Source: an uncultured Elusimicrobia bacterium (GTDB lineage: Bacteria; Elusimicrobiota; Elusimicrobia; 2-01-FULL-59-12). From it: a DNA stretch of 64,000 nucleotides. Below are positions 1-64,000 of this stretch, in pieces. The stretch is from contig OY969767.1 in the NCBI GenBank assembly GCA_963702895.1, forward strand, positions 128,001-192,000, given 5' to 3'. Under the pieces are notes generated by a model. It was given only the letters and a program-made list of their open reading frames with translations. It searched no databases and was not told where the DNA came from. Numbering within the stretch: position 1 is the first letter of the stretch; each line of letters starts with the position of its first letter. Both the position numbers and the translations under genes were made by a program.

Positions 1-1017
1 CGATCCCGGTCCTTCCAGAGAGCGGTCCTGTATTTTGGGGCCACGCTCTGTTGCGCTCTGTGGGCCCGAGCGGCCGTGGAGCCGGTCTATCTCTCGGAGC
101 TCCCGAACATCAACGACTACTCCCTCTTTGCCAATGGCGGCTGGGATGGAAATTGGTATGTCGGTTACAACAACGCTTGGATCAAGAAACTTCCCGCGGC
201 GCCCAAAGGAAATTTCGTGCGCGCCTATGTCGGCGCGAAGCTCGGTCGCGCCAAAGCGCTTCCTCCCATCGGGCGACCGCCAGAATTTAATCCCATCCCC
301 GGGGAAATCTGGATGGCCGTCTCCTCCGAACCGATCTGGAAGGCAAATCAGCAGTTCAAACTGAGTACGACCTCCGATATTCCGCTCGAACCAAGTCTCG
401 AATACGCCCTGGAGGAGGTGGGGGAGTCTCAGTGGTTTTGGGTCGAAGTGCCGCTCACGTCCATCAACTTTAAGGCAGACAATTACTTGGCGCTCTGGTC
501 TCCCACACCTGCCTTTGTGGGCGTGTCCTCTTCTCCGGTCCTTGCGGCCGGGTGGGGGGGGAAGAATATTTCAGGGTGGCTCGCGGAAAATCTTAAAGGT
601 GAGCCGCCTCGACGACCTGAAGCTTATATGTCCAAGGGACTCTCGTACTTTGCGCCAGCCATCGCCATCAAGCTGATACCGGCTGATCGTCCCCGCCAGC
701 CTGAGGTGCGGCTCAGAGCCTGGAAGAACGGCTCGGAGCAACATCCCAAGCCGGTTGTCATGGTCTCGGTGGAGGGAGACTCCATTGAACGGGTCTGGAT
801 CGAGCGCAATGATCCCATCCGCCGCGGAGACGTGATCCGCGGAAACTGGGTTCAGGTGGGGCGCTCCCTCTGGCGGGCCCCTTATATCTTTTCTGTCGAT
901 CACCGAAAAATCCCGAGAGGGCGCCTGTTACTGAGGGCCTGCGCGACCACGATCTGGGAAGACCTCGGTTGCTCCAATCCCTTTGAAATTGAGGTGAGCG
1001 AAATCCTTGCGAAGTAA
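1..1017 (+). CDS. Hypothetical secreted protein, 5'-partial
   Basis: Frame +1 is open from base 1 through a signal-peptide-like stretch into the 76..1017 ORF; overlaps the next gene. Confidence 0.6.
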   Translation, partial: RSRSFQRAVLYFGATLCCALWARAAVEPVYLSELPNINDYSLFANGGWDGNWYVGYNNAWIKKLPAAPKGNFVRAYVGAKLGRAKALPPIGRPPEFNPIPGEIWMAVSSEPIWKANQQFKLSTTSDIPLEPSLEYALEEVGESQWFWVEVPLTSINFKADNYLALWSPTPAFVGVSSSPVLAAGWGGKNISGWLAENLKGEPPRRPEAYMSKGLSYFAPAIAIKLIPADRPRQPEVRLRAWKNGSEQHPKPVVMVSVEGDSIERVWIERNDPIRRGDVIRGNWVQVGRSLWRAPYIFSVDHRKIPRGRLLLRACATTIWEDLGCSNPFEIEVSEILAK

Positions 1018-1309
1018 GCCTGTCCTCAAGGCGGTCCTGCTTCTTTTGTTACTGGCCGGAGCGGTGGCTTTGTCTGCCGCAGATCCAGTTTCCAAACCTA
1101 AAAAGAAAATGACCCTCCACGATCTGCTCAAGGCCACCGGAACAAGCTCGCGAAGAGCCACGACCGTTGCAGGCGTGCGCGGTCTTGACGAAATGAGTGG
1201 GGATATCGATACGCAGGCCAGAGATTATGAGGCTGTGGACCGGCTTGAAAAAATGAAGATCCAAGATCAAGAACTCAAAGATTTTCTCTTCGAGGGGCTT
1301 CTGAAATGA
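1007..1309 (+). CDS. Hypothetical secreted protein
   Basis: N-terminal hydrophobic signal peptide; overlapping junctions with both neighbours. Confidence 0.65.
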   Translation: MRSKPVLKAVLLLLLLAGAVALSAADPVSKPKKKMTLHDLLKATGTSSRRATTVAGVRGLDEMSGDIDTQARDYEAVDRLEKMKIQDQELKDFLFEGLLK

Positions 1310-2151
1310 GGAATCGACTTCTTTGGGGTGGCGTCCCGGCTGCTCTCTGTTGGGTGGCTTTTCAAGCGCAGGCCTATGATTTTGGAAATCTCGACATGTC
1401 TAAAGTGGTTTCTGGCGGCACCAAGCTCGCCAAAGCGGCGGGTGGCATTTCGGATGCGGAGGAAATGCGGCTTGGACGAGATGTCGCGGCGAACTTCGCC
1501 GCGCGCTACGGGTTTGTGGAGGATGAAGCAACGGTCCGTTATGTCAATTTGGTCGGGCAAGCGCTGGTGCGACACTGTGACCGAAAAAAGATCCCCTATC
1601 ACTTTGCCGTCCTTCGGGTTTCTGAGATCAACGCCATGGCGGCCCCGGGCGGTTACGTTTTTATCACCCAGGGGCTTTTAGACTCTCTCCAGGACGAGGC
1701 GGAGCTCGCTGGAGTGCTCTCTCACGAGATCAGCCATGTCACCCGGCAACACATTGTCAAAGCGATCCGCCAGGCCAATCTGATCGAAGGGACGGAGGAC
1801 CTTGCCTCCGCGACCGGGCATGACATGGACCGGTACGGCAGGATGAGCGATTTCTCGATTAATTTATTGAGCAAAGGGCTTTCGCGGGAGGACGAGCTCG
1901 AGGCCGATAAGCAAGGGACGTGGCTCGCTTCACGAACAGGCTACGATCCGCGAGGCCTCAAACGATCCGTCGAAACACTCGCCGCGAAGGAACAAGCGAA
2001 CTTCTTGCTGGCCCGATTCAACAAGACACATCCACCCGCGTCCGCGCGCCTGGAAGTGATGGATCGCGCTCTGAAGCAGAACAAAGGCCCCACCGGCAAC
2101 CGTCAGAACCCTGAACGTTTCGCCAAGTACACCAAAGGGGCAAAGGGATAG
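1306..2151 (+). CDS. M48 family zinc metallopeptidase (BepA/YfgC-like catalytic domain)
   Basis: NAMAAPGG, HEISH zinc motif, ELEAD, THP motifs; signal peptide. Confidence 0.9.
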   Translation: MRNRLLWGGVPAALCWVAFQAQAYDFGNLDMSKVVSGGTKLAKAAGGISDAEEMRLGRDVAANFAARYGFVEDEATVRYVNLVGQALVRHCDRKKIPYHFAVLRVSEINAMAAPGGYVFITQGLLDSLQDEAELAGVLSHEISHVTRQHIVKAIRQANLIEGTEDLASATGHDMDRYGRMSDFSINLLSKGLSREDELEADKQGTWLASRTGYDPRGLKRSVETLAAKEQANFLLARFNKTHPPASARLEVMDRALKQNKGPTGNRQNPERFAKYTKGAKG

Positions 2152-2155
2152 ATGA

Positions 2156-3415
<1,260 letters not shown>

Positions 3416-3522
3416 AAGACCCCTATTGACAACACAGTTGCTCTCCCACCTGGCGGCGGGAGAGGGGACTAAAAAGTGCAGCCGGCTTAGACGGACAGAG
3501 CCGCTTTGCTGAAGATTCCGGG

Positions 3523-3864
3523 TTAGCCGATAGCTTCCGAGCCGGTTTCACCTGTGCGGATCCGGATGACGTCCTTTAAGTCCAGCACAAAGATCTTCCC
3601 GTCACCGATCACGCCCGTATGGCCGCCTTTTTGGATGGCCTCGATCGCGGGTTTCACGAATTCCTGGTTAACGGCGATCTCCAGTTTCACTTTTTTGAGG
3701 AGACTGCCGGCTTCTTTGTGGCTCCGATACACCTCGCTGATGCCCTTCTGGCGGCCGCGTCCCATCACCTGCGAGACGGTCACCAGATGAATCTCCGCAT
3801 CTTCGAGTTTCTTTAAAACATCGTCTAAACGGTCAGGCTGGATGATCGCGATGATATATTTCAT
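3523..3864 (-). CDS. glnK: P-II nitrogen regulatory protein
   Basis: GRGRQKG, GDGKIFV, IRIRTGE motifs; adjacent to amtB. Confidence 0.93.
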   Translation of the reverse strand: MKYIIAIIQPDRLDDVLKKLEDAEIHLVTVSQVMGRGRQKGISEVYRSHKEAGSLLKKVKLEIAVNQEFVKPAIEAIQKGGHTGVIGDGKIFVLDLKDVIRIRTGETGSEAIG

Positions 3865-3876
3865 GGTGTTCTCCTC

Positions 3877-5139
3877 TTAGTCCAGAAGGGTATAGCCGGA
3901 TTCCCGGTGCTGCGTCAGGTCAAGGCCAATGCGCTCAGATTGCTCTGAGACGCGCAGACCGACGAGGTAATCGACGGCCTTCAGCAGGATCCATGTCATC
4001 GCCAGGGAATACAGGGCGGTCGCGAGCACCGCCTTGAGTTGAATGAGCACGAGGCCGGGGTTGCCATAAAAGAGTCCGTCATTGCCGGCAGAGTTCACGG
4101 CTTTGGTCGCCCAAAAGCCCGTCGCAAGCGCGCCCCACATCCCTCCAACGCCATGTACGCCAAAGGCGTCCAATGAGTCGTCATAGCCGAATTTGGATTT
4201 GACGACCGCGATGGAGACATAACAGATCGCGGAAACACCGATGCCGATGCCCAGCGCTCCCCAGATGTTCACAAAACCCGCGGCAGGCGTGATCGCGACA
4301 AGGCCCGCCACGATACCTGTAATCATGCCGAGCATCGTGGGATGCTTGTTGAAGATCCAGTCGAGGATTGCCCAGGTGAGTCCCGCCACGGCAGCGGCCG
4401 TGTGCGTGACCACAAAGGCGTTCGTCGCCAGGCCGCCTGAGGAGAGCGCGCTCCCCGCGTTAAAGCCAAACCATCCGAACCATAAGATTCCCGCGCCCAG
4501 GACCGCAAACGGCAGGTTATGAGGCGGAGACATGTGCGTCGGATAGCCCTGTCGCTTACCCAGAACAAGGGCCGTGACGAGGGCCGCGACCCCGGCATTG
4601 ACATGCACGACAGTGCCGCCCGCAAAGTCGAGGGCCCCGGAGTTGCGCAGGAATCCTCCCACGCCCCACACCCAGTGCGCGACCGGGTCATACACCAGGG
4701 TTGACCAGAGCAGCGTGAACAGGCAGTAAGCGCTGAATTTCATGCGCTCGGCGAAAGCGCCCAGGATCAAAGCCGGCGTGATGATAGCGAACATGGCTTG
4801 GTAGATCATGAAGGCTTGGTGGGGGATGGTCCCCGCGTAGTCGACATTCGGTTCCAGGCCGACATTCCGAAGACCTGCCCAGGCGAGCGTCCCAATCCAG
4901 CCGCCATGGTCGGGCCCAAACGAGAGGCTATAGCCCAACAAGACCCACTGCACCGACACGAGGCAGGCGGCCATCATGCACTGCATGAGGATCGATAGGA
5001 TGTTTTTCTTGCGTACAAGGCCGCCGTAGAAAAAGGCAAGGCCTGGCGTCATGAGAAAGACCAAGGCGGCACTCACCAAAATCCAGGCTGTGTCGCCGGC
5101 ATTCACCGTGATGTTCATCATGGGTTCAATTCCTTTCAT
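3877..5139 (-). CDS. amtB: Ammonium transporter
   Basis: DFAGGTVVH, WFGWFGFN, DDSLDAFGVH motifs; start could be 5121/5118. Confidence 0.97.
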   Translation of the reverse strand: MKGIEPMMNITVNAGDTAWILVSAALVFLMTPGLAFFYGGLVRKKNILSILMQCMMAACLVSVQWVLLGYSLSFGPDHGGWIGTLAWAGLRNVGLEPNVDYAGTIPHQAFMIYQAMFAIITPALILGAFAERMKFSAYCLFTLLWSTLVYDPVAHWVWGVGGFLRNSGALDFAGGTVVHVNAGVAALVTALVLGKRQGYPTHMSPPHNLPFAVLGAGILWFGWFGFNAGSALSSGGLATNAFVVTHTAAAVAGLTWAILDWIFNKHPTMLGMITGIVAGLVAITPAAGFVNIWGALGIGIGVSAICYVSIAVVKSKFGYDDSLDAFGVHGVGGMWGALATGFWATKAVNSAGNDGLFYGNPGLVLIQLKAVLATALYSLAMTWILLKAVDYLVGLRVSEQSERIGLDLTQHRESGYTLLD

Positions 5140-5340
5140 AGCAGAAGTGTTGTGATGCGTTGAATATGGCAGCTGTTATTGGATGGACGCCTTCGTCCTC
5201 CCCATCTGAGGCGATGGGGGCCCAGCTCCAAGCGCATATCACGCTTGCCGGCACTTCGGTGTGCGCGCGTTCAAGTTATGTCAAATCGTCCTAAAGGATG
5301 TCAAATGGCGGCTTGGAATTTTGAACTTATCCGCAAACCT

Positions 5341-5486
5341 CCTTCTCCCGTCCGTAGGATGGGAGAAGGCTGGGATGAGGGTACGTGATCCAAGAAAGAT
5401 CGCCCCTCACCCCCCGCCTCGCCAGAAGTCCGGCGAGTCGCCGGCAGTCTTGGCGACCTCTCCCATGCTTCGCACGGGAGAGGGGG
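5341..5486. repeat. REP-A doublet with extra hairpins inserted in the right arm
   Basis: CCTTCTCCC..GGGAGAAGG, GATGAGGG/CCCTCACC, CTCTCCC..GGGAGAGG. Confidence 0.8.
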
Positions 5487-5503
5487 GTTGTTTGGATAAC
5501 TTC

Positions 5504-6547
5504 CTAACAGATGCGGGGGAGAGGCTCGCCGCTGAGCATGTCCAGGATCCTGGTCGGTCCCAGGCTGGTCCGGAGCGTGACGCGACCCTGCCCAGAGACG
5601 CTTTCCGCCACACGGCCGATGAGAGCGGGCCGCGTGTCACCGGGGTGCTTGGCGAGCACCTTGAGCGCACGCTCGGTATCTTTGGAAGCGACAAAAGCGC
5701 AAAAGCGGCCTTCGTTGGCGACATAAAACGGATCAATTCCCAGAATCTCGCAAGCGCCGCGCACGTCTTCCCGCAGTGGAATATCGGATTCCACCAACTG
5801 AATTTCCATATGGGCGTCACCGGCAATCTCGTTGAGCGCGCTGCTCAGGCCCCCGCGGGTCAAATCGCGCAGGCAATGGACCTCCACCCCGGCGGCCAAA
5901 AGGGCTTCGACCGGTTTCCAGAGCGGCGCGCAGTCGCTCTTGATCTGGCTTTCGAACGCCAGGCCTTCCCGGACCGCCATGATCGCCATGCCATGGCGCC
6001 CCAGATCGCCGTTCACAAGAACCCCGTCGCCGGGGCGGATGCGCGAGGGGAGAATCGGGGACTTTGGATCGAGCACGAGCCCAATTCCAGCCGTGTTGAT
6101 GTAGAGCCCATCGCCTTTGCCGCGGTTGACCACTTTGGTGTCGCCGGTCACGAGCCTGACCCCGGCCTCTTCCGCCGCTTGCTTCATGGACTGGATCACC
6201 TTCCAGAGCGTGTCCATGTCGAGGCCCTCTTCCAGAATGAACCCGCAGGAGAGATACAAAGGCCTGGCCCCGCACATGGCCAGGTCGTTGACCGTTCCGT
6301 TGACCGCCAGCGTCCCGATATCGCCACCCGGGAAAAAGAGCGGGCTTACGACAAACGAATCGGTGGTAAAGGCCAGGCTCTCCTTACCAAAGGTCAAAAC
6401 GGCCCCATCGTGGAGTTTCTTGAGGGTACCGGTTTGGAAGGCCGGGACAATCATCTTGTCGATGAGCTGCCGCATGAGCGTCCCGCCGCCGCCGTGGGCC
6501 AGGAGCACCTTGGGATAATTTTGAATGGGCAAAGGGCATTGGATCAT
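5504..6547 (-). CDS. hypE: Hydrogenase maturation carbamoyl dehydratase
   Basis: HGGGG, TTDSFVV, RDLTRGG, C-terminal PRIC; GAGGAG RBS before ATG 6547. Confidence 0.95.
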
Positions 6548-6596
6548 GACTAACTCCTCACGTGTGCTACTAGGGACTGTGTATGTACTACTTGTC

Positions 6597-6679
6597 GTCA
6601 CCCCGGCGGATTGTTAGCCGGGGTCTATCATCGACGTGAAAGAAATGATGGATCCCGGCTAACGACATGCCGGGATGAC
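6597..6679. repeat. REP-B doublet (GTCAYCCCGG..CCGGGRTCYAT / ATRGAYCCCGG..CCGGGRTGAC)
   Basis: Two inverted hairpin units between hypE and hypD. Confidence 0.9.
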
Positions 6680-6697
6680 GTCGACAATAGACTAACT

Positions 6698-7807
6698 TCA
6701 TACTCCCGCGACTTTCTGGGGCCCATGGCGCCGGTATCGGTAATAGGCCGCGCAGGCGCCTTCGGACGAGACCATCGTGGCCCCGAGGGGTTTGTCCGGC
6801 GTGCAGCGCGTTCCGAAGGCAGGGCATTCTGCCGGTTTCTTGAGACCCTGCAGCACAAGACCGCTAATACATTCGGGGGATTCCTCGGCCGTCACGCTCT
6901 GCACGGCAAAGCGCTCCTCGGCGTCATACGAGCGATAGGCTTCCGTCAGCCCGAGGCCGCTTTGGGGAATCTCGCCGATGCCGCGCCACTTGCGGGGGAC
7001 GATCCGGAAGACCTCGCGGAGCACCTGCAGCGCCTTTTCGTTTCCTTCGCGCCGGACCGCTCGGCTGTACTGATTTTCGACCTCGGCGCGCCCCTCTTCC
7101 AATTGTTGGACGCACATCAGGACGCCTTGAAGGATATCCATCGGCTCAAATCCCGTGACGACGATGGGGACGTGATACTTCTTCGCCAGCGGCTCATACT
7201 CCGTATAACCCATGATCGTGCAGACGTGGCCCGCGGCCAGGAACCCCTGCACGCGGTTGTTGGGGGACGAAAGAATAGCCTCCATCGCGGGCGGCACGAT
7301 GACGTGGGAAACCAGAACGGAAAAATTGCGAATCCCTTCGCGCTTCGCCTGAAGCACCGCCATGGCATTGGCCGGCGCCGTGGTTTCAAAACCCACCGCG
7401 AAGAACACGACCTCCCGGTCCGGGTGCTGCCTGGCCAGAGCCAGCGCGTCGAGCGGCGAATAGACGATCCTCACGTCGCCCCCGGCCGCCGAAACAGAGA
7501 AAAGATCCGATTGCGATCCCGGCACGCGCAGCATGTCTCCATAGGAACAGAAGATGACCTTCGGCTTGGAGGCGATGGCGATGGCTTTGTCGATCAGCTC
7601 CAAGGAGGTCACACAGACAGGACATCCGGGTCCGTGAACGAGCGAGAGCGTCTTGGGCAGGAGTTCATCGATGCCGAACTTGACGATGGCGTGCGTCTGT
7701 CCCCCGCAGATTTCCATGAGCGTCCAGGGCCGCTTCGCGACGCGCTGGATTTCACGCGCCAGGAGCCGGGCGCCGGCGGCGTCACGGTATTCGTCGAGAT
7801 ATTTCAT
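6698..7807 (-). CDS. hypD: Hydrogenase maturation protein
   Basis: [28 protein letters not shown]. Confidence 0.97.
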
Positions 7808-8058
7808 GAGCCTCCTGCTTCGAGCTCGCGCAGCTCTTCCATCTGCCTTAAATACTCAAAAACCTGGGCGGCTTCCTTTTCATCCACCGTGCTGATCGCG
7901 AACCCCACATGGACAATGACGTAATCGCCGAGCTTCGCCTGGGGCGCGTAGGCGAGGTTCACGTCCTTGACGATTCCGCCAAAGCTGACGCGCGCCTGGC
8001 GCGTCAGGGGATCATCGCCGTCAATACTGAGGATCTTTCCGGGGATGCCGAGGCACAT
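7804..8058 (-). CDS. hypC: Hydrogenase assembly chaperone
   Basis: MCLGIP N-terminus, VHVGFA. Confidence 0.96.
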
Positions 8059-10367
8059 CAGTCTCTCCTTTTCTCACGCAGGGCCGCCATCACCTGGCCC
8101 AGGGAAATCCCGCCATCGTTGGGCGGTATCCGCTGGTGCCAGTAGGGCTGAAAATTCTCGTCCTGGAGCCGCGTGACGGCGCGTTCGGTCAAAAGGCGGT
8201 TTTGAAAACAACCGCCGCTCAGCGCCACTCTCGGTTCACCGCAGCGCCGGGCAACCGCCACGATCGCTTCCACGAGTGTATGATGAAATTGCCCCGCAAT
8301 GCGAGCCGCCGGGACCCCCGCACGAAGTTCATCTAAAATCGTCCGGACCATCGGCTCCCAATCCACGATGAGCCCGTCGCCAGGCGCCTCCCTCACTTCA
8401 AAGGGATAGACCCCCTGGGCCTCCGAGTTGGCAGCGGCAAACTCAAGCGCCATGGCCGCCTGAGCTTCAAACCGGTTTTCCTGCGCGAGGTTTAAGAGCG
8501 ACGCGATTGCGTCAAAGAGCCGCCCGGCGCTGGAGGTCCGGGGACTGTTGATGTTCTGCTTGAGCATCGTCCGCAGGATGGCCTTTTCATGCTCAGAAAT
8601 CGAGCGGAAAGGCGCAAGATCCATCCGGCTGAACACATGGTCACCGTCCATTTCATAGAGCAGTCCTATCGCGGAACGAGCTGTTTTTTCAATCGCTTTT
8701 TCACCGCCAGGGAGGGGGAATTCGCGGAAATGAGCGAAACGCTCAAATCCCTGTTCCTTTATAAGGAGAAATTCGCCGCCCCAAATCCCCTGATCGAGCC
8801 CGCATCCTGTTCCATCCCAGGCAATCCCAAGGGCGGGCGCTTCCACCTCGTTTTCCGCCATGCAGGACAGGACATGAGCATAGTGATGCTGGACATGAAC
8901 CACCGGCAGCCCGGAGGATTCGGCGTAACTCGTGGAAAGGTAATCGGGGTGCAGATCACAGGCCACCGCTTCCGGGACCACCTCATAGAGGGCCTTCAAA
9001 TCCCGGATGGCTTTTTCGAACGCGTCATAGGCGGCTGTTGTCTGCAGATCGCCAAGATGAGGGCTCAAAACCACCGAAGCGCCGGCGGTCACGGCGACCG
9101 TGTTCTTCAAATGAGCCCCGACGGCCAGCAGCGGGCGTGCGTTCACCCGAAGCGGCACCGGAAGGGGGGCATAGCCGCGCGCGCGGCGGAGGATGCTTTC
9201 GCGCTCCAACAGAACACGCGCCACCGAATCGTCCACATAACGCTGGATCGGACGGTTGTTGACGAGAAACAGATCGGCGATGCCGCCCAGACGCTCGAGA
9301 GCTTCCGGCGGCGAGATGCAGATCGGTTCTTCAGAGACATTGCCGCTCGTCGCGACGACCGTGAACTGAAGCTCGGCCATCAAGAGATGGTGGAGGGGGG
9401 AATACGGAAGCATGACGCCCAAACAGGGATTGCGGGGGGCCGCGTGGCTGGCGATATCGATCCCGGGGTGGGCGTCCAACAACACAATCGGCGCCTCCGG
9501 CGACAGAAGAAGCTGCTCCTCCAGCGAGGATATCGCGCATAAGGAGCGCGCCTCCTCCAGCGATGGGCACATGACGGCAAAAGGTTTTTCATCGCGGCGC
9601 TTGCGTCGCCGGAGTTCCTGGACCGCGCCGGGGTTTCGCGCGTCCACCAGCAGCTGAAATCCGCCGATCCCCTGGAGCGCGATGATCTTCCCGGTCCGAA
9701 GAGCCTCGGCGGCCGCCAAAAGGGCATCGTGTTCCCGCGCCAACACCCGGCCCTCCCGGTTCCAGGCGGCCAGACGAGGGCCACAGGAGGGGCAGGCATT
9801 AGGCTGCGCGTGAAACCGGCGATCCTGGGGGGTGTCGTACTCCTCCTGGCATGGTCGGCACATCACGAATGTCTTCATCGTTGTGCGCGACCGGTCGTAC
9901 GGCAGGGATTCAAGAATCGAATAACGCGGACCGCAGTGGGTGCAGTTGATAAACGGGTACCGGAATCGGCGGTTCTTCGGATCCAACAGCTCTGTCAAGC
10001 AGTCTGAGCAGGTGGCGATGTCCGGCAGCGCCCAGGCGGTCTTGTGACCCTCCGGTTCGCTTTCCCGGATTTCAAAGCGCCGATAGCCTTGGGGGTCCAG
10101 ATAAACCGATTCCGTTCCCTGGACGTGTGCCCGGGGAGGCTTTTCGGCGAGCAGGCGCTCGCGAAAGAGCTGGAGCGCCTGGAGGGGGCCTTCCACTTCC
10201 AGGCGAACGCCGTCCGCTCCGTTGGAGACCCACCCGCAGAGGTTCAGTTCCTGGGCCAATCGATAGACAAAAGGGCGAAAACCCACGCCCTGCACGGCCC
10301 CGCGGACCTGGAGACGAAGCCGCTGCTCGTCATGCTGGCCGGACTTGGATGAAGCGCTTGGAATCAT
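8058..10367 (-). CDS. hypF: Carbamoyltransferase
   Basis: VQGVGFRPFVY acylphosphatase domain, CxxC zinc fingers, HHYAH, PNDGGISLGQ. Confidence 0.97.
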   Translation of the reverse strand: MIPSASSKSGQHDEQRLRLQVRGAVQGVGFRPFVYRLAQELNLCGWVSNGADGVRLEVEGPLQALQLFRERLLAEKPPRAHVQGTESVYLDPQGYRRFEIRESEPEGHKTAWALPDIATCSDCLTELLDPKNRRFRYPFINCTHCGPRYSILESLPYDRSRTTMKTFVMCRPCQEEYDTPQDRRFHAQPNACPSCGPRLAAWNREGRVLAREHDALLAAAEALRTGKIIALQGIGGFQLLVDARNPGAVQELRRRKRRDEKPFAVMCPSLEEARSLCAISSLEEQLLLSPEAPIVLLDAHPGIDIASHAAPRNPCLGVMLPYSPLHHLLMAELQFTVVATSGNVSEEPICISPPEALERLGGIADLFLVNNRPIQRYVDDSVARVLLERESILRRARGYAPLPVPLRVNARPLLAVGAHLKNTVAVTAGASVVLSPHLGDLQTTAAYDAFEKAIRDLKALYEVVPEAVACDLHPDYLSTSYAESSGLPVVHVQHHYAHVLSCMAENEVEAPALGIAWDGTGCGLDQGIWGGEFLLIKEQGFERFAHFREFPLPGGEKAIEKTARSAIGLLYEMDGDHVFSRMDLAPFRSISEHEKAILRTMLKQNINSPRTSSAGRLFDAIASLLNLAQENRFEAQAAMALEFAAANSEAQGVYPFEVREAPGDGLIVDWEPMVRTILDELRAGVPAARIAGQFHHTLVEAIVAVARRCGEPRVALSGGCFQNRLLTERAVTRLQDENFQPYWHQRIPPNDGGISLGQVMAALREKRRD

Positions 10368-10485
10368 GGCCTTGTCTCAACAAATGAAAGTCAGTACTTA
10401 GGATATCAGACACACGGCTGATTTCTGATATCATGATGAAGCTTCTTGGCAACAACCCCAGCGGCTCATGGTGGAGCCGCTTTCC

Positions 10486-10509
10486 AATTTATGATGTGCA
10501 TCATAAATT
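10486..10509. promoter_or_regulatory. Perfect palindromic operator (Rex- or CRP/FNR-type geometry) in the hyp/hox divergent region
   Basis: AATTTATGATG-TG-CATCATAAATT upstream of an extended -10 (TGGTACGAT) and hoxE. Confidence 0.6.
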
Positions 10510-10553
10510 AAAATCGTAGGCCTCTGGTACGATCCGGCAAAAGGAGAGTCAGG

Positions 10554-11051
10554 ATGGTTTCATTTTTAACAAAGCCCGCGGCACCCAGCCAGGACGTTCG
10601 CTGGAAGCTCGTTGAGGCCACGATGCGGCGTCATGGGAACCAGTCGGACGCCCTCATCGAGACCCTCCATGCGGTTCAAGAATCGTTTGGCTATCTTGAT
10701 GAGGTGTCGCTCAAGTTTGCGGCCGAGAGCCTGCATGTCCCGTTGAGCCGCGTCTATGGCGTGGCGACCTTTTACCACCTTTTTACCATGCGCCCTCCCG
10801 GCAAACACACCTGCGTGGTGTGCCTGGGGACGGCCTGTTATATTCGCGGCGCTCAGGCCATCATCGATCGCGTTGGCCAAGCCTATCAGGTCAAGCCTGG
10901 AGAAACCACGGATGATAAAGCGCTCTCCTTTTTAACGGCCCGCTGTCTTGGCTCCTGCGGGCTGGCCCCCGCCGTTGTGTTTGACGGGGCTGTGGCCGGC
11001 AAGCTCACGCCCGAAAGCGTCCAAGAACGCGTCCAAAAGATGATCTCATGA
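10554..11051 (+). CDS. hoxE: Bidirectional hydrogenase diaphorase subunit E
   Basis: NuoE-like; CLGTAC and CLGSC [2Fe-2S] motifs. Confidence 0.93.
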
Positions 11052-12679
11052 CGCCCGAAGAACTCCAAGAAATCGCTTCAAAAGAGAAGACCGTTTCCAC
11101 GGACGGGGGCTCGACTTTGCATGTCTGCATGGCCGCGAGCTGCATCTCGTCCGATGCTGATAAAGTCAAGGATGCCCTCACGAAATCGGCGTCGGCCAAG
11201 CCCTGTCGCGTAAAAGGTGTCGGCTGTATGGGGCTGTGCGAAGCCGGACCGCTCGTTCGCCAAGGGACCGATGGCCCCCTCTACAAGAACGTCAAGCCAG
11301 AGGATGTGCCTGATCTCCTGAAATCGATCGGCGGAAAAGCCCCCGAGCGTCTCTTCTGCCCGACCGACATGCCCTTTTTTACCCGGCAGAGGAAGATTGT
11401 TCTTGAAAATTGCGGCACCGTCGACCCGGAGCGGGTCGAAGATTATGTCGCCCATGAGGGATACAAGGCGCTCCTTTCCGTCGTCACACAGATGACCCCC
11501 GCTCAGGTCATCCAGGAGGTGACGACCAGCGGCCTTCGTGGTCGCGGAGGGGCCGGCTTCCCCACGGGCCTCAAATGGAACACGGTCGCCAAAGCCCAAA
11601 GCAGTTTGAAGTATGTGGTGTGCAATGCCGACGAGGGTGACCCGGGAGCCTTTATGGACCGGAGCGTCCTGGAGAGCGATCCACACCGGGTGATCGAAGG
11701 CATGGCCATCGCTGGATACGCGGTGGGCGCTTCAAAGGCCTTCATTTATGTCCGCGCGGAGTATCCTCTGGCGGTCAAACGCCTCCAGATCGCTATCCGC
11801 CAGGCCGAACGATTAGGCCTCTTGGGTCAAAACATCATGGGGACCCCTTTCGATTTTAGTATTCAGCTCCGCATGGGAGCCGGCGCTTTTGTCTGCGGCG
11901 AAGAAACAGCGCTCATGGCCTCCATTGAAGGGAAGCGCGGCACCCCGCGCCCGCGTCCGCCGTTCCCGGCGCAATCCGGACTTTGGGGGAAACCCACGCT
12001 CATCAACAATGTGGAGACCCTCGCCAACATTCCGCCCATTCTCCGCAACGGAGGGGCTTGGTACGCGGCGATCGGCACCGAAAAGAGCAAAGGGACCAAG
12101 GTGTTCGCTCTGGCGGGCAAGATCAACAACACGGGCTTGATCGAAGTGCCCATGGGAATCACGCTCCGGGAAATCATTTTTGACATCGGTGGCGGAATTC
12201 CGAACGGCAAAAAGTTTAAAGCGGTCCAGACCGGAGGACCTTCGGGCGGCTGCATCCCCGAAGAGCACCTGGATATGCCGCTCGATTATGACTCCCTGGC
12301 CAAGGTGGGCTCCATCATGGGCTCCGGCGGCATGATCGTGATGGATGAAACCTCCTGCATGGTGGATGTCGCCCGCTACTTCATGGACTTCTGCATGACG
12401 GAATCCTGCGGCAAGTGCGTCCCTTGCCGCGTCGGGACCGCGCAAATGCTCAAGCTCCTTGTGAGCATCACCGAAGGCGAGGCCACGCCGGCGCATCTGG
12501 CTCAACTCGAAGAGCTCTGCGACATGGTCAAGAACACCAGTCTTTGCGGGCTCGGGCAGACCGCGCCCAACCCCGTCCTGAGCACGCTCCGCTATTTCCG
12601 ACATGAATACGAAGCGCACATCCGTGAGAAGCGCTGTCCCGCGGGCTTGTGCCGGATGAAGGAGGTCGCGCGCGCATGA
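11048..12679 (+). CDS. hoxF: Bidirectional hydrogenase diaphorase subunit F
   Basis: [32 protein letters not shown]. Confidence 0.95.
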
Positions 12680-13401
12680 GCCCCACGCCTGTTCGTGTCT
12701 GCACCTTCGTGATGGACGGCAAAGATGTGAGCGCTCAGGAGAACCAGACGCTTCTCCAGGTCGCGCGCGAGAACAATATCCCCATCCCGACGCTGTGTTC
12801 CCTGGAAGGCTTGTCGAATGTCGGCGCCTGCCGGCTCTGTATCGTCGAGGTCGAAGGGTCCAACAAGCTGTTGCCCGCCTGCGTGACGCAGGTGACAGAA
12901 GGGATGAAAGTCACGACACAATCCGAGCGCTTGAGCAAATACCGGAAGATGATTGTGGAGCTCCTGCTGTCCGAGCGCAATCACATCTGTTCGGTCTGTG
13001 TCTCCAACGGGCACTGCGACCTTCAGTGGCAAGCCCAGCAGTTGGGGGTTGACCACGTGCGGTTCCCTTACCTCTATCCGGTGCTCCCCTTCGACGGCTC
13101 TCATACGCGCTTTCGAGCGGACCACAACCGGTGCATCTTGTGTTCCCGCTGCGTGCGCGTGTGTGATGAGATTGAAGGAGCGCACACCTGGGACATCATG
13201 GGGCGCGGGATCAACGCCCGCGTCATCACGGACCTCAACCAGCCCTGGGGCGAGGCGGATTCCTGCACCAGCTGCGGCAAGTGCGTGCAGGTTTGTCCGA
13301 CCGGGGCGCTTTCGGCCAAAGGCCGGGCGGTGGGGGAGATGAGCAAGGAACGTCAATTTCTTCCGTACCTTAAGTTGATGAGAGAAGAACGTCTTGACTA
13401 A
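12676..13401 (+). CDS. hoxU: Bidirectional hydrogenase diaphorase subunit U
   Basis: NuoG N-terminal-like Fe-S motifs; ATGA overlap with hoxF. Confidence 0.93.
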
Positions 13402-13924
13402 AGTAAAACTCGCCACCGTTTGGCTCGACGGATGTTCCGGATGTCACATGTCGTTTCTCGATATGGATGAGCGGCTGCTCGACATCGCCGGCCAGATCGA
13501 GCTCGTCTACAGTCCCCTCGTCGATTTTAAGGTCTTTCCCGACATGGTTGACGTGACCATCGTGGAAGGCGCGGTGAGCAGCGTCGAAGATGAGGAAAAG
13601 ATCCGCCACATCCGCAGCCGCACCAAAGTCCTGGTGGCCCTGGGCGATTGCGCCGTGACCTCGAACGTCCCCTCCATGCGCAACGGGGTGGGACGGGACA
13701 AAATTCTTTCGCGCGCCTACATCGAAAACGTCCAGCTCCAGCCGCAGGTTCCAAACCAGGTCATCCCCGCCTTGCTGCCGCACGCGCGGCCGATTCACGA
13801 AATCGTCACGGTTGACGCCTTTGTTCCGGGGTGTCCTCCGTCCGCCAACACCATCTTTACAGCTGTGAGCGCTCTCCTGTCGGGGAAAACACCCGATTTT
13901 GGTCAGACGCCCCGCTTCGGATAG
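13394..13924 (+). CDS. hoxY: [NiFe]-hydrogenase small subunit
   Basis: GCSGCH, GDCA, PGCPP. Confidence 0.93.
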
Positions 13925-13940
13925 TTCCAAAGGAGTTCCC

Positions 13941-15368
13941 ATGAGTTCAAAGATCGAAATCAACCCCGTTACCCGCATTGAAGGCCATGCGAAAATCACG
14001 CTGCAGCTCACGGACCAAGGCGAGGTCTCGGAGGCGCGGCTTCATATCACCCAATTCCGCGGTTTTGAAAAGTTCTGCGAGGGCCGTCCCCACCACGAGA
14101 TGCCGTCCTTGATGGCGCGCATCTGCGGGATTTGCCCGGTGAGCCACCTGATGGCCTCCGCCAAAGCCTGCGACGCCTTGATGGCCGTGCGGATTCCGCC
14201 GACCGCCGTCATGCTGCGGCGCGTGATGAACCTCGCCCAGATCGTGCAGTCCCACGCGCTCAGTTTCTTCCATCTCTCCAGCCCCGATTTCTTGCTCGGG
14301 ATGGACGCTGATCCAGCCCAGCGCCATATCTTCGGTGTGGCCGCCGTGAACCCCGCGGTCGCCCGCGATGGGATTCGCCTGCGGCAATTCGGCCAGCAGA
14401 TCATCGAGATCCTGGGAGGCAAGCGCGTCCATCCCGAATGGGTGGTGCCCGGCGGCGTGAGCGATGCGCTTACGCCAGAAAATAAGGAAAAGATCCTGGC
14501 CATGCTTCCACCCAGCTTCGACATCATTTTGCGCACGCTCGACTGGTTCCGTCCGCTTCTCCCGAAGTTTAAGGAAGAAATCCGTATGTTTGGCAAATTC
14601 CCTTCTCTCTATATCGGCTTGGTGGGCAAAGACGGCACCTGGGAGCATTACGACGGGACGCTCTCCGTGATGGACGCTTCCGGCCTCGTGCTTCAGGAGG
14701 GGATTGATCCCGCGCGTTACGCGGAGATCATCGGCGAAGCGGTGGAGGACTGGTCGTATCTGAAATTCCCCTATTACAAGCCGATGGGCTATCCGGCGGG
14801 GATTTACCGGGTTGGGCCCCTGGCCCGGCTCAATCTCGCGCGGCTCTTCGGCACGCCGCGCGCCGATCACGCGCTCGGGGAATTCAAGGCCCTTGAGAAA
14901 GGCCCCGTGTCGAGCTCCTTTCATCAGCATTACGCGCGGCTCGTGGAAATTCTTGGCGCCCTCGAACAGCTGGATAAGCTGCTCCATGACCCTCAAATCC
15001 TGGACCCTCATGTGCGCGCGCATGCCGGGCCGAACGCCCGGGAAGGCGTCGGCGTTTCCGAAGCCCCGCGAGGGACGCTCATGCATCACTACAAGATCGA
15101 CCAAAACGGCGTCATCACCTGGGCCAATCTCATCATCGCAACGGGCCATAACAATCTGGCGATGAACAAGGGCATTCTGCAGGCCGCCAAACACTTTGTG
15201 AAGGGAACACGCTTACAGGAAGGTATGCTCAACCGCGTGGAAGCCGTCATTCGCACCTACGACCCTTGCTTGAGCTGTTCGACGCACGCCGCGGGGAAGA
15301 TGCCCCTGGTGGTTCAACTGCTATCGCCGCAGGGGGACGTGCTGGACCAGATGCGGCGTGATGGATGA
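13941..15368 (+). CDS. hoxH: [NiFe]-hydrogenase large subunit, group 3d
   Basis: [20 protein letters not shown] with cleavable C-terminal tail; AAGGAG RBS. Confidence 0.96.
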
Positions 15369-15850
15369 TCCCCGTTCTCATCATCGGCTATGGCAATCCC
15401 CTGAGATCGGACGACGGTATCGGATGGCACACGGCCCGGGCGCTCATCGGGCACTGGCCCGCCGATCAAGTTCGCGTGGAAACGTCTCATCAGCTCTTGC
15501 CTGAGATGGCGGACTGGCTCTCGGAAGCGGAGTATGTCTTTTTTGTCGACGCAAGCTGGGACACACGGCCCGGCGTCATCCGCGCGCGCCCGGTGAGCGC
15601 CCAAGAAGGCAAGAAAAGCACGATGACTCATCAATTTACGCCTCAAGGACTTCTGGCGGACGCGGCCTCGCTCTACCAGAAGACGCCCAAAGCGGTGCTC
15701 GTCACGCTGGGGGCGGAATCGTTTGAGCATGGGGAAAGTCTGTCGCCATCCCTGGCGGCGATCTTCCCTCAATTTCTTGAGCGGATCAAAGTGCTGGTCC
15801 AGCAGAAGCTGGCCATCGCCGCCCCTGAGCGGGAGAGCGCCTATGCATGA
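15365..15850 (+). CDS. hoxW: Hydrogenase maturation protease
   Basis: [14 protein letters not shown] motif, follows hoxH. Confidence 0.9.
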
Positions 15851-16217
15851 GTTCGGAATGGTCGACGACTTCATTCACCATCTCGTGGACGAGTGGAAAG
15901 ACAAAGAGCCGAACGCAGCGGCTGTCTTTCGGATTCTCTACGGGCCCGGCCTCCAAGAGGACGCGCTGCGCCAGGCTTTCGAGGTTCATACGGCGGGAAC
16001 GCCTTTGGAACGCGCGCGTTTTGAGTTTGTGCCGAAACCCGTCACGCTGTCCTGTGCTTGCGGAACCGTGATACGGCCGGTTCTGGGAGAGGCGGAAATC
16101 CCTTATACTGTGTGTTCAAGCTGCGATGCGGTTGTGCCTGTTCCCGGATTTAACGTCATCGAGCTTCTGATGCCGTCATCCCGGCATGATGTAAGCCGGG
16201 ATCCATCATTTACGTAG
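15843..16217 (+). CDS. hypA: Divergent HypA-like nickel metallochaperone
   Basis: MHE N-terminus, GTPLERA, CAC and CSSC; C-terminus read through a REP-B. Confidence 0.7.
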   Translation: MHEFGMVDDFIHHLVDEWKDKEPNAAAVFRILYGPGLQEDALRQAFEVHTAGTPLERARFEFVPKPVTLSCACGTVIRPVLGEAEIPYTVCSSCDAVVPVPGFNVIELLMPSSRHDVSRDPSFT

Positions 16218-16291
16218 AAACACGATAGACCCCGGTTTTCACCGGGGTGACGTCAACGGAAGATTCCCGGCTAACGATCCGCCGGGGTGAC
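16175..16291. repeat. REP-B cluster (three hairpin arms)
   Basis: GTCATCCCGG..CCGGGATCCAT, ATAGACCCCGG..CCGGGGTGAC, plus a third CCCGG..CCGGGGTGAC arm. Confidence 0.9.
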
Positions 16292-16335
16292 GTCTTTACT
16301 TTATCTTCTAAAAGAATCGACATAGAGGTGTCTGG

Positions 16336-19300
16336 ATGAACAAGCGTTTTGTCATGTTGGACGGCAGTCAGGCGGTGGCGGAAGTCGCTTACCGTCTCAA
16401 TGAGGTCATCGCCATTTATCCCATTACCCCTTCCTCCAACATGGCGGAATGGGCCGACGCTTGGATGTCGGAAGGGCGCACGAACCTCTGGGGAGCCGTT
16501 CCTCAGGTCTACGAGATGCAAAGCGAAGCCGGCGTGGCCGGCGCCGTGCATGGGGCGCTCCAGACCGGGGCCCTCGCCACCACCTTTACCGCCTCCCAGG
16601 GTCTGTTGCTCATGATCCCCAACATGTACAAGATCGCTGGCGAGCTCACGCCAGCCGTCTTTCATGTGGCCGCAAGGTCCTTGGCCACTCAGGGGCTCTC
16701 CATCTTTGGCGATCACTCCGATGTGATGGCGGCTCGGCAGACGGGGTGGGGCATGCTCGCCTCAGCCTCCGTTCAAGAAACCATGGACTTTGCGCTCCTC
16801 AGCCAGGCGATCTCTTTGCGAAGTCGCATTCCCTTCATCCATTTCTTCGATGGATTCCGGACCTCGCATGAAGTTTCCAAAGTGATAGGGCTGGAAGATG
16901 ACGTCATCAAAGCCTTGATCGACGAAAAAGCGATTCAAAACCACCGCGCCCGCGCGCTCTCGCCCGATCATCCCTTCATTCGAGGGACCGCCCAGAACCC
17001 CGACGTCTATTTTCAGGCGCGTGAAACGGTGAACCCTTTTTATGTCGAGTGTCCGAAGATCGCCGAAAGCCTCTTTTCGGAGTTCTCTCGTCTGACCGGC
17101 CGGACTTATGGTCTCTACGAGTATCATGGTGCCCCAGACGCCGAGCGTGTGGTCATTCTGATGGGGTCGGGTTGTGAGACCGCGCAAGAAACCGCTGAAG
17201 CCCTGCGCCAAAAAGGGGAAAAAGTGGGTCTCATCAAAGTTCGGCTTTATCGTCCTTTGGATGCGGCGCGCTTGGTCGCGGCACTTCCGGCCAGCGTGAA
17301 ATCCATTGCGGTCCTCGACAGGACCAAAGAACCCGGAGGGGCCGGCGAGCCGCTGTACCAGGATGTGATCACGGCCATTCATGAAGTCATGGCCGCAGGG
17401 AAAGCGCCGTTCCAGAAGCTTCCGAGGATTGTGGGCGGGCGCTACGGCCTGTCGTCCAAAGAATTCACGCCCGCCATGGTCAAGGCCGTTTTCGATAACC
17501 TGAGCGCGCCGCAACCCAAGAATCACTTCACGGTGGGCATTCAGGATGATGTGTCCCACACGAGCCTTGCCTTCGACAAAGCATGGTCCATTGAGCCCAA
17601 CGATGTCATCCGGGCTCTCTTTTACGGTCTGGGGTCGGACGGCACGGTGAGCGCGAACAAGAACTCCATCAAGATCATTGGCGAAAACACGGACGGATAC
17701 GCCCAAGGTTATTTTGTTTACGACTCCAAGAAATCGGGGTCTATGACCATCTCCCACTTGCGGTTTGGACCACGTCCGATCCGGTCGCCCTACCTCATCA
17801 CGGAAGCGAACTTCATTGGTGTGCACCAGCCGATGTTTTTGGACCGCTTTGACCTCCTTCAATCCATGGCGCCCGGCGGCACCTTGCTCCTCAATAGCGC
17901 GATCGGCGCGGATAACATCTGGGACACTTTGCCGCGGTCCTACCAGGAGCAGGTCCTCAAGAAGAACATCCGGATTTTTGTGATCGATGCCTATAAGGTT
18001 GCCGATGAGGTGGGCATGGGGGGCTTGATCAACACCATCATGCAGGTTTGTTTCTTTGCCATTTCAGGCGTGCTTCCCCGCGAGAAGGCCATTGAGGCCA
18101 TCAAAGATTCCATTCAAAAGACCTACGGCAAAAAGGGGGAAGATATCGTCGCGATGAACCTCAAGGCCATCGATCGCACCCTCGAACGTCTCTTTGAGGT
18201 CAAACACCCCGGCAAACTGACCAGTTCCAAGCAGCTCCGGCCCCCGGTGGTGAGCGGCGCACCTGTCTTTGTGAACGATGTCCTCGGGCGCATGATCCAG
18301 AACCAGGGAGACGAGCTGCCCGTGAGCGCCCTTCCCAACGACGGGACCTATCCTTCGGCTACGGCACAATGGGAAAAGCGGCGGCTGGCACAGGAAATCC
18401 CTGTGTGGGACATTAATGTCTGTATTCAGTGCAGCAAGTGCGTCATGATTTGCCCGCATGGCGTCATCCGGGCCAAGGTGGTGGAGCCTGAGCTTCTCGC
18501 CCAAGCGCCCGCTTCCTTCAAATCGCGCAACGCGATCGACCGTGACTGGGCAGGCAAGAAGTATGTCCTCCAGGTTTCTCCGGACGACTGTACCGGTTGT
18601 ACCCTCTGCGTGGAAATCTGTCCGGCGCGCAATAAATCCGAAACGCGCCTCAAAGCCCTGAACATGGCGCCGATCGATCCTTTGCTGCAGCAGGAAATCG
18701 ACCATTGGAATTTCTTCCTGAATCTTCCGGATATGGACCGGCGTAAGATCAATGTGAACAAGACCAATCAGCAGCAGATCCAGCGGCCGCTCTTTGAGTT
18801 TTCGGGCGCTTGTTCGGGCTGCGGTGAGACCCCTTATCTGAAACTCCTCTCCCAGCTTTTCGGTGACCGATCCTTAATTGCCAACGCCACCGGATGCTCT
18901 TCGATTTACGGAGGTAATCTTCCCACCACCCCCTGGGCGAAGGACGCGTTGGGACGGGGGCCGGCGTGGAGCAATTCGCTTTTTGAAGATAACGCGGAGT
19001 TTGGTTTGGGTCTGCGCCTCTCGATCGACCAACAAAACGCGATGGCACGAGGGCTCCTCAAGACCCTCTCCGGTTCCCTGGGAGACGACTTGGTCGGGGC
19101 CCTCCTGGCTGCTCAGCAGCACGACGAGGCTGGCCTCTATGAACAGCGTGAGCGCGTGAAGGTCCTCGTCGAGAAGCTCAAAGCCATTCATCAGCCGGAA
19201 GCCCGGACGCTGGAAAGCCTCGCGGGCTATTTGGTCCGCAAGAGCGTCTGGATCGTAGGAGGCGACGGTTGGGCTTTTGACATCGGGTTTGGCGGCCTCG

Positions 19301-19905
19301 ATCATGTGATGGCCAGCGGCATGGATGTGAACTGCTTGGTTCTCGATACAGGCGTCTATTCCAACACGGGAGGGCAGCGCTCCAAGGCCACCCCGCGCGG
19401 CGCCGTAGCGAAGTTTGCGGCCGGCGGCAAGGAATCGGCGCGAAAAGACCTCGGATGGATGGCCATGAGTTATGGCAACGTCTATGTGGCCCAGGTCGCG
19501 ATGGGCGCCCGCGATGAGCAAACACTTCGATCTTTCTTGGAAGCAGAGTCGTTCAACGGCCCGTCGCTCATTATCGCCTACAGCCACTGTATTGCCCATG
19601 GCATCCGAATGGAGTCGGGCCTCGACAGCCAGAAGGCGGCGGTCGCTTCCGGACAGTGGCTGCTCTATCGATACGACCCGCGGCGTCTTTTGCGGGAGGA
19701 AAAACCGCTGGTGATCGATTCCCAGCCGCCGACGCTCAAGATTCAAGATTATCTTTTGCGCGAGAACCGCTTCAAAATGCTCACCAAAAGCCATCCGGAG
19801 CAAGCCAAGATCTTCTGGGACCAGGCGCAAAAGGACGCGGATTCGCGGCGGGCTTTCTACCAGTATTTGGCGGACCGGCCACCGGCCAAGAAAGTTGAGG
19901 ACTAA
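16336..19905 (+). CDS. nifJ: Pyruvate:ferredoxin/flavodoxin oxidoreductase
   Basis: YPITPS, two CxxCxxCxxxCP, GACSGCGE, GGDGWAFDIG, YSNTGGQ; 1189 aa. Confidence 0.97.
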   Translation: MNKRFVMLDGSQAVAEVAYRLNEVIAIYPITPSSNMAEWADAWMSEGRTNLWGAVPQVYEMQSEAGVAGAVHGALQTGALATTFTASQGLLLMIPNMYKIAGELTPAVFHVAARSLATQGLSIFGDHSDVMAARQTGWGMLASASVQETMDFALLSQAISLRSRIPFIHFFDGFRTSHEVSKVIGLEDDVIKALIDEKAIQNHRARALSPDHPFIRGTAQNPDVYFQARETVNPFYVECPKIAESLFSEFSRLTGRTYGLYEYHGAPDAERVVILMGSGCETAQETAEALRQKGEKVGLIKVRLYRPLDAARLVAALPASVKSIAVLDRTKEPGGAGEPLYQDVITAIHEVMAAGKAPFQKLPRIVGGRYGLSSKEFTPAMVKAVFDNLSAPQPKNHFTVGIQDDVSHTSLAFDKAWSIEPNDVIRALFYGLGSDGTVSANKNSIKIIGENTDGYAQGYFVYDSKKSGSMTISHLRFGPRPIRSPYLITEANFIGVHQPMFLDRFDLLQSMAPGGTLLLNSAIGADNIWDTLPRSYQEQVLKKNIRIFVIDAYKVADEVGMGGLINTIMQVCFFAISGVLPREKAIEAIKDSIQKTYGKKGEDIVAMNLKAIDRTLERLFEVKHPGKLTSSKQLRPPVVSGAPVFVNDVLGRMIQNQGDELPVSALPNDGTYPSATAQWEKRRLAQEIPVWDINVCIQCSKCVMICPHGVIRAKVVEPELLAQAPASFKSRNAIDRDWAGKKYVLQVSPDDCTGCTLCVEICPARNKSETRLKALNMAPIDPLLQQEIDHWNFFLNLPDMDRRKINVNKTNQQQIQRPLFEFSGACSGCGETPYLKLLSQLFGDRSLIANATGCSSIYGGNLPTTPWAKDALGRGPAWSNSLFEDNAEFGLGLRLSIDQQNAMARGLLKTLSGSLGDDLVGALLAAQQHDEAGLYEQRERVKVLVEKLKAIHQPEARTLESLAGYLVRKSVWIVGGDGWAFDIGFGGLDHVMASGMDVNCLVLDTGVYSNTGGQRSKATPRGAVAKFAAGGKESARKDLGWMAMSYGNVYVAQVAMGARDEQTLRSFLEAESFNGPSLIIAYSHCIAHGIRMESGLDSQKAAVASGQWLLYRYDPRRLLREEKPLVIDSQPPTLKIQDYLLRENRFKMLTKSHPEQAKIFWDQAQKDADSRRAFYQYLADRPPAKKVED

Positions 19906-20913
19906 ATGGACCTCTCTACTTCCTTCCTTGGATTTAAACTCAAAAGCCCTCTCATCCCTTCGGCCTCGACGCTTTCGGAAAATCTCGGAAACCTGAAATT
20001 GATGGAGGATTCCGGCGCCGGAGCGGTGGTGCTGCACTCGCTCTTTGAGGAGCAGCTGCGCCGCGACCGGTCCGACCTCTTTTATTCGCTTACGCAGGGG
20101 ACGGAGAGTTACGCCGAGGCGCTCAGCTATTTTCCGGAGCCCTCCACCTTTCATCTGGGCCCGGAGGAATATCTGGAGCATATCCGCAAAGCCAAAGCGG
20201 CGCTCAAGATCCCTGTGATCGCGAGCTTGAACGGCAGCTCCAAGGGCGGATGGACCGACTATGCCAAGCGTATCCAGCAGGCCGGGGCCGATGCGCTCGA
20301 GCTCAATATCTACTTTATCCCCACCGAGCTCTCCATGAGCGGGTCCGCTGTCGAAGCCCGGATCCTGGACATTGTGCAAGCGGTCCGGGGCGTCGTGTCG
20401 TTTCCTGTCGCCGTCAAGTGCAGCCCTTTTTTCAGCAACATGGCCAACATGGCCTTTCAATTGGACCGCGCGGGCGTGGACGCGCTTGTGCTCTTCAACC
20501 GTTTTTACCAGCCGGACATCGATCTGGAGTCTCTCGAGGTCCATCCGAACGTCCTCCTGAGCACCCCGCAGGCGGCGCGGCTGCCGCTGACCTGGATCGG
20601 CATTCTTTACGGCCGACTCAAAGCGCAGTTGGCGGCGACGAGCGGCGTTCACACCGCCGCGGATGTTCTCAAGATGCTGATGGTGGGCGCGGATGTCACG
20701 ATGCTCGCCTCGGTCCTCTACCGCCGGGGCATCAAGCACTTAGCGGTCATCGAAGGCGAGATGCGCGAGTGGATGGAATCCCATGAGTACGAATCGGTCA
20801 AACAGATGCGCGGCAGCATGAGCCAGAAGAACTGCGCCAGCCCCGAAGCTTTCGAACGGGCGCAGTACATGCGCGCCATCCAAAGCCCCCCCGCCCAGCG
20901 CCCCGAAAAATAG
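19906..20913 (+). CDS. Dihydroorotate dehydrogenase-like FMN protein (DHOD-like)
   Basis: IASLNG, ELNIY, LFNRFYQPD; abuts the nifJ stop codon. Confidence 0.88.
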   Translation: MDLSTSFLGFKLKSPLIPSASTLSENLGNLKLMEDSGAGAVVLHSLFEEQLRRDRSDLFYSLTQGTESYAEALSYFPEPSTFHLGPEEYLEHIRKAKAALKIPVIASLNGSSKGGWTDYAKRIQQAGADALELNIYFIPTELSMSGSAVEARILDIVQAVRGVVSFPVAVKCSPFFSNMANMAFQLDRAGVDALVLFNRFYQPDIDLESLEVHPNVLLSTPQAARLPLTWIGILYGRLKAQLAATSGVHTAADVLKMLMVGADVTMLASVLYRRGIKHLAVIEGEMREWMESHEYESVKQMRGSMSQKNCASPEAFERAQYMRAIQSPPAQRPEK

Positions 20914-20929
20914 CGCCTCAGGTCCTTTC

Positions 20930-20969
20930 CGAATCGGCGAACCGGGGAACCGGCGAGCCGGCGACTGAC
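20930..20969 (+). repeat. Short octamer tandem repeat (CGAACCGG-like)
   Basis: CGAATCGG CGAACCGG GGAACCGG CGAGCCGG. Confidence 0.6.
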
Positions 20970-20989
20970 AGATGCGGCGACATTCTTTG

Positions 20990-21118
20990 GTCATCCCCCG
21001 CAGCCGTAAGCGGGGGATCCATCATTTTTCTATTGCTTGATGGACCCCGTCCGCCACACGGCAGGGCGGACGGCCCGCCAGGTGTGTGGAGGGCCGGCTT
21101 ACAGCTTGCCGGGGTGAC
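20990..21118. repeat. REP-B doublet with a nested ~47-bp hairpin insert
   Basis: Right arm GACCCC[GTCCGCC..GGAGGGCC]GGCTT..GCCGGGGTGAC; same composite inverted at 56672-56800. Confidence 0.85.
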
Positions 21119-21130
21119 GTCAATGCAAGC

Positions 21131-21162
21131 TCCGCATCCCCGCGTCCCCGTGTCTCCGCGTC
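21131..21162 (+). repeat. Short octamer tandem repeat (YCCGYGTC)
   Basis: TCCGCATC CCCGCGTC CCCGTGTC TCCGCGTC. Confidence 0.6.
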
Positions 21163-21256
21163 AGCCTCTCGCCCCCTCCTGTCCCTAGGGTCTGGCCCAA
21201 GGAACGTCCCCTAGCCGTAACCTCCGCCACTGGCGTGCAGCCTTTCCGACGATGTC

Positions 21257-21289
21257 GTGAATATTTTCCCGCGCTTTGCATCTAAGGGA
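21257..21289 (+). promoter_or_regulatory. Putative ECF-sigma promoter upstream of the ORF6N/Tad operon
   Basis: GTGAATATTTT-N10-GCATCTAAGGGA, identical in motif and spacing to 60858-60890. Confidence 0.6.
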
Positions 21290-21305
21290 GTGAAGGGAGA
21301 ATGAT

Positions 21306-21776
21306 ATGGACCAAAGCAACTCGATCGGGCTCATCCAGCATCACATTTACCAAGTCCGCGGTCAGAGGGTCATGATGGACGAGGACCTTGCTCCGATTTA
21401 TGGCGTTACGACCAAGCGCCTGAATGAACAAACCAAACGAAATCGGCTGCGATTCCCCGCTGACTTTATGTTCCGATTGACCGAAGCAGAAACGGCTGAA
21501 ATCATGCGCTTGAGAAACGGGAAGGCACACTTGAAGTCGCAAATTGCGACTTCAAGTCTGCCTCAATGGGGCGGCCGGCGGAAACTTCCCTATGCATTCA
21601 CTGAACACGGCGCCGTGATGCTTGCATGTGTGTTGAGAAGTCCGACCCAACGTTTTGTGGCAGACGTGGAATCAGAAAGGATGGCCTATGAGCGACATGA
21701 TCGTAATTCAAGCGTTGGGCAGCGGCGTATGGGTTGTTCGGGTCTTGCTCCGGAAGGGGCGCAACGAGCTGATTGA
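21306..21776 (+). pseudogene. ORF6N-domain DNA-binding protein, C-terminally truncated
   Basis: RGQRVMMDEDLA, RNRLRFPADFMFRLT, GGRRKLPYAFTEHG; family similarity stops after VLRSP. Confidence 0.75.
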
Positions 21777-21788
21777 AAGGGGGAAGGT

Positions 21789-21962
21789 ATGCAAAATCTG
21801 AGGCGAAAAGACGGTCAGGGGCTGATCGAATACATCCTGATCGTGGGACTGATGGGCGTCCTGGCGATCGCGGCGATCAACGCCTTGAGCGCTAAAACGC
21901 AAGCCGGTTACCGTGCGGCGACACGAGAGCTTGGCGATGAATTCTCCAAGATGGGGAGTTAG
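21789..21962 (+). CDS. flp: Flp family type IVb pilin (57 aa; below the ORF-track cutoff)
   Basis: Hand translation MQNLRRKDG|QGLIEYILIVGLMGVLAIAAINALS...; G|xxxxEY prepilin motif; purine-rich RBS. Confidence 0.9.
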   Translation: MQNLRRKDGQGLIEYILIVGLMGVLAIAAINALSAKTQAGYRAATRELGDEFSKMGS

Positions 21963-21966
21963 GATC

Positions 21967-22899
21967 ATGGCCCGGGTCGCCGCAAAGCGGCGAACCTCGC
22001 CTTTCGGGCGGGCCGCGGCCGGCATGTGCTTATGGATGTGCTGCTGCGTTCCGGCGGCCCGCCCAGCCTATGGCGAGCTCAGCCCTCCGGCGGCCCGGGT
22101 CGCCGCGCTTGAGCGAACCTCGCCCTCCCGGCGGGCCGCGTCTGCGCCTCTGCCGCTCATTCAAATCAGCGTTGAGGTGGTGGAAGTGGACGAGCAAAAG
22201 GCGAGTCACTTAGGTATTGAGTGGCTGAGCCAGCTCCGCGTGGAGGAAACGTCGATTCCCTCCTTTCTTGGTGTTGGGACGTGGCAAAGAGGCAAGCTCT
22301 ATGCGGACCTCCACTTTCTGGAAGAAGCCGGAGCCGCGGACCTCTTGGCGAACCCCAAACTCGTGGCGCGGGATGGCGCGAGCGCGACCTTTCATGCCGG
22401 CGGCGAGATACCTTACGCCACCTCCTCCTCCGACAAGGCGGTGAGCGTCGAATTTAAACCGTATGGCGTCGCACTCCAAGTGAAGCCGCACGTCAACGAG
22501 GCGTCTCTCATCGAGCTCGCGGTGGAGGCCGAAGTCAGCAGTCCCGACACGCAAAGCGGCGTGAGCCTCTCCGGAAATGTCGTTCCTGGAATCCGTTCCC
22601 GTAAAGCCAGCACGCAACTGACGCTAGCCCCCGACACCACCCTCACCATGGCCGGGCTCCTCCAGAACGACAGGGAATGGAAAAGGGAAGGGGTGCCGGT
22701 GCTCATGCACATTCCCCTCCTCAAATATTTCTTCAGCCACAAAGTCAAAATCATGCGCAAGACGTCCATCGTGATTTTCGTGACCCCCAGGATTTTAGAT
22801 GGGCCCAAAGCTCCTGTGGCGTTACAGCAGCCGCAGGATCAGGAGTCGGACCTCTTGCGCATCGAACATGAGAAAGATATGGGGACCTTCCGTGGTTAA
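21967..22899 (+). CDS. Short secretin (RcpA/CpaC-like)
   Basis: LANPKLV, GGEIP, EFKPYGVALQVKP, GVPVLMHIPLL, IVIFVTPRI. Confidence 0.85.
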   Translation: MARVAAKRRTSPFGRAAAGMCLWMCCCVPAARPAYGELSPPAARVAALERTSPSRRAASAPLPLIQISVEVVEVDEQKASHLGIEWLSQLRVEETSIPSFLGVGTWQRGKLYADLHFLEEAGAADLLANPKLVARDGASATFHAGGEIPYATSSSDKAVSVEFKPYGVALQVKPHVNEASLIELAVEAEVSSPDTQSGVSLSGNVVPGIRSRKASTQLTLAPDTTLTMAGLLQNDREWKREGVPVLMHIPLLKYFFSHKVKIMRKTSIVIFVTPRILDGPKAPVALQQPQDQESDLLRIEHEKDMGTFRG

Positions 22900-23434
22900 C
22901 CGAAATTCAAAAAGTCGTCATCCCGGCGCGTCGTTAGCCGGGATCCATCATGATAGACCCCGGCTAACAATCCGCCGGGGTGACGGCCATGAGACTTGCG
23001 GAAGAGACACTCGGTTATCTTCGGGGCAGGCACTGGTCGAGGTCGCCCTCGTCTTGCCCTGCGTCTGCCTGGGGATCTTTATGGCACTGCAGCTTATCCT
23101 TTACTGCCACAACATGATCGAACTCCAGAGAATGGCCCAGGTCATGTCAGACCGACAAAGCTATAGCGCGACAAAGTCTGTGCGGGACTACTCGAGGTTC
23201 CACGCGCTTTGGGGAAAGGTGGGATTGGGAAAGCTGAGAGTCGAACATTGGCAGCCCCGTCCCTGGAGGCCGTTCCGGGGGATCTCCACCGTCCAGCATC
23301 CCGGCCTGTTTTACCGTGTTCAGGTAGGAGCGACGCTTTTCCCCGGCCATGGTTTCAGCCGGGTCTTGGGATGGGCCAGCAAGACAGGATACGCCGAGGG
23401 CTATCTTGAGCCTCCCCTGCCCCAAGAGAGCTGA
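22892..23434 (+). CDS. TadE-like pseudopilin with a REP-B in-frame in its leader
   Basis: G|QALVEVALVLP motif; no in-frame start between the REP and this motif, GTG 22892 overlaps the secretin stop. Confidence 0.75.
   Translation: MVNRNSKSRHPGASLAGIHHDRPRLTIRRGDGHETCGRDTRLSSGQALVEVALVLPCVCLGIFMALQLILYCHNMIELQRMAQVMSDRQSYSATKSVRDYSRFHALWGKVGLGKLRVEHWQPRPWRPFRGISTVQHPGLFYRVQVGATLFPGHGFSRVLGWASKTGYAEGYLEPPLPQES
22917..22984. repeat. REP-B doublet (intragenic)
   Basis: GTCATCCCGG..CCGGGATCCAT CATG ATAGACCCCGG..CCGGGGTGAC. Confidence 0.9.
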
Positions 23435-23436
23435 CC

Positions 23437-24174
23437 ATGCGTTACGGGAATGATCGCGGGCAGCTCCTCTTTCCGGTTCTGGGTGTTCTTTTCTTCTTTG
23501 GCATGTTCTGGGTGGCCTATGTTCTTTGGTGCAGGCAGCTCTACATCAAAATGCGCGTGGACGCGGTGGCTGATCTGGTCGCCTTGAGCGCCGCCAGGCA
23601 ACAAGCCCAGATGCTCAATGAGATCGGCACCCTCCAAATGCTGGAGAACATGCTTCTTCCGGAGATCAAGGGGTACGGGATCATGCCAATCAATTCGAAA
23701 TCGAGCTTTGAGGGGCTCAATGGAGTCCTCCGGTACACCAAAAAGAGCTACGGGCCGCGCGTGCTGGCCGTCGCGAACAGCATCGCGCGGCACAATGGAG
23801 GCGCTCGCGCTCTGCCTTCTCCCTATGGGGCGTCGCTCGCCGAGCTCGTCGATCCACGCCTGGGCCCGGAGCCCGTGATCGTGGTTTATTTCGCGGGCAG
23901 CTGGCCTGTGGAGGCGAAATATTATGAGGAAGCCTTCTATGCCCGGCAGTGGTCCCCCGGCAAGCTCAAGGCACAGCCGGATCATAAGAGCGACTGGCTG
24001 GTTTGTCTGGACAAGATCTGCAGCGAGGCTCGGGCGCGCTTGTGGCTCGACGTGGATGAACGCTCGGCGCTTCATAACGGCGGGTTCCCAAGCCGGCAAG
24101 CTTCCTGGCTGAGGAAGATCGGAATCCAGTGCTTTTACCCCCAATTCAACGCGCGGTTATGGCCAAAGCGATGA
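23437..24174 (+). CDS. TadG-like pilus assembly protein
   Basis: RG|QLL hydrophobic N-terminus, ADLVALSAA motif; Tad operon context. Confidence 0.65.
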   Translation: MRYGNDRGQLLFPVLGVLFFFGMFWVAYVLWCRQLYIKMRVDAVADLVALSAARQQAQMLNEIGTLQMLENMLLPEIKGYGIMPINSKSSFEGLNGVLRYTKKSYGPRVLAVANSIARHNGGARALPSPYGASLAELVDPRLGPEPVIVVYFAGSWPVEAKYYEEAFYARQWSPGKLKAQPDHKSDWLVCLDKICSEARARLWLDVDERSALHNGGFPSRQASWLRKIGIQCFYPQFNARLWPKR

Positions 24175-24307
24175 TGAACCGGGAGTCTTCTGTCGGGCCG
24201 GTTTTGTCGTCTGTGGTCAGTGTTCTAGTTTGTGCCGTCATCCCGGCGGACGCCGGGATCCATCATTTTTGTCGAACAATGATAGACCCCGGCTTTCGCC
24301 TATTAGA

Positions 24308-24486
24308 CTTTTCTCGAGTCTTTGTAGACTCTAGAAGAAGACACCGACAAGAATGGAATAAGTCTAACTTTCGCCAAGGTGAAAACCATACCCCGGTAAA
24401 GACCCCATTCTTTCGTGATCCAAAGCTAGATAGAAGTGATGTCATAAAAACCCTTAATAGGCAAAGCTCGCATCACGAATGTCGGC
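24308..24486 (+). ncRNA. Putative bridge RNA of IS110-B (ends approximate)
   Basis: 5' hairpin GAGTCT/AGACTC; stems AAGAATGG/CCATTCTT, TTCGTGAT/ATCACGAA, CCGACA/TGTCGG; guides CTTTCGCC, ACCCCGG, ATAGAAGT, TAATAG. Confidence 0.82.
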
Positions 24487-24505
24487 ACTTACAAAAAGGA
24501 GCCTT

Positions 24506-25531
24506 ATGAACCCACCTCTCCATTACATAGGCGTTGATATCGCCGATCAAACCTTCAGCGCAACACATTACAGCTCAGCCGAACAAAAGTATTCCAAACA
24601 TCAGACGCTCGCCAATACACCCGCCGGCTTTGAGGAATTCGAAGCCTGGTTTAAGAAACGCGGAGTCGATTCCACCAATACCGTGGTCTGCATGGAAGCC
24701 ACCGGTGTTTATGCGGAGCAGCTCTGCTACTGGCTCTGTGCCAAAGGCTATCCGGTGTCGGTGGAGGCGCCGCATAAAACCAAACGCGCCTTTCACCCCC
24801 TGGGAGCCAAAAGCGACCCCATCGATAGCCGCCAGCTCGCCGAATATGCCTGGCGCTTTTTCGATCAACTCGCGTTCTGGAAACCCTCGGAAGCCTTGAT
24901 CGAACAAGTCCGTGTTCTTCTGACGACGCGCGAGCAGCTGACCGGCCAGATGACCGCCAATCAAAATGCCTTGTCGGCCATCAGCCGGAAAGTCGTTCGC
25001 ACGATCCTCGCCGAACAAAGCTTCCTGGACACCATCCGCCATCTCAAAGAACAGATCAAAAAAATCGATCAGGCCTTGGATCAACTGATCTCAAACCACC
25101 CCACCATTGGCCCCATGGTGAGCTTGCTGCTCACCATCCCTGGGGTGGGCCGACTCTTGACGGCCCATTTGATGGTCATCAGCCAAGGCTTTACGCGATC
25201 CCTGGAACCCCGCCGCATCGCCTCGTATTTGGGCATGTGCCCACTCGAACACTCCAGCGGAACTTCCGTGCGCAAGAATGCAAGCTCTCGCGGGATCGGT
25301 CCGGACATCATCCGCAAGCTATTGCACCTGGCAGCCCGATCCCTTCGCACACATCATCAGCAGTTCAGGCACTACTTTGAAAGAAAAGTACAAGCCGGAA
25401 AAGCCAAACGCTTGGCGCTCAACAACATTGCCAACAAACTCTTGCGCATTATCTGTGCCGTACTGCGCACAAAGTCACCGTATCTTGCTGACTATAGGTC
25501 AGTCAATCCTCGGATCCTAAAAAATGCTTGA
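24506..25531 (+). CDS. IS110-family DEDD transposase/recombinase (unrelated to element A)
   Basis: GVDIAD, MEATG, KSDPIDS, PGVG, HSSG; AAGGAG RBS. Confidence 0.95.
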   Translation: MNPPLHYIGVDIADQTFSATHYSSAEQKYSKHQTLANTPAGFEEFEAWFKKRGVDSTNTVVCMEATGVYAEQLCYWLCAKGYPVSVEAPHKTKRAFHPLGAKSDPIDSRQLAEYAWRFFDQLAFWKPSEALIEQVRVLLTTREQLTGQMTANQNALSAISRKVVRTILAEQSFLDTIRHLKEQIKKIDQALDQLISNHPTIGPMVSLLLTIPGVGRLLTAHLMVISQGFTRSLEPRRIASYLGMCPLEHSSGTSVRKNASSRGIGPDIIRKLLHLAARSLRTHHQQFRHYFERKVQAGKAKRLALNNIANKLLRIICAVLRTKSPYLADYRSVNPRILKNA

Positions 25532-25574
25532 CCGAGGTCATAGAAATCGGGGTGACGTCAATAGAAGATTTCGG

Positions 25575-26018
25575 ATGAATGCTCGCGGGCAGGCGCTTAT
25601 CGAAGCCGCGGCCTTGTTCCTGGCGCTGTCGGTCCTCTTGGGCGGGCTTGCCGGCTTCACTCAGTGGTTTGCCATCAGGCAAAAGCTGCTCCTGGCGGCC
25701 AAAGAGGGAGCCCTGCTCTACAGCTCCGGACATTGGCGGAGAACGGAAGTGGAAGCGCGCATGCGTAATTTTTTGGTCACGGGCGCCCCTGCCTTGAACC
25801 CGCGGGGGATCACCGTTTCGCTGCGCCCCTTGTCCGGTTTCATGGCCTGGCTCGGGCAATTTGACGAGTGCGTCGTGACCTACGCTCCTCCTGGGGGCTG
25901 GCACGCCCTGCTTGGCGCCGGCCGCTCCGTGTCCGAACGTTTTGTGGTGAAGCACGCGCCTCCCTATTGGTCCTCCCACGCGTCACGGGCAGGCCCGGCG
26001 GTCCGCTATGGCGAATAA
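25575..26018 (+). CDS. TadE-like pseudopilin (original start probably 24171, separated by IS110-B)
   Basis: RG|QALIE motif, AAKEGA; in frame with 24171-24300 once the IS is removed. Confidence 0.75.
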   Translation: MNARGQALIEAAALFLALSVLLGGLAGFTQWFAIRQKLLLAAKEGALLYSSGHWRRTEVEARMRNFLVTGAPALNPRGITVSLRPLSGFMAWLGQFDECVVTYAPPGGWHALLGAGRSVSERFVVKHAPPYWSSHASRAGPAVRYGE

Positions 26019-26772
26019 ACGGCTTCTCGTGCGTATCGGTCTGGCGACAGCGATACTCGTCGCGGGCGCCAGTCTCATGAGGGATGCCGTTCCTCGCTTC
26101 TGGCGCCCCTCAAGCTCTGATCCGGGAGACATCACCTTGGTCCTGGTGGCAGACCATTACATCCCCGCCTTCACCCCGCTTCGCACGGTCCATGTCCGTG
26201 CCCAGGAATACCCTAAGGCACTTGTGCCGCCGGGCGCGCTGCGCGACCGGCAGGAACTTCACAATGAAAATGGTCAGACGCGTTTCACGTCGGCCATCGC
26301 GATACCGGAGCATCACCCCATCACCCGGGCGATGCTCTCGGACGCCTCCAGGGAAGACGGCTTGGGATCATTTCTCTGGCCGGGCAAAGTCGCCGTATCT
26401 TTTGAAATCGACCGTGCCCACGGGGTGGGCGGCTGGATCAGGCCCGGGGACACGGTCGCCCTGTTCAGGTCGAGCCGCGTGCTCCTGGACGGGGCTCGAC
26501 CTGTGAAAGAGGGCTCACGGCTTCTCTTTCCTTCATTATTTGTGATTGCCGTGGACCGCGAGCGCGTGGGACAGAACCGGGAGAAGGCGCCGGAGGCCTC
26601 CGCGGAACCGTTCGGCGCCTCCATGGGAGCTCTCCCGCAAGAGTCCAGTGTCCTGACGGTTCTGGCCAACCCCGCGGAGGCCTCCGGCCTTATCGCGGCG
26701 CGCGAGGAGGGGGCGATCAGCGTGGCGCTGCGGGCGCCCGGAGATGAGGTGCCATGGCGCGAGGGAAGATAA
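26008..26772 (+). CDS. cpaB: Flp pilus assembly protein CpaB/RcpC
   Basis: SAF-like VLVADHYIPAFT, GVGGWIRPGDTV, ISVALR. Confidence 0.85.
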   Translation: MANKRLLVRIGLATAILVAGASLMRDAVPRFWRPSSSDPGDITLVLVADHYIPAFTPLRTVHVRAQEYPKALVPPGALRDRQELHNENGQTRFTSAIAIPEHHPITRAMLSDASREDGLGSFLWPGKVAVSFEIDRAHGVGGWIRPGDTVALFRSSRVLLDGARPVKEGSRLLFPSLFVIAVDRERVGQNREKAPEASAEPFGASMGALPQESSVLTVLANPAEASGLIAAREEGAISVALRAPGDEVPWREGR

Positions 26773-28535
26773 TACCGATATGGTCAGACCTCCCGGACCA
26801 GGAGCGACGAAACTTCGCTCAGGCGCTCGCGGGTGTTTTCCATGAAGAGCATCAGGACGTTCTGCTCGTGGACTGTGGGCATCCCGAACCACATCCCGAT
26901 CCGGCGGAGTGGGCACCTAAGTTCAAGGCCCTTGCGCCGGCACTCCTGCGCAACTATCTGGAAGCCGGGGACCACAAGGGAGGCTGCTTAAAGCTGTCAC
27001 ACCTTCCGGGGAAAGTTCAAGGCCTTGAACTTTTTGAGCTTCTGGCGCGCGCCTACGACTGGGTGTTGGTCTTGGCGCCTGCGGGTGCGGCCTCCCAGGC
27101 GGGCCCGCTTTTTGAGGCTGCCAGCTTTGTGGTCTGGCTCGGACAGGCCGGTCCTGACCTCGCCTCGCGCTATGAAGCGTTTCTGGGCCGTCTATCGCCC
27201 TCGCATTTCCCCCATGCGTACGTTCTTCCCGTGGAAGGGCCTGACCGGAGCATAGGCTCTCATCCAAATGAAGCGTGCCTTAAGGAGTTGGCCCGAAGAC
27301 TGGAAGATCAGCCTGGTGTCGCCAGGCCCAAAGGGGATTCGCCCTTGACCGGCGCGCCCTCGCCGGACCAGGCTGTGGATCAACTCAAAGCGCGAGCGCA
27401 GCCGGAGCTCATGAAGACCCTCGAGGATACAACAACCCTGGAAGCTGACACGGCACGGAAGACCATCGAGCTCTGCCTTGCCAGGGACGCCTCCCTGCCG
27501 GCTTCGCCCGCTCAAAGGGGGATGATCCTCGAACTCGTCATGCAGGACGTCCTGGGTCTTGGGCCGCTCGATCCCTTGCTCAAGGACCCGGAGGTTTCCG
27601 AGGTGATGGTGAATGGCCCGGAGCGCGTCTACGTTGAAAAGAAAGGGAGGCTTGTGCCGACCGATGCCCGCTTCTCATCGGACAAGCAGCTGCGCACGGT
27701 GATTGACCGGATTGTGGCTCCCATCGGGCGCCGCGTGGATGAGAGCATGCCGCTCTGCGACGCGCGGCTCGCGGACGGCTCCCGGGTGAACATCGTTCTT
27801 CCGCCGCTCTCACTCGACGGGCCGACCTTGACCATCCGGAAGTTCTCGGCGCGCGCGCTGGGCCTCGCGGAGCTCGAGCGCCTGGGATCGCTGAGCCCCG
27901 CGATGGCCGATTTCCTTTTGCGCGCGGTGCGCGCGCGCCGCAACATCGTGGTCTCGGGCGGAACCGGCAGCGGAAAGACCACGCTCCTGAATGCCCTCTC
28001 GGGTGCCATCCCGGACGAGGAGCGGATCGTCACCATCGAAGACGCCGCCGAGCTCAAGCTCCAGAAGCCCCATGTGGTGCGTCTGGAGAGCCGGCCTCCC
28101 AACGCCGAAGGGGAAGGCGCGATTCCCATCCGGCGCCTTGTGATCAACGCCCTGCGCATGCGGCCGGACCGGATTGTCGTGGGGGAATGCCGCGGCGGGG
28201 AGGCGCTCGATATGCTGCAGGCCATGAACACGGGGCACGACGGCTCCATGACCACCCTGCACGCCAATTCGCCCCGGGACGCTCTGGGGCGGCTCGAGAC
28301 CCTCGTGCTCATGGCCGGGCTTGACTTGCCGGTCCGGGTCGTGCGCGAACAGATCCGGAGTGCCATCCACCTCCTTGTCCAGCAGGCCAGGCTTGCGGAT
28401 GGCTCACGGAAGGTCACCTCGATCACGGAAGTTACGGGCATGGAAGGGGAGGTGCTCACCACCCAGGAGCTCTACGGCTTCAAGTCGGGCTGCTTTGAGG
28501 CGACGGGCGTCGTCTCCGGAATGGTGCCGTCATGA
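26754..28535 (+). CDS. cpaF: CpaF/TadA assembly ATPase with an N-terminal degenerate CpaE/TadZ-like extension
   Basis: GGTGSGKTT, TIEDAAEL, LRMRPDRIVVGECRG, MNTGHDGS. Confidence 0.92.
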   Translation: MARGKIIPIWSDLPDQERRNFAQALAGVFHEEHQDVLLVDCGHPEPHPDPAEWAPKFKALAPALLRNYLEAGDHKGGCLKLSHLPGKVQGLELFELLARAYDWVLVLAPAGAASQAGPLFEAASFVVWLGQAGPDLASRYEAFLGRLSPSHFPHAYVLPVEGPDRSIGSHPNEACLKELARRLEDQPGVARPKGDSPLTGAPSPDQAVDQLKARAQPELMKTLEDTTTLEADTARKTIELCLARDASLPASPAQRGMILELVMQDVLGLGPLDPLLKDPEVSEVMVNGPERVYVEKKGRLVPTDARFSSDKQLRTVIDRIVAPIGRRVDESMPLCDARLADGSRVNIVLPPLSLDGPTLTIRKFSARALGLAELERLGSLSPAMADFLLRAVRARRNIVVSGGTGSGKTTLLNALSGAIPDEERIVTIEDAAELKLQKPHVVRLESRPPNAEGEGAIPIRRLVINALRMRPDRIVVGECRGGEALDMLQAMNTGHDGSMTTLHANSPRDALGRLETLVLMAGLDLPVRVVREQIRSAIHLLVQQARLADGSRKVTSITEVTGMEGEVLTTQELYGFKSGCFEATGVVSGMVPS

Positions 28536-29155
28536 TCATTTTGGCCGCGCTCGGAATGATCAGTCTCCTGATTCCATCCCTATTGAAGAAGATGCGGACA
28601 GAACAGCGGCGGCTCCTCCTGGCGAGCCAGCTCCACCAGGCGCTGGAGAACATGGTCCACGCGCTGCGCACAGGCCTCGGGCTCCAGCAGGCGCTCGAAG
28701 CCGCGGCGAGGGAGGGCGACCAGCCGCTTGCCGGCGAGTGGCAATCTCTGCTGAAGTCCGTCCGGCTGGGCGCGCCCTGGCCGGAAGCGCTGGATCAACT
28801 GGGCAAGCGGGTCGATCTTGCGGAGATGAAGTGGTTTGTGACCGCCGTTGGGATCACGCGCCAGACCGGAGGGCCGCTCACCCAGGTCCTTGAGACTTTG
28901 GCGGACACCCTGGAGGAGCGGCTCGTGCTGCGAGAGAAGATCAAGGCCCTGACCGCTCAAGGGAAAGCGTCCGGGGCCGTGCTCGCCGCGCTACCCTTCC
29001 TGATTCTGGGCGCCTTGCGGCTGCTTGTGCCGGAGCTCGTCCGCCCGATGTTCATGACCGCTACGGGACAGCTTCTGGTCGCCGGCGTCATCGTGTCGGT
29101 GGCGGTGGGGGGGCTGATCATGTGGAAAATCGTTCACATCCGGGTAGAGTCATGA
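28532..29155 (+). CDS. tadB: TadB (T2SS F domain) membrane protein
   Basis: LRTGLGL, QTGGPL, ALTAQG; ATGA overlap with cpaF. Confidence 0.85.
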   Translation: MIILAALGMISLLIPSLLKKMRTEQRRLLLASQLHQALENMVHALRTGLGLQQALEAAAREGDQPLAGEWQSLLKSVRLGAPWPEALDQLGKRVDLAEMKWFVTAVGITRQTGGPLTQVLETLADTLEERLVLREKIKALTAQGKASGAVLAALPFLILGALRLLVPELVRPMFMTATGQLLVAGVIVSVAVGGLIMWKIVHIRVES

Positions 29156-29817
29156 AGCATTTGTGGGATCTAGCGCTAATCCGAATCGCTCAATTGAGAC
29201 GTCACCCCGGTGAAAACCGGGGTCCAGAAGCCGACAGATCATGGATCCCGGCTTTCGCCGGGATGACGGAACGAAAAAATCCCGAAATTTCAGTCGACAA
29301 GCCACGTTTAGCTACACTTTTTCGGCTGTGCGTGTGCCGGAAATGGAGAGAGAAGAAAAGAAACGAGGATATCCTCGTGATGCTTCCGGAGGCGCTCGAC
29401 CTCATGACTGTGGTGATCCAGGCGGGGCTCGACTTCCAGGTGGCCCTGGCGAGGTATCTCGAGTTCTCAGCGGGAGGCGCACTGCGCGAGGAATTCGCGA
29501 AGGTCCAGCGGGCGCTCCAAACGGGCTCCTCACGCGCTGACGCCCTGCGGGCCCTGGCGGCCGGCGCCTCGTGCCCGGAGTTGCGGCAAACCGCCAAAGC
29601 CGTGCTCCAGGCCATGGAGTTGGGGTCCGGCCTCACGCCCATCCTTCGGGCACAGTCGCGGCTTCTTCGAAAGAAGCGGGCCCTGGCGGCCGAAAAGACG
29701 GCGGCCCTGGCGCCGCTCAAGCTCCTGTTCCCCTTGTTTGTCTTTATCTTCCCGACGATCTTTGTGGTGCTCTTCGGGCCCGTCGTGCTTGCCGTGATGA
29801 AGGGAAGCACGGGATGA
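29152..29817 (+). CDS. tadC: TadC (T2SS F domain) with a REP-B in-frame near the N-terminus
   Basis: LPEALDL, AGLDF, KLLFPLFVFIFP; ATGA overlap with tadB. Confidence 0.82.
   Translation: MKHLWDLALIRIAQLRRHPGENRGPEADRSWIPAFAGMTERKNPEISVDKPRLATLFRLCVCRKWREKKRNEDILVMLPEALDLMTVVIQAGLDFQVALARYLEFSAGGALREEFAKVQRALQTGSSRADALRALAAGASCPELRQTAKAVLQAMELGSGLTPILRAQSRLLRKKRALAAEKTAALAPLKLLFPLFVFIFPTIFVVLFGPVVLAVMKGSTG
29201..29267. repeat. REP-B doublet (intragenic, encodes ..WIPAFAGMT..)
   Basis: GTCACCCCGGTGAAAACCGGGGTC..GGATCCCGGCTTTCGCCGGGATGAC. Confidence 0.9.
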
Positions 29818-30668
29818 AAGCCGGCCGGAGCATCCGTCTTGGCGTCTTCATCTGTCTGGGCGTCGCGTTCCTGGTTGTTCTTCACCTTTCCCAGGTGAAG
29901 GCGGGGCTCCTGCAGCTGGAACAGGCGGCCGCGAGGCAGCTGGCGGGAGGCTTCATGCCGCTCCTCACGAAAGCGCATCAGAATCAGGACGACCTTTCGA
30001 TCACGGAACTGCTGAATGCTCTTTCAAAGGCGCCTGGTGTTCAAAGCGCTCGTGTCCTGGAGGGAGGGGCAAAGATCATAAGGGATCCTCCCCGCTACGC
30101 CTTTGCGCTCAAAGGCCGTGACCGGACCTGGGGAAACCTCGAGCTTTGCATATCGGCCCACACCCGAAAAAAGATGGTGCAAAAGCAGCTCCTCGTGAGC
30201 CTCATCCTCTATGGGCTTCTGGGGGGAGCCCTTTATGGGTATCTCGAGCGATCGGACATCCATCGATCGCGATGGGAGGGCAAACGGACGGAGCTCGAGG
30301 CTCAGCGGGCGAAGGAGACGCGCCTTCGAGAAGCCGCGGAAGGCCTGGCCAGGCAGGCAAGCCTGCGCACGAGCGCTGTCCTGCGGGACGTCGTGGCGTT
30401 GATCGAAAAGCCCGTGATCCTTCTGGATGAGCGGCAACGCGTGGCGGCAATGAGCCGCCCGGCTCTTGAGCTCATGCGCCAAGCTTCACTTGAGTCCATG
30501 TTGAACAAGTCCTGGCTTGAGGCGCCACTCCTCGGCGAATGCGGGAAAGCGATTGAGGACGCCCTACGGGACCCGCGCAGCACACAGTCGGTCCCCGTGA
30601 TGCCGGGAGGCTTGACGCTCAGGCTGAGGGCCATCGGTGATGATTGGGTGGAAATAAGGATAGAATAG
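29814..30668 (+). CDS. Membrane protein: two TM helices, coiled coil, PAS-like C-terminus
   Basis: Hydrophobic segments; PVILLDERQRVAAMSRPA PAS-like motif; ATGA overlap with tadC. Confidence 0.6.
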   Translation: MKAGRSIRLGVFICLGVAFLVVLHLSQVKAGLLQLEQAAARQLAGGFMPLLTKAHQNQDDLSITELLNALSKAPGVQSARVLEGGAKIIRDPPRYAFALKGRDRTWGNLELCISAHTRKKMVQKQLLVSLILYGLLGGALYGYLERSDIHRSRWEGKRTELEAQRAKETRLREAAEGLARQASLRTSAVLRDVVALIEKPVILLDERQRVAAMSRPALELMRQASLESMLNKSWLEAPLLGECGKAIEDALRDPRSTQSVPVMPGGLTLRLRAIGDDWVEIRIE

Positions 30669-30699
30669 AGCCATTCGTTATCTTTTGAAGGAGGCTGCG

Positions 30700-31314
30700 A
30701 TGAATCATTCATGGAGAACTCTTGGGGTTGTGATGGTCTTGACTGCGGTATCCGTGGTGTCTGTCCGGGCCGAAATCGCGATCGGCAAACCGGCGCCTGA
30801 TTTTACGGCCAGAGGGAGTGACGGGAAGTCCTATCAGCTGGCTGACTTGAAGGGGAAGTTCGTGGTCCTGCAGTGGTACAACCGGGATTGTCCCTTTATC
30901 GTGAAGCACTACGAACCGGGGAATATGCAGATGCTCCAGGGGAAGTACGCCAAGCTAGGCGTGATTTGGTTTGAAGTTGTCTCCAGCGCACCGGACAAAC
31001 AGGGGTATTTGACAGCGCAGGAAGCCCAGAAAAACCGCGCGCAGGTGGGTTCCAAGGCCCTTGCAACGCTCCTGGATCCGGAAGGCGAAATCGGTCGTCT
31101 TTTCAAGGCGAAAACGACGCCGCATATGTTCATCATCGACCCCAAGGGGATCCTCATCTACAACGGGGCGATCGATGACCACAACTCCGTCTCTTCCGAT
31201 GATATCCCGATGTCCAAAAATTATGTCGCGGCGGCCCTCGATGAGGCGCTCGCGGGCAAACCCGTCACGACGCCGTTCACCAAGCCCTACGGCTGCAGCG
31301 TCAAGTACAAATAA
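30700..31314 (+). CDS. Exported redoxin (AhpC/TSA thioredoxin-like)
   Basis: APDFT, WYNRDCPF, TTPHMF, YNGAID, GCSVKY; GGAGG RBS. Confidence 0.88.
   Translation: MNHSWRTLGVVMVLTAVSVVSVRAEIAIGKPAPDFTARGSDGKSYQLADLKGKFVVLQWYNRDCPFIVKHYEPGNMQMLQGKYAKLGVIWFEVVSSAPDKQGYLTAQEAQKNRAQVGSKALATLLDPEGEIGRLFKAKTTPHMFIIDPKGILIYNGAIDDHNSVSSDDIPMSKNYVAAALDEALAGKPVTTPFTKPYGCSVKYK
31225..31314 (+). repeat. 90-bp direct repeat, copy 1 (3' end of the redoxin gene)
   Basis: Matches 35057-35145 with 4 substitutions and 1 indel. Confidence 0.92.
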
Positions 31315-31326
31315 TTACGGCAAACA

Positions 31327-31394
31327 TCGTGAATCGTAAATCGTGAATGGTAAATTGTCCAAACCCTTCACTATTTAGAATTCACCATTCACGA
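31327..31394. repeat. Inverted heptamer tandem repeats
   Basis: TCGTGAA TCGTAAA TCGTGAA TGGTAAA facing TTCACTA TTTAGAA TTCACCA TTCACGA. Confidence 0.7.
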
Positions 31395-31446
31395 AGTTTG
31401 CCGTTCTTGGCTCGTTGGGTCAGGCACCCGCTCCTCTTCTCTGTGC

Positions 31447-31533
31447 GAGCGCCGGGCGGCTACCAAGATCAAGGTGCGTGTCACGCGCGCCGAAATGGGA
31501 AACTTTGGCGATCATCGGACCGTTGGCCCTTAA
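31447..31533 (+). pseudogene. Remnant of a RelE/HigB-type addiction-module toxin
   Basis: Hand translation ERRAATKIKVRVTRAEMGNFGDHRTVGP*, resembling the family's R..R...GNFGD...VG motif. Confidence 0.55.
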
Positions 31534-31673
31534 GCCGATGCCGCAGGCGGCTTAGACTGGGTGTCGCTTCGACTTGTCGAGCCGGTAAGTAATCCGATCC
31601 GTTCGCATTTTCCAAAAATTGCTTTCCGCACGACTCGCATCTGCTTTACAAGTCGATTTCGATAGGTCAAACA

Positions 31674-31707
31674 CAGCCTGGCAGCTCGTCGGCCCCGGTT
31701 CCACTCC
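31674..31707 (+). pseudogene. tRNA-fMet-like remnant
   Basis: CAGCCTGGCAGCTCGTCGG matches the initiator-tRNA D-arm region at 18/19; followed by a T-arm-like GGTTCCACTCC. Confidence 0.45.
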
Positions 31708-31875
31708 TTATTTATTTTCCGTCGGAGTTTGCCCTCTTTAGCTGCTTCTGATTTGCCCGTTTCGCTGTAGTTAGCCCTTCCTTGCTATATCGAGTTGTGG
31801 ACCCGATCAGAGATCCGATCACTAGAAGTTCCCCTGAGGTTGATGATGCTGTAGCGCCGTCATATACTGGTGATC

Positions 31876-32325
31876 ATGCGCCTGATTCTGAACATATTCT
31901 GGTTTGTCTTGGGCGGTTTCATGATGGGTCTCGGTTGGTGGCTTGCCGGAATCCTGATGGCCATCTCGATCATCGGTATCCCATGGTCGCGTTCCTGCTT
32001 CGTGTTCGGCCAATTTTGTTTTTGGCCGTTCGGTCGCGAAGCGATTGATCGCCAAGAACTAACGGGAGAGTCCGACATCGGCACCGGCGCGGCAGGGTTC
32101 ATCGGCAACGTAATCTGGTTCTTCGCGTGCGGTTTCTGGCTCTGCCTCGGGCACCTTTCAGCCGCCCTAGCGCACGCAGTCACGATCATAGGCATCCCAT
32201 TCGCTATTCAACACTTTAAGCTTGCCCTGTGCGCCCTCGCCCCGATCGGAAAGACAATTGTCACACGGGAGGAAGCAGCGGCCGCGCGAGAATACAACGA
32301 AGCCAGCGAAGAGTCTGATACCTAA
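31876..32325 (+). CDS. YccF-domain inner membrane protein
   Basis: Two repeats of N(I/V)xWF..G / IIGIP.....WP(F/I)G. Confidence 0.9.
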   Translation: MRLILNIFWFVLGGFMMGLGWWLAGILMAISIIGIPWSRSCFVFGQFCFWPFGREAIDRQELTGESDIGTGAAGFIGNVIWFFACGFWLCLGHLSAALAHAVTIIGIPFAIQHFKLALCALAPIGKTIVTREEAAAAREYNEASEESDT

Positions 32326-32362
32326 AACGGGCGCCAAGTTCCCCGATTTATGAGGAAATGGA

Positions 32363-33430
32363 TTGATGGATCCGAGATTTGTTGACCCAATAAATTGCAA
32401 TGCTCTCTTGCCGAATATCGGCAACCTCCCCTTCGTCGCCCAATTAGAACACTGCCTCTGCGAGCTTAACGATAATCACCTTAGGCATCTCGGATTCTTT
32501 CATAAGCTCTTACAACAGAACTCCCAATCTATCAACTCGCCGTTGTCGTCAGATCGATTTACTTGGACACAACTTAATATCGTCCAAGTCGCCTACGTAG
32601 CCACCCGTGAAATTAATACGCAAGCAGTCGAGTTCCCTTATCCAAACCCTATCAGTTTGCACATTGGACTCGAACTGAACAACGATTTGTCTTGGAAAGT
32701 AATAGTGCCACTTCAATACCTTCTTAAAGGATGGGGCGACGCAAATAAAGGGCACCAAGGATATGTTCATTCGATAACACGTAAAGTCCCACGTCATGAG
32801 ACGCCCGATCAGTTATTTGAACGACAAGTGAAGGATCAAGACAGCTACTACTATGTTGGAATAACAGGTCGGAATTGGTTGCAGCGATTAAACGAGCACG
32901 TCGGCGAAATGCATCGTGGTTCTCGAAAGAACTTTCATAAAGCTTGGCGGGAAAGTTTAGGCATGCAGAACGTACAGATTATTTCCGCGTTGAGAACCGT
33001 AAACATGAGCTTCGATGAGGCGATGAATTGGGAGGAACAGGAAGTAGATAGAATTTCAAGCGATCAGTACGGCCTAAATATGATCCCAGGTGGATTTAAG
33101 GGGCTGAAGAAGCTACATGAGCTCGGAATCACCAGTTGCGTGCGAATTTCATTGGATGAAAGAGAACGGGCGATTGAAGAGTTCATACGACGAAACCCTA
33201 GGAAAGGAATTCCCAATCCATTTATGAAAGCACTTTGGGAAAATGATGACCACTACCTAAAAGTGATCGGTTCTCGTGAAAAGACTCTGACCCCAGATCA
33301 AGTAAGGAGCATCAGAGCACTTCATCAATCTGGCAGTTCTGTAGAGGAGATTACAGAAAAAGTCGGTGCATTACATGAGAAACAGGTGAAAGATGTGTTA
33401 GCAAACAGGACTTACATCCGTATTCATTAG
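32363..33430 (+). CDS. AT-rich protein with a GIY-YIG-like nuclease domain and C-terminal HTH-like region
   Basis: GYVH..YYVGITGRNWLQRLNEH..EAMNWEEQ..YGLNMIPGG; LTPDQVRSIRAL..GSSVEEITEK. Confidence 0.6.
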   Translation: MMDPRFVDPINCNALLPNIGNLPFVAQLEHCLCELNDNHLRHLGFFHKLLQQNSQSINSPLSSDRFTWTQLNIVQVAYVATREINTQAVEFPYPNPISLHIGLELNNDLSWKVIVPLQYLLKGWGDANKGHQGYVHSITRKVPRHETPDQLFERQVKDQDSYYYVGITGRNWLQRLNEHVGEMHRGSRKNFHKAWRESLGMQNVQIISALRTVNMSFDEAMNWEEQEVDRISSDQYGLNMIPGGFKGLKKLHELGITSCVRISLDERERAIEEFIRRNPRKGIPNPFMKALWENDDHYLKVIGSREKTLTPDQVRSIRALHQSGSSVEEITEKVGALHEKQVKDVLANRTYIRIH

Positions 33431-33579
33431 TCGGGTGCTTGAAACTTGTTATACGTAACCAATGGCTCCCTTCCTCGCAGTTCCACACTGTAGAGCCGAT
33501 CAGCTTTCCGATCAGCATCCAAAATCACCCCTCCGGACTAATTCACCGATCAGGGCGTCATCCCGCGCTATAATGGCTT

Positions 33580-33675
33580 CGCGGGGTGGAGCAGCCCGCC
33601 TCCGCCAAGGCTTCGGCGGGTGAACCTGGTATCCCCGTCCGCCGAACCCCGCAGGGCGAAGGAGGATCGTCGGGC
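33580..33675 (+). pseudogene. 5' half of tRNA-fMet interrupted by two hairpin inserts
   Basis: CGCGGGGTGGAGCAGCC[..]CCTGGTA[..]TCGTCGGGC; TATAAT at 33569-33574; no 3' half follows. Confidence 0.65.
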
Positions 33676-33865
33676 AAGATTCACAATCCTATCTACATTT
33701 AGACCTGTTACGTTCTTCTAAGTCCTCTATATTTTCGCCATTTTGTCTTTCTTAGCCCTCCTTCGCTGGATCAAGTTGTAGAGCCGATCAGTCTTCCGAT
33801 CATTACCATGAGCCAAATAAGACTGGAATATAGCTCATAAAACAGCTATTATTTGAGCTATAAGA

Positions 33866-35002
33866 ATGGATCCTATCGCTCACACAAAATGGAACTGGCA
33901 ACAACCGGATTGGCCGGACTTCCGCTACGATGCTCGCCGCCTCGAGCAGCAGGAGTCCGCGTTTTTGAATCACGGTGGGATTCTTGTGGGGACGATCAAG
34001 CACCTGAACACAGCGGACCGCGATCAATTGCGGATTGAATTAATGAGCAATGAGGCTGTGCAGACTTCAGCCATTGAAGGAGAGATCCTTGATCGCGATA
34101 GCGTTCAATCCTCCCTTCGGCGGCAGTTTGGCCTAAAAACGGACGATCGCCGGATACCGCCCGCTGAACAAGGCATCGCCGCGATGATGATCGATCTCTA
34201 TCGATCCTTTGCGGAAACGCTGACCCATGAAACGATGTTCCGCTGGCACCGCCTGCTGACGAATGGACGCCAGGATCTCAGAGATATTGGCCAATACCGA
34301 ACACATCCCGAACCGATGGTCATTGTCTCCGGCCGATACGATGAGCCGAAGATTCATTTTGAAGCGCCGCCGTCAACAGAGGTTCCGAAAGAGATGGGCC
34401 GCTATGTCCATTGGTTTAATGGCAGTGCCTCGGGCGGACCCGGTGCCCTTCCCGCTCTGACCCGCGCCGGCATCGCGCATCTGTATTTCGTCTCCATCCA
34501 TCCGTTTGAAGATGGCAATGGACGGATCAGCCGCGCTCTGGCGGAAAAGGTTTTAGCTCAGAGTCTCGGTTTACCAACATTAATTGCGCTCTCAGACACG
34601 ATCGAACGCCGGCGCAAGGACTATTACCGTGCCCTCGAAGACGCCAATCGTGATAACAGCATCGATCCTTGGCTCACGTGGTTTGCCACAACCGTCATCG
34701 ATGCTCAGCGTTCGACGCAGGTGCGAGCAGAATTTGTGATCGAAAAAACGAAGCTGCTGGACCGCCTGAGAGGTCAGTTGAACCCGCGACAGGAAAAAGT
34801 CCTTTTGCGGATGTTCCAGGAGGGGCCGGAAGGCTTTAAGGGCGGCATGAGTGCCGACAAGTACCTCCGCATTGCGCCGACCTCACGCGCCACCGCGACC
34901 CGCGACCTGCAGGACCTCGTCGAAAAAGGTGCGCTCACTCGCAAAGGCGAACGCAAGCACACTCGCTACTTCCTTGCGGGAGATCCCAGCTCAAAGATGT
35001 AA
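33866..35002 (+). CDS. Fic family protein (DUF4172-type N-terminus, wHTH C-terminus)
   Basis: HPFEDGNGRISR Fic motif; TSAIEG inhibitory-type motif; WNWQQPDWP start. Confidence 0.93.
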   Translation: MDPIAHTKWNWQQPDWPDFRYDARRLEQQESAFLNHGGILVGTIKHLNTADRDQLRIELMSNEAVQTSAIEGEILDRDSVQSSLRRQFGLKTDDRRIPPAEQGIAAMMIDLYRSFAETLTHETMFRWHRLLTNGRQDLRDIGQYRTHPEPMVIVSGRYDEPKIHFEAPPSTEVPKEMGRYVHWFNGSASGGPGALPALTRAGIAHLYFVSIHPFEDGNGRISRALAEKVLAQSLGLPTLIALSDTIERRRKDYYRALEDANRDNSIDPWLTWFATTVIDAQRSTQVRAEFVIEKTKLLDRLRGQLNPRQEKVLLRMFQEGPEGFKGGMSADKYLRIAPTSRATATRDLQDLVEKGALTRKGERKHTRYFLAGDPSSKM

Positions 35003-35056
35003 TCTCCAGCACACCGTGGCCTCGTACGCCAACACCATCGCGGTCTATTTTCGAGG

Positions 35057-35145
35057 GTCGCGGCGGCCCTCGATGAGGCGCTCGCGGGCGAACCCGTCAC
35101 GACGCCGTTCACGAACCCTACGGCTGCAGCGTCAAGTATCAATAA
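35057..35145 (+). repeat. Direct repeat, copy 2 (displaced redoxin 3' end, frameshifted)
   Basis: Matches 31225-31314. Confidence 0.92.
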
Positions 35146-35221
35146 GGAGATCAGCGGCTCAAGCGCCGGCGTCCGGTGAGCGTCGTCCTGTGGCCGGCCC
35201 GTAGGGCGCGGTCCTCTCGTG

Positions 35222-37297
35222 TTACTCCACGGTGAGCGTATTGTTTTGGAGTTGGATCCGGGAGAGGAGAATACGTCCGGGGAAACTGGGCTGGGGGTCA
35301 AACCAAAGCCTTTGACGGGAGGCCTTTCCGAGCACCCACCCCGGCAGTGGGACGCCCGCGAGGCGCACGCTTTTCAGGGTGGCCTTGAGATGGGGATGCG
35401 GGCCGGCGAGGACCAGCTCAAGGCGCACAGCCGCCTGGAGGGAGAGTCCATGCCACCGGGCTCTGGCGATCACCTGTCCGTTTTGAAATTCCACCCGAAC
35501 TGCTTCGATGCCTTTGATCGTGCTCAGCCGTGTCTCGAGCGCCTCGGCCGGCAGCTCGAGCGATGCCCCGATGGAATCCAAGGCCATGAGTCCTAAGCGG
35601 TCCTCGTCCCACAAGCGGTAAAGATTCAACCAGGGCTTGAAGAGGACCACGCGAAGGCGGGGGACCTTCACTCCTTCTACGACACAATCCGAACACGACG
35701 CCGTGAGCCGGCTCAAGCGCCCTTCGCGCAATCCCTGGGACGACGCTTGAACGGAAACCTCGATCGGGCCTTGAACCCAACGTTGGAGTGTATGGGCAAG
35801 ACGCTTGGAGACCGACTCGGTTGTGAGGGGGGAAACCTGAAAGACCGGGTGAGGGGCTCGCTGATAAAGGCGTACCGTGCTCTGGTCTGGCAATGAATAG
35901 GTGGTCCGCAAGGGGTAGACCTCTTGAAAAGCCCGCGTTTCTGGCTCCACGTCACGCCACTCCGCCGACAACTGATGTCTTTCGGAGCCCTGATCGCCTT
36001 CCCGGTGGATCAGGTATTCCACAAAACTCGCGTCGCCATCTCCGGAACGTGTCGTTTTCAATGAATAACCTTGGCCGCGCAGGGTCCACCTCAGGGTTCT
36101 GGCAAAGAACCGAGGGTGATGTGAAATGACGCTGGCGATCACCATCGGTTGCGAGGTGTCATGATGATCTTCCAGATAGCGGCCAATCTCGGTGATGCGC
36201 CAGTTCTCTTTGGCAGGACGATCGTAGGTCCATAACGTGTAACCGAAAAGGATACTGACGGAGGCCCAGAGGAAATAAGGTCGCCACGCGCGCGGCATGC
36301 GCTCGTTCCAGCCGCGCGCGGCGAGGAACGCGATAGCCGGCAAGCCGGGCAGGATGTGCCGTGGATCTTTATTCATCATGGCGCTCAGAATGATGAAACT
36401 GGAGACAAACCAGACCCACAAAAGCCCGTCGCTTTGCCGGCTCGGCAGGCGCTGGAGGGCCTTCGCGGCAAACAGAAGACCAAGCCCGGTGAAGAGGGTC
36501 TGCGGGATTCCCAACTGTTCGGGCCACACCCGAAGATAAAAAGACGCGCCGGCGATCGTCCGGGGGTCCACTCCGGCGCCGGTCACTTCACCGATCAGGC
36601 CGAAGGCCTTGCTCAGGAAGGCGGCGCTGTTCCACCCATACCAGGACCCTCCCACAACGGCGGCAAGGAGTATCCCGAGGCCCGCGTTCTTATACCGAGA
36701 GGCTTCCCTCCCTCGAGAGAGCGTCCAGATCACCGGAACCAGGAAGAATATCACGAAGGAAAATTTGATGAGCGCCGCCAGTGCCAGGGCGAGGCCCCAT
36801 GCGAGGCTGGCGCGGCGCAGAGAAAACTCACGGGTCCTGGCCAGTAATCCCATGGCCAAGGTGACGCAGGCCATGAGCGGAAAATCCGTCAGAGAGCGTC
36901 GCGAGGCCCATAGCACGTAGCTATACCCCAACGTCAGAACAGCCGCGGCCAAGCTTTCGTCATCGGGCCTCCCCTGCGCCCTGCCCAAGAGCAGGACACC
37001 GTAAAGAAAAAGAAGCAGATAGAACGCGTGTGCCATGACCGCCTTCGATTCCGTGGGCCATCCGATGCTCATGAAGGGGAAGATGGAGAAGTGATACAGC
37101 GGCGGGTAAACCGAGGCCCAGGGGTTCTGCAGCGGGTTGTCCCGGAGGACCCAGTCGTGATAGTCCATGGCGAGTTGCATGTGCTTGGTCTCGTCCATCG
37201 AAGAGGGGCGGTCCTGGAGGCCGTGCCAACCCACGATGGTGCTCATGAAGAAGAACGCGATGAGACCCATTTTTGTGACGGACGATCGGTCGAGCAT
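35222..37297 (-). CDS. ArnT/PMT-like (GT-C) membrane glycosyltransferase with a C-terminal DUF2993/LmeA-like domain
   Basis: DETKH, YPPLY, multiple TM helices, KDPRH; TATAAT 6 nt before ATG 37297. Confidence 0.75.
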   Translation of the reverse strand: MLDRSSVTKMGLIAFFFMSTIVGWHGLQDRPSSMDETKHMQLAMDYHDWVLRDNPLQNPWASVYPPLYHFSIFPFMSIGWPTESKAVMAHAFYLLLFLYGVLLLGRAQGRPDDESLAAAVLTLGYSYVLWASRRSLTDFPLMACVTLAMGLLARTREFSLRRASLAWGLALALAALIKFSFVIFFLVPVIWTLSRGREASRYKNAGLGILLAAVVGGSWYGWNSAAFLSKAFGLIGEVTGAGVDPRTIAGASFYLRVWPEQLGIPQTLFTGLGLLFAAKALQRLPSRQSDGLLWVWFVSSFIILSAMMNKDPRHILPGLPAIAFLAARGWNERMPRAWRPYFLWASVSILFGYTLWTYDRPAKENWRITEIGRYLEDHHDTSQPMVIASVISHHPRFFARTLRWTLRGQGYSLKTTRSGDGDASFVEYLIHREGDQGSERHQLSAEWRDVEPETRAFQEVYPLRTTYSLPDQSTVRLYQRAPHPVFQVSPLTTESVSKRLAHTLQRWVQGPIEVSVQASSQGLREGRLSRLTASCSDCVVEGVKVPRLRVVLFKPWLNLYRLWDEDRLGLMALDSIGASLELPAEALETRLSTIKGIEAVRVEFQNGQVIARARWHGLSLQAAVRLELVLAGPHPHLKATLKSVRLAGVPLPGWVLGKASRQRLWFDPQPSFPGRILLSRIQLQNNTLTVE

Positions 37298-37351
37298 GGG
37301 GCGATTATACACGAGGAGCTTGAAGCGTCCGGTCCAAGACGCCCAGACGCA

Positions 37352-37972
37352 TCAACGCGATGGGCCCGTTGGACGAGGAGCGAGGTCCTCTTTTTCGGCG
37401 AGGAGGCTGTCCAGCAGAACCGTGATCTCATGCTTATCCCAGCGGAAGGCGCCTGAGCGGCTCAGCGCCACTTTCCCAAATCGCGAGACAATGAACGTCG
37501 ACGGCAGGCCCGTGACGCGGAAGGAAGGGGGGGCTTGCAGGACCGTGTAGATGGGAAGTTCAATCTTACGCTTTTGAATAAAGCGCTGAACGACTCTGGG
37601 GTCTTCGTTGGTGAGACAGAGGAACATCACGTCGGTGTCGCGGTAGCGCTCATAGAGCTTTTCGATACTCGGAAGTTCCATCCGGCAGGGCGAACACCAG
37701 GTGGCCCAAAAATTCAGGAAAAGGACCTTTCCTTTGAGAGTCGAGAGCGGAAAGGTTTGGCGGCCGTCCAGTGACTGAACAGACCACGCGTCCTCGATAG
37801 GAGTGCCTGGCTCGAGGGGTGTGAGCTCCCGGCGCGCGCGCTCCGCGCGCGCCTGAAGGATCGCGGGCAAACGCGTTTTCATCAGATGATAAGCCCCCCA
37901 GGCGATGAGGCCCAGGACGAGCACGACCAAGAAGTCGGAGAGAAAATCTTTTCGCGAATAATCGATCGCCAT
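37352..37972 (-). CDS. TlpA/ResA family thiol-disulfide oxidoreductase
   Basis: LNFWATWCSPCRME, GLPSTF; N-terminal TM helix. Confidence 0.92.
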   Translation of the reverse strand: MAIDYSRKDFLSDFLVVLVLGLIAWGAYHLMKTRLPAILQARAERARRELTPLEPGTPIEDAWSVQSLDGRQTFPLSTLKGKVLFLNFWATWCSPCRMELPSIEKLYERYRDTDVMFLCLTNEDPRVVQRFIQKRKIELPIYTVLQAPPSFRVTGLPSTFIVSRFGKVALSRSGAFRWDKHEITVLLDSLLAEKEDLAPRPTGPSR

Positions 37973-38091
37973 ACCCGCGCACTATAGAAAATACCGGAGT
38001 CCCTGCAAATAGTTTAAGGATGGCGGGGTGATGCGTATCGTGGGATTCTGCAGGACCCGTTGTGCCAGGCGCCAGCTCCTACGAACAGCCT

Positions 38092-38173
38092 GTCATCCCG
38101 GCGCGACCCTAGCCGGGATCCATCTTCTTGAGTGTCTTCTTGATAGACCCCGGCTTACTACCGCCGGGGTGAC
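38092..38173. repeat. REP-B doublet
   Basis: GTCATCCCGG..CCGGGATCCAT..ATAGACCCCGG..CCGGGGTGAC. Confidence 0.9.
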
Positions 38174-38221
38174 GTCTTGACTGAATTCTTCGGTTCGGCC
38201 GTCTTCCCGGAAGGTCGCCTT

Positions 38222-39055
38222 CTACCAGGATTTTGCTTTCTCTAAGATATAGACAGGGACGTTATGGCGGTTGAAGCGCGCTTCCTCGTATTTGTCTTTG
38301 ACGGCCAGGTCGATCCGCAAGCCCTTGATCGCGCTTCCCGTGTCGGACGCATACGAATACCCATACCCCTGCACGTAGAGCCTTGTCCGTAAGGGAATCA
38401 CCTTCGGATCCACCGCCACAAGACCGCGTTGTAATTTGTGGCCTAAAAAGGTGGTGTCGCTGGGTACCGTTTTTTCTCCTACGTAATAGCCTGTCGCTCG
38501 CATGTGAAGGACTTTTGAACGAAGGAGATCATACTCCCGCACGGGTCTGCCAGCACGGCTTAGAAGCGTCAGCTTGTAGAAAGGAAGACGTGTCTTCTTG
38601 GTCTGTACGACCGCTCGTTTGACCTCCACACCGTCATAGGCGATGACTTCGATCTGGGACTTTTCCACGGGGGCATAGCCGCGTTGGACAAGAACGCGCC
38701 GGAGATTCTGTCTGTTTCGGACCTGCCACCTGACGATCGGTGTGCCGGTTGAGATTTCCACCACTTGACGACGTTCGACGCGCGTGACTTTCGCGGCGGT
38801 CTTGGAATCAATCCTCGTTTCCAGTGACGGGATGGTGAAGTCATCGGGCCCTAGAGGAATACGTTCTTCCTCTAAAAATTCCCTGAGGGTGTGGGCCTTG
38901 GTGAAGATGCGGCGCGTCTTGCCATCGGCGGTCAAACGAACGCTGTTGGCGCGCCAGTAATAAAGGCTTCCGGCGGACAAAAAGAGGAGCGTCGCCAAAG
39001 CGCCGACGATATAAGGGTGTCTGGGGTGGCTAAAGTCTGAAGAGAGCTTTGGCAT
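38222..39055 (-). CDS. YabE-like protein (ubiquitin-like DUF348, G5-like, 3D domain)
   Basis: VAVDPKVIPL, ASDTGSAIKGLRIDL (3D domain); follows tatD. Confidence 0.82.
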   Translation of the reverse strand: MPKLSSDFSHPRHPYIVGALATLLFLSAGSLYYWRANSVRLTADGKTRRIFTKAHTLREFLEEERIPLGPDDFTIPSLETRIDSKTAAKVTRVERRQVVEISTGTPIVRWQVRNRQNLRRVLVQRGYAPVEKSQIEVIAYDGVEVKRAVVQTKKTRLPFYKLTLLSRAGRPVREYDLLRSKVLHMRATGYYVGEKTVPSDTTFLGHKLQRGLVAVDPKVIPLRTRLYVQGYGYSYASDTGSAIKGLRIDLAVKDKYEEARFNRHNVPVYILEKAKSW

Positions 39056-39890
39056 TGGCGGTCGTCTGGCGCGCGACTTCCTCCGTGGTCTTATGCTGGA
39101 GCGCGCCTACGGCTTCTGCGATGATGGGGATATAGGCGGGCTCATTTCGCTGGCCGCGAAAGAGCTGTGGAGCCAGATAGGGGGCATCCGTTTCCAGGAT
39201 TAAAGATTCCAAGGGGAGCCGTGCGACATGGCCCTGGAGCGGCTTGCTGTTGGGGTAGGTGACGGGACCGTCAATGCCAAGAAGAAAACCATGTCCCATA
39301 TACGTTTGCGCGTCTTGCCAGGTTCCCGAAAAGCAGTGGATGGTCCCCTGGGGCTTGGCCGCCGATGGGGTGTCGGGGGCGTTAGGGTAGCGTTCCCGCA
39401 GTTTCTTTTGGATATCGGCATGGGCCCCGCCTCCAGTCTCTTGAGGCCGCGGGACCGAGCTTCCAGGTGAGGCGTGTCGCTCAGCCTCTCGGCAGTGAAT
39501 GACCGCCGGTTTGCCGACCTCCCTGGCCAGGTCCAGCTGCTGAGAAAAAAGATAATCCTGTTGTTCCTTGCTGTTCTGCATCCGGAAATAGTCCAGCCCG
39601 AACTCTCCCACCGCGACCACTTTGGGCCTTTTCAGGTACTCCCTGAGGCGGCGAGAGAGACCGGGCCACTCACGGGGTCCGGCTTGGTGGGCATGATGGG
39701 GGTGAATGCCGAGACTTGCGAACACGCCCGGTTTCTTTTCCGCCAAGTCGACCGCCGCCTCCCACATGTCCGGCGATTCCGCGATCTCGACCAGGATTGT
39801 GACGCCCGCTTGCAGAGCCCGACCGATCGCGGCTTCGCGATCGGCATCAAACTGCGTGTCGGCCAGATGGCAATGGGTGTCGGTGAACAT
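39030..39890 (-). CDS. tatD: TatD family nuclease
   Basis: DTHCHL, GIHPH, GEFGLDY, HCFSG, ETDAPY. Confidence 0.95.
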   Translation of the reverse strand: MFTDTHCHLADTQFDADREAAIGRALQAGVTILVEIAESPDMWEAAVDLAEKKPGVFASLGIHPHHAHQAGPREWPGLSRRLREYLKRPKVVAVGEFGLDYFRMQNSKEQQDYLFSQQLDLAREVGKPAVIHCREAERHASPGSSVPRPQETGGGAHADIQKKLRERYPNAPDTPSAAKPQGTIHCFSGTWQDAQTYMGHGFLLGIDGPVTYPNSKPLQGHVARLPLESLILETDAPYLAPQLFRGQRNEPAYIPIIAEAVGALQHKTTEEVARQTTANAKALFRL

Positions 39891-39929
39891 TAGGATCGCG
39901 AAGCTGAATGCTGGAGGGAAGCTTCAGCT

Positions 39930-40038
39930 CCTTCTCCCGGCGCGTGCGACGGGAGAAGGTCAGGATGAGGGCGCGTTGATTTTGCCCTCACCCGTTGCCC
40001 TTTGGGCAATGCCCTCTCCCACGTTCCGCGGGAGAGGG
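39930..40038. repeat. REP-A doublet with a small hairpin inserted in the right arm
   Basis: CCTTCTCCC..GGGAGAAGG; CCCTCACCC[GTTGCCCTTTGGGCAAT]GCCCTCTCCC..GGGAGAGGG. Confidence 0.85.
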
Positions 40039-40080
40039 TGGTCCTTCCATCGCCAAATTTGATGGTGCTCTCGGCACACA

Positions 40081-41601
40081 TTATTTGCGGGGGAAATAGG
40101 ACGCGCCGCGCTGGATGGTTTGGCCCGCGGGCAGGTCGACGCTCGATGGCTTGTCAAAGAATTCCATGGCCCGTGTCTTGATGTAGTCGGGCTGTCCGAG
40201 CTGCATCCAGAGGTTTTGCGCGGTGTCAGGCATAAAGGGTCGTAAATAGAAGGTCAGCGCCTTCAGGCAGACGAGGACCTGGCGCATGACAGGGCCCACC
40301 TCCGTGGGAGAGCTCTTATAGAGTTTCCAGGGGGCTTTTTCTTCGATGAAGCGATTGACCCGATCGACGGCCAGAAAGAGGGTCGTGAGCGCGTCCTTAA
40401 ATTGAAGATGATCGAGTTGGGCTTCGACCGGAGCCAAATCTTTGAGGACCTGATCAATCAGATCGCGCCCAGAGCCTTCGGGGACCTTGCTTTCGCAGTA
40501 TTTTTCCGCCATGGTCATGGCGCGTGAGATGAGGTTTCCCAGATCATTGGCGAGCGCTGCGTTGTAGGCAATCTTGAGAGACTCGGCTGAAAAATCGCCA
40601 TCGGCTCCAAAGGGGAAGGCCGACATCAGGAGGTAGCGCGTGCCGTCCACGCCATACTCCTTGATCAGATCGGAGGGCCGCACGACATTGCCCAGGCTCT
40701 TCGACATCTTTTGGCCACTGACGGTAAAGAACCCGTGCGCGAAGACCTTCTTGGGCACTTTGATGCCTGCCGCAATGAGGAGCGCTGGCCAGACGATCGC
40801 GTGAAACCAGAGAATGTCCTTGGCCATCAGGTGCAGGTCCGCTGGCCACCACTGTTGCATGCGCTCTTTGTCCAGGGGGTAGCCGGTGGCCGTCAGATAA
40901 TTGATGAGCGCATCCACCCAGACATAGGTGGTCTGGGAACGGTCCCACGGAAGCTGTATCCCCCAGGCGAGCGTCGCTCGGGAGATGCTGATGTCGTTGA
41001 CTTCCTGCTTCAGTTTGCCTACCACCTCATTTCGGCGTTCCCGGGGAAAGATCTTAAAGTGATGGGGATGGCTCTCATCGGTCAGTGCGGCGAGGAGCTC
41101 CTCCCTAAATTGGGAAAGCCGGAAAAAGTAATTGTCTTCGGATTGTGTCTCAGGAGCGATCCGGTGATCGGGACAAAGGCCCGCGATGAGTTCATCTTCC
41201 ACGTAGAACCGCTCGCACTGCACGCAGTACTTTCCCTGGTAGCGGGCCTTGAAGATCACGCCTTTGTCCCAGAGCGCCACCAGCAGCGCCTGGACGGCGC
41301 GGTGATGCTCAGCCGAGGTGGTTCGAATGAAGGCGTCATGCGTGATGTTCAAGGCTTTCCAGGAGTCTTGAAACTTGGCGGTTATTTCATCGCAGTAAGC
41401 CTGGGGCTCGCGGTTGTGGGCCGCCGCAGCCTGCGCGATCTTGGTCCCGTGCTCATCTGTGCCGGTGATGAAGAAGACCTCTTTCCCATGCCCGCGGTGC
41501 CAGCGCGCGAGGATATCGCAGGCGATGGTGGTGTAGGCGTGGCCGATATGCGGCACATCGTTCACGTAATAAATGGGTGTGGTGATAAAAAGTTTATCCA
41601 T
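40081..41601 (-). CDS. metG: Methionyl-tRNA synthetase (short form, no C-terminal tRNA-binding domain)
   Basis: HIGH, KMSKS, YVWVDAL. Confidence 0.96.
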   Translation of the reverse strand: MDKLFITTPIYYVNDVPHIGHAYTTIACDILARWHRGHGKEVFFITGTDEHGTKIAQAAAAHNREPQAYCDEITAKFQDSWKALNITHDAFIRTTSAEHHRAVQALLVALWDKGVIFKARYQGKYCVQCERFYVEDELIAGLCPDHRIAPETQSEDNYFFRLSQFREELLAALTDESHPHHFKIFPRERRNEVVGKLKQEVNDISISRATLAWGIQLPWDRSQTTYVWVDALINYLTATGYPLDKERMQQWWPADLHLMAKDILWFHAIVWPALLIAAGIKVPKKVFAHGFFTVSGQKMSKSLGNVVRPSDLIKEYGVDGTRYLLMSAFPFGADGDFSAESLKIAYNAALANDLGNLISRAMTMAEKYCESKVPEGSGRDLIDQVLKDLAPVEAQLDHLQFKDALTTLFLAVDRVNRFIEEKAPWKLYKSSPTEVGPVMRQVLVCLKALTFYLRPFMPDTAQNLWMQLGQPDYIKTRAMEFFDKPSSVDLPAGQTIQRGASYFPRK

Positions 41602-42469
41602 GGGGCGGACCGGCCTTTCGGGCGGAAGAGAGTTTTAAGAGTAAATGATCATAAACGAGCGCGGGTTGGACATTGTGACGGAGCTGGGAGAGCGCGCGCT
41701 GCAGGAGCCGCACGGGCGCTTGGGCGTTCATGTCGCCGGAACGCAGCGCGCGCGTCGCGGGAACGAGGAGCCGACGGATCTTGTCCTCAATCTCAGGGCG
41801 CCCCGTTTTGATGGTGCGTGAGCGGGCTTCTGCGGCCTGCACGAGGCGCGCGGAAGGCGCGCTCTTGAGCCGGTCCCAGAGCTGTTCGGCCTCCTGATGT
41901 GCTTCGACCTCCTCATGGCTCAGGGCGAGCTCATGCTCGAGGTAGCGAAAGCGAACGGGCTGGCAACGGGACACGAGGGTTGTAAAGAGCCTGTCGCGAA
42001 AAGGGGTGATGAGGAAAATCGCGGTGCTTGTGGGCGGCTCCTCGAGGATCTTCAAAAGGACATTGGCGGCATCTGGAGTCATCTTATGAGCGTCGCTTAA
42101 GATGGACACTTTCCAAGCCCCTTCCACCACGCTCTGCAGCAGCCGGTGCCGCTCCGTCATGATGGTCTCGATTCGCAAATTCTGCTGCTTTTCCACGGCC
42201 TCTTTACGCTCCGCCGCCTGCCAGGCCAGATCGATCACCCGGACATCAGGGTGTGTGCCGTTGTCGATCTTTCGACAGGACAGGCAAGCACCACAGGCGT
42301 CTCCCTGAGCGGCTTTGCAATTCAAGGCTTTCGCCAGCTCGAGCGCGAGCTGCATTTTTCCGGCGCCCGGTGGACCGTAAAAAAGCAGGGGATTGGTGGT
42401 CTGACGCTTGAGCCAGGTGCGGCAAAGGTCCACGGCAAGCGGCTGTTCTTTGATGGCGCTAAAACTCAT
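41594..42469 (-). CDS. holB: DNA polymerase III delta' subunit
   Basis: GPPGAGK, CGACLSC, HPDV, LLKILEEPP, SRC. Confidence 0.9.
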   Translation of the reverse strand: MSFSAIKEQPLAVDLCRTWLKRQTTNPLLFYGPPGAGKMQLALELAKALNCKAAQGDACGACLSCRKIDNGTHPDVRVIDLAWQAAERKEAVEKQQNLRIETIMTERHRLLQSVVEGAWKVSILSDAHKMTPDAANVLLKILEEPPTSTAIFLITPFRDRLFTTLVSRCQPVRFRYLEHELALSHEEVEAHQEAEQLWDRLKSAPSARLVQAAEARSRTIKTGRPEIEDKIRRLLVPATRALRSGDMNAQAPVRLLQRALSQLRHNVQPALVYDHLLLKLSSARKAGPPHG

Positions 42470-43095
42470 ATCGATTTTAAAAAGCGGTCCACCGCATGTC
42501 GGATCAGGCCCTGGGTCTCATGGATCTCTTTCTGTTGGGCAATCACACGAAACCTTTGGGGGTCCTTTTGTGCCAGTCTCAAAAACCCAGCGCGCACCCT
42601 GCGATGAAAAGCAAGACCCGCGCGCTCCAGCCGGTCGTGCCGGCGTTTTTTCTGGTGGGCAAGCCTCAGCCCGCGCTCGACGGGAACATCCAACAAGAGC
42701 GTCAAGTCCGGCGTGAGCCCCTGGGTCGCGATGTGGTTTAAGGTCTCAATGGTTTTTAGTTTCAATCCGCGGCCATCACCCTGATAGGCAACGGTAGAAT
42801 CCGCGTAGCGGTCACACAGTACTATTTTTCCTTGCCGCAGGGCGGGCAGCAGCTTTTCATGGACGTGCTGGGCCCGGTCCGCTTCATAGAGAAGGAGCTC
42901 GGCCATGGCGGAGAGTCCCTCTTCGCCCTCCAGGAGCCATTGGCGTATCCCGGCGGCAAGGGTGGTACCTCCCGGTTCACGGGTCACGAGGACCGACTTG
43001 CCACGCGCCCGCAAATAGGCGGCAAGAAGTTGGAGGTGTGTTGATTTCCCGCTTCCTTCCGGTCCTTCGAGGGTGATGAAGATCCCTTTGTTCAT
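42466..43095 (-). CDS. tmk: Thymidylate kinase
   Basis: EGPEGSGKST, REPGG, CDRY. Confidence 0.96.
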   Translation of the reverse strand: MNKGIFITLEGPEGSGKSTHLQLLAAYLRARGKSVLVTREPGGTTLAAGIRQWLLEGEEGLSAMAELLLYEADRAQHVHEKLLPALRQGKIVLCDRYADSTVAYQGDGRGLKLKTIETLNHIATQGLTPDLTLLLDVPVERGLRLAHQKKRRHDRLERAGLAFHRRVRAGFLRLAQKDPQRFRVIAQQKEIHETQGLIRHAVDRFLKSI

Positions 43096-43182
43096 CGAAC
43101 TCGAACCATTATAATAAGGTTCGTCTCCCGCAAATCAGTTCGAGAGGCATTAAAATCGACGGAAGATTCCTTGAGGTCATTC

Positions 43183-44826
43183 ATGAGATACTTCATTTTA
43201 TGCTTGGTTCTGCTCTGCGGATGTGCGACGCCTCAGCGCCCCGGGGAACTCGCCGTCCGAGATCAGCCATCCGCTGAGCCCCGGACTTACCGCATGATGA
43301 TCGTGTATGTCCCGCAAACCGATGACGCGGCAGCGACCTGGCTCAAGTGGTTTGAGACCTATCCCGATCTCCGCATGATGATGGCGTTATCTCCTCGCTT
43401 TACGCGTCTTGCCAAGGACCCCGCGCTCAAGTCCCGCGTGCAGGCCCTGGAGAAGGAAGGTCGCCTGGAGCTGGCCCTGCAGATCCCCAACGCGCCTCTG
43501 CTTCCCTTGTTGGCCGAGAACCCACCTTATGGTTTCACGGAGGATATCGTTCAACTGATCGCTCAATCGAAAGCCGGCTTTTACAAGACATGGAACTTTC
43601 TTCCGAAGGGACTCGTCCTTCCTTTTGGCGCCGCGAGTCCGCGGCTCCTCTCCATGCTTGAGCGCTCCGGTTTTTCCTGGATCGTCGCCTCGCTGGGGCA
43701 GGGGCACGAGACGGCCCTCTTTCAGCTGGGTCCTTTGCAGGTATGGGACGGCTCCTCTACGAAGGGTCAGGTCAGGGTCTGGGATGAACGACAGTCGAAA
43801 GGCAGGCTGCTGGAGGGGTGGATGAAAGAACTCTCCAGTCATAAAGGCGTGAATTTTCTGCCACGCGATGGAGAACACACGCCATCGCCGCTTCCATTGA
43901 GCACGCTCACACAACGCACCTGGGACGGTTCAGACTGGTCCCTGTGGACCGGAGACCCCGACAAGAGCGCGGCCTGGAATGCCCTGCAAAGGACCCGAGA
44001 GGCCCTTGAAAAATACAAAAACTCAGGACAAGCCTCCGTGACGCGCCTGGATGCCGCCTTTAATGAGATTTATAGCGCGCAGAATTCCAACTATTTCGCT
44101 TCCGCGGGAAATATGAACATTTCGCCAGCGCTCAAGGAAGAGCGGGAGCATGAATTCCAGGCGACGCTCCTGGCCATCTATCGCATGATTGGCTTTCCTC
44201 CTCCGGATGATCTTTTCACCGCCTCCGCGACAGTCCCCGCGGTGGTCAAGCCCTCTTCGACCAGCATTAGCTCGGAAATCTTCCCCGATGGAGGTGAGCG
44301 CGTGGTCATTCATGACGCGGTGGGGGACGCGCTCACGCCGGGAGGGGGAGATTTAGAATCGCTCGCGGTCCGAACAACGACAGACTCGACCCATTGGACC
44401 GTCACCCTGGCGAGCGGCGCGCTGACGACTCCCGTGGAGATCTACGTGGACTTGAATGCTCAACCTCATACGGGGACTTCGACTTTCCTGCCCGGCAGGT
44501 CCTACTCCACGTCCGCCCGAGACGCTTGGGAATATGCTCTGGCTTTCTCGGGACAAGAGGCCACGCTCTACCGAACCCGGGGTGGGGGGTCTTATGGGGA
44601 CGCCCAGACCTTTCCTGTGGTGATGGAAGGGCCTAAGCTTCGCGTCACTCTCCCCGAAGGTGTTATGCGAGGGCGGCCCTCGCGGTGGGGCTATCAGGTG
44701 CTGGTGGGACAAAGCGCTGTTTCTGATTTGATTGACCCCTTGGAGGTGCCGCAGAAGGACTTATGGCAGGCCCTTTCAAACGGGAACCGACATGACATCC
44801 CCTTTGTTCGAATAAAACGTAATTGA
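43183..44826 (+). CDS. Lipoprotein with degenerate GH57-like region and glucodextranase/DOMON-like C-terminus
   Basis: LLCGC lipobox; WTGDPDKSAAW; IYVD..WEYAL..WGYQVLV. Confidence 0.55.
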   Translation: MRYFILCLVLLCGCATPQRPGELAVRDQPSAEPRTYRMMIVYVPQTDDAAATWLKWFETYPDLRMMMALSPRFTRLAKDPALKSRVQALEKEGRLELALQIPNAPLLPLLAENPPYGFTEDIVQLIAQSKAGFYKTWNFLPKGLVLPFGAASPRLLSMLERSGFSWIVASLGQGHETALFQLGPLQVWDGSSTKGQVRVWDERQSKGRLLEGWMKELSSHKGVNFLPRDGEHTPSPLPLSTLTQRTWDGSDWSLWTGDPDKSAAWNALQRTREALEKYKNSGQASVTRLDAAFNEIYSAQNSNYFASAGNMNISPALKEEREHEFQATLLAIYRMIGFPPPDDLFTASATVPAVVKPSSTSISSEIFPDGGERVVIHDAVGDALTPGGGDLESLAVRTTTDSTHWTVTLASGALTTPVEIYVDLNAQPHTGTSTFLPGRSYSTSARDAWEYALAFSGQEATLYRTRGGGSYGDAQTFPVVMEGPKLRVTLPEGVMRGRPSRWGYQVLVGQSAVSDLIDPLEVPQKDLWQALSNGNRHDIPFVRIKRN

Positions 44827-44832
44827 TTTGAC

Positions 44833-44904
44833 GTCATCCCCGCGGACGCGGGGACCTCAGGGTCATTTTATTGATGGGCCCCCTCTCACAACCGGGGGGA
44901 TGAC
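44833..44904. repeat. Degenerate REP-B doublet
   Basis: GTCATCCCCGCG..GCGGGGA ... GGGGGATGAC. Confidence 0.7.
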
Positions 44905-44926
44905 GATATAAGGAGGACTCCATAAC

Positions 44927-46489
44927 ATGCGCAACCTCAATTCTCTGACGAAACTACTTCTGCTTTCACTGACGGTCTTTTTGTTGTGGGGGTTCCACAC
45001 CGGGCGCTTGATTTGGACGGGTTCCGGCCTGCGCCTGGCTTCCTATCGGGTTCCTTCGCAGGCACCTCTGGCGGACGTCCACCCTGAAGTGCTCAATCTC
45101 CAAGCCTCTTTCGCGACAGTCGCCGATATGGTGAAGCCGGCCGTGGTGAGCATCTCGACCGTTCATATTGAGGAGGTGTATCAGACCCCTCAGTTCTACT
45201 ACGGAGACCCTTTTGAGCAGTTTTTCGAGTTTTTTGGACAGAACGACTCTCCCCACCGGCGCAGGATGCCACCGAGTCAGCCTCGCAAGTATAAAGCGGA
45301 AGGGGTCGGCTCAGGGGTGATCATTGATCCGGAGGGCCTGGTGCTCACGAACGAACATGTCGTTCGTGGAGCCGATGAGATCAAAGTGGTCCTTTACGAC
45401 AAAGATAATAAAAAGACGGAATATTCCGGCAAGATCGTGGGCAAAGACGCGCGCACGGACCTGGCTATCATCCGGATCAAAGCAAGCGGCAAATTGCCCT
45501 TTGCGGCGCTGGGGGATTCCGAGAAGGTGAAGGTGGGGGACTGGGCGATCGCCATTGGCTCACCCTTCGGGCTATCGCAGACGATGACGGTGGGGGTTAT
45601 TTCCGCCGCACGCCAGGCCCTCGCGATTGAGGACAAGGAATACCGCAATCTCATTCAGACGGACGCCGCCATCAATCGCGGCAATTCCGGCGGGCCCCTG
45701 ATCAACATCCACGGCGAGGTGGTCGGCATTAACACCGCCATCTACGCGCCAACAGGCGTGTTTGCGGGGATCGGATTTGCGGTCCCCATCAACCAGGCCA
45801 AGGATATCTTAAATGACCTCGTCCAAAAGGGGCATGTCGTTCGGGGCTGGCTCGGGGTCGAGTTGGGCCGGGAGATTTCGCCGGCCATGGTCAAAGCTTT
45901 CGGGCTTCCAGACAGTCGCGGGGCGCTCGTGAACCGCGTGCTCAAGGATTCTCCCGCGGAGAAAGCAGGACTCAAGCGCGGCGATGTCATCCGCTCCTTT
46001 GACGGCAAAAAGATTGAGTCTTCCGATAAACTCCAGACCTTCGTGGCCCAAACAGCTCCGAAGAAGAAAATTGAAATGGAAGTGCTCCGGGACCGCAAGA
46101 CCGTGACGCTCTCCCTTGTGATGGGAGAACGGCCGGATTCCGCGGACACCGGCAAGCAAGAGTCTCCCGCCTCACCTAAAATGGGCGAAAAGGAAAAGGG
46201 GAGAACCTGGCTGGGCGCCAAAATCGCGGCACTGACCGAAGAGCTTGCTCAGTCCTACCGGCAGCCAGCGGGGGCCTCAGGCGTGATCGTCACCGATGTC
46301 GAAGCGGGCAGCGAAGCGGACGCCATGGGCCTTGTCGCGGGTAACATCATCCTCGGGATCAATCAGGAGCCGACGCCGAATCTCGCGGCCTTTAGCCAGG
46401 CCAGCGCCCGCGCTAAACTGAGCGACGGCATCGTTCTGGATGTTGTCCGCCAGGGCCGGCCGATGTATCTCAGCTACACCAAGCAGTAA
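44927..46489 (+). CDS. Do/DegP-DegQ family serine protease with two PDZ domains
   Basis: TNEHVV, DLA, GNSGGPL catalytic triad motifs. Confidence 0.95.
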   Translation: MRNLNSLTKLLLLSLTVFLLWGFHTGRLIWTGSGLRLASYRVPSQAPLADVHPEVLNLQASFATVADMVKPAVVSISTVHIEEVYQTPQFYYGDPFEQFFEFFGQNDSPHRRRMPPSQPRKYKAEGVGSGVIIDPEGLVLTNEHVVRGADEIKVVLYDKDNKKTEYSGKIVGKDARTDLAIIRIKASGKLPFAALGDSEKVKVGDWAIAIGSPFGLSQTMTVGVISAARQALAIEDKEYRNLIQTDAAINRGNSGGPLINIHGEVVGINTAIYAPTGVFAGIGFAVPINQAKDILNDLVQKGHVVRGWLGVELGREISPAMVKAFGLPDSRGALVNRVLKDSPAEKAGLKRGDVIRSFDGKKIESSDKLQTFVAQTAPKKKIEMEVLRDRKTVTLSLVMGERPDSADTGKQESPASPKMGEKEKGRTWLGAKIAALTEELAQSYRQPAGASGVIVTDVEAGSEADAMGLVAGNIILGINQEPTPNLAAFSQASARAKLSDGIVLDVVRQGRPMYLSYTKQ

Positions 46490-46568
46490 GGGGAAGACAG
46501 GAAAGATGAGCTGGGGAAGTTCAGCTGGCTCTGTTTTGTGGTCGAGACCTAGTGCACTTTTTTGTGCC

Positions 46569-46645
46569 GTCATCCCGGCGAACGCCGGGATCCGTCGCTC
46601 CCTTTATTTCGATGATGGGCCCTGATGGCGGATCTCCGGGGTGAC
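46569..46645. repeat. REP-B doublet between convergent genes
   Basis: GTCATCCCGGCGAACGCCGGGATCC..CCGGGGTGAC. Confidence 0.8.
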
Positions 46646-46659
46646 GAACTGGTTTTGGG

Positions 46660-48132
46660 CTAGGCGGCAGCGGAGTTGGAAGGTCGGATACGGAAAACTT
46701 CGCCGCGTTCGTTTTGTTCGAGGCCGCGCGGGATGCTGAAGGTGAACGTGGTGCCTTCGCCCTGCTTGGACCGGACACTAATTTCGCCATAGTGCGCATC
46801 CACCACAAATTTGCAGATTGAAAGCCCGAGCCCCGTTCCACCCTTGGTGCCAGAAGCTTGTTCAAACTTCTTAAAAATCTTATTGAGAAACTCCGTCGGC
46901 ATGCCATTGCCGGTATCGGTGACCTGGACTTGAACCCTGTCCGATAGCTCAATCACCTTGACGGTGATAAAGCCGCCATCGGGCGTGAACTTGATGGCGT
47001 TTCCGATGAGATTAATCACCACGCGCTCCATGAGGTGCGGGTCCAGTTTCATCGTGCGCATCTGGTCCGGCATGTCGAGGGTGAGCGTGATCTTTTTCTT
47101 GGCGGCTTCCGTGTGAAAGATTTCCACGGTATTGGGGAGGATTTGGCGCAGGTTGCATTCGGAGATGTTCAGTTTGAGCTTGCCCGCCGACATTTTCGCA
47201 CTGTCGAGAAGGTTCGACACAATATGAAGGAGCTTCGTCGACGCGTTTTCCATGATGTGGATCATTCTCTTTTGCTCTTCATTGATCGGACCGGCCATCT
47301 CTTCGCCCAGAACCTGAAGGAAACCGCGAACCGCCGTCATGGGACTGCGCAGATCATGCGTCAGGGACTGCAAGAAATCATCTTTCAGCTGGTCCAACTC
47401 CTTCTCGGCGGTGATATTGCGGATTTGGATCATGAACCAGTAATTGGTACCACTGCCTTCCGGCGCGTTGATGATGGAGGAGGAAATCAAATAGAACCGG
47501 CGGATGCCTTCCGTGGAGAGATTGACCTCGAGTTTAGCCTTAGGGGAGTCCCCTTCGACGCTTTCCCGGATCGTGATGGCGAGCCTGTCGTGCTTGACAA
47601 AGCTCCAAATCGGGCGCCCGCTTAAGGCTTCCTTGTCCTCTTCGAGTTCGAGCATCGAATAGGCCTTCGGGTTGATCAGCTGGACGTGGCCGTTGTCGTC
47701 CGTCAGGATGATGCCGTCTTCACTGGTATTGATGACGCCTTCGGTCTTGGCCTGCTCCGCCATCACTTCATCGACGCGCACCTCGCTGTAGTGCTTGAGG
47801 TCTTCGCTCATGGCGTTAAAGGCACTGGCGAGGTCCTGGAATTCATCATGCGTTTCGGTGTGGACAACCGTGGAAAAATCGCCCTTGGCAATACGCTCGG
47901 CTCCCTGCTTGAGCGCCTGAATAGGGCGTGTCAGATGCCGGGCAAATCCATAGGCGACCCCGGAGAGCACGATGGTCAGCCCGCTCAGGATGAAGACGCC
48001 GGGCCAAAGAAACTCGTGATGCATCAAGATGAAAGCGGACGTGATCAAGTATAAGGGTATGAGTGAGGAAAGCGCCACGAACACAGCAATTTTCGCAAAG
48101 ATGGAAGTTCGTATGGGCTGCGAAAAGTCCAT
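46660..48132 (-). CDS. Sensor histidine kinase (HAMP-PAS-HisKA-HATPase), no adjacent regulator
   Basis: HDLRSPM, NLIGNAIKF, DTGNG, GTGLGL. Confidence 0.93.
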   Translation of the reverse strand: MDFSQPIRTSIFAKIAVFVALSSLIPLYLITSAFILMHHEFLWPGVFILSGLTIVLSGVAYGFARHLTRPIQALKQGAERIAKGDFSTVVHTETHDEFQDLASAFNAMSEDLKHYSEVRVDEVMAEQAKTEGVINTSEDGIILTDDNGHVQLINPKAYSMLELEEDKEALSGRPIWSFVKHDRLAITIRESVEGDSPKAKLEVNLSTEGIRRFYLISSSIINAPEGSGTNYWFMIQIRNITAEKELDQLKDDFLQSLTHDLRSPMTAVRGFLQVLGEEMAGPINEEQKRMIHIMENASTKLLHIVSNLLDSAKMSAGKLKLNISECNLRQILPNTVEIFHTEAAKKKITLTLDMPDQMRTMKLDPHLMERVVINLIGNAIKFTPDGGFITVKVIELSDRVQVQVTDTGNGMPTEFLNKIFKKFEQASGTKGGTGLGLSICKFVVDAHYGEISVRSKQGEGTTFTFSIPRGLEQNERGEVFRIRPSNSAAA

Positions 48133-48225
48133 GGCGAGCCTAGTCTAGAGGGTGTTTGGGTGAGTGTCAAGGAAGGATTTTTGCTATTTCTCGGATCAAA
48201 TTGATAGATTGATCGTCTAATCGCT

Positions 48226-49365
48226 ATGCGTCTTAAGCCTCTGATTGCCTGCGTGGTATCGGTGGGTCTACTCCCCGTGATGGCGCGCTATGGCTTTGCG
48301 GAGGATTCCTCTCCTTCCGTCCCTCCTTCCAGAGGAGCAAGCGCCTTACAGGCTTCTAATCTTTTGAATCCCAATATCAGCGTCGTGGGCACGTTTCAGG
48401 GAATGGTCGGCCATCCCCATGACCCAGGTGTTGAACCGGAACCCGCATTGCAATTAAAGGAAGCGGAGATCAGTTTCCAGGCTATTGTGGATTCTTGGGC
48501 GCGGGCAGACTTCTTTGTTGGGTTCGACTCTGATGGGCATGTGGAGCTCGAAGAAGGCTATATCAACTGGTTTCATCTGCCGGGAAACTTGGGTCTGCGG
48601 GCAGGAAAATTTCGTTCCCTCTTTGGGCCGTTCAACCGAACCCACGCTCACGAGACGCCCTTTGCGACCCGGCCCCTTGTGGAAAAGAATTTTCTCGGGG
48701 AAGAAGGCTTATCGGGCGCTGGCGCCGGTCTTTCGTGGCAGGTCCCGAACCCCTGGGTCTACATCAATACGGATTTGGAAATGGTGCAGCCGCCTTCGGT
48801 GGAAGATGTACCGTCCTTCGATGAAGCCAAGCGCAGCGATTTCCTCTATATGGGGCGGCTCAGCACTTATGTGGATCTTACCGATACGCAGAACATCTTT
48901 TTCGGAGGGAGCGCGGCCACAGGGCCCTCAGGCCAGGAGTTGGATGCCTTGGGCGTTTCTTCCGATACCCTGCACACCCAGCTCTATAGCCTGGACCTGA
49001 CCTATCGTTGGAAAAATCCTGCCCGCTCCTCCTTCCGATCCGTTCTTTGGCAGAACGAGATTCTGTGGAGTCAGCATCAAGTCACTTCCAACGCCACGGT
49101 TCAGAGCTGGGGCCTCATGAGTTGGCTCGAATACCGTTTTGCGCGGCGCTGGTCGACTGGCGGGCGCTATGATTATTCCGAGTTTGCCGAGAATGACCTT
49201 CAGCATGAAGCGGGAGGGCTGCTCTTTCTCACGTTTTCACCTTCGGAGTTTGCCCGGATCAGTCTTCAGGGCAGCCATGTTCGACGCTCCGATGGCTTAG
49301 ATGAGAATTTAGGTTTGCTCAGGATTACCTTTAATATCGGTCCTCATGGCGCCCATGCGTTTTAA
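48226..49365 (+). CDS. Putative outer-membrane beta-barrel associated with metal uptake
   Basis: Signal peptide, NPNIS, LEEGY, NRTHAHE, C-terminal GPHGAHAF; precedes a metal ABC binding protein. Confidence 0.65.
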   Translation: MRLKPLIACVVSVGLLPVMARYGFAEDSSPSVPPSRGASALQASNLLNPNISVVGTFQGMVGHPHDPGVEPEPALQLKEAEISFQAIVDSWARADFFVGFDSDGHVELEEGYINWFHLPGNLGLRAGKFRSLFGPFNRTHAHETPFATRPLVEKNFLGEEGLSGAGAGLSWQVPNPWVYINTDLEMVQPPSVEDVPSFDEAKRSDFLYMGRLSTYVDLTDTQNIFFGGSAATGPSGQELDALGVSSDTLHTQLYSLDLTYRWKNPARSSFRSVLWQNEILWSQHQVTSNATVQSWGLMSWLEYRFARRWSTGGRYDYSEFAENDLQHEAGGLLFLTFSPSEFARISLQGSHVRRSDGLDENLGLLRITFNIGPHGAHAF

Positions 49366-50266
49366 CCGATCTCTCATTGGGCTTGCGCTTCTTCTTCCGC
49401 AGATGGCTTGGGCCAAGCTCCTGGTGGTCACGACCACAGAAGATTTGGCGGCCATCGCCAGGGAAATCGGCAAGTCCGAGATCGACGTCTTTGCCATCGC
49501 CAAAGGCTATCAGGACCCTCACTATGTGGACCCCAAGCCGAGCTATCTCTTAAAGCTGCGAAACGCGGACCTCCTCGTGCTCATTGGCCTTGAGCTGGAA
49601 GTGGGGTGGCTCCCGCCGCTTTTGCAAAATGCCCGCAACTCCAAGATTCTTCCCGGCAACCCCGGGCATCTGGACGCTTCGGAGGGCTGCCATATCTTTC
49701 AGAAGACTACGGGGACGATCGATCGCTCGATGGGGGATATTCACCCGTTCGGCAATCCGCATTATTGGACCGATCCGGAAAACGGCTTGATCATCGCCAG
49801 ACGCCTTGCCCAAAGACTTTCGGAGCTCGACGCCGCTCATGCCGACTCCTTTTCAGTCAACCTCAAAGATTTTGAAGCACGTCTGCGTCTGAAGCAAAAG
49901 GAATGGGGAACTTTGGCTCGTTCGTTCAGGGGAGTCCATGTCATCACCTATCACAATTCCTGGCCTAACTTTGTGAGCGCCTTTGGGATCTCTGTGGTGA
50001 ATTTTATCGAGCCCAAGCCAGGCGTGCCCCCTTCTCCCGCCCATGTTCAGAGTCTCATCGCGCAAATACGCGCTCAAGCGATTCCTTTGATTCTGGTTGA
50101 GCCCTATTTTGATATCAAGCTCCCACAAAAAATTGCTCATGACACAGGGGCCCAAGTCGTTTCCTTTCCGCCATCGGTGGGCGGTGCGAAGGAGATTCGG
50201 ACCTACCTGGACCTCTTCGATTACAACCTTACTCTCTTAAAACAGGCGCTGACCCCAACGCCATGA
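49355..50266 (+). CDS. Metal ABC transporter substrate-binding protein (ZnuA/TroA family)
   Basis: QDPHY, GLELE, NPHYWTDP, YHNSW, EPKPG. Confidence 0.9.
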   Translation: MRFNRSLIGLALLLPQMAWAKLLVVTTTEDLAAIAREIGKSEIDVFAIAKGYQDPHYVDPKPSYLLKLRNADLLVLIGLELEVGWLPPLLQNARNSKILPGNPGHLDASEGCHIFQKTTGTIDRSMGDIHPFGNPHYWTDPENGLIIARRLAQRLSELDAAHADSFSVNLKDFEARLRLKQKEWGTLARSFRGVHVITYHNSWPNFVSAFGISVVNFIEPKPGVPPSPAHVQSLIAQIRAQAIPLILVEPYFDIKLPQKIAHDTGAQVVSFPPSVGGAKEIRTYLDLFDYNLTLLKQALTPTP

Positions 50267-51093
50267 CCTTGAGCATCCTCTCCCTCTTGTTCTGGCCGGC
50301 GGTGGCGTGTCTGGTGCTCGCCGGCATTCACGCCTATCTCGGTCTTCATGTCGTCGAACGTGGGGTGATCTTTGTTGACCTTTCGCTGGCCCAAGTCGCG
50401 GCCCTCGGGACGACCATCGCATTTTTATTTGGCGCTGATCTCCATGGAACGACGGCGTATTGGGTGTCGCTAGGGTTTACGCTTCTGGGCGCGGTGGTCT
50501 TCGCCGTAACGCGCTCACGCAAGAGCCGAGTTCCTCAGGAAGCGATCATCGGAATCGTCTACGCCGTCTGCGCGGCCGCGGCGGTGCTCGTGATGGACCG
50601 ACTTCCCGAAGGCGCTGAGCACATCAAGCATATCCTGGTGGGAAATTTGCTCGCCGTCACGCCGCAGGAAATCATCAAAATCGCCGTGCTCTATTGCACG
50701 ATAGGCGTTCTGCACTGGTTCTGGCGGAAGCCATTTCTCGCCATTTCTTCGAGCCATGAGAAGGCGTACGCGTCAGGGTACCGCGTGCGCTTATGGGATT
50801 TTTTGTTCTACGGGACGTTTGGGTTTGTGGTGACGTCCTCAGTTGAGATTGTCGGGGTGCTCTTGGTTTTTTCCTTCCTGATTGTTCCTTCCGTGGCCGC
50901 CATGCTTTTTGCCGAAACGATTGCCCAACGCTTGATGTTTGGCTGGGTGATGGGGGCACTTTCCAGCCTGCTGGGAATTTGGGCGTCCTATCAACTGGAC
51001 ACCCCCACCGGGGCCACCGTGGTGTGTATGTTTGGACTCGTTCTGTTGGTTCTGGCGGCCGTGCGGCCGCTCGTGTTCAGGAAGACCGCTTAA
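50263..51093 (+). CDS. Metal ABC transporter permease (ZnuB/ABC-3)
   Basis: GLHVVERG, EAIIG, VGVLLVFSFLIVP, PTGATVV. Confidence 0.9.
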   Translation: MTLSILSLLFWPAVACLVLAGIHAYLGLHVVERGVIFVDLSLAQVAALGTTIAFLFGADLHGTTAYWVSLGFTLLGAVVFAVTRSRKSRVPQEAIIGIVYAVCAAAAVLVMDRLPEGAEHIKHILVGNLLAVTPQEIIKIAVLYCTIGVLHWFWRKPFLAISSSHEKAYASGYRVRLWDFLFYGTFGFVVTSSVEIVGVLLVFSFLIVPSVAAMLFAETIAQRLMFGWVMGALSSLLGIWASYQLDTPTGATVVCMFGLVLLVLAAVRPLVFRKTA

Positions 51094-51839
51094 TCGACGA
51101 GCAACAGGAGCAGCATCAGCCCTACTCCCGCCAAAAGTGAAATGAACTGCACCAGCGACTTCATCGGAGCATTTTCTTTATGGAGTTCGGGTGTCAGGTT
51201 CGACCCGGCAATATAGAGAAAGGTGCCCGCGGTGACGGGAAGCGCGATGGAGGGGAAGTCCGCCATGGCACTCTGAAACGCAAAGGCGACCCCCACACCG
51301 ACCATCGCAATGCAAGCGGACAAGAAATTGAAGAGAAGCGCCTGGCTGCGCGAGTAGCCGGAGTGCAGGAGCACCCCAAAGTCTCCGATTTCATGCGGCA
51401 GCTCATGCAGAACCACGGCGAGGGTGGTCGCGATGCCGACGGAGTAGCCCGCCTGATAGCTGGCGCCAATCAAGATGCCATCCATGAGGTTGTGAAGGCC
51501 ATCGGAAACAAGAAGGATTCGTCCGACAGGATGAATGTGGTCGTCGTGGTTGTGCAGCCCATGTTCCTGCCTCCAGCGAAGGAATTTCTCTAGTACAAAG
51601 GACGAGAAGATCCCTACCAAGACCCACAGAGAGCTTTTGACCGGATGGGCGGAGGAGCGAAAGATTTCAGGGAGGAGATGGACGATGGCGTCCGCGAAGA
51701 GCGCTCCGGCCGCCAAACTCACCAGGAAGAAGACCACATTCTTCACGCTGCGTTCGCGCAAAGGAATGGTCGCAAGCGCCGCCAGAGACAAAAGGCTCAC
51801 CCCCAGCGCGCTGCCAAAAGCCAACCAAAATGGCGTCAT
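51090..51839 (-). CDS. ZIP family metal transporter
   Basis: His-rich loop, DGLHNLMDG, HELPHEIGDF. Confidence 0.93.
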   Translation of the reverse strand: MTPFWLAFGSALGVSLLSLAALATIPLRERSVKNVVFFLVSLAAGALFADAIVHLLPEIFRSSAHPVKSSLWVLVGIFSSFVLEKFLRWRQEHGLHNHDDHIHPVGRILLVSDGLHNLMDGILIGASYQAGYSVGIATTLAVVLHELPHEIGDFGVLLHSGYSRSQALLFNFLSACIAMVGVGVAFAFQSAMADFPSIALPVTAGTFLYIAGSNLTPELHKENAPMKSLVQFISLLAGVGLMLLLLLVD

Positions 51840-51995
51840 AGAGCCGTTATTATAACCTCAATTGTGGGATAAGACAGAGGATTAACCGGGAATATTCGTG
51901 CGCCAACGGAATGCGATCGTCACAGATCTCCTGACTTTGCTGTCCCCTCTCCCGCCGCAAGGCGGGAGAGCAACTGTGTTGTCAATAGGGGTCTT

Positions 51996-53177
<1,182 letters not shown>

Positions 53178-53290
53178 TCACCCCGCCCTCTCCCACGTCC
53201 CGCGGGAGAGGGAGCACATGGGCAGTCGAATTATCCGGTTTAAGAGAGTATGCCGATGGGCACATAGGCCTAGAATCGCGCGAAGTTGAG

Positions 53291-53596
53291 ATGCTCCGTC
53301 ACGAAACAAGTTTACGTTCTGTTCATCTTGCTGTAACACACGCACTCTACACTGATATTGTGACCATCAAACAAATCATCGTAGGGTCCATGGTGGGCAC
53401 CATCATCGTCGGAGCGATGGCTCATAGGCTCTATTCGGTAAAAGATCGTCACGGACAGGCGCAGATCCTGCTCTCCTCGAAAAAGATGAGCCCTAAAATC
53501 TCCACGAACAGCAAAGAAGCTTCAACCAAAAGAACCAAGCGAAAACCATGGTTCCAAGTCCACCAGGAGCCTCTCCGTCCATCCCGCCAGGCATAA
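53291..53596 (+). CDS. Hypothetical protein (start uncertain)
   Basis: ORF with one hydrophobic segment and a basic tail; no recognised family. Confidence 0.35.
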   Translation: MLRHETSLRSVHLAVTHALYTDIVTIKQIIVGSMVGTIIVGAMAHRLYSVKDRHGQAQILLSSKKMSPKISTNSKEASTKRTKRKPWFQVHQEPLRPSRQA

Positions 53597-53698
53597 ATTT
53601 ACACCATAAACCACTCTCTATTTAGATGTATTCATGAGTTTACCTTGCGTTAACAATCGATTTACTTTCCCGTAACAGCCTCCCGCCATCATGTTCTT

Positions 53699-54973
53699 AT
53701 GAAATTGAAGCATTGGGCCTATTTTGGGCTTATATTGGCTTTAAGTCGTGAGTCCTTGCTCGGGGGCATGCGCCCTGCCTCTGGGCTGGCTCCTGCCGTC
53801 CCCTTTCCGTCTTTTGGCGTCCGCTCACCTCAAGACAGACTCCGGGTCTTGCGGAAAAAGCCCAAAAAAAAGGTCCCCTTGCCTGTCATGGTTCGACTCT
53901 TTGCCAAGGGAAACACCCAGGCGCTTTGGCTCAAGCACGCGAAGGACCTGCGACTTTCTGGACGGCAAGTCCAAGGGCCCATATATGTCGTGCATAAGGA
54001 TGGAAAGCTTCACGTGTATCGGGCCAAGCGACAGCTCATGGTCACGCGACAACTCAAGATCCATTCGCTTGATGAGATGCCCTATCAAATCGAGAACCGT
54101 GTTCGACAGCGCAAGTGGGTTACGGGCGAGCTGCGCCTGAGTGTTGTCCAAGGACAAATCAGAGTCGTCAATCGCATGGCGATGGAAGATTATGTGGCAG
54201 GCATTCTTGAGGGGGAATTAGGTTCACTGAAGCTCGAACCGGAGCTCTTGAAAGCCCAAATCGTTGTGGCCCGCAGTTATGTTCTTTCCATGCGGGACGC
54301 CCGGCATCATGGAGCAGGATATGAGTTTTGCGACCGGCCGCACTGCCAAGTGTTTCGGGGTGTCGCGCGCAAGGAGGAGCATCCCGAATTGGAGAAGATC
54401 CTGGTGAGTGTTCGTGGACAATACCTTGCTTATCACGGACGACCCATCTGCGCGTTCTATCACCACAACTGTGGCGGTGTGACTTCCGCAGTAGAAGAGG
54501 TCTGGCCGATGCCGGGACGGCCCTACCTGAAGGCGGTCGAGGAAGATCCAGCGAGCATCTGTAAGGTGCCTCGAGACTCCGAGTGGCGCGTTTTGCTCAG
54601 TCGCAAAAAGCTCACGTCTTGTTTCAGAAAGGCAGGGTGGTTGAAGCCCAAAGAGGCTTTGACGGACGTGCAGATTCTTGAGACCGATCCTTCAGGACGC
54701 GTGAAGCGCCTCCTGATCCAAGGACAGCGCCCGATCCGGGTCAGCGTGGGCCGCTTTCGGAATGTGATCAATCAATATTTTGGCGGAGAGCCCTTAAAGA
54801 GCGCTTTGTTTACCCTGGCCCTTGGCCAAGAGGCCTGCACGGTGAGGGGGCGCGGCTGGGGACACGGCGTTGGGTTCTGCCAGGAAGGCGCCAAGTGGCT
54901 GGCTCAAAAAGGACTGTCCTACAGAAAAATTCTACAGCATTATTTCCCGCACACAGCACTTCAGAAGGTCTAA
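53699..54973 (+). CDS. SpoIID/LytB domain protein
   Basis: MEDYVAGIL, LKAQIVVARSY, HCQVF, GWGHGVGFCQEGA. Confidence 0.92.
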   Translation: MKLKHWAYFGLILALSRESLLGGMRPASGLAPAVPFPSFGVRSPQDRLRVLRKKPKKKVPLPVMVRLFAKGNTQALWLKHAKDLRLSGRQVQGPIYVVHKDGKLHVYRAKRQLMVTRQLKIHSLDEMPYQIENRVRQRKWVTGELRLSVVQGQIRVVNRMAMEDYVAGILEGELGSLKLEPELLKAQIVVARSYVLSMRDARHHGAGYEFCDRPHCQVFRGVARKEEHPELEKILVSVRGQYLAYHGRPICAFYHHNCGGVTSAVEEVWPMPGRPYLKAVEEDPASICKVPRDSEWRVLLSRKKLTSCFRKAGWLKPKEALTDVQILETDPSGRVKRLLIQGQRPIRVSVGRFRNVINQYFGGEPLKSALFTLALGQEACTVRGRGWGHGVGFCQEGAKWLAQKGLSYRKILQHYFPHTALQKV

Positions 54974-55047
54974 CTTTTAGTCGCTCGAAGCTGCCCCGCC
55001 GACAACCCCTTAAGCGGTCCCATGAAAAATGCTAAAACAATGTCCTT

Positions 55048-56013
55048 ATGTGGATCGTGACAGGCGGTGCGGGCTTTATCGGGAGCGCGCTTCTCTGGAA
55101 GCTCAACCAGGAGGGGATGAACGATCTCCTCGTGGTGGATGGCCTGGAGTCCTCGGACAAATGGAAAAATCTCCGCGGGAAGAAGTTTTCCGACTATCTG
55201 GAAGCGGGTGATTTCCTGAGCCGCGTCCAGGCGGGGAAAATGCCAAAGGTCCAAGGCATGGTCCATCTGGGCGCCTGCTCCTCGACCACGGAGACCAACG
55301 CTTCCTATTTAATTCAGAACAATTACGAATACACGAAGACGCTCGCGATGTGGGCGCTCTCGAAGAACATCCGTTTTGTCTACGCCTCAAGCGCTGCGAC
55401 TTATGGCGATGGGGCTTGGGGGTACAAAACAGATGACGCCACGACGATGCGCTTACAGCCCTTGAATATGTATGGCTACTCGAAGCAATTGTTTGACCAG
55501 TGGGCTCTGCAGAAGGGCGCGCTCAAGAAGCTGGTGGGCATCAAGTTTTTTAATGTCTTTGGTCCCAACGAATACCACAAGGGCGATATGCGCTCGGTGA
55601 TCGCCAAGGCGTATGAACAAATCCAGCGGGACGGCAAAGTCCGACTCTTTAAGTCGTACCGTCCGGACTACAAAGACGGGGAGCAGGTACGCGATTTTCT
55701 CTATGTCAAAGACGCCGTGAACGTGGTCTATGAGTTGATGACAGGCAAAGGATACGGCGGCCTCTATAATTTAGGGGCAGGCCACGCGCGCTCCTGGAAG
55801 GACCTCGCGCGCGCGATCTTTGCGGCCCTGGGGCGGCCGGAGCGCATCGAGTACATCGAGATGCCGGAATCCCTCCGGGCCAAGTACCAATATCACACGG
55901 AAGCCGATATGTCCTGGATGAAAGGGAAGAAACTTGCCAAGATGATGACGCTGGAAGAAGGCGTCTCGGACTACGTGCGGAACTATCTTTCAAAGGAAAA
56001 CCCCTACTTATGA
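55048..56013 (+). CDS. rfaD: ADP-L-glycero-D-manno-heptose 6-epimerase
   Basis: TGGAGFIGS, GACSSTTE, YASSAATYG, YGYSK, EYHKG. Confidence 0.95.
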   Translation: MWIVTGGAGFIGSALLWKLNQEGMNDLLVVDGLESSDKWKNLRGKKFSDYLEAGDFLSRVQAGKMPKVQGMVHLGACSSTTETNASYLIQNNYEYTKTLAMWALSKNIRFVYASSAATYGDGAWGYKTDDATTMRLQPLNMYGYSKQLFDQWALQKGALKKLVGIKFFNVFGPNEYHKGDMRSVIAKAYEQIQRDGKVRLFKSYRPDYKDGEQVRDFLYVKDAVNVVYELMTGKGYGGLYNLGAGHARSWKDLARAIFAALGRPERIEYIEMPESLRAKYQYHTEADMSWMKGKKLAKMMTLEEGVSDYVRNYLSKENPYL

Positions 56014-56600
56014 AATCCCGTGTAGCCCGCGTTGCGCGAAAGACCCGAGAAACCCAGGTTGATCTGAAGCTTAACCTCGACGGCCACGGTTCATATCGAG
56101 TTTCGACGACGATCGCGTTTCTCGATCATATGCTGGAGCTCTTTGCGAAACATGGTCCATTCGATCTTCGTGTTCAGGCCCGTGGTGACACCCACATTGA
56201 TCACCACCACCTCGTGGAGGACATTGGCATCGCGTTGGGCGAAGCCATTGCCAAGGCGGCAGGGGATAAGAAGGGCATCTGTCGCTATGGGAATTTTTAT
56301 CTTCCCATGGATGAGTCCCTGAGCTATGTGGCCCTCGATCTTTCGAACCGTCCGTACTTTGTCTGGAAAGTGAAGTGGCAGAAATCTGACATCGGAAAGT
56401 TTGACGGCCTCTTGCTTGAGCATTTCTTTGAGTCGCTGGCGGCGAGCGCCCGCATGAATCTCCATATGGCGCTCAAGTACGGCAAACAACCCCACCACAT
56501 CGCGGAAAGCCTCTTCAAAGGTTTCGCGCGCGCGCTCAGTCAGGCGGTCGCGCGCGGCGGCCGATGGAAGGGCATCCCCTCCACCAAAGGCAAGCTCTAG
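56010..56600 (+). CDS. hisB: Imidazoleglycerol-phosphate dehydratase
   Basis: RKTRET, FLDHML, DHHHLVED, HHIAE, PSTKG. Confidence 0.96.
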   Translation: MKSRVARVARKTRETQVDLKLNLDGHGSYRVSTTIAFLDHMLELFAKHGPFDLRVQARGDTHIDHHHLVEDIGIALGEAIAKAAGDKKGICRYGNFYLPMDESLSYVALDLSNRPYFVWKVKWQKSDIGKFDGLLLEHFFESLAASARMNLHMALKYGKQPHHIAESLFKGFARALSQAVARGGRWKGIPSTKGKL

Positions 56601-56671
56601 GCGTAGTCCGACCGCAGTGTGTCGGATCCATCATGGTAGACCTCGGCTAACCGGGAAAGTTCAGTTATGCC

Positions 56672-56800
56672 GTCACCCCGGCATGCCTTAAGCCGGCCCT
56701 CCAGACTACCGGCGGGCCGTCCGCCCTGCCATGTGGCGGACGGGGTCTATCAGACGTACAAAACCTGATGGATCCCCTGCTTACAACCGCAGGGGATGAC
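56672..56800. repeat. REP-B doublet with nested insert; partial arms at about 56624-56655 and 56855-56879
   Basis: Inverted homolog of 20990-21118. Confidence 0.85.
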
Positions 56801-56886
56801 GGCACTAAAAAGTGCGACGGGTTCAGACGGAGAAATTTGGCCAACCGCAGTTTTCGGGCTAACGACATGCCGGGGTGGCGGTTTTA

Positions 56887-57243
56887 TTATTGATTCGTCG
56901 ATCCGTGGATCAAGGTGTCTTGAATGAGGTTCGGCAAGGGCGGTTCAGACGAATCGTCAGGCAGGAACACAGGTTTTGGGGGCGGCTGAGGCTTCTCTTC
57001 TTCTTGCACTTCGTGAAGTGGCGGGTTTAAAGAGGGATAGGCGTTCCCTCGCCCGGAATCAACGGTTGGCGACACGGTGGCCGTTGAGTCTTGCGGCAGC
57101 TCGAACTTGGGGTGGTACTCGAGGCGGTTGTAATTCGGAAAGTTGTCTTGACCCTCCGGACGTTTTCCGCGCGCCTCTGAGATTGAGGCGGTCGCGCCAA
57201 GCAGTGCCGCCGCGAGAAAAAAGATCGTCGCTCTCCGGTTCAT
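56887..57243 (-). CDS. Hypothetical secreted proline-rich protein
   Basis: MNRRATIFFLAAALLGATASISEA signal peptide. Confidence 0.5.
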   Translation of the reverse strand: MNRRATIFFLAAALLGATASISEARGKRPEGQDNFPNYNRLEYHPKFELPQDSTATVSPTVDSGRGNAYPSLNPPLHEVQEEEKPQPPPKPVFLPDDSSEPPLPNLIQDTLIHGSTNQ

Positions 57244-57350
57244 CGGGGCAGACAGCGGCATTCTTGAATAGGGTTTCCTTGATGTCTGATGCGGCGCAGA
57301 TGTCATGTAAGAAATTTTACTGCATCTAATGCGGTTTTGCGCAAGACCGA

Positions 57351-58565
57351 CTACCGGCGGCCGTGACGGCCCCGTGGAATAAAGCGGCGGCGCGCGCCGA
57401 ATCGCTCGGCAAACGTCTTGGGCTTGGGCGGTGGGGGGAGCTTTTCGTAGGGAAAATCGGGGACCTGCGCTCGGGGGATTTTTCTTCCTATAAAGCGTTC
57501 AATGGCCGCCACGAACCGCTCTTCTTCGGGAGAGACGAGGGTGTAAGCATCACCCACTTCGAAATACCGGCCTGTACGGCCAATGCGATGGACATAGTCT
57601 TCGGTTTTTTCCGGCACGTTATAGTTGATGACGTGGCTGAGTTTTCTCACGTCCAGGCCGCGTGCCGCAATGTCGGTGGCGACCATCACTTGATACTTCC
57701 CCTGCTTAAACCCGGCCATCGCCTGATTGCGTTGCCCCTGCGTGAGGTCCGCGTGCATGGCGACGACAGACAGATCTTCAGTCTTCAGAAACCGGGCGAG
57801 CCGGTCGGCGCCGCGCTTCGTCCGGCTGAAAATAAGGACGGACTTCATGCTGGTGTTGCGGAGAATATACAGGAGCAGATCGCTTTTTTGCTGCGGCATG
57901 ACGGGGTAAAGCATCTGCGTCACGCTGTCTGCCGTCGCCCCGCGTGGCGCGATCGCAACGGAGATGGGATCCTTGAGCGCCAAATGGGACAAACGGCCAA
58001 TCTCGGCAGCAAGGGTCGCGGAAAAAAGCATGGTTTGCCGCTCTTTTGGCACATAAGTCAGAATCTTATGCAGCGCTGGGGCGAAACCCATGTCGAGCAT
58101 CCGGTCCGCTTCATCCAGCACCAGGGTGTGGACTTTGGTCAGGCTGATCGTCCGTCTCTCTAAGTGATCGATCAGCCGGCCGGGTGTGGCGATCACAAGC
58201 GACGCTCCGGCACGCAGTGCCTGAAGCTGTAGATGGAAACTCTCTCCTCCCACCAAAAGAGCAGACCGAAACGTCGTGAATCGACCGACTTCCTTCACCA
58301 CCGTGGCGACCTGCGCGGCGAGCTCGCGCGTTGGAAGCAAAACGAGCCCCGTCACACCCGTTACAGGGTGCTCCAGCATCCGGTGCAGCATGGGAAGCAC
58401 AAAAGCGAGGGTTTTACCGGTCCCTGTTTGGGCAGACACCAGGACGTCACGTCCCTGGAGGACTTGCGGGATCGCTTCGTGCTGAACGGGGGTCGGCTCA
58501 TGAAAGTTTAACGACTCCATGGCTTTCATCAGTTCGGGGCGGAGACCAAAATTCGCAAAGGACAT
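57351..58565 (-). CDS. DEAD-box RNA helicase (RhlE-like)
   Basis: AQTGTGKT, PTRELA, DEAD, SAT, ARGLD, HRIGRTGR. Confidence 0.96.
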   Translation of the reverse strand: MSFANFGLRPELMKAMESLNFHEPTPVQHEAIPQVLQGRDVLVSAQTGTGKTLAFVLPMLHRMLEHPVTGVTGLVLLPTRELAAQVATVVKEVGRFTTFRSALLVGGESFHLQLQALRAGASLVIATPGRLIDHLERRTISLTKVHTLVLDEADRMLDMGFAPALHKILTYVPKERQTMLFSATLAAEIGRLSHLALKDPISVAIAPRGATADSVTQMLYPVMPQQKSDLLLYILRNTSMKSVLIFSRTKRGADRLARFLKTEDLSVVAMHADLTQGQRNQAMAGFKQGKYQVMVATDIAARGLDVRKLSHVINYNVPEKTEDYVHRIGRTGRYFEVGDAYTLVSPEEERFVAAIERFIGRKIPRAQVPDFPYEKLPPPPKPKTFAERFGARRRFIPRGRHGRR

Positions 58566-58588
58566 AGACACTATCGTAGCATAGCGAC

Positions 58589-58912
58589 ATGCCAGATCCC
58601 TTGAAGATTGTCACGGAAGCCAGACGACTTTTCAATGCGCGACACGACTGGCATGTCCATGAAGTGCTCGAAGAACTCTGGAAGGTGCGGGCGGGCAAAG
58701 AGAAGGAACTGCTTCAGGGACTGATCCTGGTGTCGGCTGCCTTGGTCCATGCCTCAAACGGAAAAATGGAGGTCTGCTGGTCCATGATGGAGCGGGCCCT
58801 CATGAAATTGGACGGCCAGCCGGACGATTACTATGGATGGAATATCTCCGTGTTTCGGAGCCATTTTAAGCGTGTGCTGGACAAAAAGACACTCCGCATT
58901 CCTGAGGTCTAG
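58589..58912 (+). CDS. DUF309 domain protein
   Basis: FN..HEVLEELW..LQGLI..AALVH. Confidence 0.85.
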   Translation: MPDPLKIVTEARRLFNARHDWHVHEVLEELWKVRAGKEKELLQGLILVSAALVHASNGKMEVCWSMMERALMKLDGQPDDYYGWNISVFRSHFKRVLDKKTLRIPEV

Positions 58913-58960
58913 CAACATTTTTTCTGGACATGTCCTTTCCAAAAGTATAATGAGCCTGCC

Positions 58961-60196
58961 GTGAAGTGGATTTCGACCTTATCTGATGCGGCCACCCTCC
59001 CTCAGGCGCTGGAAGAGGTTGCCTCTGCCGCCGAGCGTTCTCTCAAAGAACAAATCCCGGATCTTTGTCTCGTTTTTATTTCCAATCATTTCCAATCCGG
59101 CTACGAAACGGTCATCCCCTTTCTCAAGGCCCGCTTAGGGCCACGCGTGATCCTGGGATGTTCGGGCGGTGGTGTCGTGGGGACCGGCCGCGAGCTGGAA
59201 AACTGCCCCGCCTTGGCGCTCACGTGCGCTGTCCTGCCGGAGGTCACCTTGACGCCCTTCCGCGTGGCGGACAGTTCCTTGCCAGGACTTGACGCCAGTC
59301 CTCGTGAGTGGCATCACCTGGCCGGTGTTTCGAGCGTAGACAATCCCCAATTCATTGTACTGGCCGACCCCTTCTCCATTCGTATCGACAATTTGCTCAT
59401 GGGCCTCGATTATGCCTACCCCAAAGCGACCAAGGTCGGAGGGCTCGCCTCGGGGGGAAAACAGCCAGGGGATAATGCCCTTTACTTAAACTCCGTGTGC
59501 TACAGATCGGGGGGTGTGGGGGTGGCCTTGTCCGGGAACATTGCCTTGGATGCGCTGGTGTCCCAGGGCTGTCGGCCGATCGGCAAGCCCATGAGGGTCA
59601 CCAAGTCCGATCGCAATATCCTGGTGGAGCTGGATGGGAAGTCCCCGCTCCACATCCTGCGCGATTTGTATCTGACCCTGGGGGCGCGTGACCAAAACCT
59701 CTTGCAGCATGCGCTCTTTCTGGGTCTCGTCATGGACCCCATGAAGTCTCACTTTACACAAGGGGATTTTCTCATTCGGAATATCGTGGGCATGGATACA
59801 GAAAAAGGCATCCTGGCCATTGGCGCGCACCTCCGCCAGGGACAACTCGTCCAGTTCCATCTGAGAGATGCCCTGACGTCCGATGAAGACCTGAAGCAGG
59901 TGCTCTCCACCTATGCCCAGCGCTCCACGCATGACCAGGTGACAGGAGCCCTCCTTTTCTCCTGCCTTGGCAGAGGGGAATATCTCTACGGGCACGCCAG
60001 TCACGATTCCCAGCTGTTCCAGCAGAAATTGGGGCAGGTCCCCATCAGCGGGTTTTTCTGCAATGGGGAGATTGGACCGGTCGGCGGCACCACCTATTTG
60101 CATGGTTATACAAGCTGTTTTGCCCTTTTCCGCCCCATGTTCGTCACCGAGCCGGCGATTAGCGCGTCGGAAGCGCAGTCCTTTCGCTCCATTTAA
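58961..60196 (+). CDS. FIST signal-transduction domain protein
   Basis: GCSGGGV, ADPF, GGLASG, SQGCRPIG, FSCLGRG, GFFCNGEIGP. Confidence 0.92.
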   Translation: MKWISTLSDAATLPQALEEVASAAERSLKEQIPDLCLVFISNHFQSGYETVIPFLKARLGPRVILGCSGGGVVGTGRELENCPALALTCAVLPEVTLTPFRVADSSLPGLDASPREWHHLAGVSSVDNPQFIVLADPFSIRIDNLLMGLDYAYPKATKVGGLASGGKQPGDNALYLNSVCYRSGGVGVALSGNIALDALVSQGCRPIGKPMRVTKSDRNILVELDGKSPLHILRDLYLTLGARDQNLLQHALFLGLVMDPMKSHFTQGDFLIRNIVGMDTEKGILAIGAHLRQGQLVQFHLRDALTSDEDLKQVLSTYAQRSTHDQVTGALLFSCLGRGEYLYGHASHDSQLFQQKLGQVPISGFFCNGEIGPVGGTTYLHGYTSCFALFRPMFVTEPAISASEAQSFRSI

Positions 60197-60265
60197 GACC
60201 CCCAGCAGTTCTGCAGTTGATTTTTCAATCTATCCTAGGTAAGCTCAGAAGAGCCAAACGGAGCT

Positions 60266-60805
60266 ATGCCAAAAAGCGATAAAAACATCCTGAAGGAAGC
60301 CAAGATCTTCTCTTTAGCCCAAGTGGTGGACCGCTGCATCGTGGTGGTCGAAGAGGTGGGGGGGCCGCGCCTCGTGCCCATTTGGATCGGGATCTTTGAG
60401 GGGGGGGCGATCGCGGCCGAACTCACGGGCCAGGAACCGCCACGCCCCATGACGCATGACCTCTTCAAGATGATGCTCAAAGCCGCCCATGCGACGCTTG
60501 ATAAAATTGTGATTACGGACCTCCGGGAAAATACCTATTTTGCCGAGATCCATATTCGGACGAACGGCTCCACGACCGTCATCGATTCCCGTCCAAGCGA
60601 TGCTTTGGCGCTCGCCGTACGCGCCAAGTGTCCGATGTACGTTTCAGAGGCAGTTTTCCAAAAATGCCCCGAGTTGCTCAAGCCCATCTCCGAGGATGAA
60701 GTGAAATCCTTCAAGGAAGAACTCAAAAACATGAAACCGGAAGATTTCTTCAAGGACTTGAAGCGCGACAAAGGCCCCGGCCCCAAAGACCCCCCCTCTC
60801 CGTAA
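60266..60805 (+). CDS. Bifunctional nuclease family protein (DUF151)
   Basis: PIWIG, PRPMTHDL, DSRPSDALALA. Confidence 0.92.
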   Translation: MPKSDKNILKEAKIFSLAQVVDRCIVVVEEVGGPRLVPIWIGIFEGGAIAAELTGQEPPRPMTHDLFKMMLKAAHATLDKIVITDLRENTYFAEIHIRTNGSTTVIDSRPSDALALAVRAKCPMYVSEAVFQKCPELLKPISEDEVKSFKEELKNMKPEDFFKDLKRDKGPGPKDPPSP

Positions 60806-60857
60806 GCCAAGTCCTTTCTCGACCGTTGCTTTGGACGCGCCCGTTCAACCCCTCGGA

Positions 60858-60890
60858 GTGAATATTTTGGCGTGTTTTGCATCTAAGGGA
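60858..60890 (+). promoter_or_regulatory. Putative ECF-sigma promoter
   Basis: Same GTGAATATTTT-N10-GCATCTAAGGGA as 21257-21289. Confidence 0.6.
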
Positions 60891-60952
60891 TAGAGGGAGC
60901 CTTTGCCCCTTCCGGGCCGAGTGCCCCTCCTATCAACCTAAGGAGGAAACAC

Positions 60953-61288
60953 ATGAATCGAATCAACAAAAAGCCGAGTTGGATCACCGTGCTCATCGTC
61001 GCGGGCTTTGCGTCCATGAGCTTGGCGCAGGAACCGCCTGCTGCGCGCTCCGGCGTCAAGACGGGTCGCGGAGCTTATGGGTTTGTGGCCATGGTCGACC
61101 ACAAAGTGGGGCTTTCCCCAGAGCAGAAAGATGCTGTCCGCGGGCTTCTGGCGGAGCAGCGAGAGAAGTCGAAAGCCATACGCCAGGAGACGGATAAGAA
61201 AATCCGTGGACTTCTCAACACCGACCAGCAAAAGAAGTTCGATGCCGTGCTGGCCGAGCAAAAGTCCAACGCAATGCAAAAGCGATAA
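60953..61288 (+). CDS. Small periplasmic protein, Spy/CpxP-like
   Basis: Signal peptide; LSPEQ and LNTDQ (LTxxQ-like) motifs; AGGAGG RBS. Confidence 0.7.
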   Translation: MNRINKKPSWITVLIVAGFASMSLAQEPPAARSGVKTGRGAYGFVAMVDHKVGLSPEQKDAVRGLLAEQREKSKAIRQETDKKIRGLLNTDQQKKFDAVLAEQKSNAMQKR

Positions 61289-61319
61289 TTGAATCGCTAG
61301 GCCGTTTAGGAAAATCCAC

Positions 61320-61360
61320 AGGGAAGGTTTCCATCGATCGGTGGGAACCTTCCCTTTTTT
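61320..61360 (+). terminator. Intrinsic terminator
   Basis: AGGGAAGGTTTCC..GGGAACCTTCCCT followed by a T-run. Confidence 0.85.
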
Positions 61361-61377
61361 GTAGAATCGGTGCCGAT

Positions 61378-62361
61378 ATGACTGAGCTTTTTGATCTGAC
61401 GATTATCGGTGGTGGTCCTGCCGGCCTCTACGCTTCCTTCTACGCCGGTTTCCGTTCACTGAAGGTGAAGATCATTGATAGCCTTGAGGAACTGGGTGGG
61501 CAGGTGAATGCGCTCTATCCCGAAAAGAACATTTACGACGTCGCCGGTTTCCCTCATGTCTCTGGCAAAAATCTCGTTAAGGGATTGCTGGAGCAGGCCC
61601 TGAAATATCACCCTACTGTTTGCCTCGGCGAGAAGGTGGAAATGATGAGGGCCTTGGCGGATAAATCCTATGAACTCAAGACACAGAAACAATCTCACCT
61701 CAGCAGAGCCGTCCTCATTACGGTGGGCGTGGGCGCTTTTAAGCCCAAGCGAATCCCGGCGCTGGGGGCTGAACAGTTTGAAGGCAAAGGACTTTCCTAT
61801 TTTGTCCCAGACCCCATCAGATATGAGAAGAAGCGGGTCGTGATCGTGGGGGGCGGTGATTCGGCGGTCGATTGGGCCCTTCACCTGTACCCCCAAGCGA
61901 CCTCCGTTCACCTTGTGCACCGCCGGGACGGGTTTCGGGCCCACGAGGAAAGCGTAAAACAGCTGAAAGCTTCACCCGTGACGCTCAAACTCTTTTTCGA
62001 GGTGAAAGAGGTGCGCGGCAGGGGCCATGTGGAATCCGTTGTCCTCGTCAACAACCAGACACAGGCCGAAGAAATCATCCCAGCGGACGAGGTGCTGGGG
62101 TGTCTCGGATTTGATGCCAGCGTCGGTCCGCTCACCCAGTGGGGCCTGAAGCTTCAAGGCAATGATATTCCGGTGACCACACGTATGGAGACCAATCTTC
62201 CGGGCGTTTATGCGGCCGGGGATGTGACGCATTATGCTGGCAAGGTCAAGCTGATCGCCTGCGGGTTTGGCGAGGCCGCTACCGCAGTCAATAATGCTGT
62301 CGCCTATCTGAATCCCGGTGCCAAAGTATTCCCAGGGCACTCCACGAGTCAAACGAAGTAA
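61378..62361 (+). CDS. Thioredoxin-reductase-like ferredoxin--NADP+ reductase (YumC type)
   Basis: GGGPAG, LYPEKNIYDVAG, GGGDSAVDWA, no CxxC, PGHST. Confidence 0.9.
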   Translation: MTELFDLTIIGGGPAGLYASFYAGFRSLKVKIIDSLEELGGQVNALYPEKNIYDVAGFPHVSGKNLVKGLLEQALKYHPTVCLGEKVEMMRALADKSYELKTQKQSHLSRAVLITVGVGAFKPKRIPALGAEQFEGKGLSYFVPDPIRYEKKRVVIVGGGDSAVDWALHLYPQATSVHLVHRRDGFRAHEESVKQLKASPVTLKLFFEVKEVRGRGHVESVVLVNNQTQAEEIIPADEVLGCLGFDASVGPLTQWGLKLQGNDIPVTTRMETNLPGVYAAGDVTHYAGKVKLIACGFGEAATAVNNAVAYLNPGAKVFPGHSTSQTK

Positions 62362-62383
62362 TTTGATCTATCCAGACCTTCTT

Positions 62384-63331
62384 ATGCCGATCCTGCGGGG
62401 TAAGGTCCCCGCGGGATCGAGGTTGCTCGTCGCGGTATCAGGCGGGCCGGATTCGGTCGCCCTTCTGCATTTGCTCAAGCAGCTGCCTTATCCCCTGGTG
62501 ATCGGTCATGTCGATCACGGTCTGCGCCAAAGCTCGACTCGCGATGCCCAATTCGTGAAAAGGCTCGCTGCGCTATGGGAGATCCCATGCCGCGTCCGGC
62601 GGGTGGGCACTCGGTCTTACGCTCGGCAGAACAAGCGAGGGATCGAAGAGGCGGGGCGAGAGCTGCGTTATAAGGCGCTTGCCGCGATGGCCCGGCGTTT
62701 CAGGTGCCAGGCCATCGTGACCGGCCACACAGCGGACGACCAGGCGGAGACCGTGCTCATGAATTTCCTGCGCGGCTCTGGCGGCACCGGACTCTCCGGC
62801 ATCCCTGAAGCAAGGCCCCTCAACTCACGGGGGCGCTTGCTCCTTTTGAGACCGCTCCTGGGTTTCGGGAGGAGAGACATCCTTTCCTACTTAAGCTTGC
62901 ATGCTCTTGACTACCGAAAGGACCCGTCGAATGAGCTCAGGGTGTACGCACGGAACCGGATCCGACATGATGTGTTACCTTGGTTAGACCAGCTCTATCC
63001 AGGCTTGCCAGGGCGGCTCGGTCAAATGGCGGACCTCTTCCGGCAAGAGGAGGATTTTTGGCAAGCACAAGTCGATCGCGTTTTAAGAAAAACGGCGCGT
63101 CAGAACGGCCCAGAATGGACGGTTGTCTTACCTCGGCTTTTTGGTTATCATAAGGCCCTCGTTCGACGGATTTTGCGCCATCTGATGCCGGGGTCGTCTT
63201 TCCTGGATATGGAGCAGGTGTTGCGTATGGCGCAATCCAAAAATGCGACAGGCAAGCTTGAGCTTTCCAGTGCCTGGCGCGTATTTCGTTCGAAGGACAA
63301 ACTGGTCGTGCGGCATAAGAGGAATGGATGA
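62384..63331 (+). CDS. tilS: tRNA(Ile)-lysidine synthetase
   Basis: [33 protein letters not shown]; start uncertain. Confidence 0.93.
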
Positions 63332-64000
63332 ATAATAAAAATTGGCGTGGTTTTGTCGTCTGGCTCCTTCTTTTTGGCGGGCTCTTTATGCTTTTTCAGA
63401 CCACGCGCCAGACGAATGTCGATAAGGAGATCGGCTACTCCGAATTTAAGCGCCGACTTTACGACGGTCAGGTTACGAAAGTCGTCGTGCGGCAAGACAT
63501 GATCCGTGGGCGCTCCCGTACTGCCGAAGGCAAGGAAGAGCATTTCCGCACCGTTCCCCTGAACGACCCCAGGCTGGTCGAGGAGATGCAGGCTTTTAAG
63601 GGCCTCGACTATCGGGCGGAGTCCGACCGAAGCTGGTTTGGCGCTGTGATCATGAATTTCGGGCCCGCGCTCGTCTTTCTCTTCTTCTGGTTCCTCATGA
63701 TTCGGCAAATGCAAGGCGGCGGCAAGCAGGCGATGGCCTTCGGCCGCAGCAAAGCCAAACTTCAATCCACCAAGAAGAGCAAGATCACCTTTGCGGATGT
63801 CGCCGGCTGCGATGAGGCCAAGGAAGAGCTCCGTGAGATCATCGAATTTCTGAAAGATCCCGCGAAGTTCCAAAAGTTGGGCGGCAAAATCCCGAAGGGT
63901 GTTCTCCTGTATGGCGCGCCGGGAACGGGCAAGACTTTGCTTGCGAAGGCTGTTGCCGGAGAGGCGGGCGTGCCCTTCTTCTCTTCTTCAGGAAGCGAAT
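63328..64000 (+). CDS. ftsH: ATP-dependent zinc metalloprotease, 3'-partial
   Basis: Hand translation [57 protein letters not shown] overlap with tilS. Confidence 0.96.

What the first reader, a model, noticed from the sequence alone, without database searches (positions are those of the whole stretch)
24293..25556. IS110-B: a second, unrelated bridge RNA with near-perfect guides for REP-B and a non-CT core
Seen: the empty site is GCTTTCGCC|GGGGT. The 205-nt left end has a 5' hairpin, then stem AAGAATGG/CCATTCTT enclosing CTTTCGCC (24368-24375, exact left target), a GGT-GAAA-ACC hairpin and ACCCCGG (24390-24396, exact reverse complement of CCGGGGT). A second stem TTCGTGAT/ATCACGAA encloses ATAGAAGT (24430-24437, versus right end ATAGAAAT, one wobble) and TAATAG (24455-24460, reverse complement of CTATTA at the left end). 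CCGACA/TGTCGG closes both arms into a multibranch fold. Junctions are CC| and TC|, so only one C is shared. The circle would put TTGACC 18 bp from TAGACT. Inference: a bridge recombinase with a longer right-target guide, a different fold and a single-base or mismatched core.
Basis: partly seen in the sequence, partly recalled or inferred. Interest (0 to 1): 0.85.

Follow-up and report, generated by a model that had tools for sequence, protein, structure and literature searches.

The report
RNA-guided IS110 element, one-base shared core
This is an intact jumping gene of the known IS110 "bridge RNA" kind that aims itself at a small repeated hairpin, unusual mainly because the crossover spot in its own ends (TC) shares only one base with the spot it inserts into (CC).

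Summary
Window 24301-25548 is a 1248-bp IS110-family element. The genome holds five copies, identical at all 1248 bases, each at CTTTCGCC|GGGGT in a REP hairpin. Another 37 identical sites are empty.

The 205-nt left end encodes a two-loop bridge RNA. I tested this on 80 metagenomic relatives (44-59% protein identity), of which 75 sequences, counting the window's, could be used.
- All four guide segments covary with the elements' own flanks and ends. No label shuffle reached the observed match.
- 22 of 28 predicted RNA pairs show compensatory changes.
- A promoter split across the right-end/left-end junction is present in 60 of 60.

The clade's core is TC, not the CT of IS621, IS622 and ISPpu10. 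Here the target core is CC and the donor core TC, so only the second C is shared. Six relatives show the same CC/TC discordance. Only this element reads the target core as CC with both target guides.

The mechanism is that of IS621 and is already described. The TC core, the one-base shared core and a helix closing both loops are variant features. No RNA or circle evidence was obtainable. The predicted next target is not favoured.

The parts
24287..24300 (+). Left half of the REP target hairpin (CCCCGGC-TTTC-GCC). The left target plus target core is GCTTTCG-CC at 24292-24300.
   Evidence: Same left flank in 5 of 5 copies; 37 uninterrupted sites.
24301..25548 (+). IS110-family insertion sequence, 1248 bp.
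   Evidence: Five copies identical at all 1248 positions, with the same boundaries.
24304..24309 (+). -10 box TAGACT of the promoter rebuilt when the right end joins the left end.
   Evidence: TAGACT or TAGATT lies 17-18 nt from a TTGAC-type box in 60 of 60 relatives with both ends. Transcription was not tested.
24316..24331 (+). 5' hairpin GAGTCT-TTGT-AGACTC.
   Evidence: Minimum-energy fold. Not tested in relatives.
24344..24349 (+). Closing helix, 5' strand CCGACA. It pairs with 24480-24485.
   Evidence: In 75 sequences the cognate helix averages 7.04 bp, against 4.96 when the 3' strands are dealt to other sequences.
24350..24356 (+). Outer stem of the target-binding loop, 5' strand. It pairs with 24405-24411.
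   Evidence: RNAalifold columns 9-17/71-80, with compensatory changes at 8 of 9 pairs.
24362..24365 (+). Inner stem GUCU. It pairs with AGAC at 24400-24403 and closes the target-binding loop.
   Evidence: Nearly invariant pairs in 75 sequences.
24367..24375 (+). Left target guide ACUUUCGCC. The last 8 nt equal the top strand of the left target including core CC.
   Evidence: Direct match. LTG-flank covariation in 51 distinct sites: 345 of 459 positions, against 229.5 shuffled.
24378..24387 (+). Hairpin inside the target-binding loop.
   Evidence: Columns 39-41/51-53, compensatory changes at all 3 pairs.
24390..24396 (+). Right target guide ACCCC-GG, the reverse complement of CC-GGGGT.
   Evidence: RTG-flank covariation: 55 of 66 elements match 5 of 5 positions. 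For 26 distinct sites, 121 of 130 against 53.4 shuffled, 0 of 10000 shuffles as good.
24397..24398 (+). Candidate handshake guide UA of the target loop. U can pair with donor position 7.
   Evidence: Assigned by position, by analogy with IS621 (PMC11208158, section 12). Relatives carry AU with ...ATTC or ...GTTC donors and UU with ...AAATC donors. Inference.
24413..24419 (+). Outer stem of the donor-binding loop, 5' strand. It pairs with 24472-24478.
   Evidence: Columns 83-88/165-171, compensatory changes at all 6 pairs.
24424..24427 (+). Inner stem AGCU. It pairs with AGCU at 24465-24468 and closes the donor-binding loop.
   Evidence: Columns 93-96/158-161.
24430..24437 (+). Left donor guide AUAGAAGU. 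It equals right-end positions 1-8 (ATAGAAAT) with one G.T wobble. The next base, G, cannot pair at core position 9.
   Evidence: LDG-end covariation: 16 distinct ends, 117 of 128 against 83.7 shuffled, 0 of 5000 as good.
24455..24461 (+). Right donor guide UAAUA-GG. It pairs with (T/C)C-TATTA at the left end, by G.T wobble with donor T8 and by G-C with target C8.
   Evidence: Direct match. In relatives the RDG reads TC + the first 5 nt of the left end exactly in 41 of 66.
24462..24463 (+). Candidate handshake guide CA of the donor loop. C can pair with target position 7 (G).
   Evidence: Assigned by position, by analogy with IS621. Inference.
24480..24485 (+). Closing helix, 3' strand TGTCGG.
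24506..25531 (+). Recombinase gene, 341 aa, preceded by AAGGAG at 24496-24501.
   Evidence: PF01548 (78.7 bits) + PF02371 (62 bits); NF033542 at 193.5 bits, cut-off 140; IS621 structure 8wt6 at E 3.5e-28. Start codon and ribosome site are conserved in relatives.
25528..25533 (+). -35 box TTGACC of the junction promoter. It overlaps the stop codon.
25540..25548 (+). Left donor plus donor core: ATAGAAA-TC, the right terminus.
   Evidence: The right end stops in TC in 69 of 69 elements where it was found.
25549..25556 (+). Right target GGGGT(GAC), the rest of the REP hairpin's 3' arm.
   Evidence: Same right flank in 5 of 5 copies.

Best explanation
An active IS110-group insertion sequence whose 205-nt left end encodes a bridge RNA built on the IS621 plan.

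How it works (inferred from IS621 unless marked):
- Joining the right end to the left end, as in a circular intermediate, puts TTGACC 18 nt from TAGACT. This would drive an RNA that starts near 24316.
- The RNA has a 5' hairpin and two internal loops held together by a closing helix.
- The target-binding loop reads both strands of the REP site. LTG ACUUUCGCC reads the bottom strand. RTG ACCCCGG reads the top strand.
- The donor-binding loop reads the element's joined ends. LDG AUAGAAGU reads the bottom strand. RDG UAAUAGG reads the top strand.
- The DEDD/serine recombinase exchanges strands just after position 9, giving ...CGCC|TATTAG... and ...AAATC|GGGGT....

The core. This clade uses TC, not CT. 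In this element the target has CC and the donor TC, so only C9 is common. Each bottom-strand guide matches its own substrate at position 8. Both top-strand guides carry G there, and G pairs with C8 of the target and wobbles with T8 of the donor. Position 8 therefore behaves like a further handshake position rather than a shared core base.

Shown here: element boundaries, copies, empty sites, guide-flank covariation, helices, promoter motifs, catalytic residues.
Inferred: transcription, circle formation, the strand-exchange chemistry, and the role of wobble at position 8.

The confidence of 0.9 is for the element being an IS110-type bridge-RNA system aimed at this REP site. I put the specific reading of position 8 (wobble, handshake-like) at about 0.5.
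For: Protein. PF01548 + PF02371; NF033542 'IS110 family RNA-guided transposase' at 193.5 bits against a cut-off of 140. It aligns over its full length to IS621 (8wt6, E 3.5e-28) and ISCro4 (9t56, E 1.7e-26). D11, E64, D104 and D107 and the S251-G252 motif are invariant, and S254 nearly so, in 39 relatives.

Activity and target. Five copies are identical at all 1248 positions, all at the same site and in the same orientation. 5 of 42 perfect sites are occupied, 0 of 58 one-mismatch sites and 0 of 165 two-mismatch sites.

Guides covary with flanks and ends. 80 loci were fetched. Four lacked upstream DNA and two duplicated another left end, which left 74 loci plus the window's own sequence, 75 in all.
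- RTG: 55 of 66 match 5 of 5, 10 match 4, 1 matches 3. For 26 distinct sites, 121 of 130 against a shuffled mean of 53.4 (maximum 78), 0 of 10000 as good.
- LTG: 51 distinct sites, 345 of 459 against 229.5, 0 of 5000.
- LDG: 16 distinct ends, 117 of 128 against 83.7, 0 of 5000.
- RDG: 41 of 66 read TC + left end exactly.

RNA helices. 22 of 28 RNAalifold pairs show compensatory changes. The closing helix averages 7.04 bp against 4.96 for non-cognate strands.

Promoter. The split promoter is present in 60 of 60 relatives.

Core.
- The right end stops in TC in 69 of 69.
- The RTG reads TC in 74 of 75 and CC only in the window.
- The left junction is TC in 59 of 66 and CC in 7 of 66: the window, L038, L039, L042, L043, L045 and L111.
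- A tandem repeat beside L038 shows its empty site also has CC.
- IS621 residue N84, said to read the G opposite core C8 (PMC11208158, passage), aligns with Ala88 here (my count on the alignment); the clade majority consensus has A in that ...VEAPHK... stretch.
Against: - No RNA run holds the element and only contigs could be laid, so there is no evidence for the transcript, its ends or a circle junction.
- One low-depth contig of run X2 (depth 2.36) is a close relative with five adjacent substitutions inside the LTG (24367-24371), yet it sits beside the same left flank. Either the distal LTG positions matter little or that copy is defective.
- LTG-flank matching in relatives is loose: 23 of 60 match fewer than 7 of 9 positions.
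- The central hairpin of the donor loop, clear in relatives, is nearly absent in this copy.
- Only one of two candidate handshake bases pairs in each loop.
- In 25 of 66 relatives my RDG parse is inexact, in part because of extra bases in the loop.
- The six other CC/TC elements keep A, not G, in the RTG. G at position 8 is therefore not required for a discordant core.
Confidence: 0.9

Rival explanations
1. Target and donor really share a two-base core at the moment of insertion: the excised form carries CC. The T at the right terminus would not be part of the crossover.
For: The RDG reads CC-TATTA without any wobble. The left junction carries CC.
Against: Conservative exchange of an LD-CC-RD donor with an LT-CC-RT target would leave CC at the right junction. 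All 5 copies have TC there, as do 69 of 69 elements in the clade. The LDG carries U at position 8, matching a T:A pair.
Confidence: 0.08
2. The recombinase finds the site mainly through the shape of the REP hairpin. The left-end complementarity would be secondary or fortuitous.
For: The insertion point lies in the 3' arm of a 7-bp hairpin. Relatives mostly insert in palindromic repeats ending ...TGAC. A preprint on ISPpu10 reports that a target stem-loop adds to recognition (10.64898/2026.03.19.712850, passages).
Against: Guides track 26 different right-target 5-mers and 51 different left-target 9-mers. Some of these targets have no evident hairpin. In the window both target guides arose together in 0 of 20000 shuffles. 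A structural contribution on top of pairing is not excluded.
Confidence: 0.07
3. The element is a recent but now inert set of copies spread by duplication of the surrounding repeats or by recombination, not by its own transposition.
For: Three of the five copies share about 60 nt of similar left flank. No circle or RNA evidence was found.
Against: The right flanks differ beyond GGGGTGACG in all five copies, and two left flanks are of another repeat type. The reading frame, catalytic residues, guides and promoter boxes are intact and identical in all five.
Confidence: 0.05

Closest known systems
IS621 of Escherichia coli (IS110 group), with its bridge RNA. Sources: Durrant et al. 2024, PMC11208160 (passages and supplementary table 1, part 1); Hiraizumi et al. 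2024, PMC11208158 (passages and section 12).
   Same: - Two-domain DEDD/serine recombinase.
- Long left end and short right end.
- Inserts into a REP.
- Promoter rebuilt across the joined ends.
- RNA with a 5' hairpin, a target loop (LTG, hairpin, RTG, 2-nt handshake guide) and a donor loop (LDG, hairpin, RDG, handshake guide).
- LTG and LDG equal the top strand; RTG and RDG are its reverse complement.
- By my reading of the IS621 RNA and junction in supplementary table 1, IS621's LDG also fails to match core position 9, as here.
   Different: - Core TC (clade) or CC/TC (this element) instead of CT. For IS621 orthologues the second base T is reported as almost invariant and the first as less conserved.
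- Natural RTG of 7 bp instead of 4.
- A helix closes both loops into a three-way junction. By eye I saw no counterpart in the printed IS621 RNA; I did not fold it.
- N84 of IS621 aligns with Ala here.
ISPpu10 of Pseudomonas putida (preprint 10.64898/2026.03.19.712850, passages).
   Same: An IS110 element aimed at many identical REP copies. It has a junction promoter and a bridge RNA, with wobble and mismatch tolerated in natural guide pairings.
   Different: ISPpu10 is described with a CT core. Its dependence on the target stem-loop was tested there and not here.
ISEc21 and the seekRNA of IS110-type elements (Siddiquee et al. 2024, PMC11187229, passages).
   Same: The upstream non-coding region encodes the guide RNA. 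There is no target duplication. One copy of any apparent duplication belongs to the element.
   Different: IS1111-type elements carry the RNA downstream of the gene. Here the right end is only 17 nt, so the element is of the IS110 type.
Survey of 32,190 predicted bridge RNAs with 86 covariance models (preprint 10.64898/2026.10.21.760802; section 2.4 and methods passages).
   Same: Diverse bridge RNA folds, longer guides than IS621 and cores of variable length are already recognised there.
   Different: [quoted passage not shown] I could not see its supplements, so I cannot tell whether this clade is among its clusters.

Membership tests
IS110 family, IS110 group | Recombinase with an N-terminal DEDD RuvC-like domain and a C-terminal Tnp domain with a conserved serine. 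| tested here: met
   PF01548 + PF02371; NF033542 above its cut-off. D11, E64, D104, D107, S251 and G252 are invariant and S254 nearly invariant in 39 relatives. They align to the IS621 catalytic residues.
IS110 family, IS110 group | No terminal inverted repeats and no target duplication; one fixed target sequence and orientation. | tested here: met
   5 of 5 copies sit at the same site. Only one C is common to left flank and right terminus.
IS110 family, IS110 group | Long non-coding left end upstream of the gene and a short right end (IS1111 group is the reverse). | tested here: met
   The left end is 205 nt and the right end 17 nt after the stop codon.
Bridge-RNA recombination system (IS621 type) | [quoted passage not shown] | tested here: met
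   Covariation of LTG, RTG, LDG and RDG with flanks and ends. Helices are supported by compensatory changes.
Bridge-RNA recombination system (IS621 type) | An identical core dinucleotide (CT) in target and donor, read by all four guides. | tested here: not met
   The target has CC (37 empty sites) and the donor TC, so one base is shared. The LDG does not pair at position 9. The clade core is TC.
Bridge-RNA recombination system (IS621 type) | A sigma-70-type promoter rebuilt across the right-end/left-end junction. | tested here: met
   TTGACC, 18 nt, TAGACT in the window. Equivalent boxes at 17-18 nt in 60 of 60 relatives. This is a sequence test only.
Bridge-RNA recombination system (IS621 type) | A circular intermediate, and an RNA that is expressed and bound by the recombinase. 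| not testable with these tools
   No RNA holder was listed and only contigs could be laid.
IS1111 group / 3' seekRNA | Guide RNA in a long right end, with subterminal inverted repeats. | tested here: not met
   The right end is 17 nt and the guides lie in the left end.

The most novel reading that the evidence does not exclude
Natural bridge recombinases do not need identical cores. In this clade only the base before the top-strand cut (C9) must be common to target and donor. Position 8 works as a third handshake position. Elements either mismatch it before exchange and match it after (six relatives with RTG ...GA on a CC target), or read both pyrimidines through G (this element: RTG and RDG both ...GG). 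If so, the 'matching core' rule used to choose sites for bridge editing could be relaxed, and TC/CC-core orthologues would widen the set of addressable sites.
Probability: 0.45. Interest if true: 0.55.

Novelty: new variant of a known kind. Interest (0 to 1): 0.4.

Why it matters
The finding adds an apparently active, well-delimited bridge-recombinase orthologue from an uncultured lineage. The guide map is complete and supported by natural retargeting in dozens of relatives.

Four features bear on the design rules of bridge editing:
- a TC/CC core in place of CT;
- a natural 7-bp right-target guide;
- a closing helix that ties the two loops together;
- target and donor cores that differ at the first position.

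The published selection of genomic sites that I read filters for matching cores (preprint 10.1101/2025.05.14.653916, passages). Natural elements that ignore that rule at position 8 would make the rule testable. For the host, 37 free perfect sites and five identical copies point to an element still able to spread. One copy sits between genes of a tad pilus locus.

Tried and rejected
- Rfam: no family at gathering score in the whole window. Only three chance-level hits in the left end, E 3.2-5.7.
- A single-protein scan of genome contigs gave one distant locus at 30% identity, which I did not use.
- Whole-genome searches found no relative at E <= 1e-30 in 60 related genomes, nor at E <= 1e-80 in 400 other genomes of the phylum. 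No second genome with copies and empty sites could therefore be studied.
- Sequencing runs: no RNA holder was listed. The best DNA holder had 0.46 of the words.
- Laying contigs of X1, X2, X3 and X5 gave no circle junction. The one 'skip' joint (24297 to 25548 with two other letters, side 23) is another REP copy, not an empty allele of this locus.
- First call with a wrong frame; corrected.
- My first guess that relatives L038-L045 begin at TGTTAGCAT was wrong. Their left end starts further upstream at TATTAGACT.
- Three empty REP copies carry TC at the core (CTTTCGTCGGGGT). I considered them as footprints of the alternative resolution of a position-8 heteroduplex, but they are no more frequent than other one-base variants.
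- Literature: no paper in the library holds both 'TC core' and 'IS110'. One paper holds 'bridge recombinase', 'core', 'mismatch' and 'wobble' together, and the passages I read do not treat discordant cores.
- The scan's own index holds no look-alike of this protein.
Full report
**What is there.**
Window 24301-25548 (+) is a 1248-bp insertion sequence. Its single gene (24506-25531, 341 aa, AAGGAG six bases upstream) carries the two IS110 domains PF01548 and PF02371. It scores 193.5 bits on NCBIfam NF033542, 'IS110 family RNA-guided transposase', cut-off 140. It aligns over its full length to the solved bridge recombinases IS621 (8wt6, E 3.5e-28) and ISCro4 (9t56, E 1.7e-26). The residues aligned with the IS621 catalytic set (D11, E64, D104, D107, the S251-G252 motif) are invariant in an alignment of 39 relatives, and S254 is nearly so.

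The genome (one contig, 2.72 Mb) holds five copies, all 1248 bp and identical at every position.

**Target.**
All five copies lie between ...CCGGCTTTCGCC and GGGGTGACG.... The uninterrupted 13-mer CTTTCGCCGGGGT occurs 37 more times, always inside the hairpin CCCCGGC-TTTC-GCCGGGG of a REP-like repeat. The insertion point is in the 3' arm.
- Sites: 42 perfect, 58 one-mismatch and 165 two-mismatch.
- Occupied: 5, 0 and 0 respectively.
- By my arithmetic, five random hits among the 100 best sites would all be perfect with probability about 0.011.

It lies in the N-terminal part of an ORF with a T2SSF (TadC-like) domain, ahead of the domain.

**The RNA, tested on relatives.**
The protein has 1704 database relatives at E <= 1e-20 among 4794 candidates. 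The nearest are 87, 85 and 65% identical, mostly on contigs of about 1.3-1.5 kb.

A profile scan of metagenome contigs returned 80 loci at 44-59% identity. Four lacked upstream DNA (L037, L060, L101, L107). Two had a left end identical to another locus (L041, L116). That left 74 loci, or 75 sequences with the window's own.

All 75 share two anchor pairs that form short inner stems: GUCU...AGAC, and AGCU...AGCU or a variant of it. Each closes an internal loop.

RNAalifold on the 75 sequences predicts 28 pairs, of which 22 show compensatory changes. These include the outer stems of both loops and the hairpins inside them. A further helix joins the sequence before the first loop to that after the second (CCGACA/TGTCGG in the window). 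It averages 7.04 bp in cognate sequences against 4.96 (sd 0.13) when the 3' strands are exchanged among sequences.

The anchor pattern occurs in this genome only in the five copies.

**Guides.**
*RTG.* The seven bases that sit three bases before AGAC are the reverse complement of the right-terminal dinucleotide plus the first five flank bases.
- Over the five flank positions, 55 of 66 elements match 5 of 5, 10 match 4 and 1 matches 3.
- With one element per distinct flank 5-mer (26), 121 of 130 positions match. Shuffled mean is 53.4, maximum 78, and 0 of 10000 shuffles were as good.

*LTG.* The bases after GUCUA equal the left flank.
- 51 distinct sites give 345 of 459 positions against 229.5, with 0 of 5000 shuffles as good.
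- The match is looser: 23 of 60 have fewer than 7 of 9.

*Donor loop.*
- The 8 bases two to three bases after the inner stem equal right-end positions 1-8: 16 distinct ends, 117 of 128 against 83.7, 0 of 5000.
- The bases before the 3' inner stem are the reverse complement of TC plus the first five left-end bases, exactly so in 41 of 66.

*In the window* the four segments are ACUUUCGCC, ACCCCGG, AUAGAAGU and UAAUAGG. Both target guides together arose in 0 of 20000 shuffles of the left end.

*Promoter.* A -35 box at the stop codon and a -10 box four bases into the left end stand 17-18 nt apart across the joined ends in 60 of 60 relatives and in the window.

This is the layout described for IS621: LTG and LDG read the bottom strand, RTG and RDG read the top strand, and two handshake bases follow the core-reading bases (PMC11208160, passages; PMC11208158, section 12).

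**The core.**
- The right end stops in TC in 69 of 69 elements where it was found.
- The left junction is TC in 59 of 66 and CC in 7 of 66.
- The RTG reads TC in 74 of 75.

So the clade's shared core is TC. The papers I read give CT for IS621, IS622 and ISPpu10. For IS621 orthologues the second base T is called almost invariant.

The window element is one of the seven discordant cases. The target has CC (37 empty sites) and the right terminus has TC. Under conservative exchange after position 9, a T at the right junction and a C at the left junction mean that donor and target differed at position 8 when they recombined.

L038 gives independent support. Its flank is a tandem repeat that shows an empty site with CC.

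The window is the only element whose RTG reads CC (...GG). Its RDG also ends in GG, which pairs with target C8 and wobbles with donor T8. The other six discordant elements keep ...GA in the RTG. That mismatches the target before exchange and matches the incoming donor strand after it, the behaviour described for handshake guides.

The LDG does not pair at position 9 in any consistent way. The next base is A 28, U 17, G 14 and C 10 of 69. By my reading of the IS621 RNA printed in supplementary table 1, the same holds for IS621.

IS621 N84, reported to contact the G opposite core C8, aligns with Ala88 here (my count on the alignment); the clade majority consensus has A in that ...VEAPHK... stretch.

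**How it most likely works.**
The mechanism follows IS621, with these steps inferred and not shown:
1. Excision or copy-out of a form with joined ends.
2. Transcription of the RNA from the rebuilt promoter.
3. Two recombinase dimers on the two loops.
4. Top-strand cleavage after C9 and exchange.
5. Resolution.

In IS621 the bottom strands are cut four bases away, so positions 6-7 are already heteroduplex (section 12; the position mapping is my deduction from the numbering). A preprint reports that IS621 mainly moves a single strand (10.64898/2026.08.31.748434, abstract only). Either way a difference at position 8 is the same kind of event as the normal differences at 6-7. It would be settled in favour of the top strand, which is what all five copies show.

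**Against, and limits.**
- No transcript or circle evidence could be obtained.
- A low-depth contig in run X2 is a near relative with five adjacent changes inside the LTG, yet it has the same left flank. That does not fit strict LTG pairing.
- The donor loop's inner hairpin is degenerate in this copy.
- Only one of two candidate handshake bases pairs per loop.
- All relatives are metagenome fragments, so their activity is unknown.
- Supplements of the bioRxiv survey of 32,190 bridge RNAs were closed. That survey may already contain this clade.

**Verdict.**
The element is a member of the known bridge-RNA class by mechanism. It departs from the characterised systems in four ways: core sequence, a core of only one shared base, a natural 7-bp right-target guide and a closing helix. 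I rate it a new variant of a known kind, interest 0.4.

An earlier, unchecked note of this scan (e1-7943145) describes an AT/GT first-position core mismatch in another genome. The phenomenon may therefore be recurrent.

Noticed in passing
L042:601-1900 (metagenome locus), against window 24287-24300 + 25549-25556: Relative L042 (57% protein identity) sits at GTCACCCC|GGCGAAAGCCGGGG. This is the exact reverse complement of this element's 22-nt REP target, cut at the same phosphodiester bond. The same hairpin is therefore used in the opposite orientation by a retargeted relative.
   Followed up: partly
window 24367-24371, seen in a contig of run X2: A close relative (7 differences in 177 nt) has five adjacent substitutions exactly in the left target guide, yet it lies beside the same left flank. 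It may be a natural reprogramming event, or a sign that distal LTG positions are dispensable.
   Followed up: no
window 51996-53018 (-): A second IS110-family gene (PF01548 + PF02371), only 24% identical to this one. Its surroundings show no similarity to this element's left or right end.
   Followed up: partly
window 24225-24300 and 25549-25560: The target repeat is bipartite. An upstream hairpin (GTCATCCCGG-CGGACG-CCGGGAT) and the targeted hairpin are bracketed by GTCA...TGAC. The genome holds 42 perfect, 58 one-mismatch and 165 two-mismatch copies of the 13-mer.
   Followed up: partly
window 21913-30668: The element lies in an intergenic repeat of a tad/Flp pilus locus: secretin, TadE-like protein, [IS], RcpC/CpaB, a T2SSE ATPase and two T2SSF proteins. 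It sits 26 nt upstream of an ATG at 25575, so polar or promoter effects on the downstream genes are possible.
   Followed up: no
L038:1300-1476: The right flank of L038 is a tandem repeat of its own target. It supplies an empty site with CC at the core next to the occupied one.
   Followed up: partly
genome G000, three sites: Three empty REP copies read CTTTCGTCGGGGT, that is, with the donor-type TC core. They cannot be told apart from ordinary point variants of the repeat.
   Followed up: no
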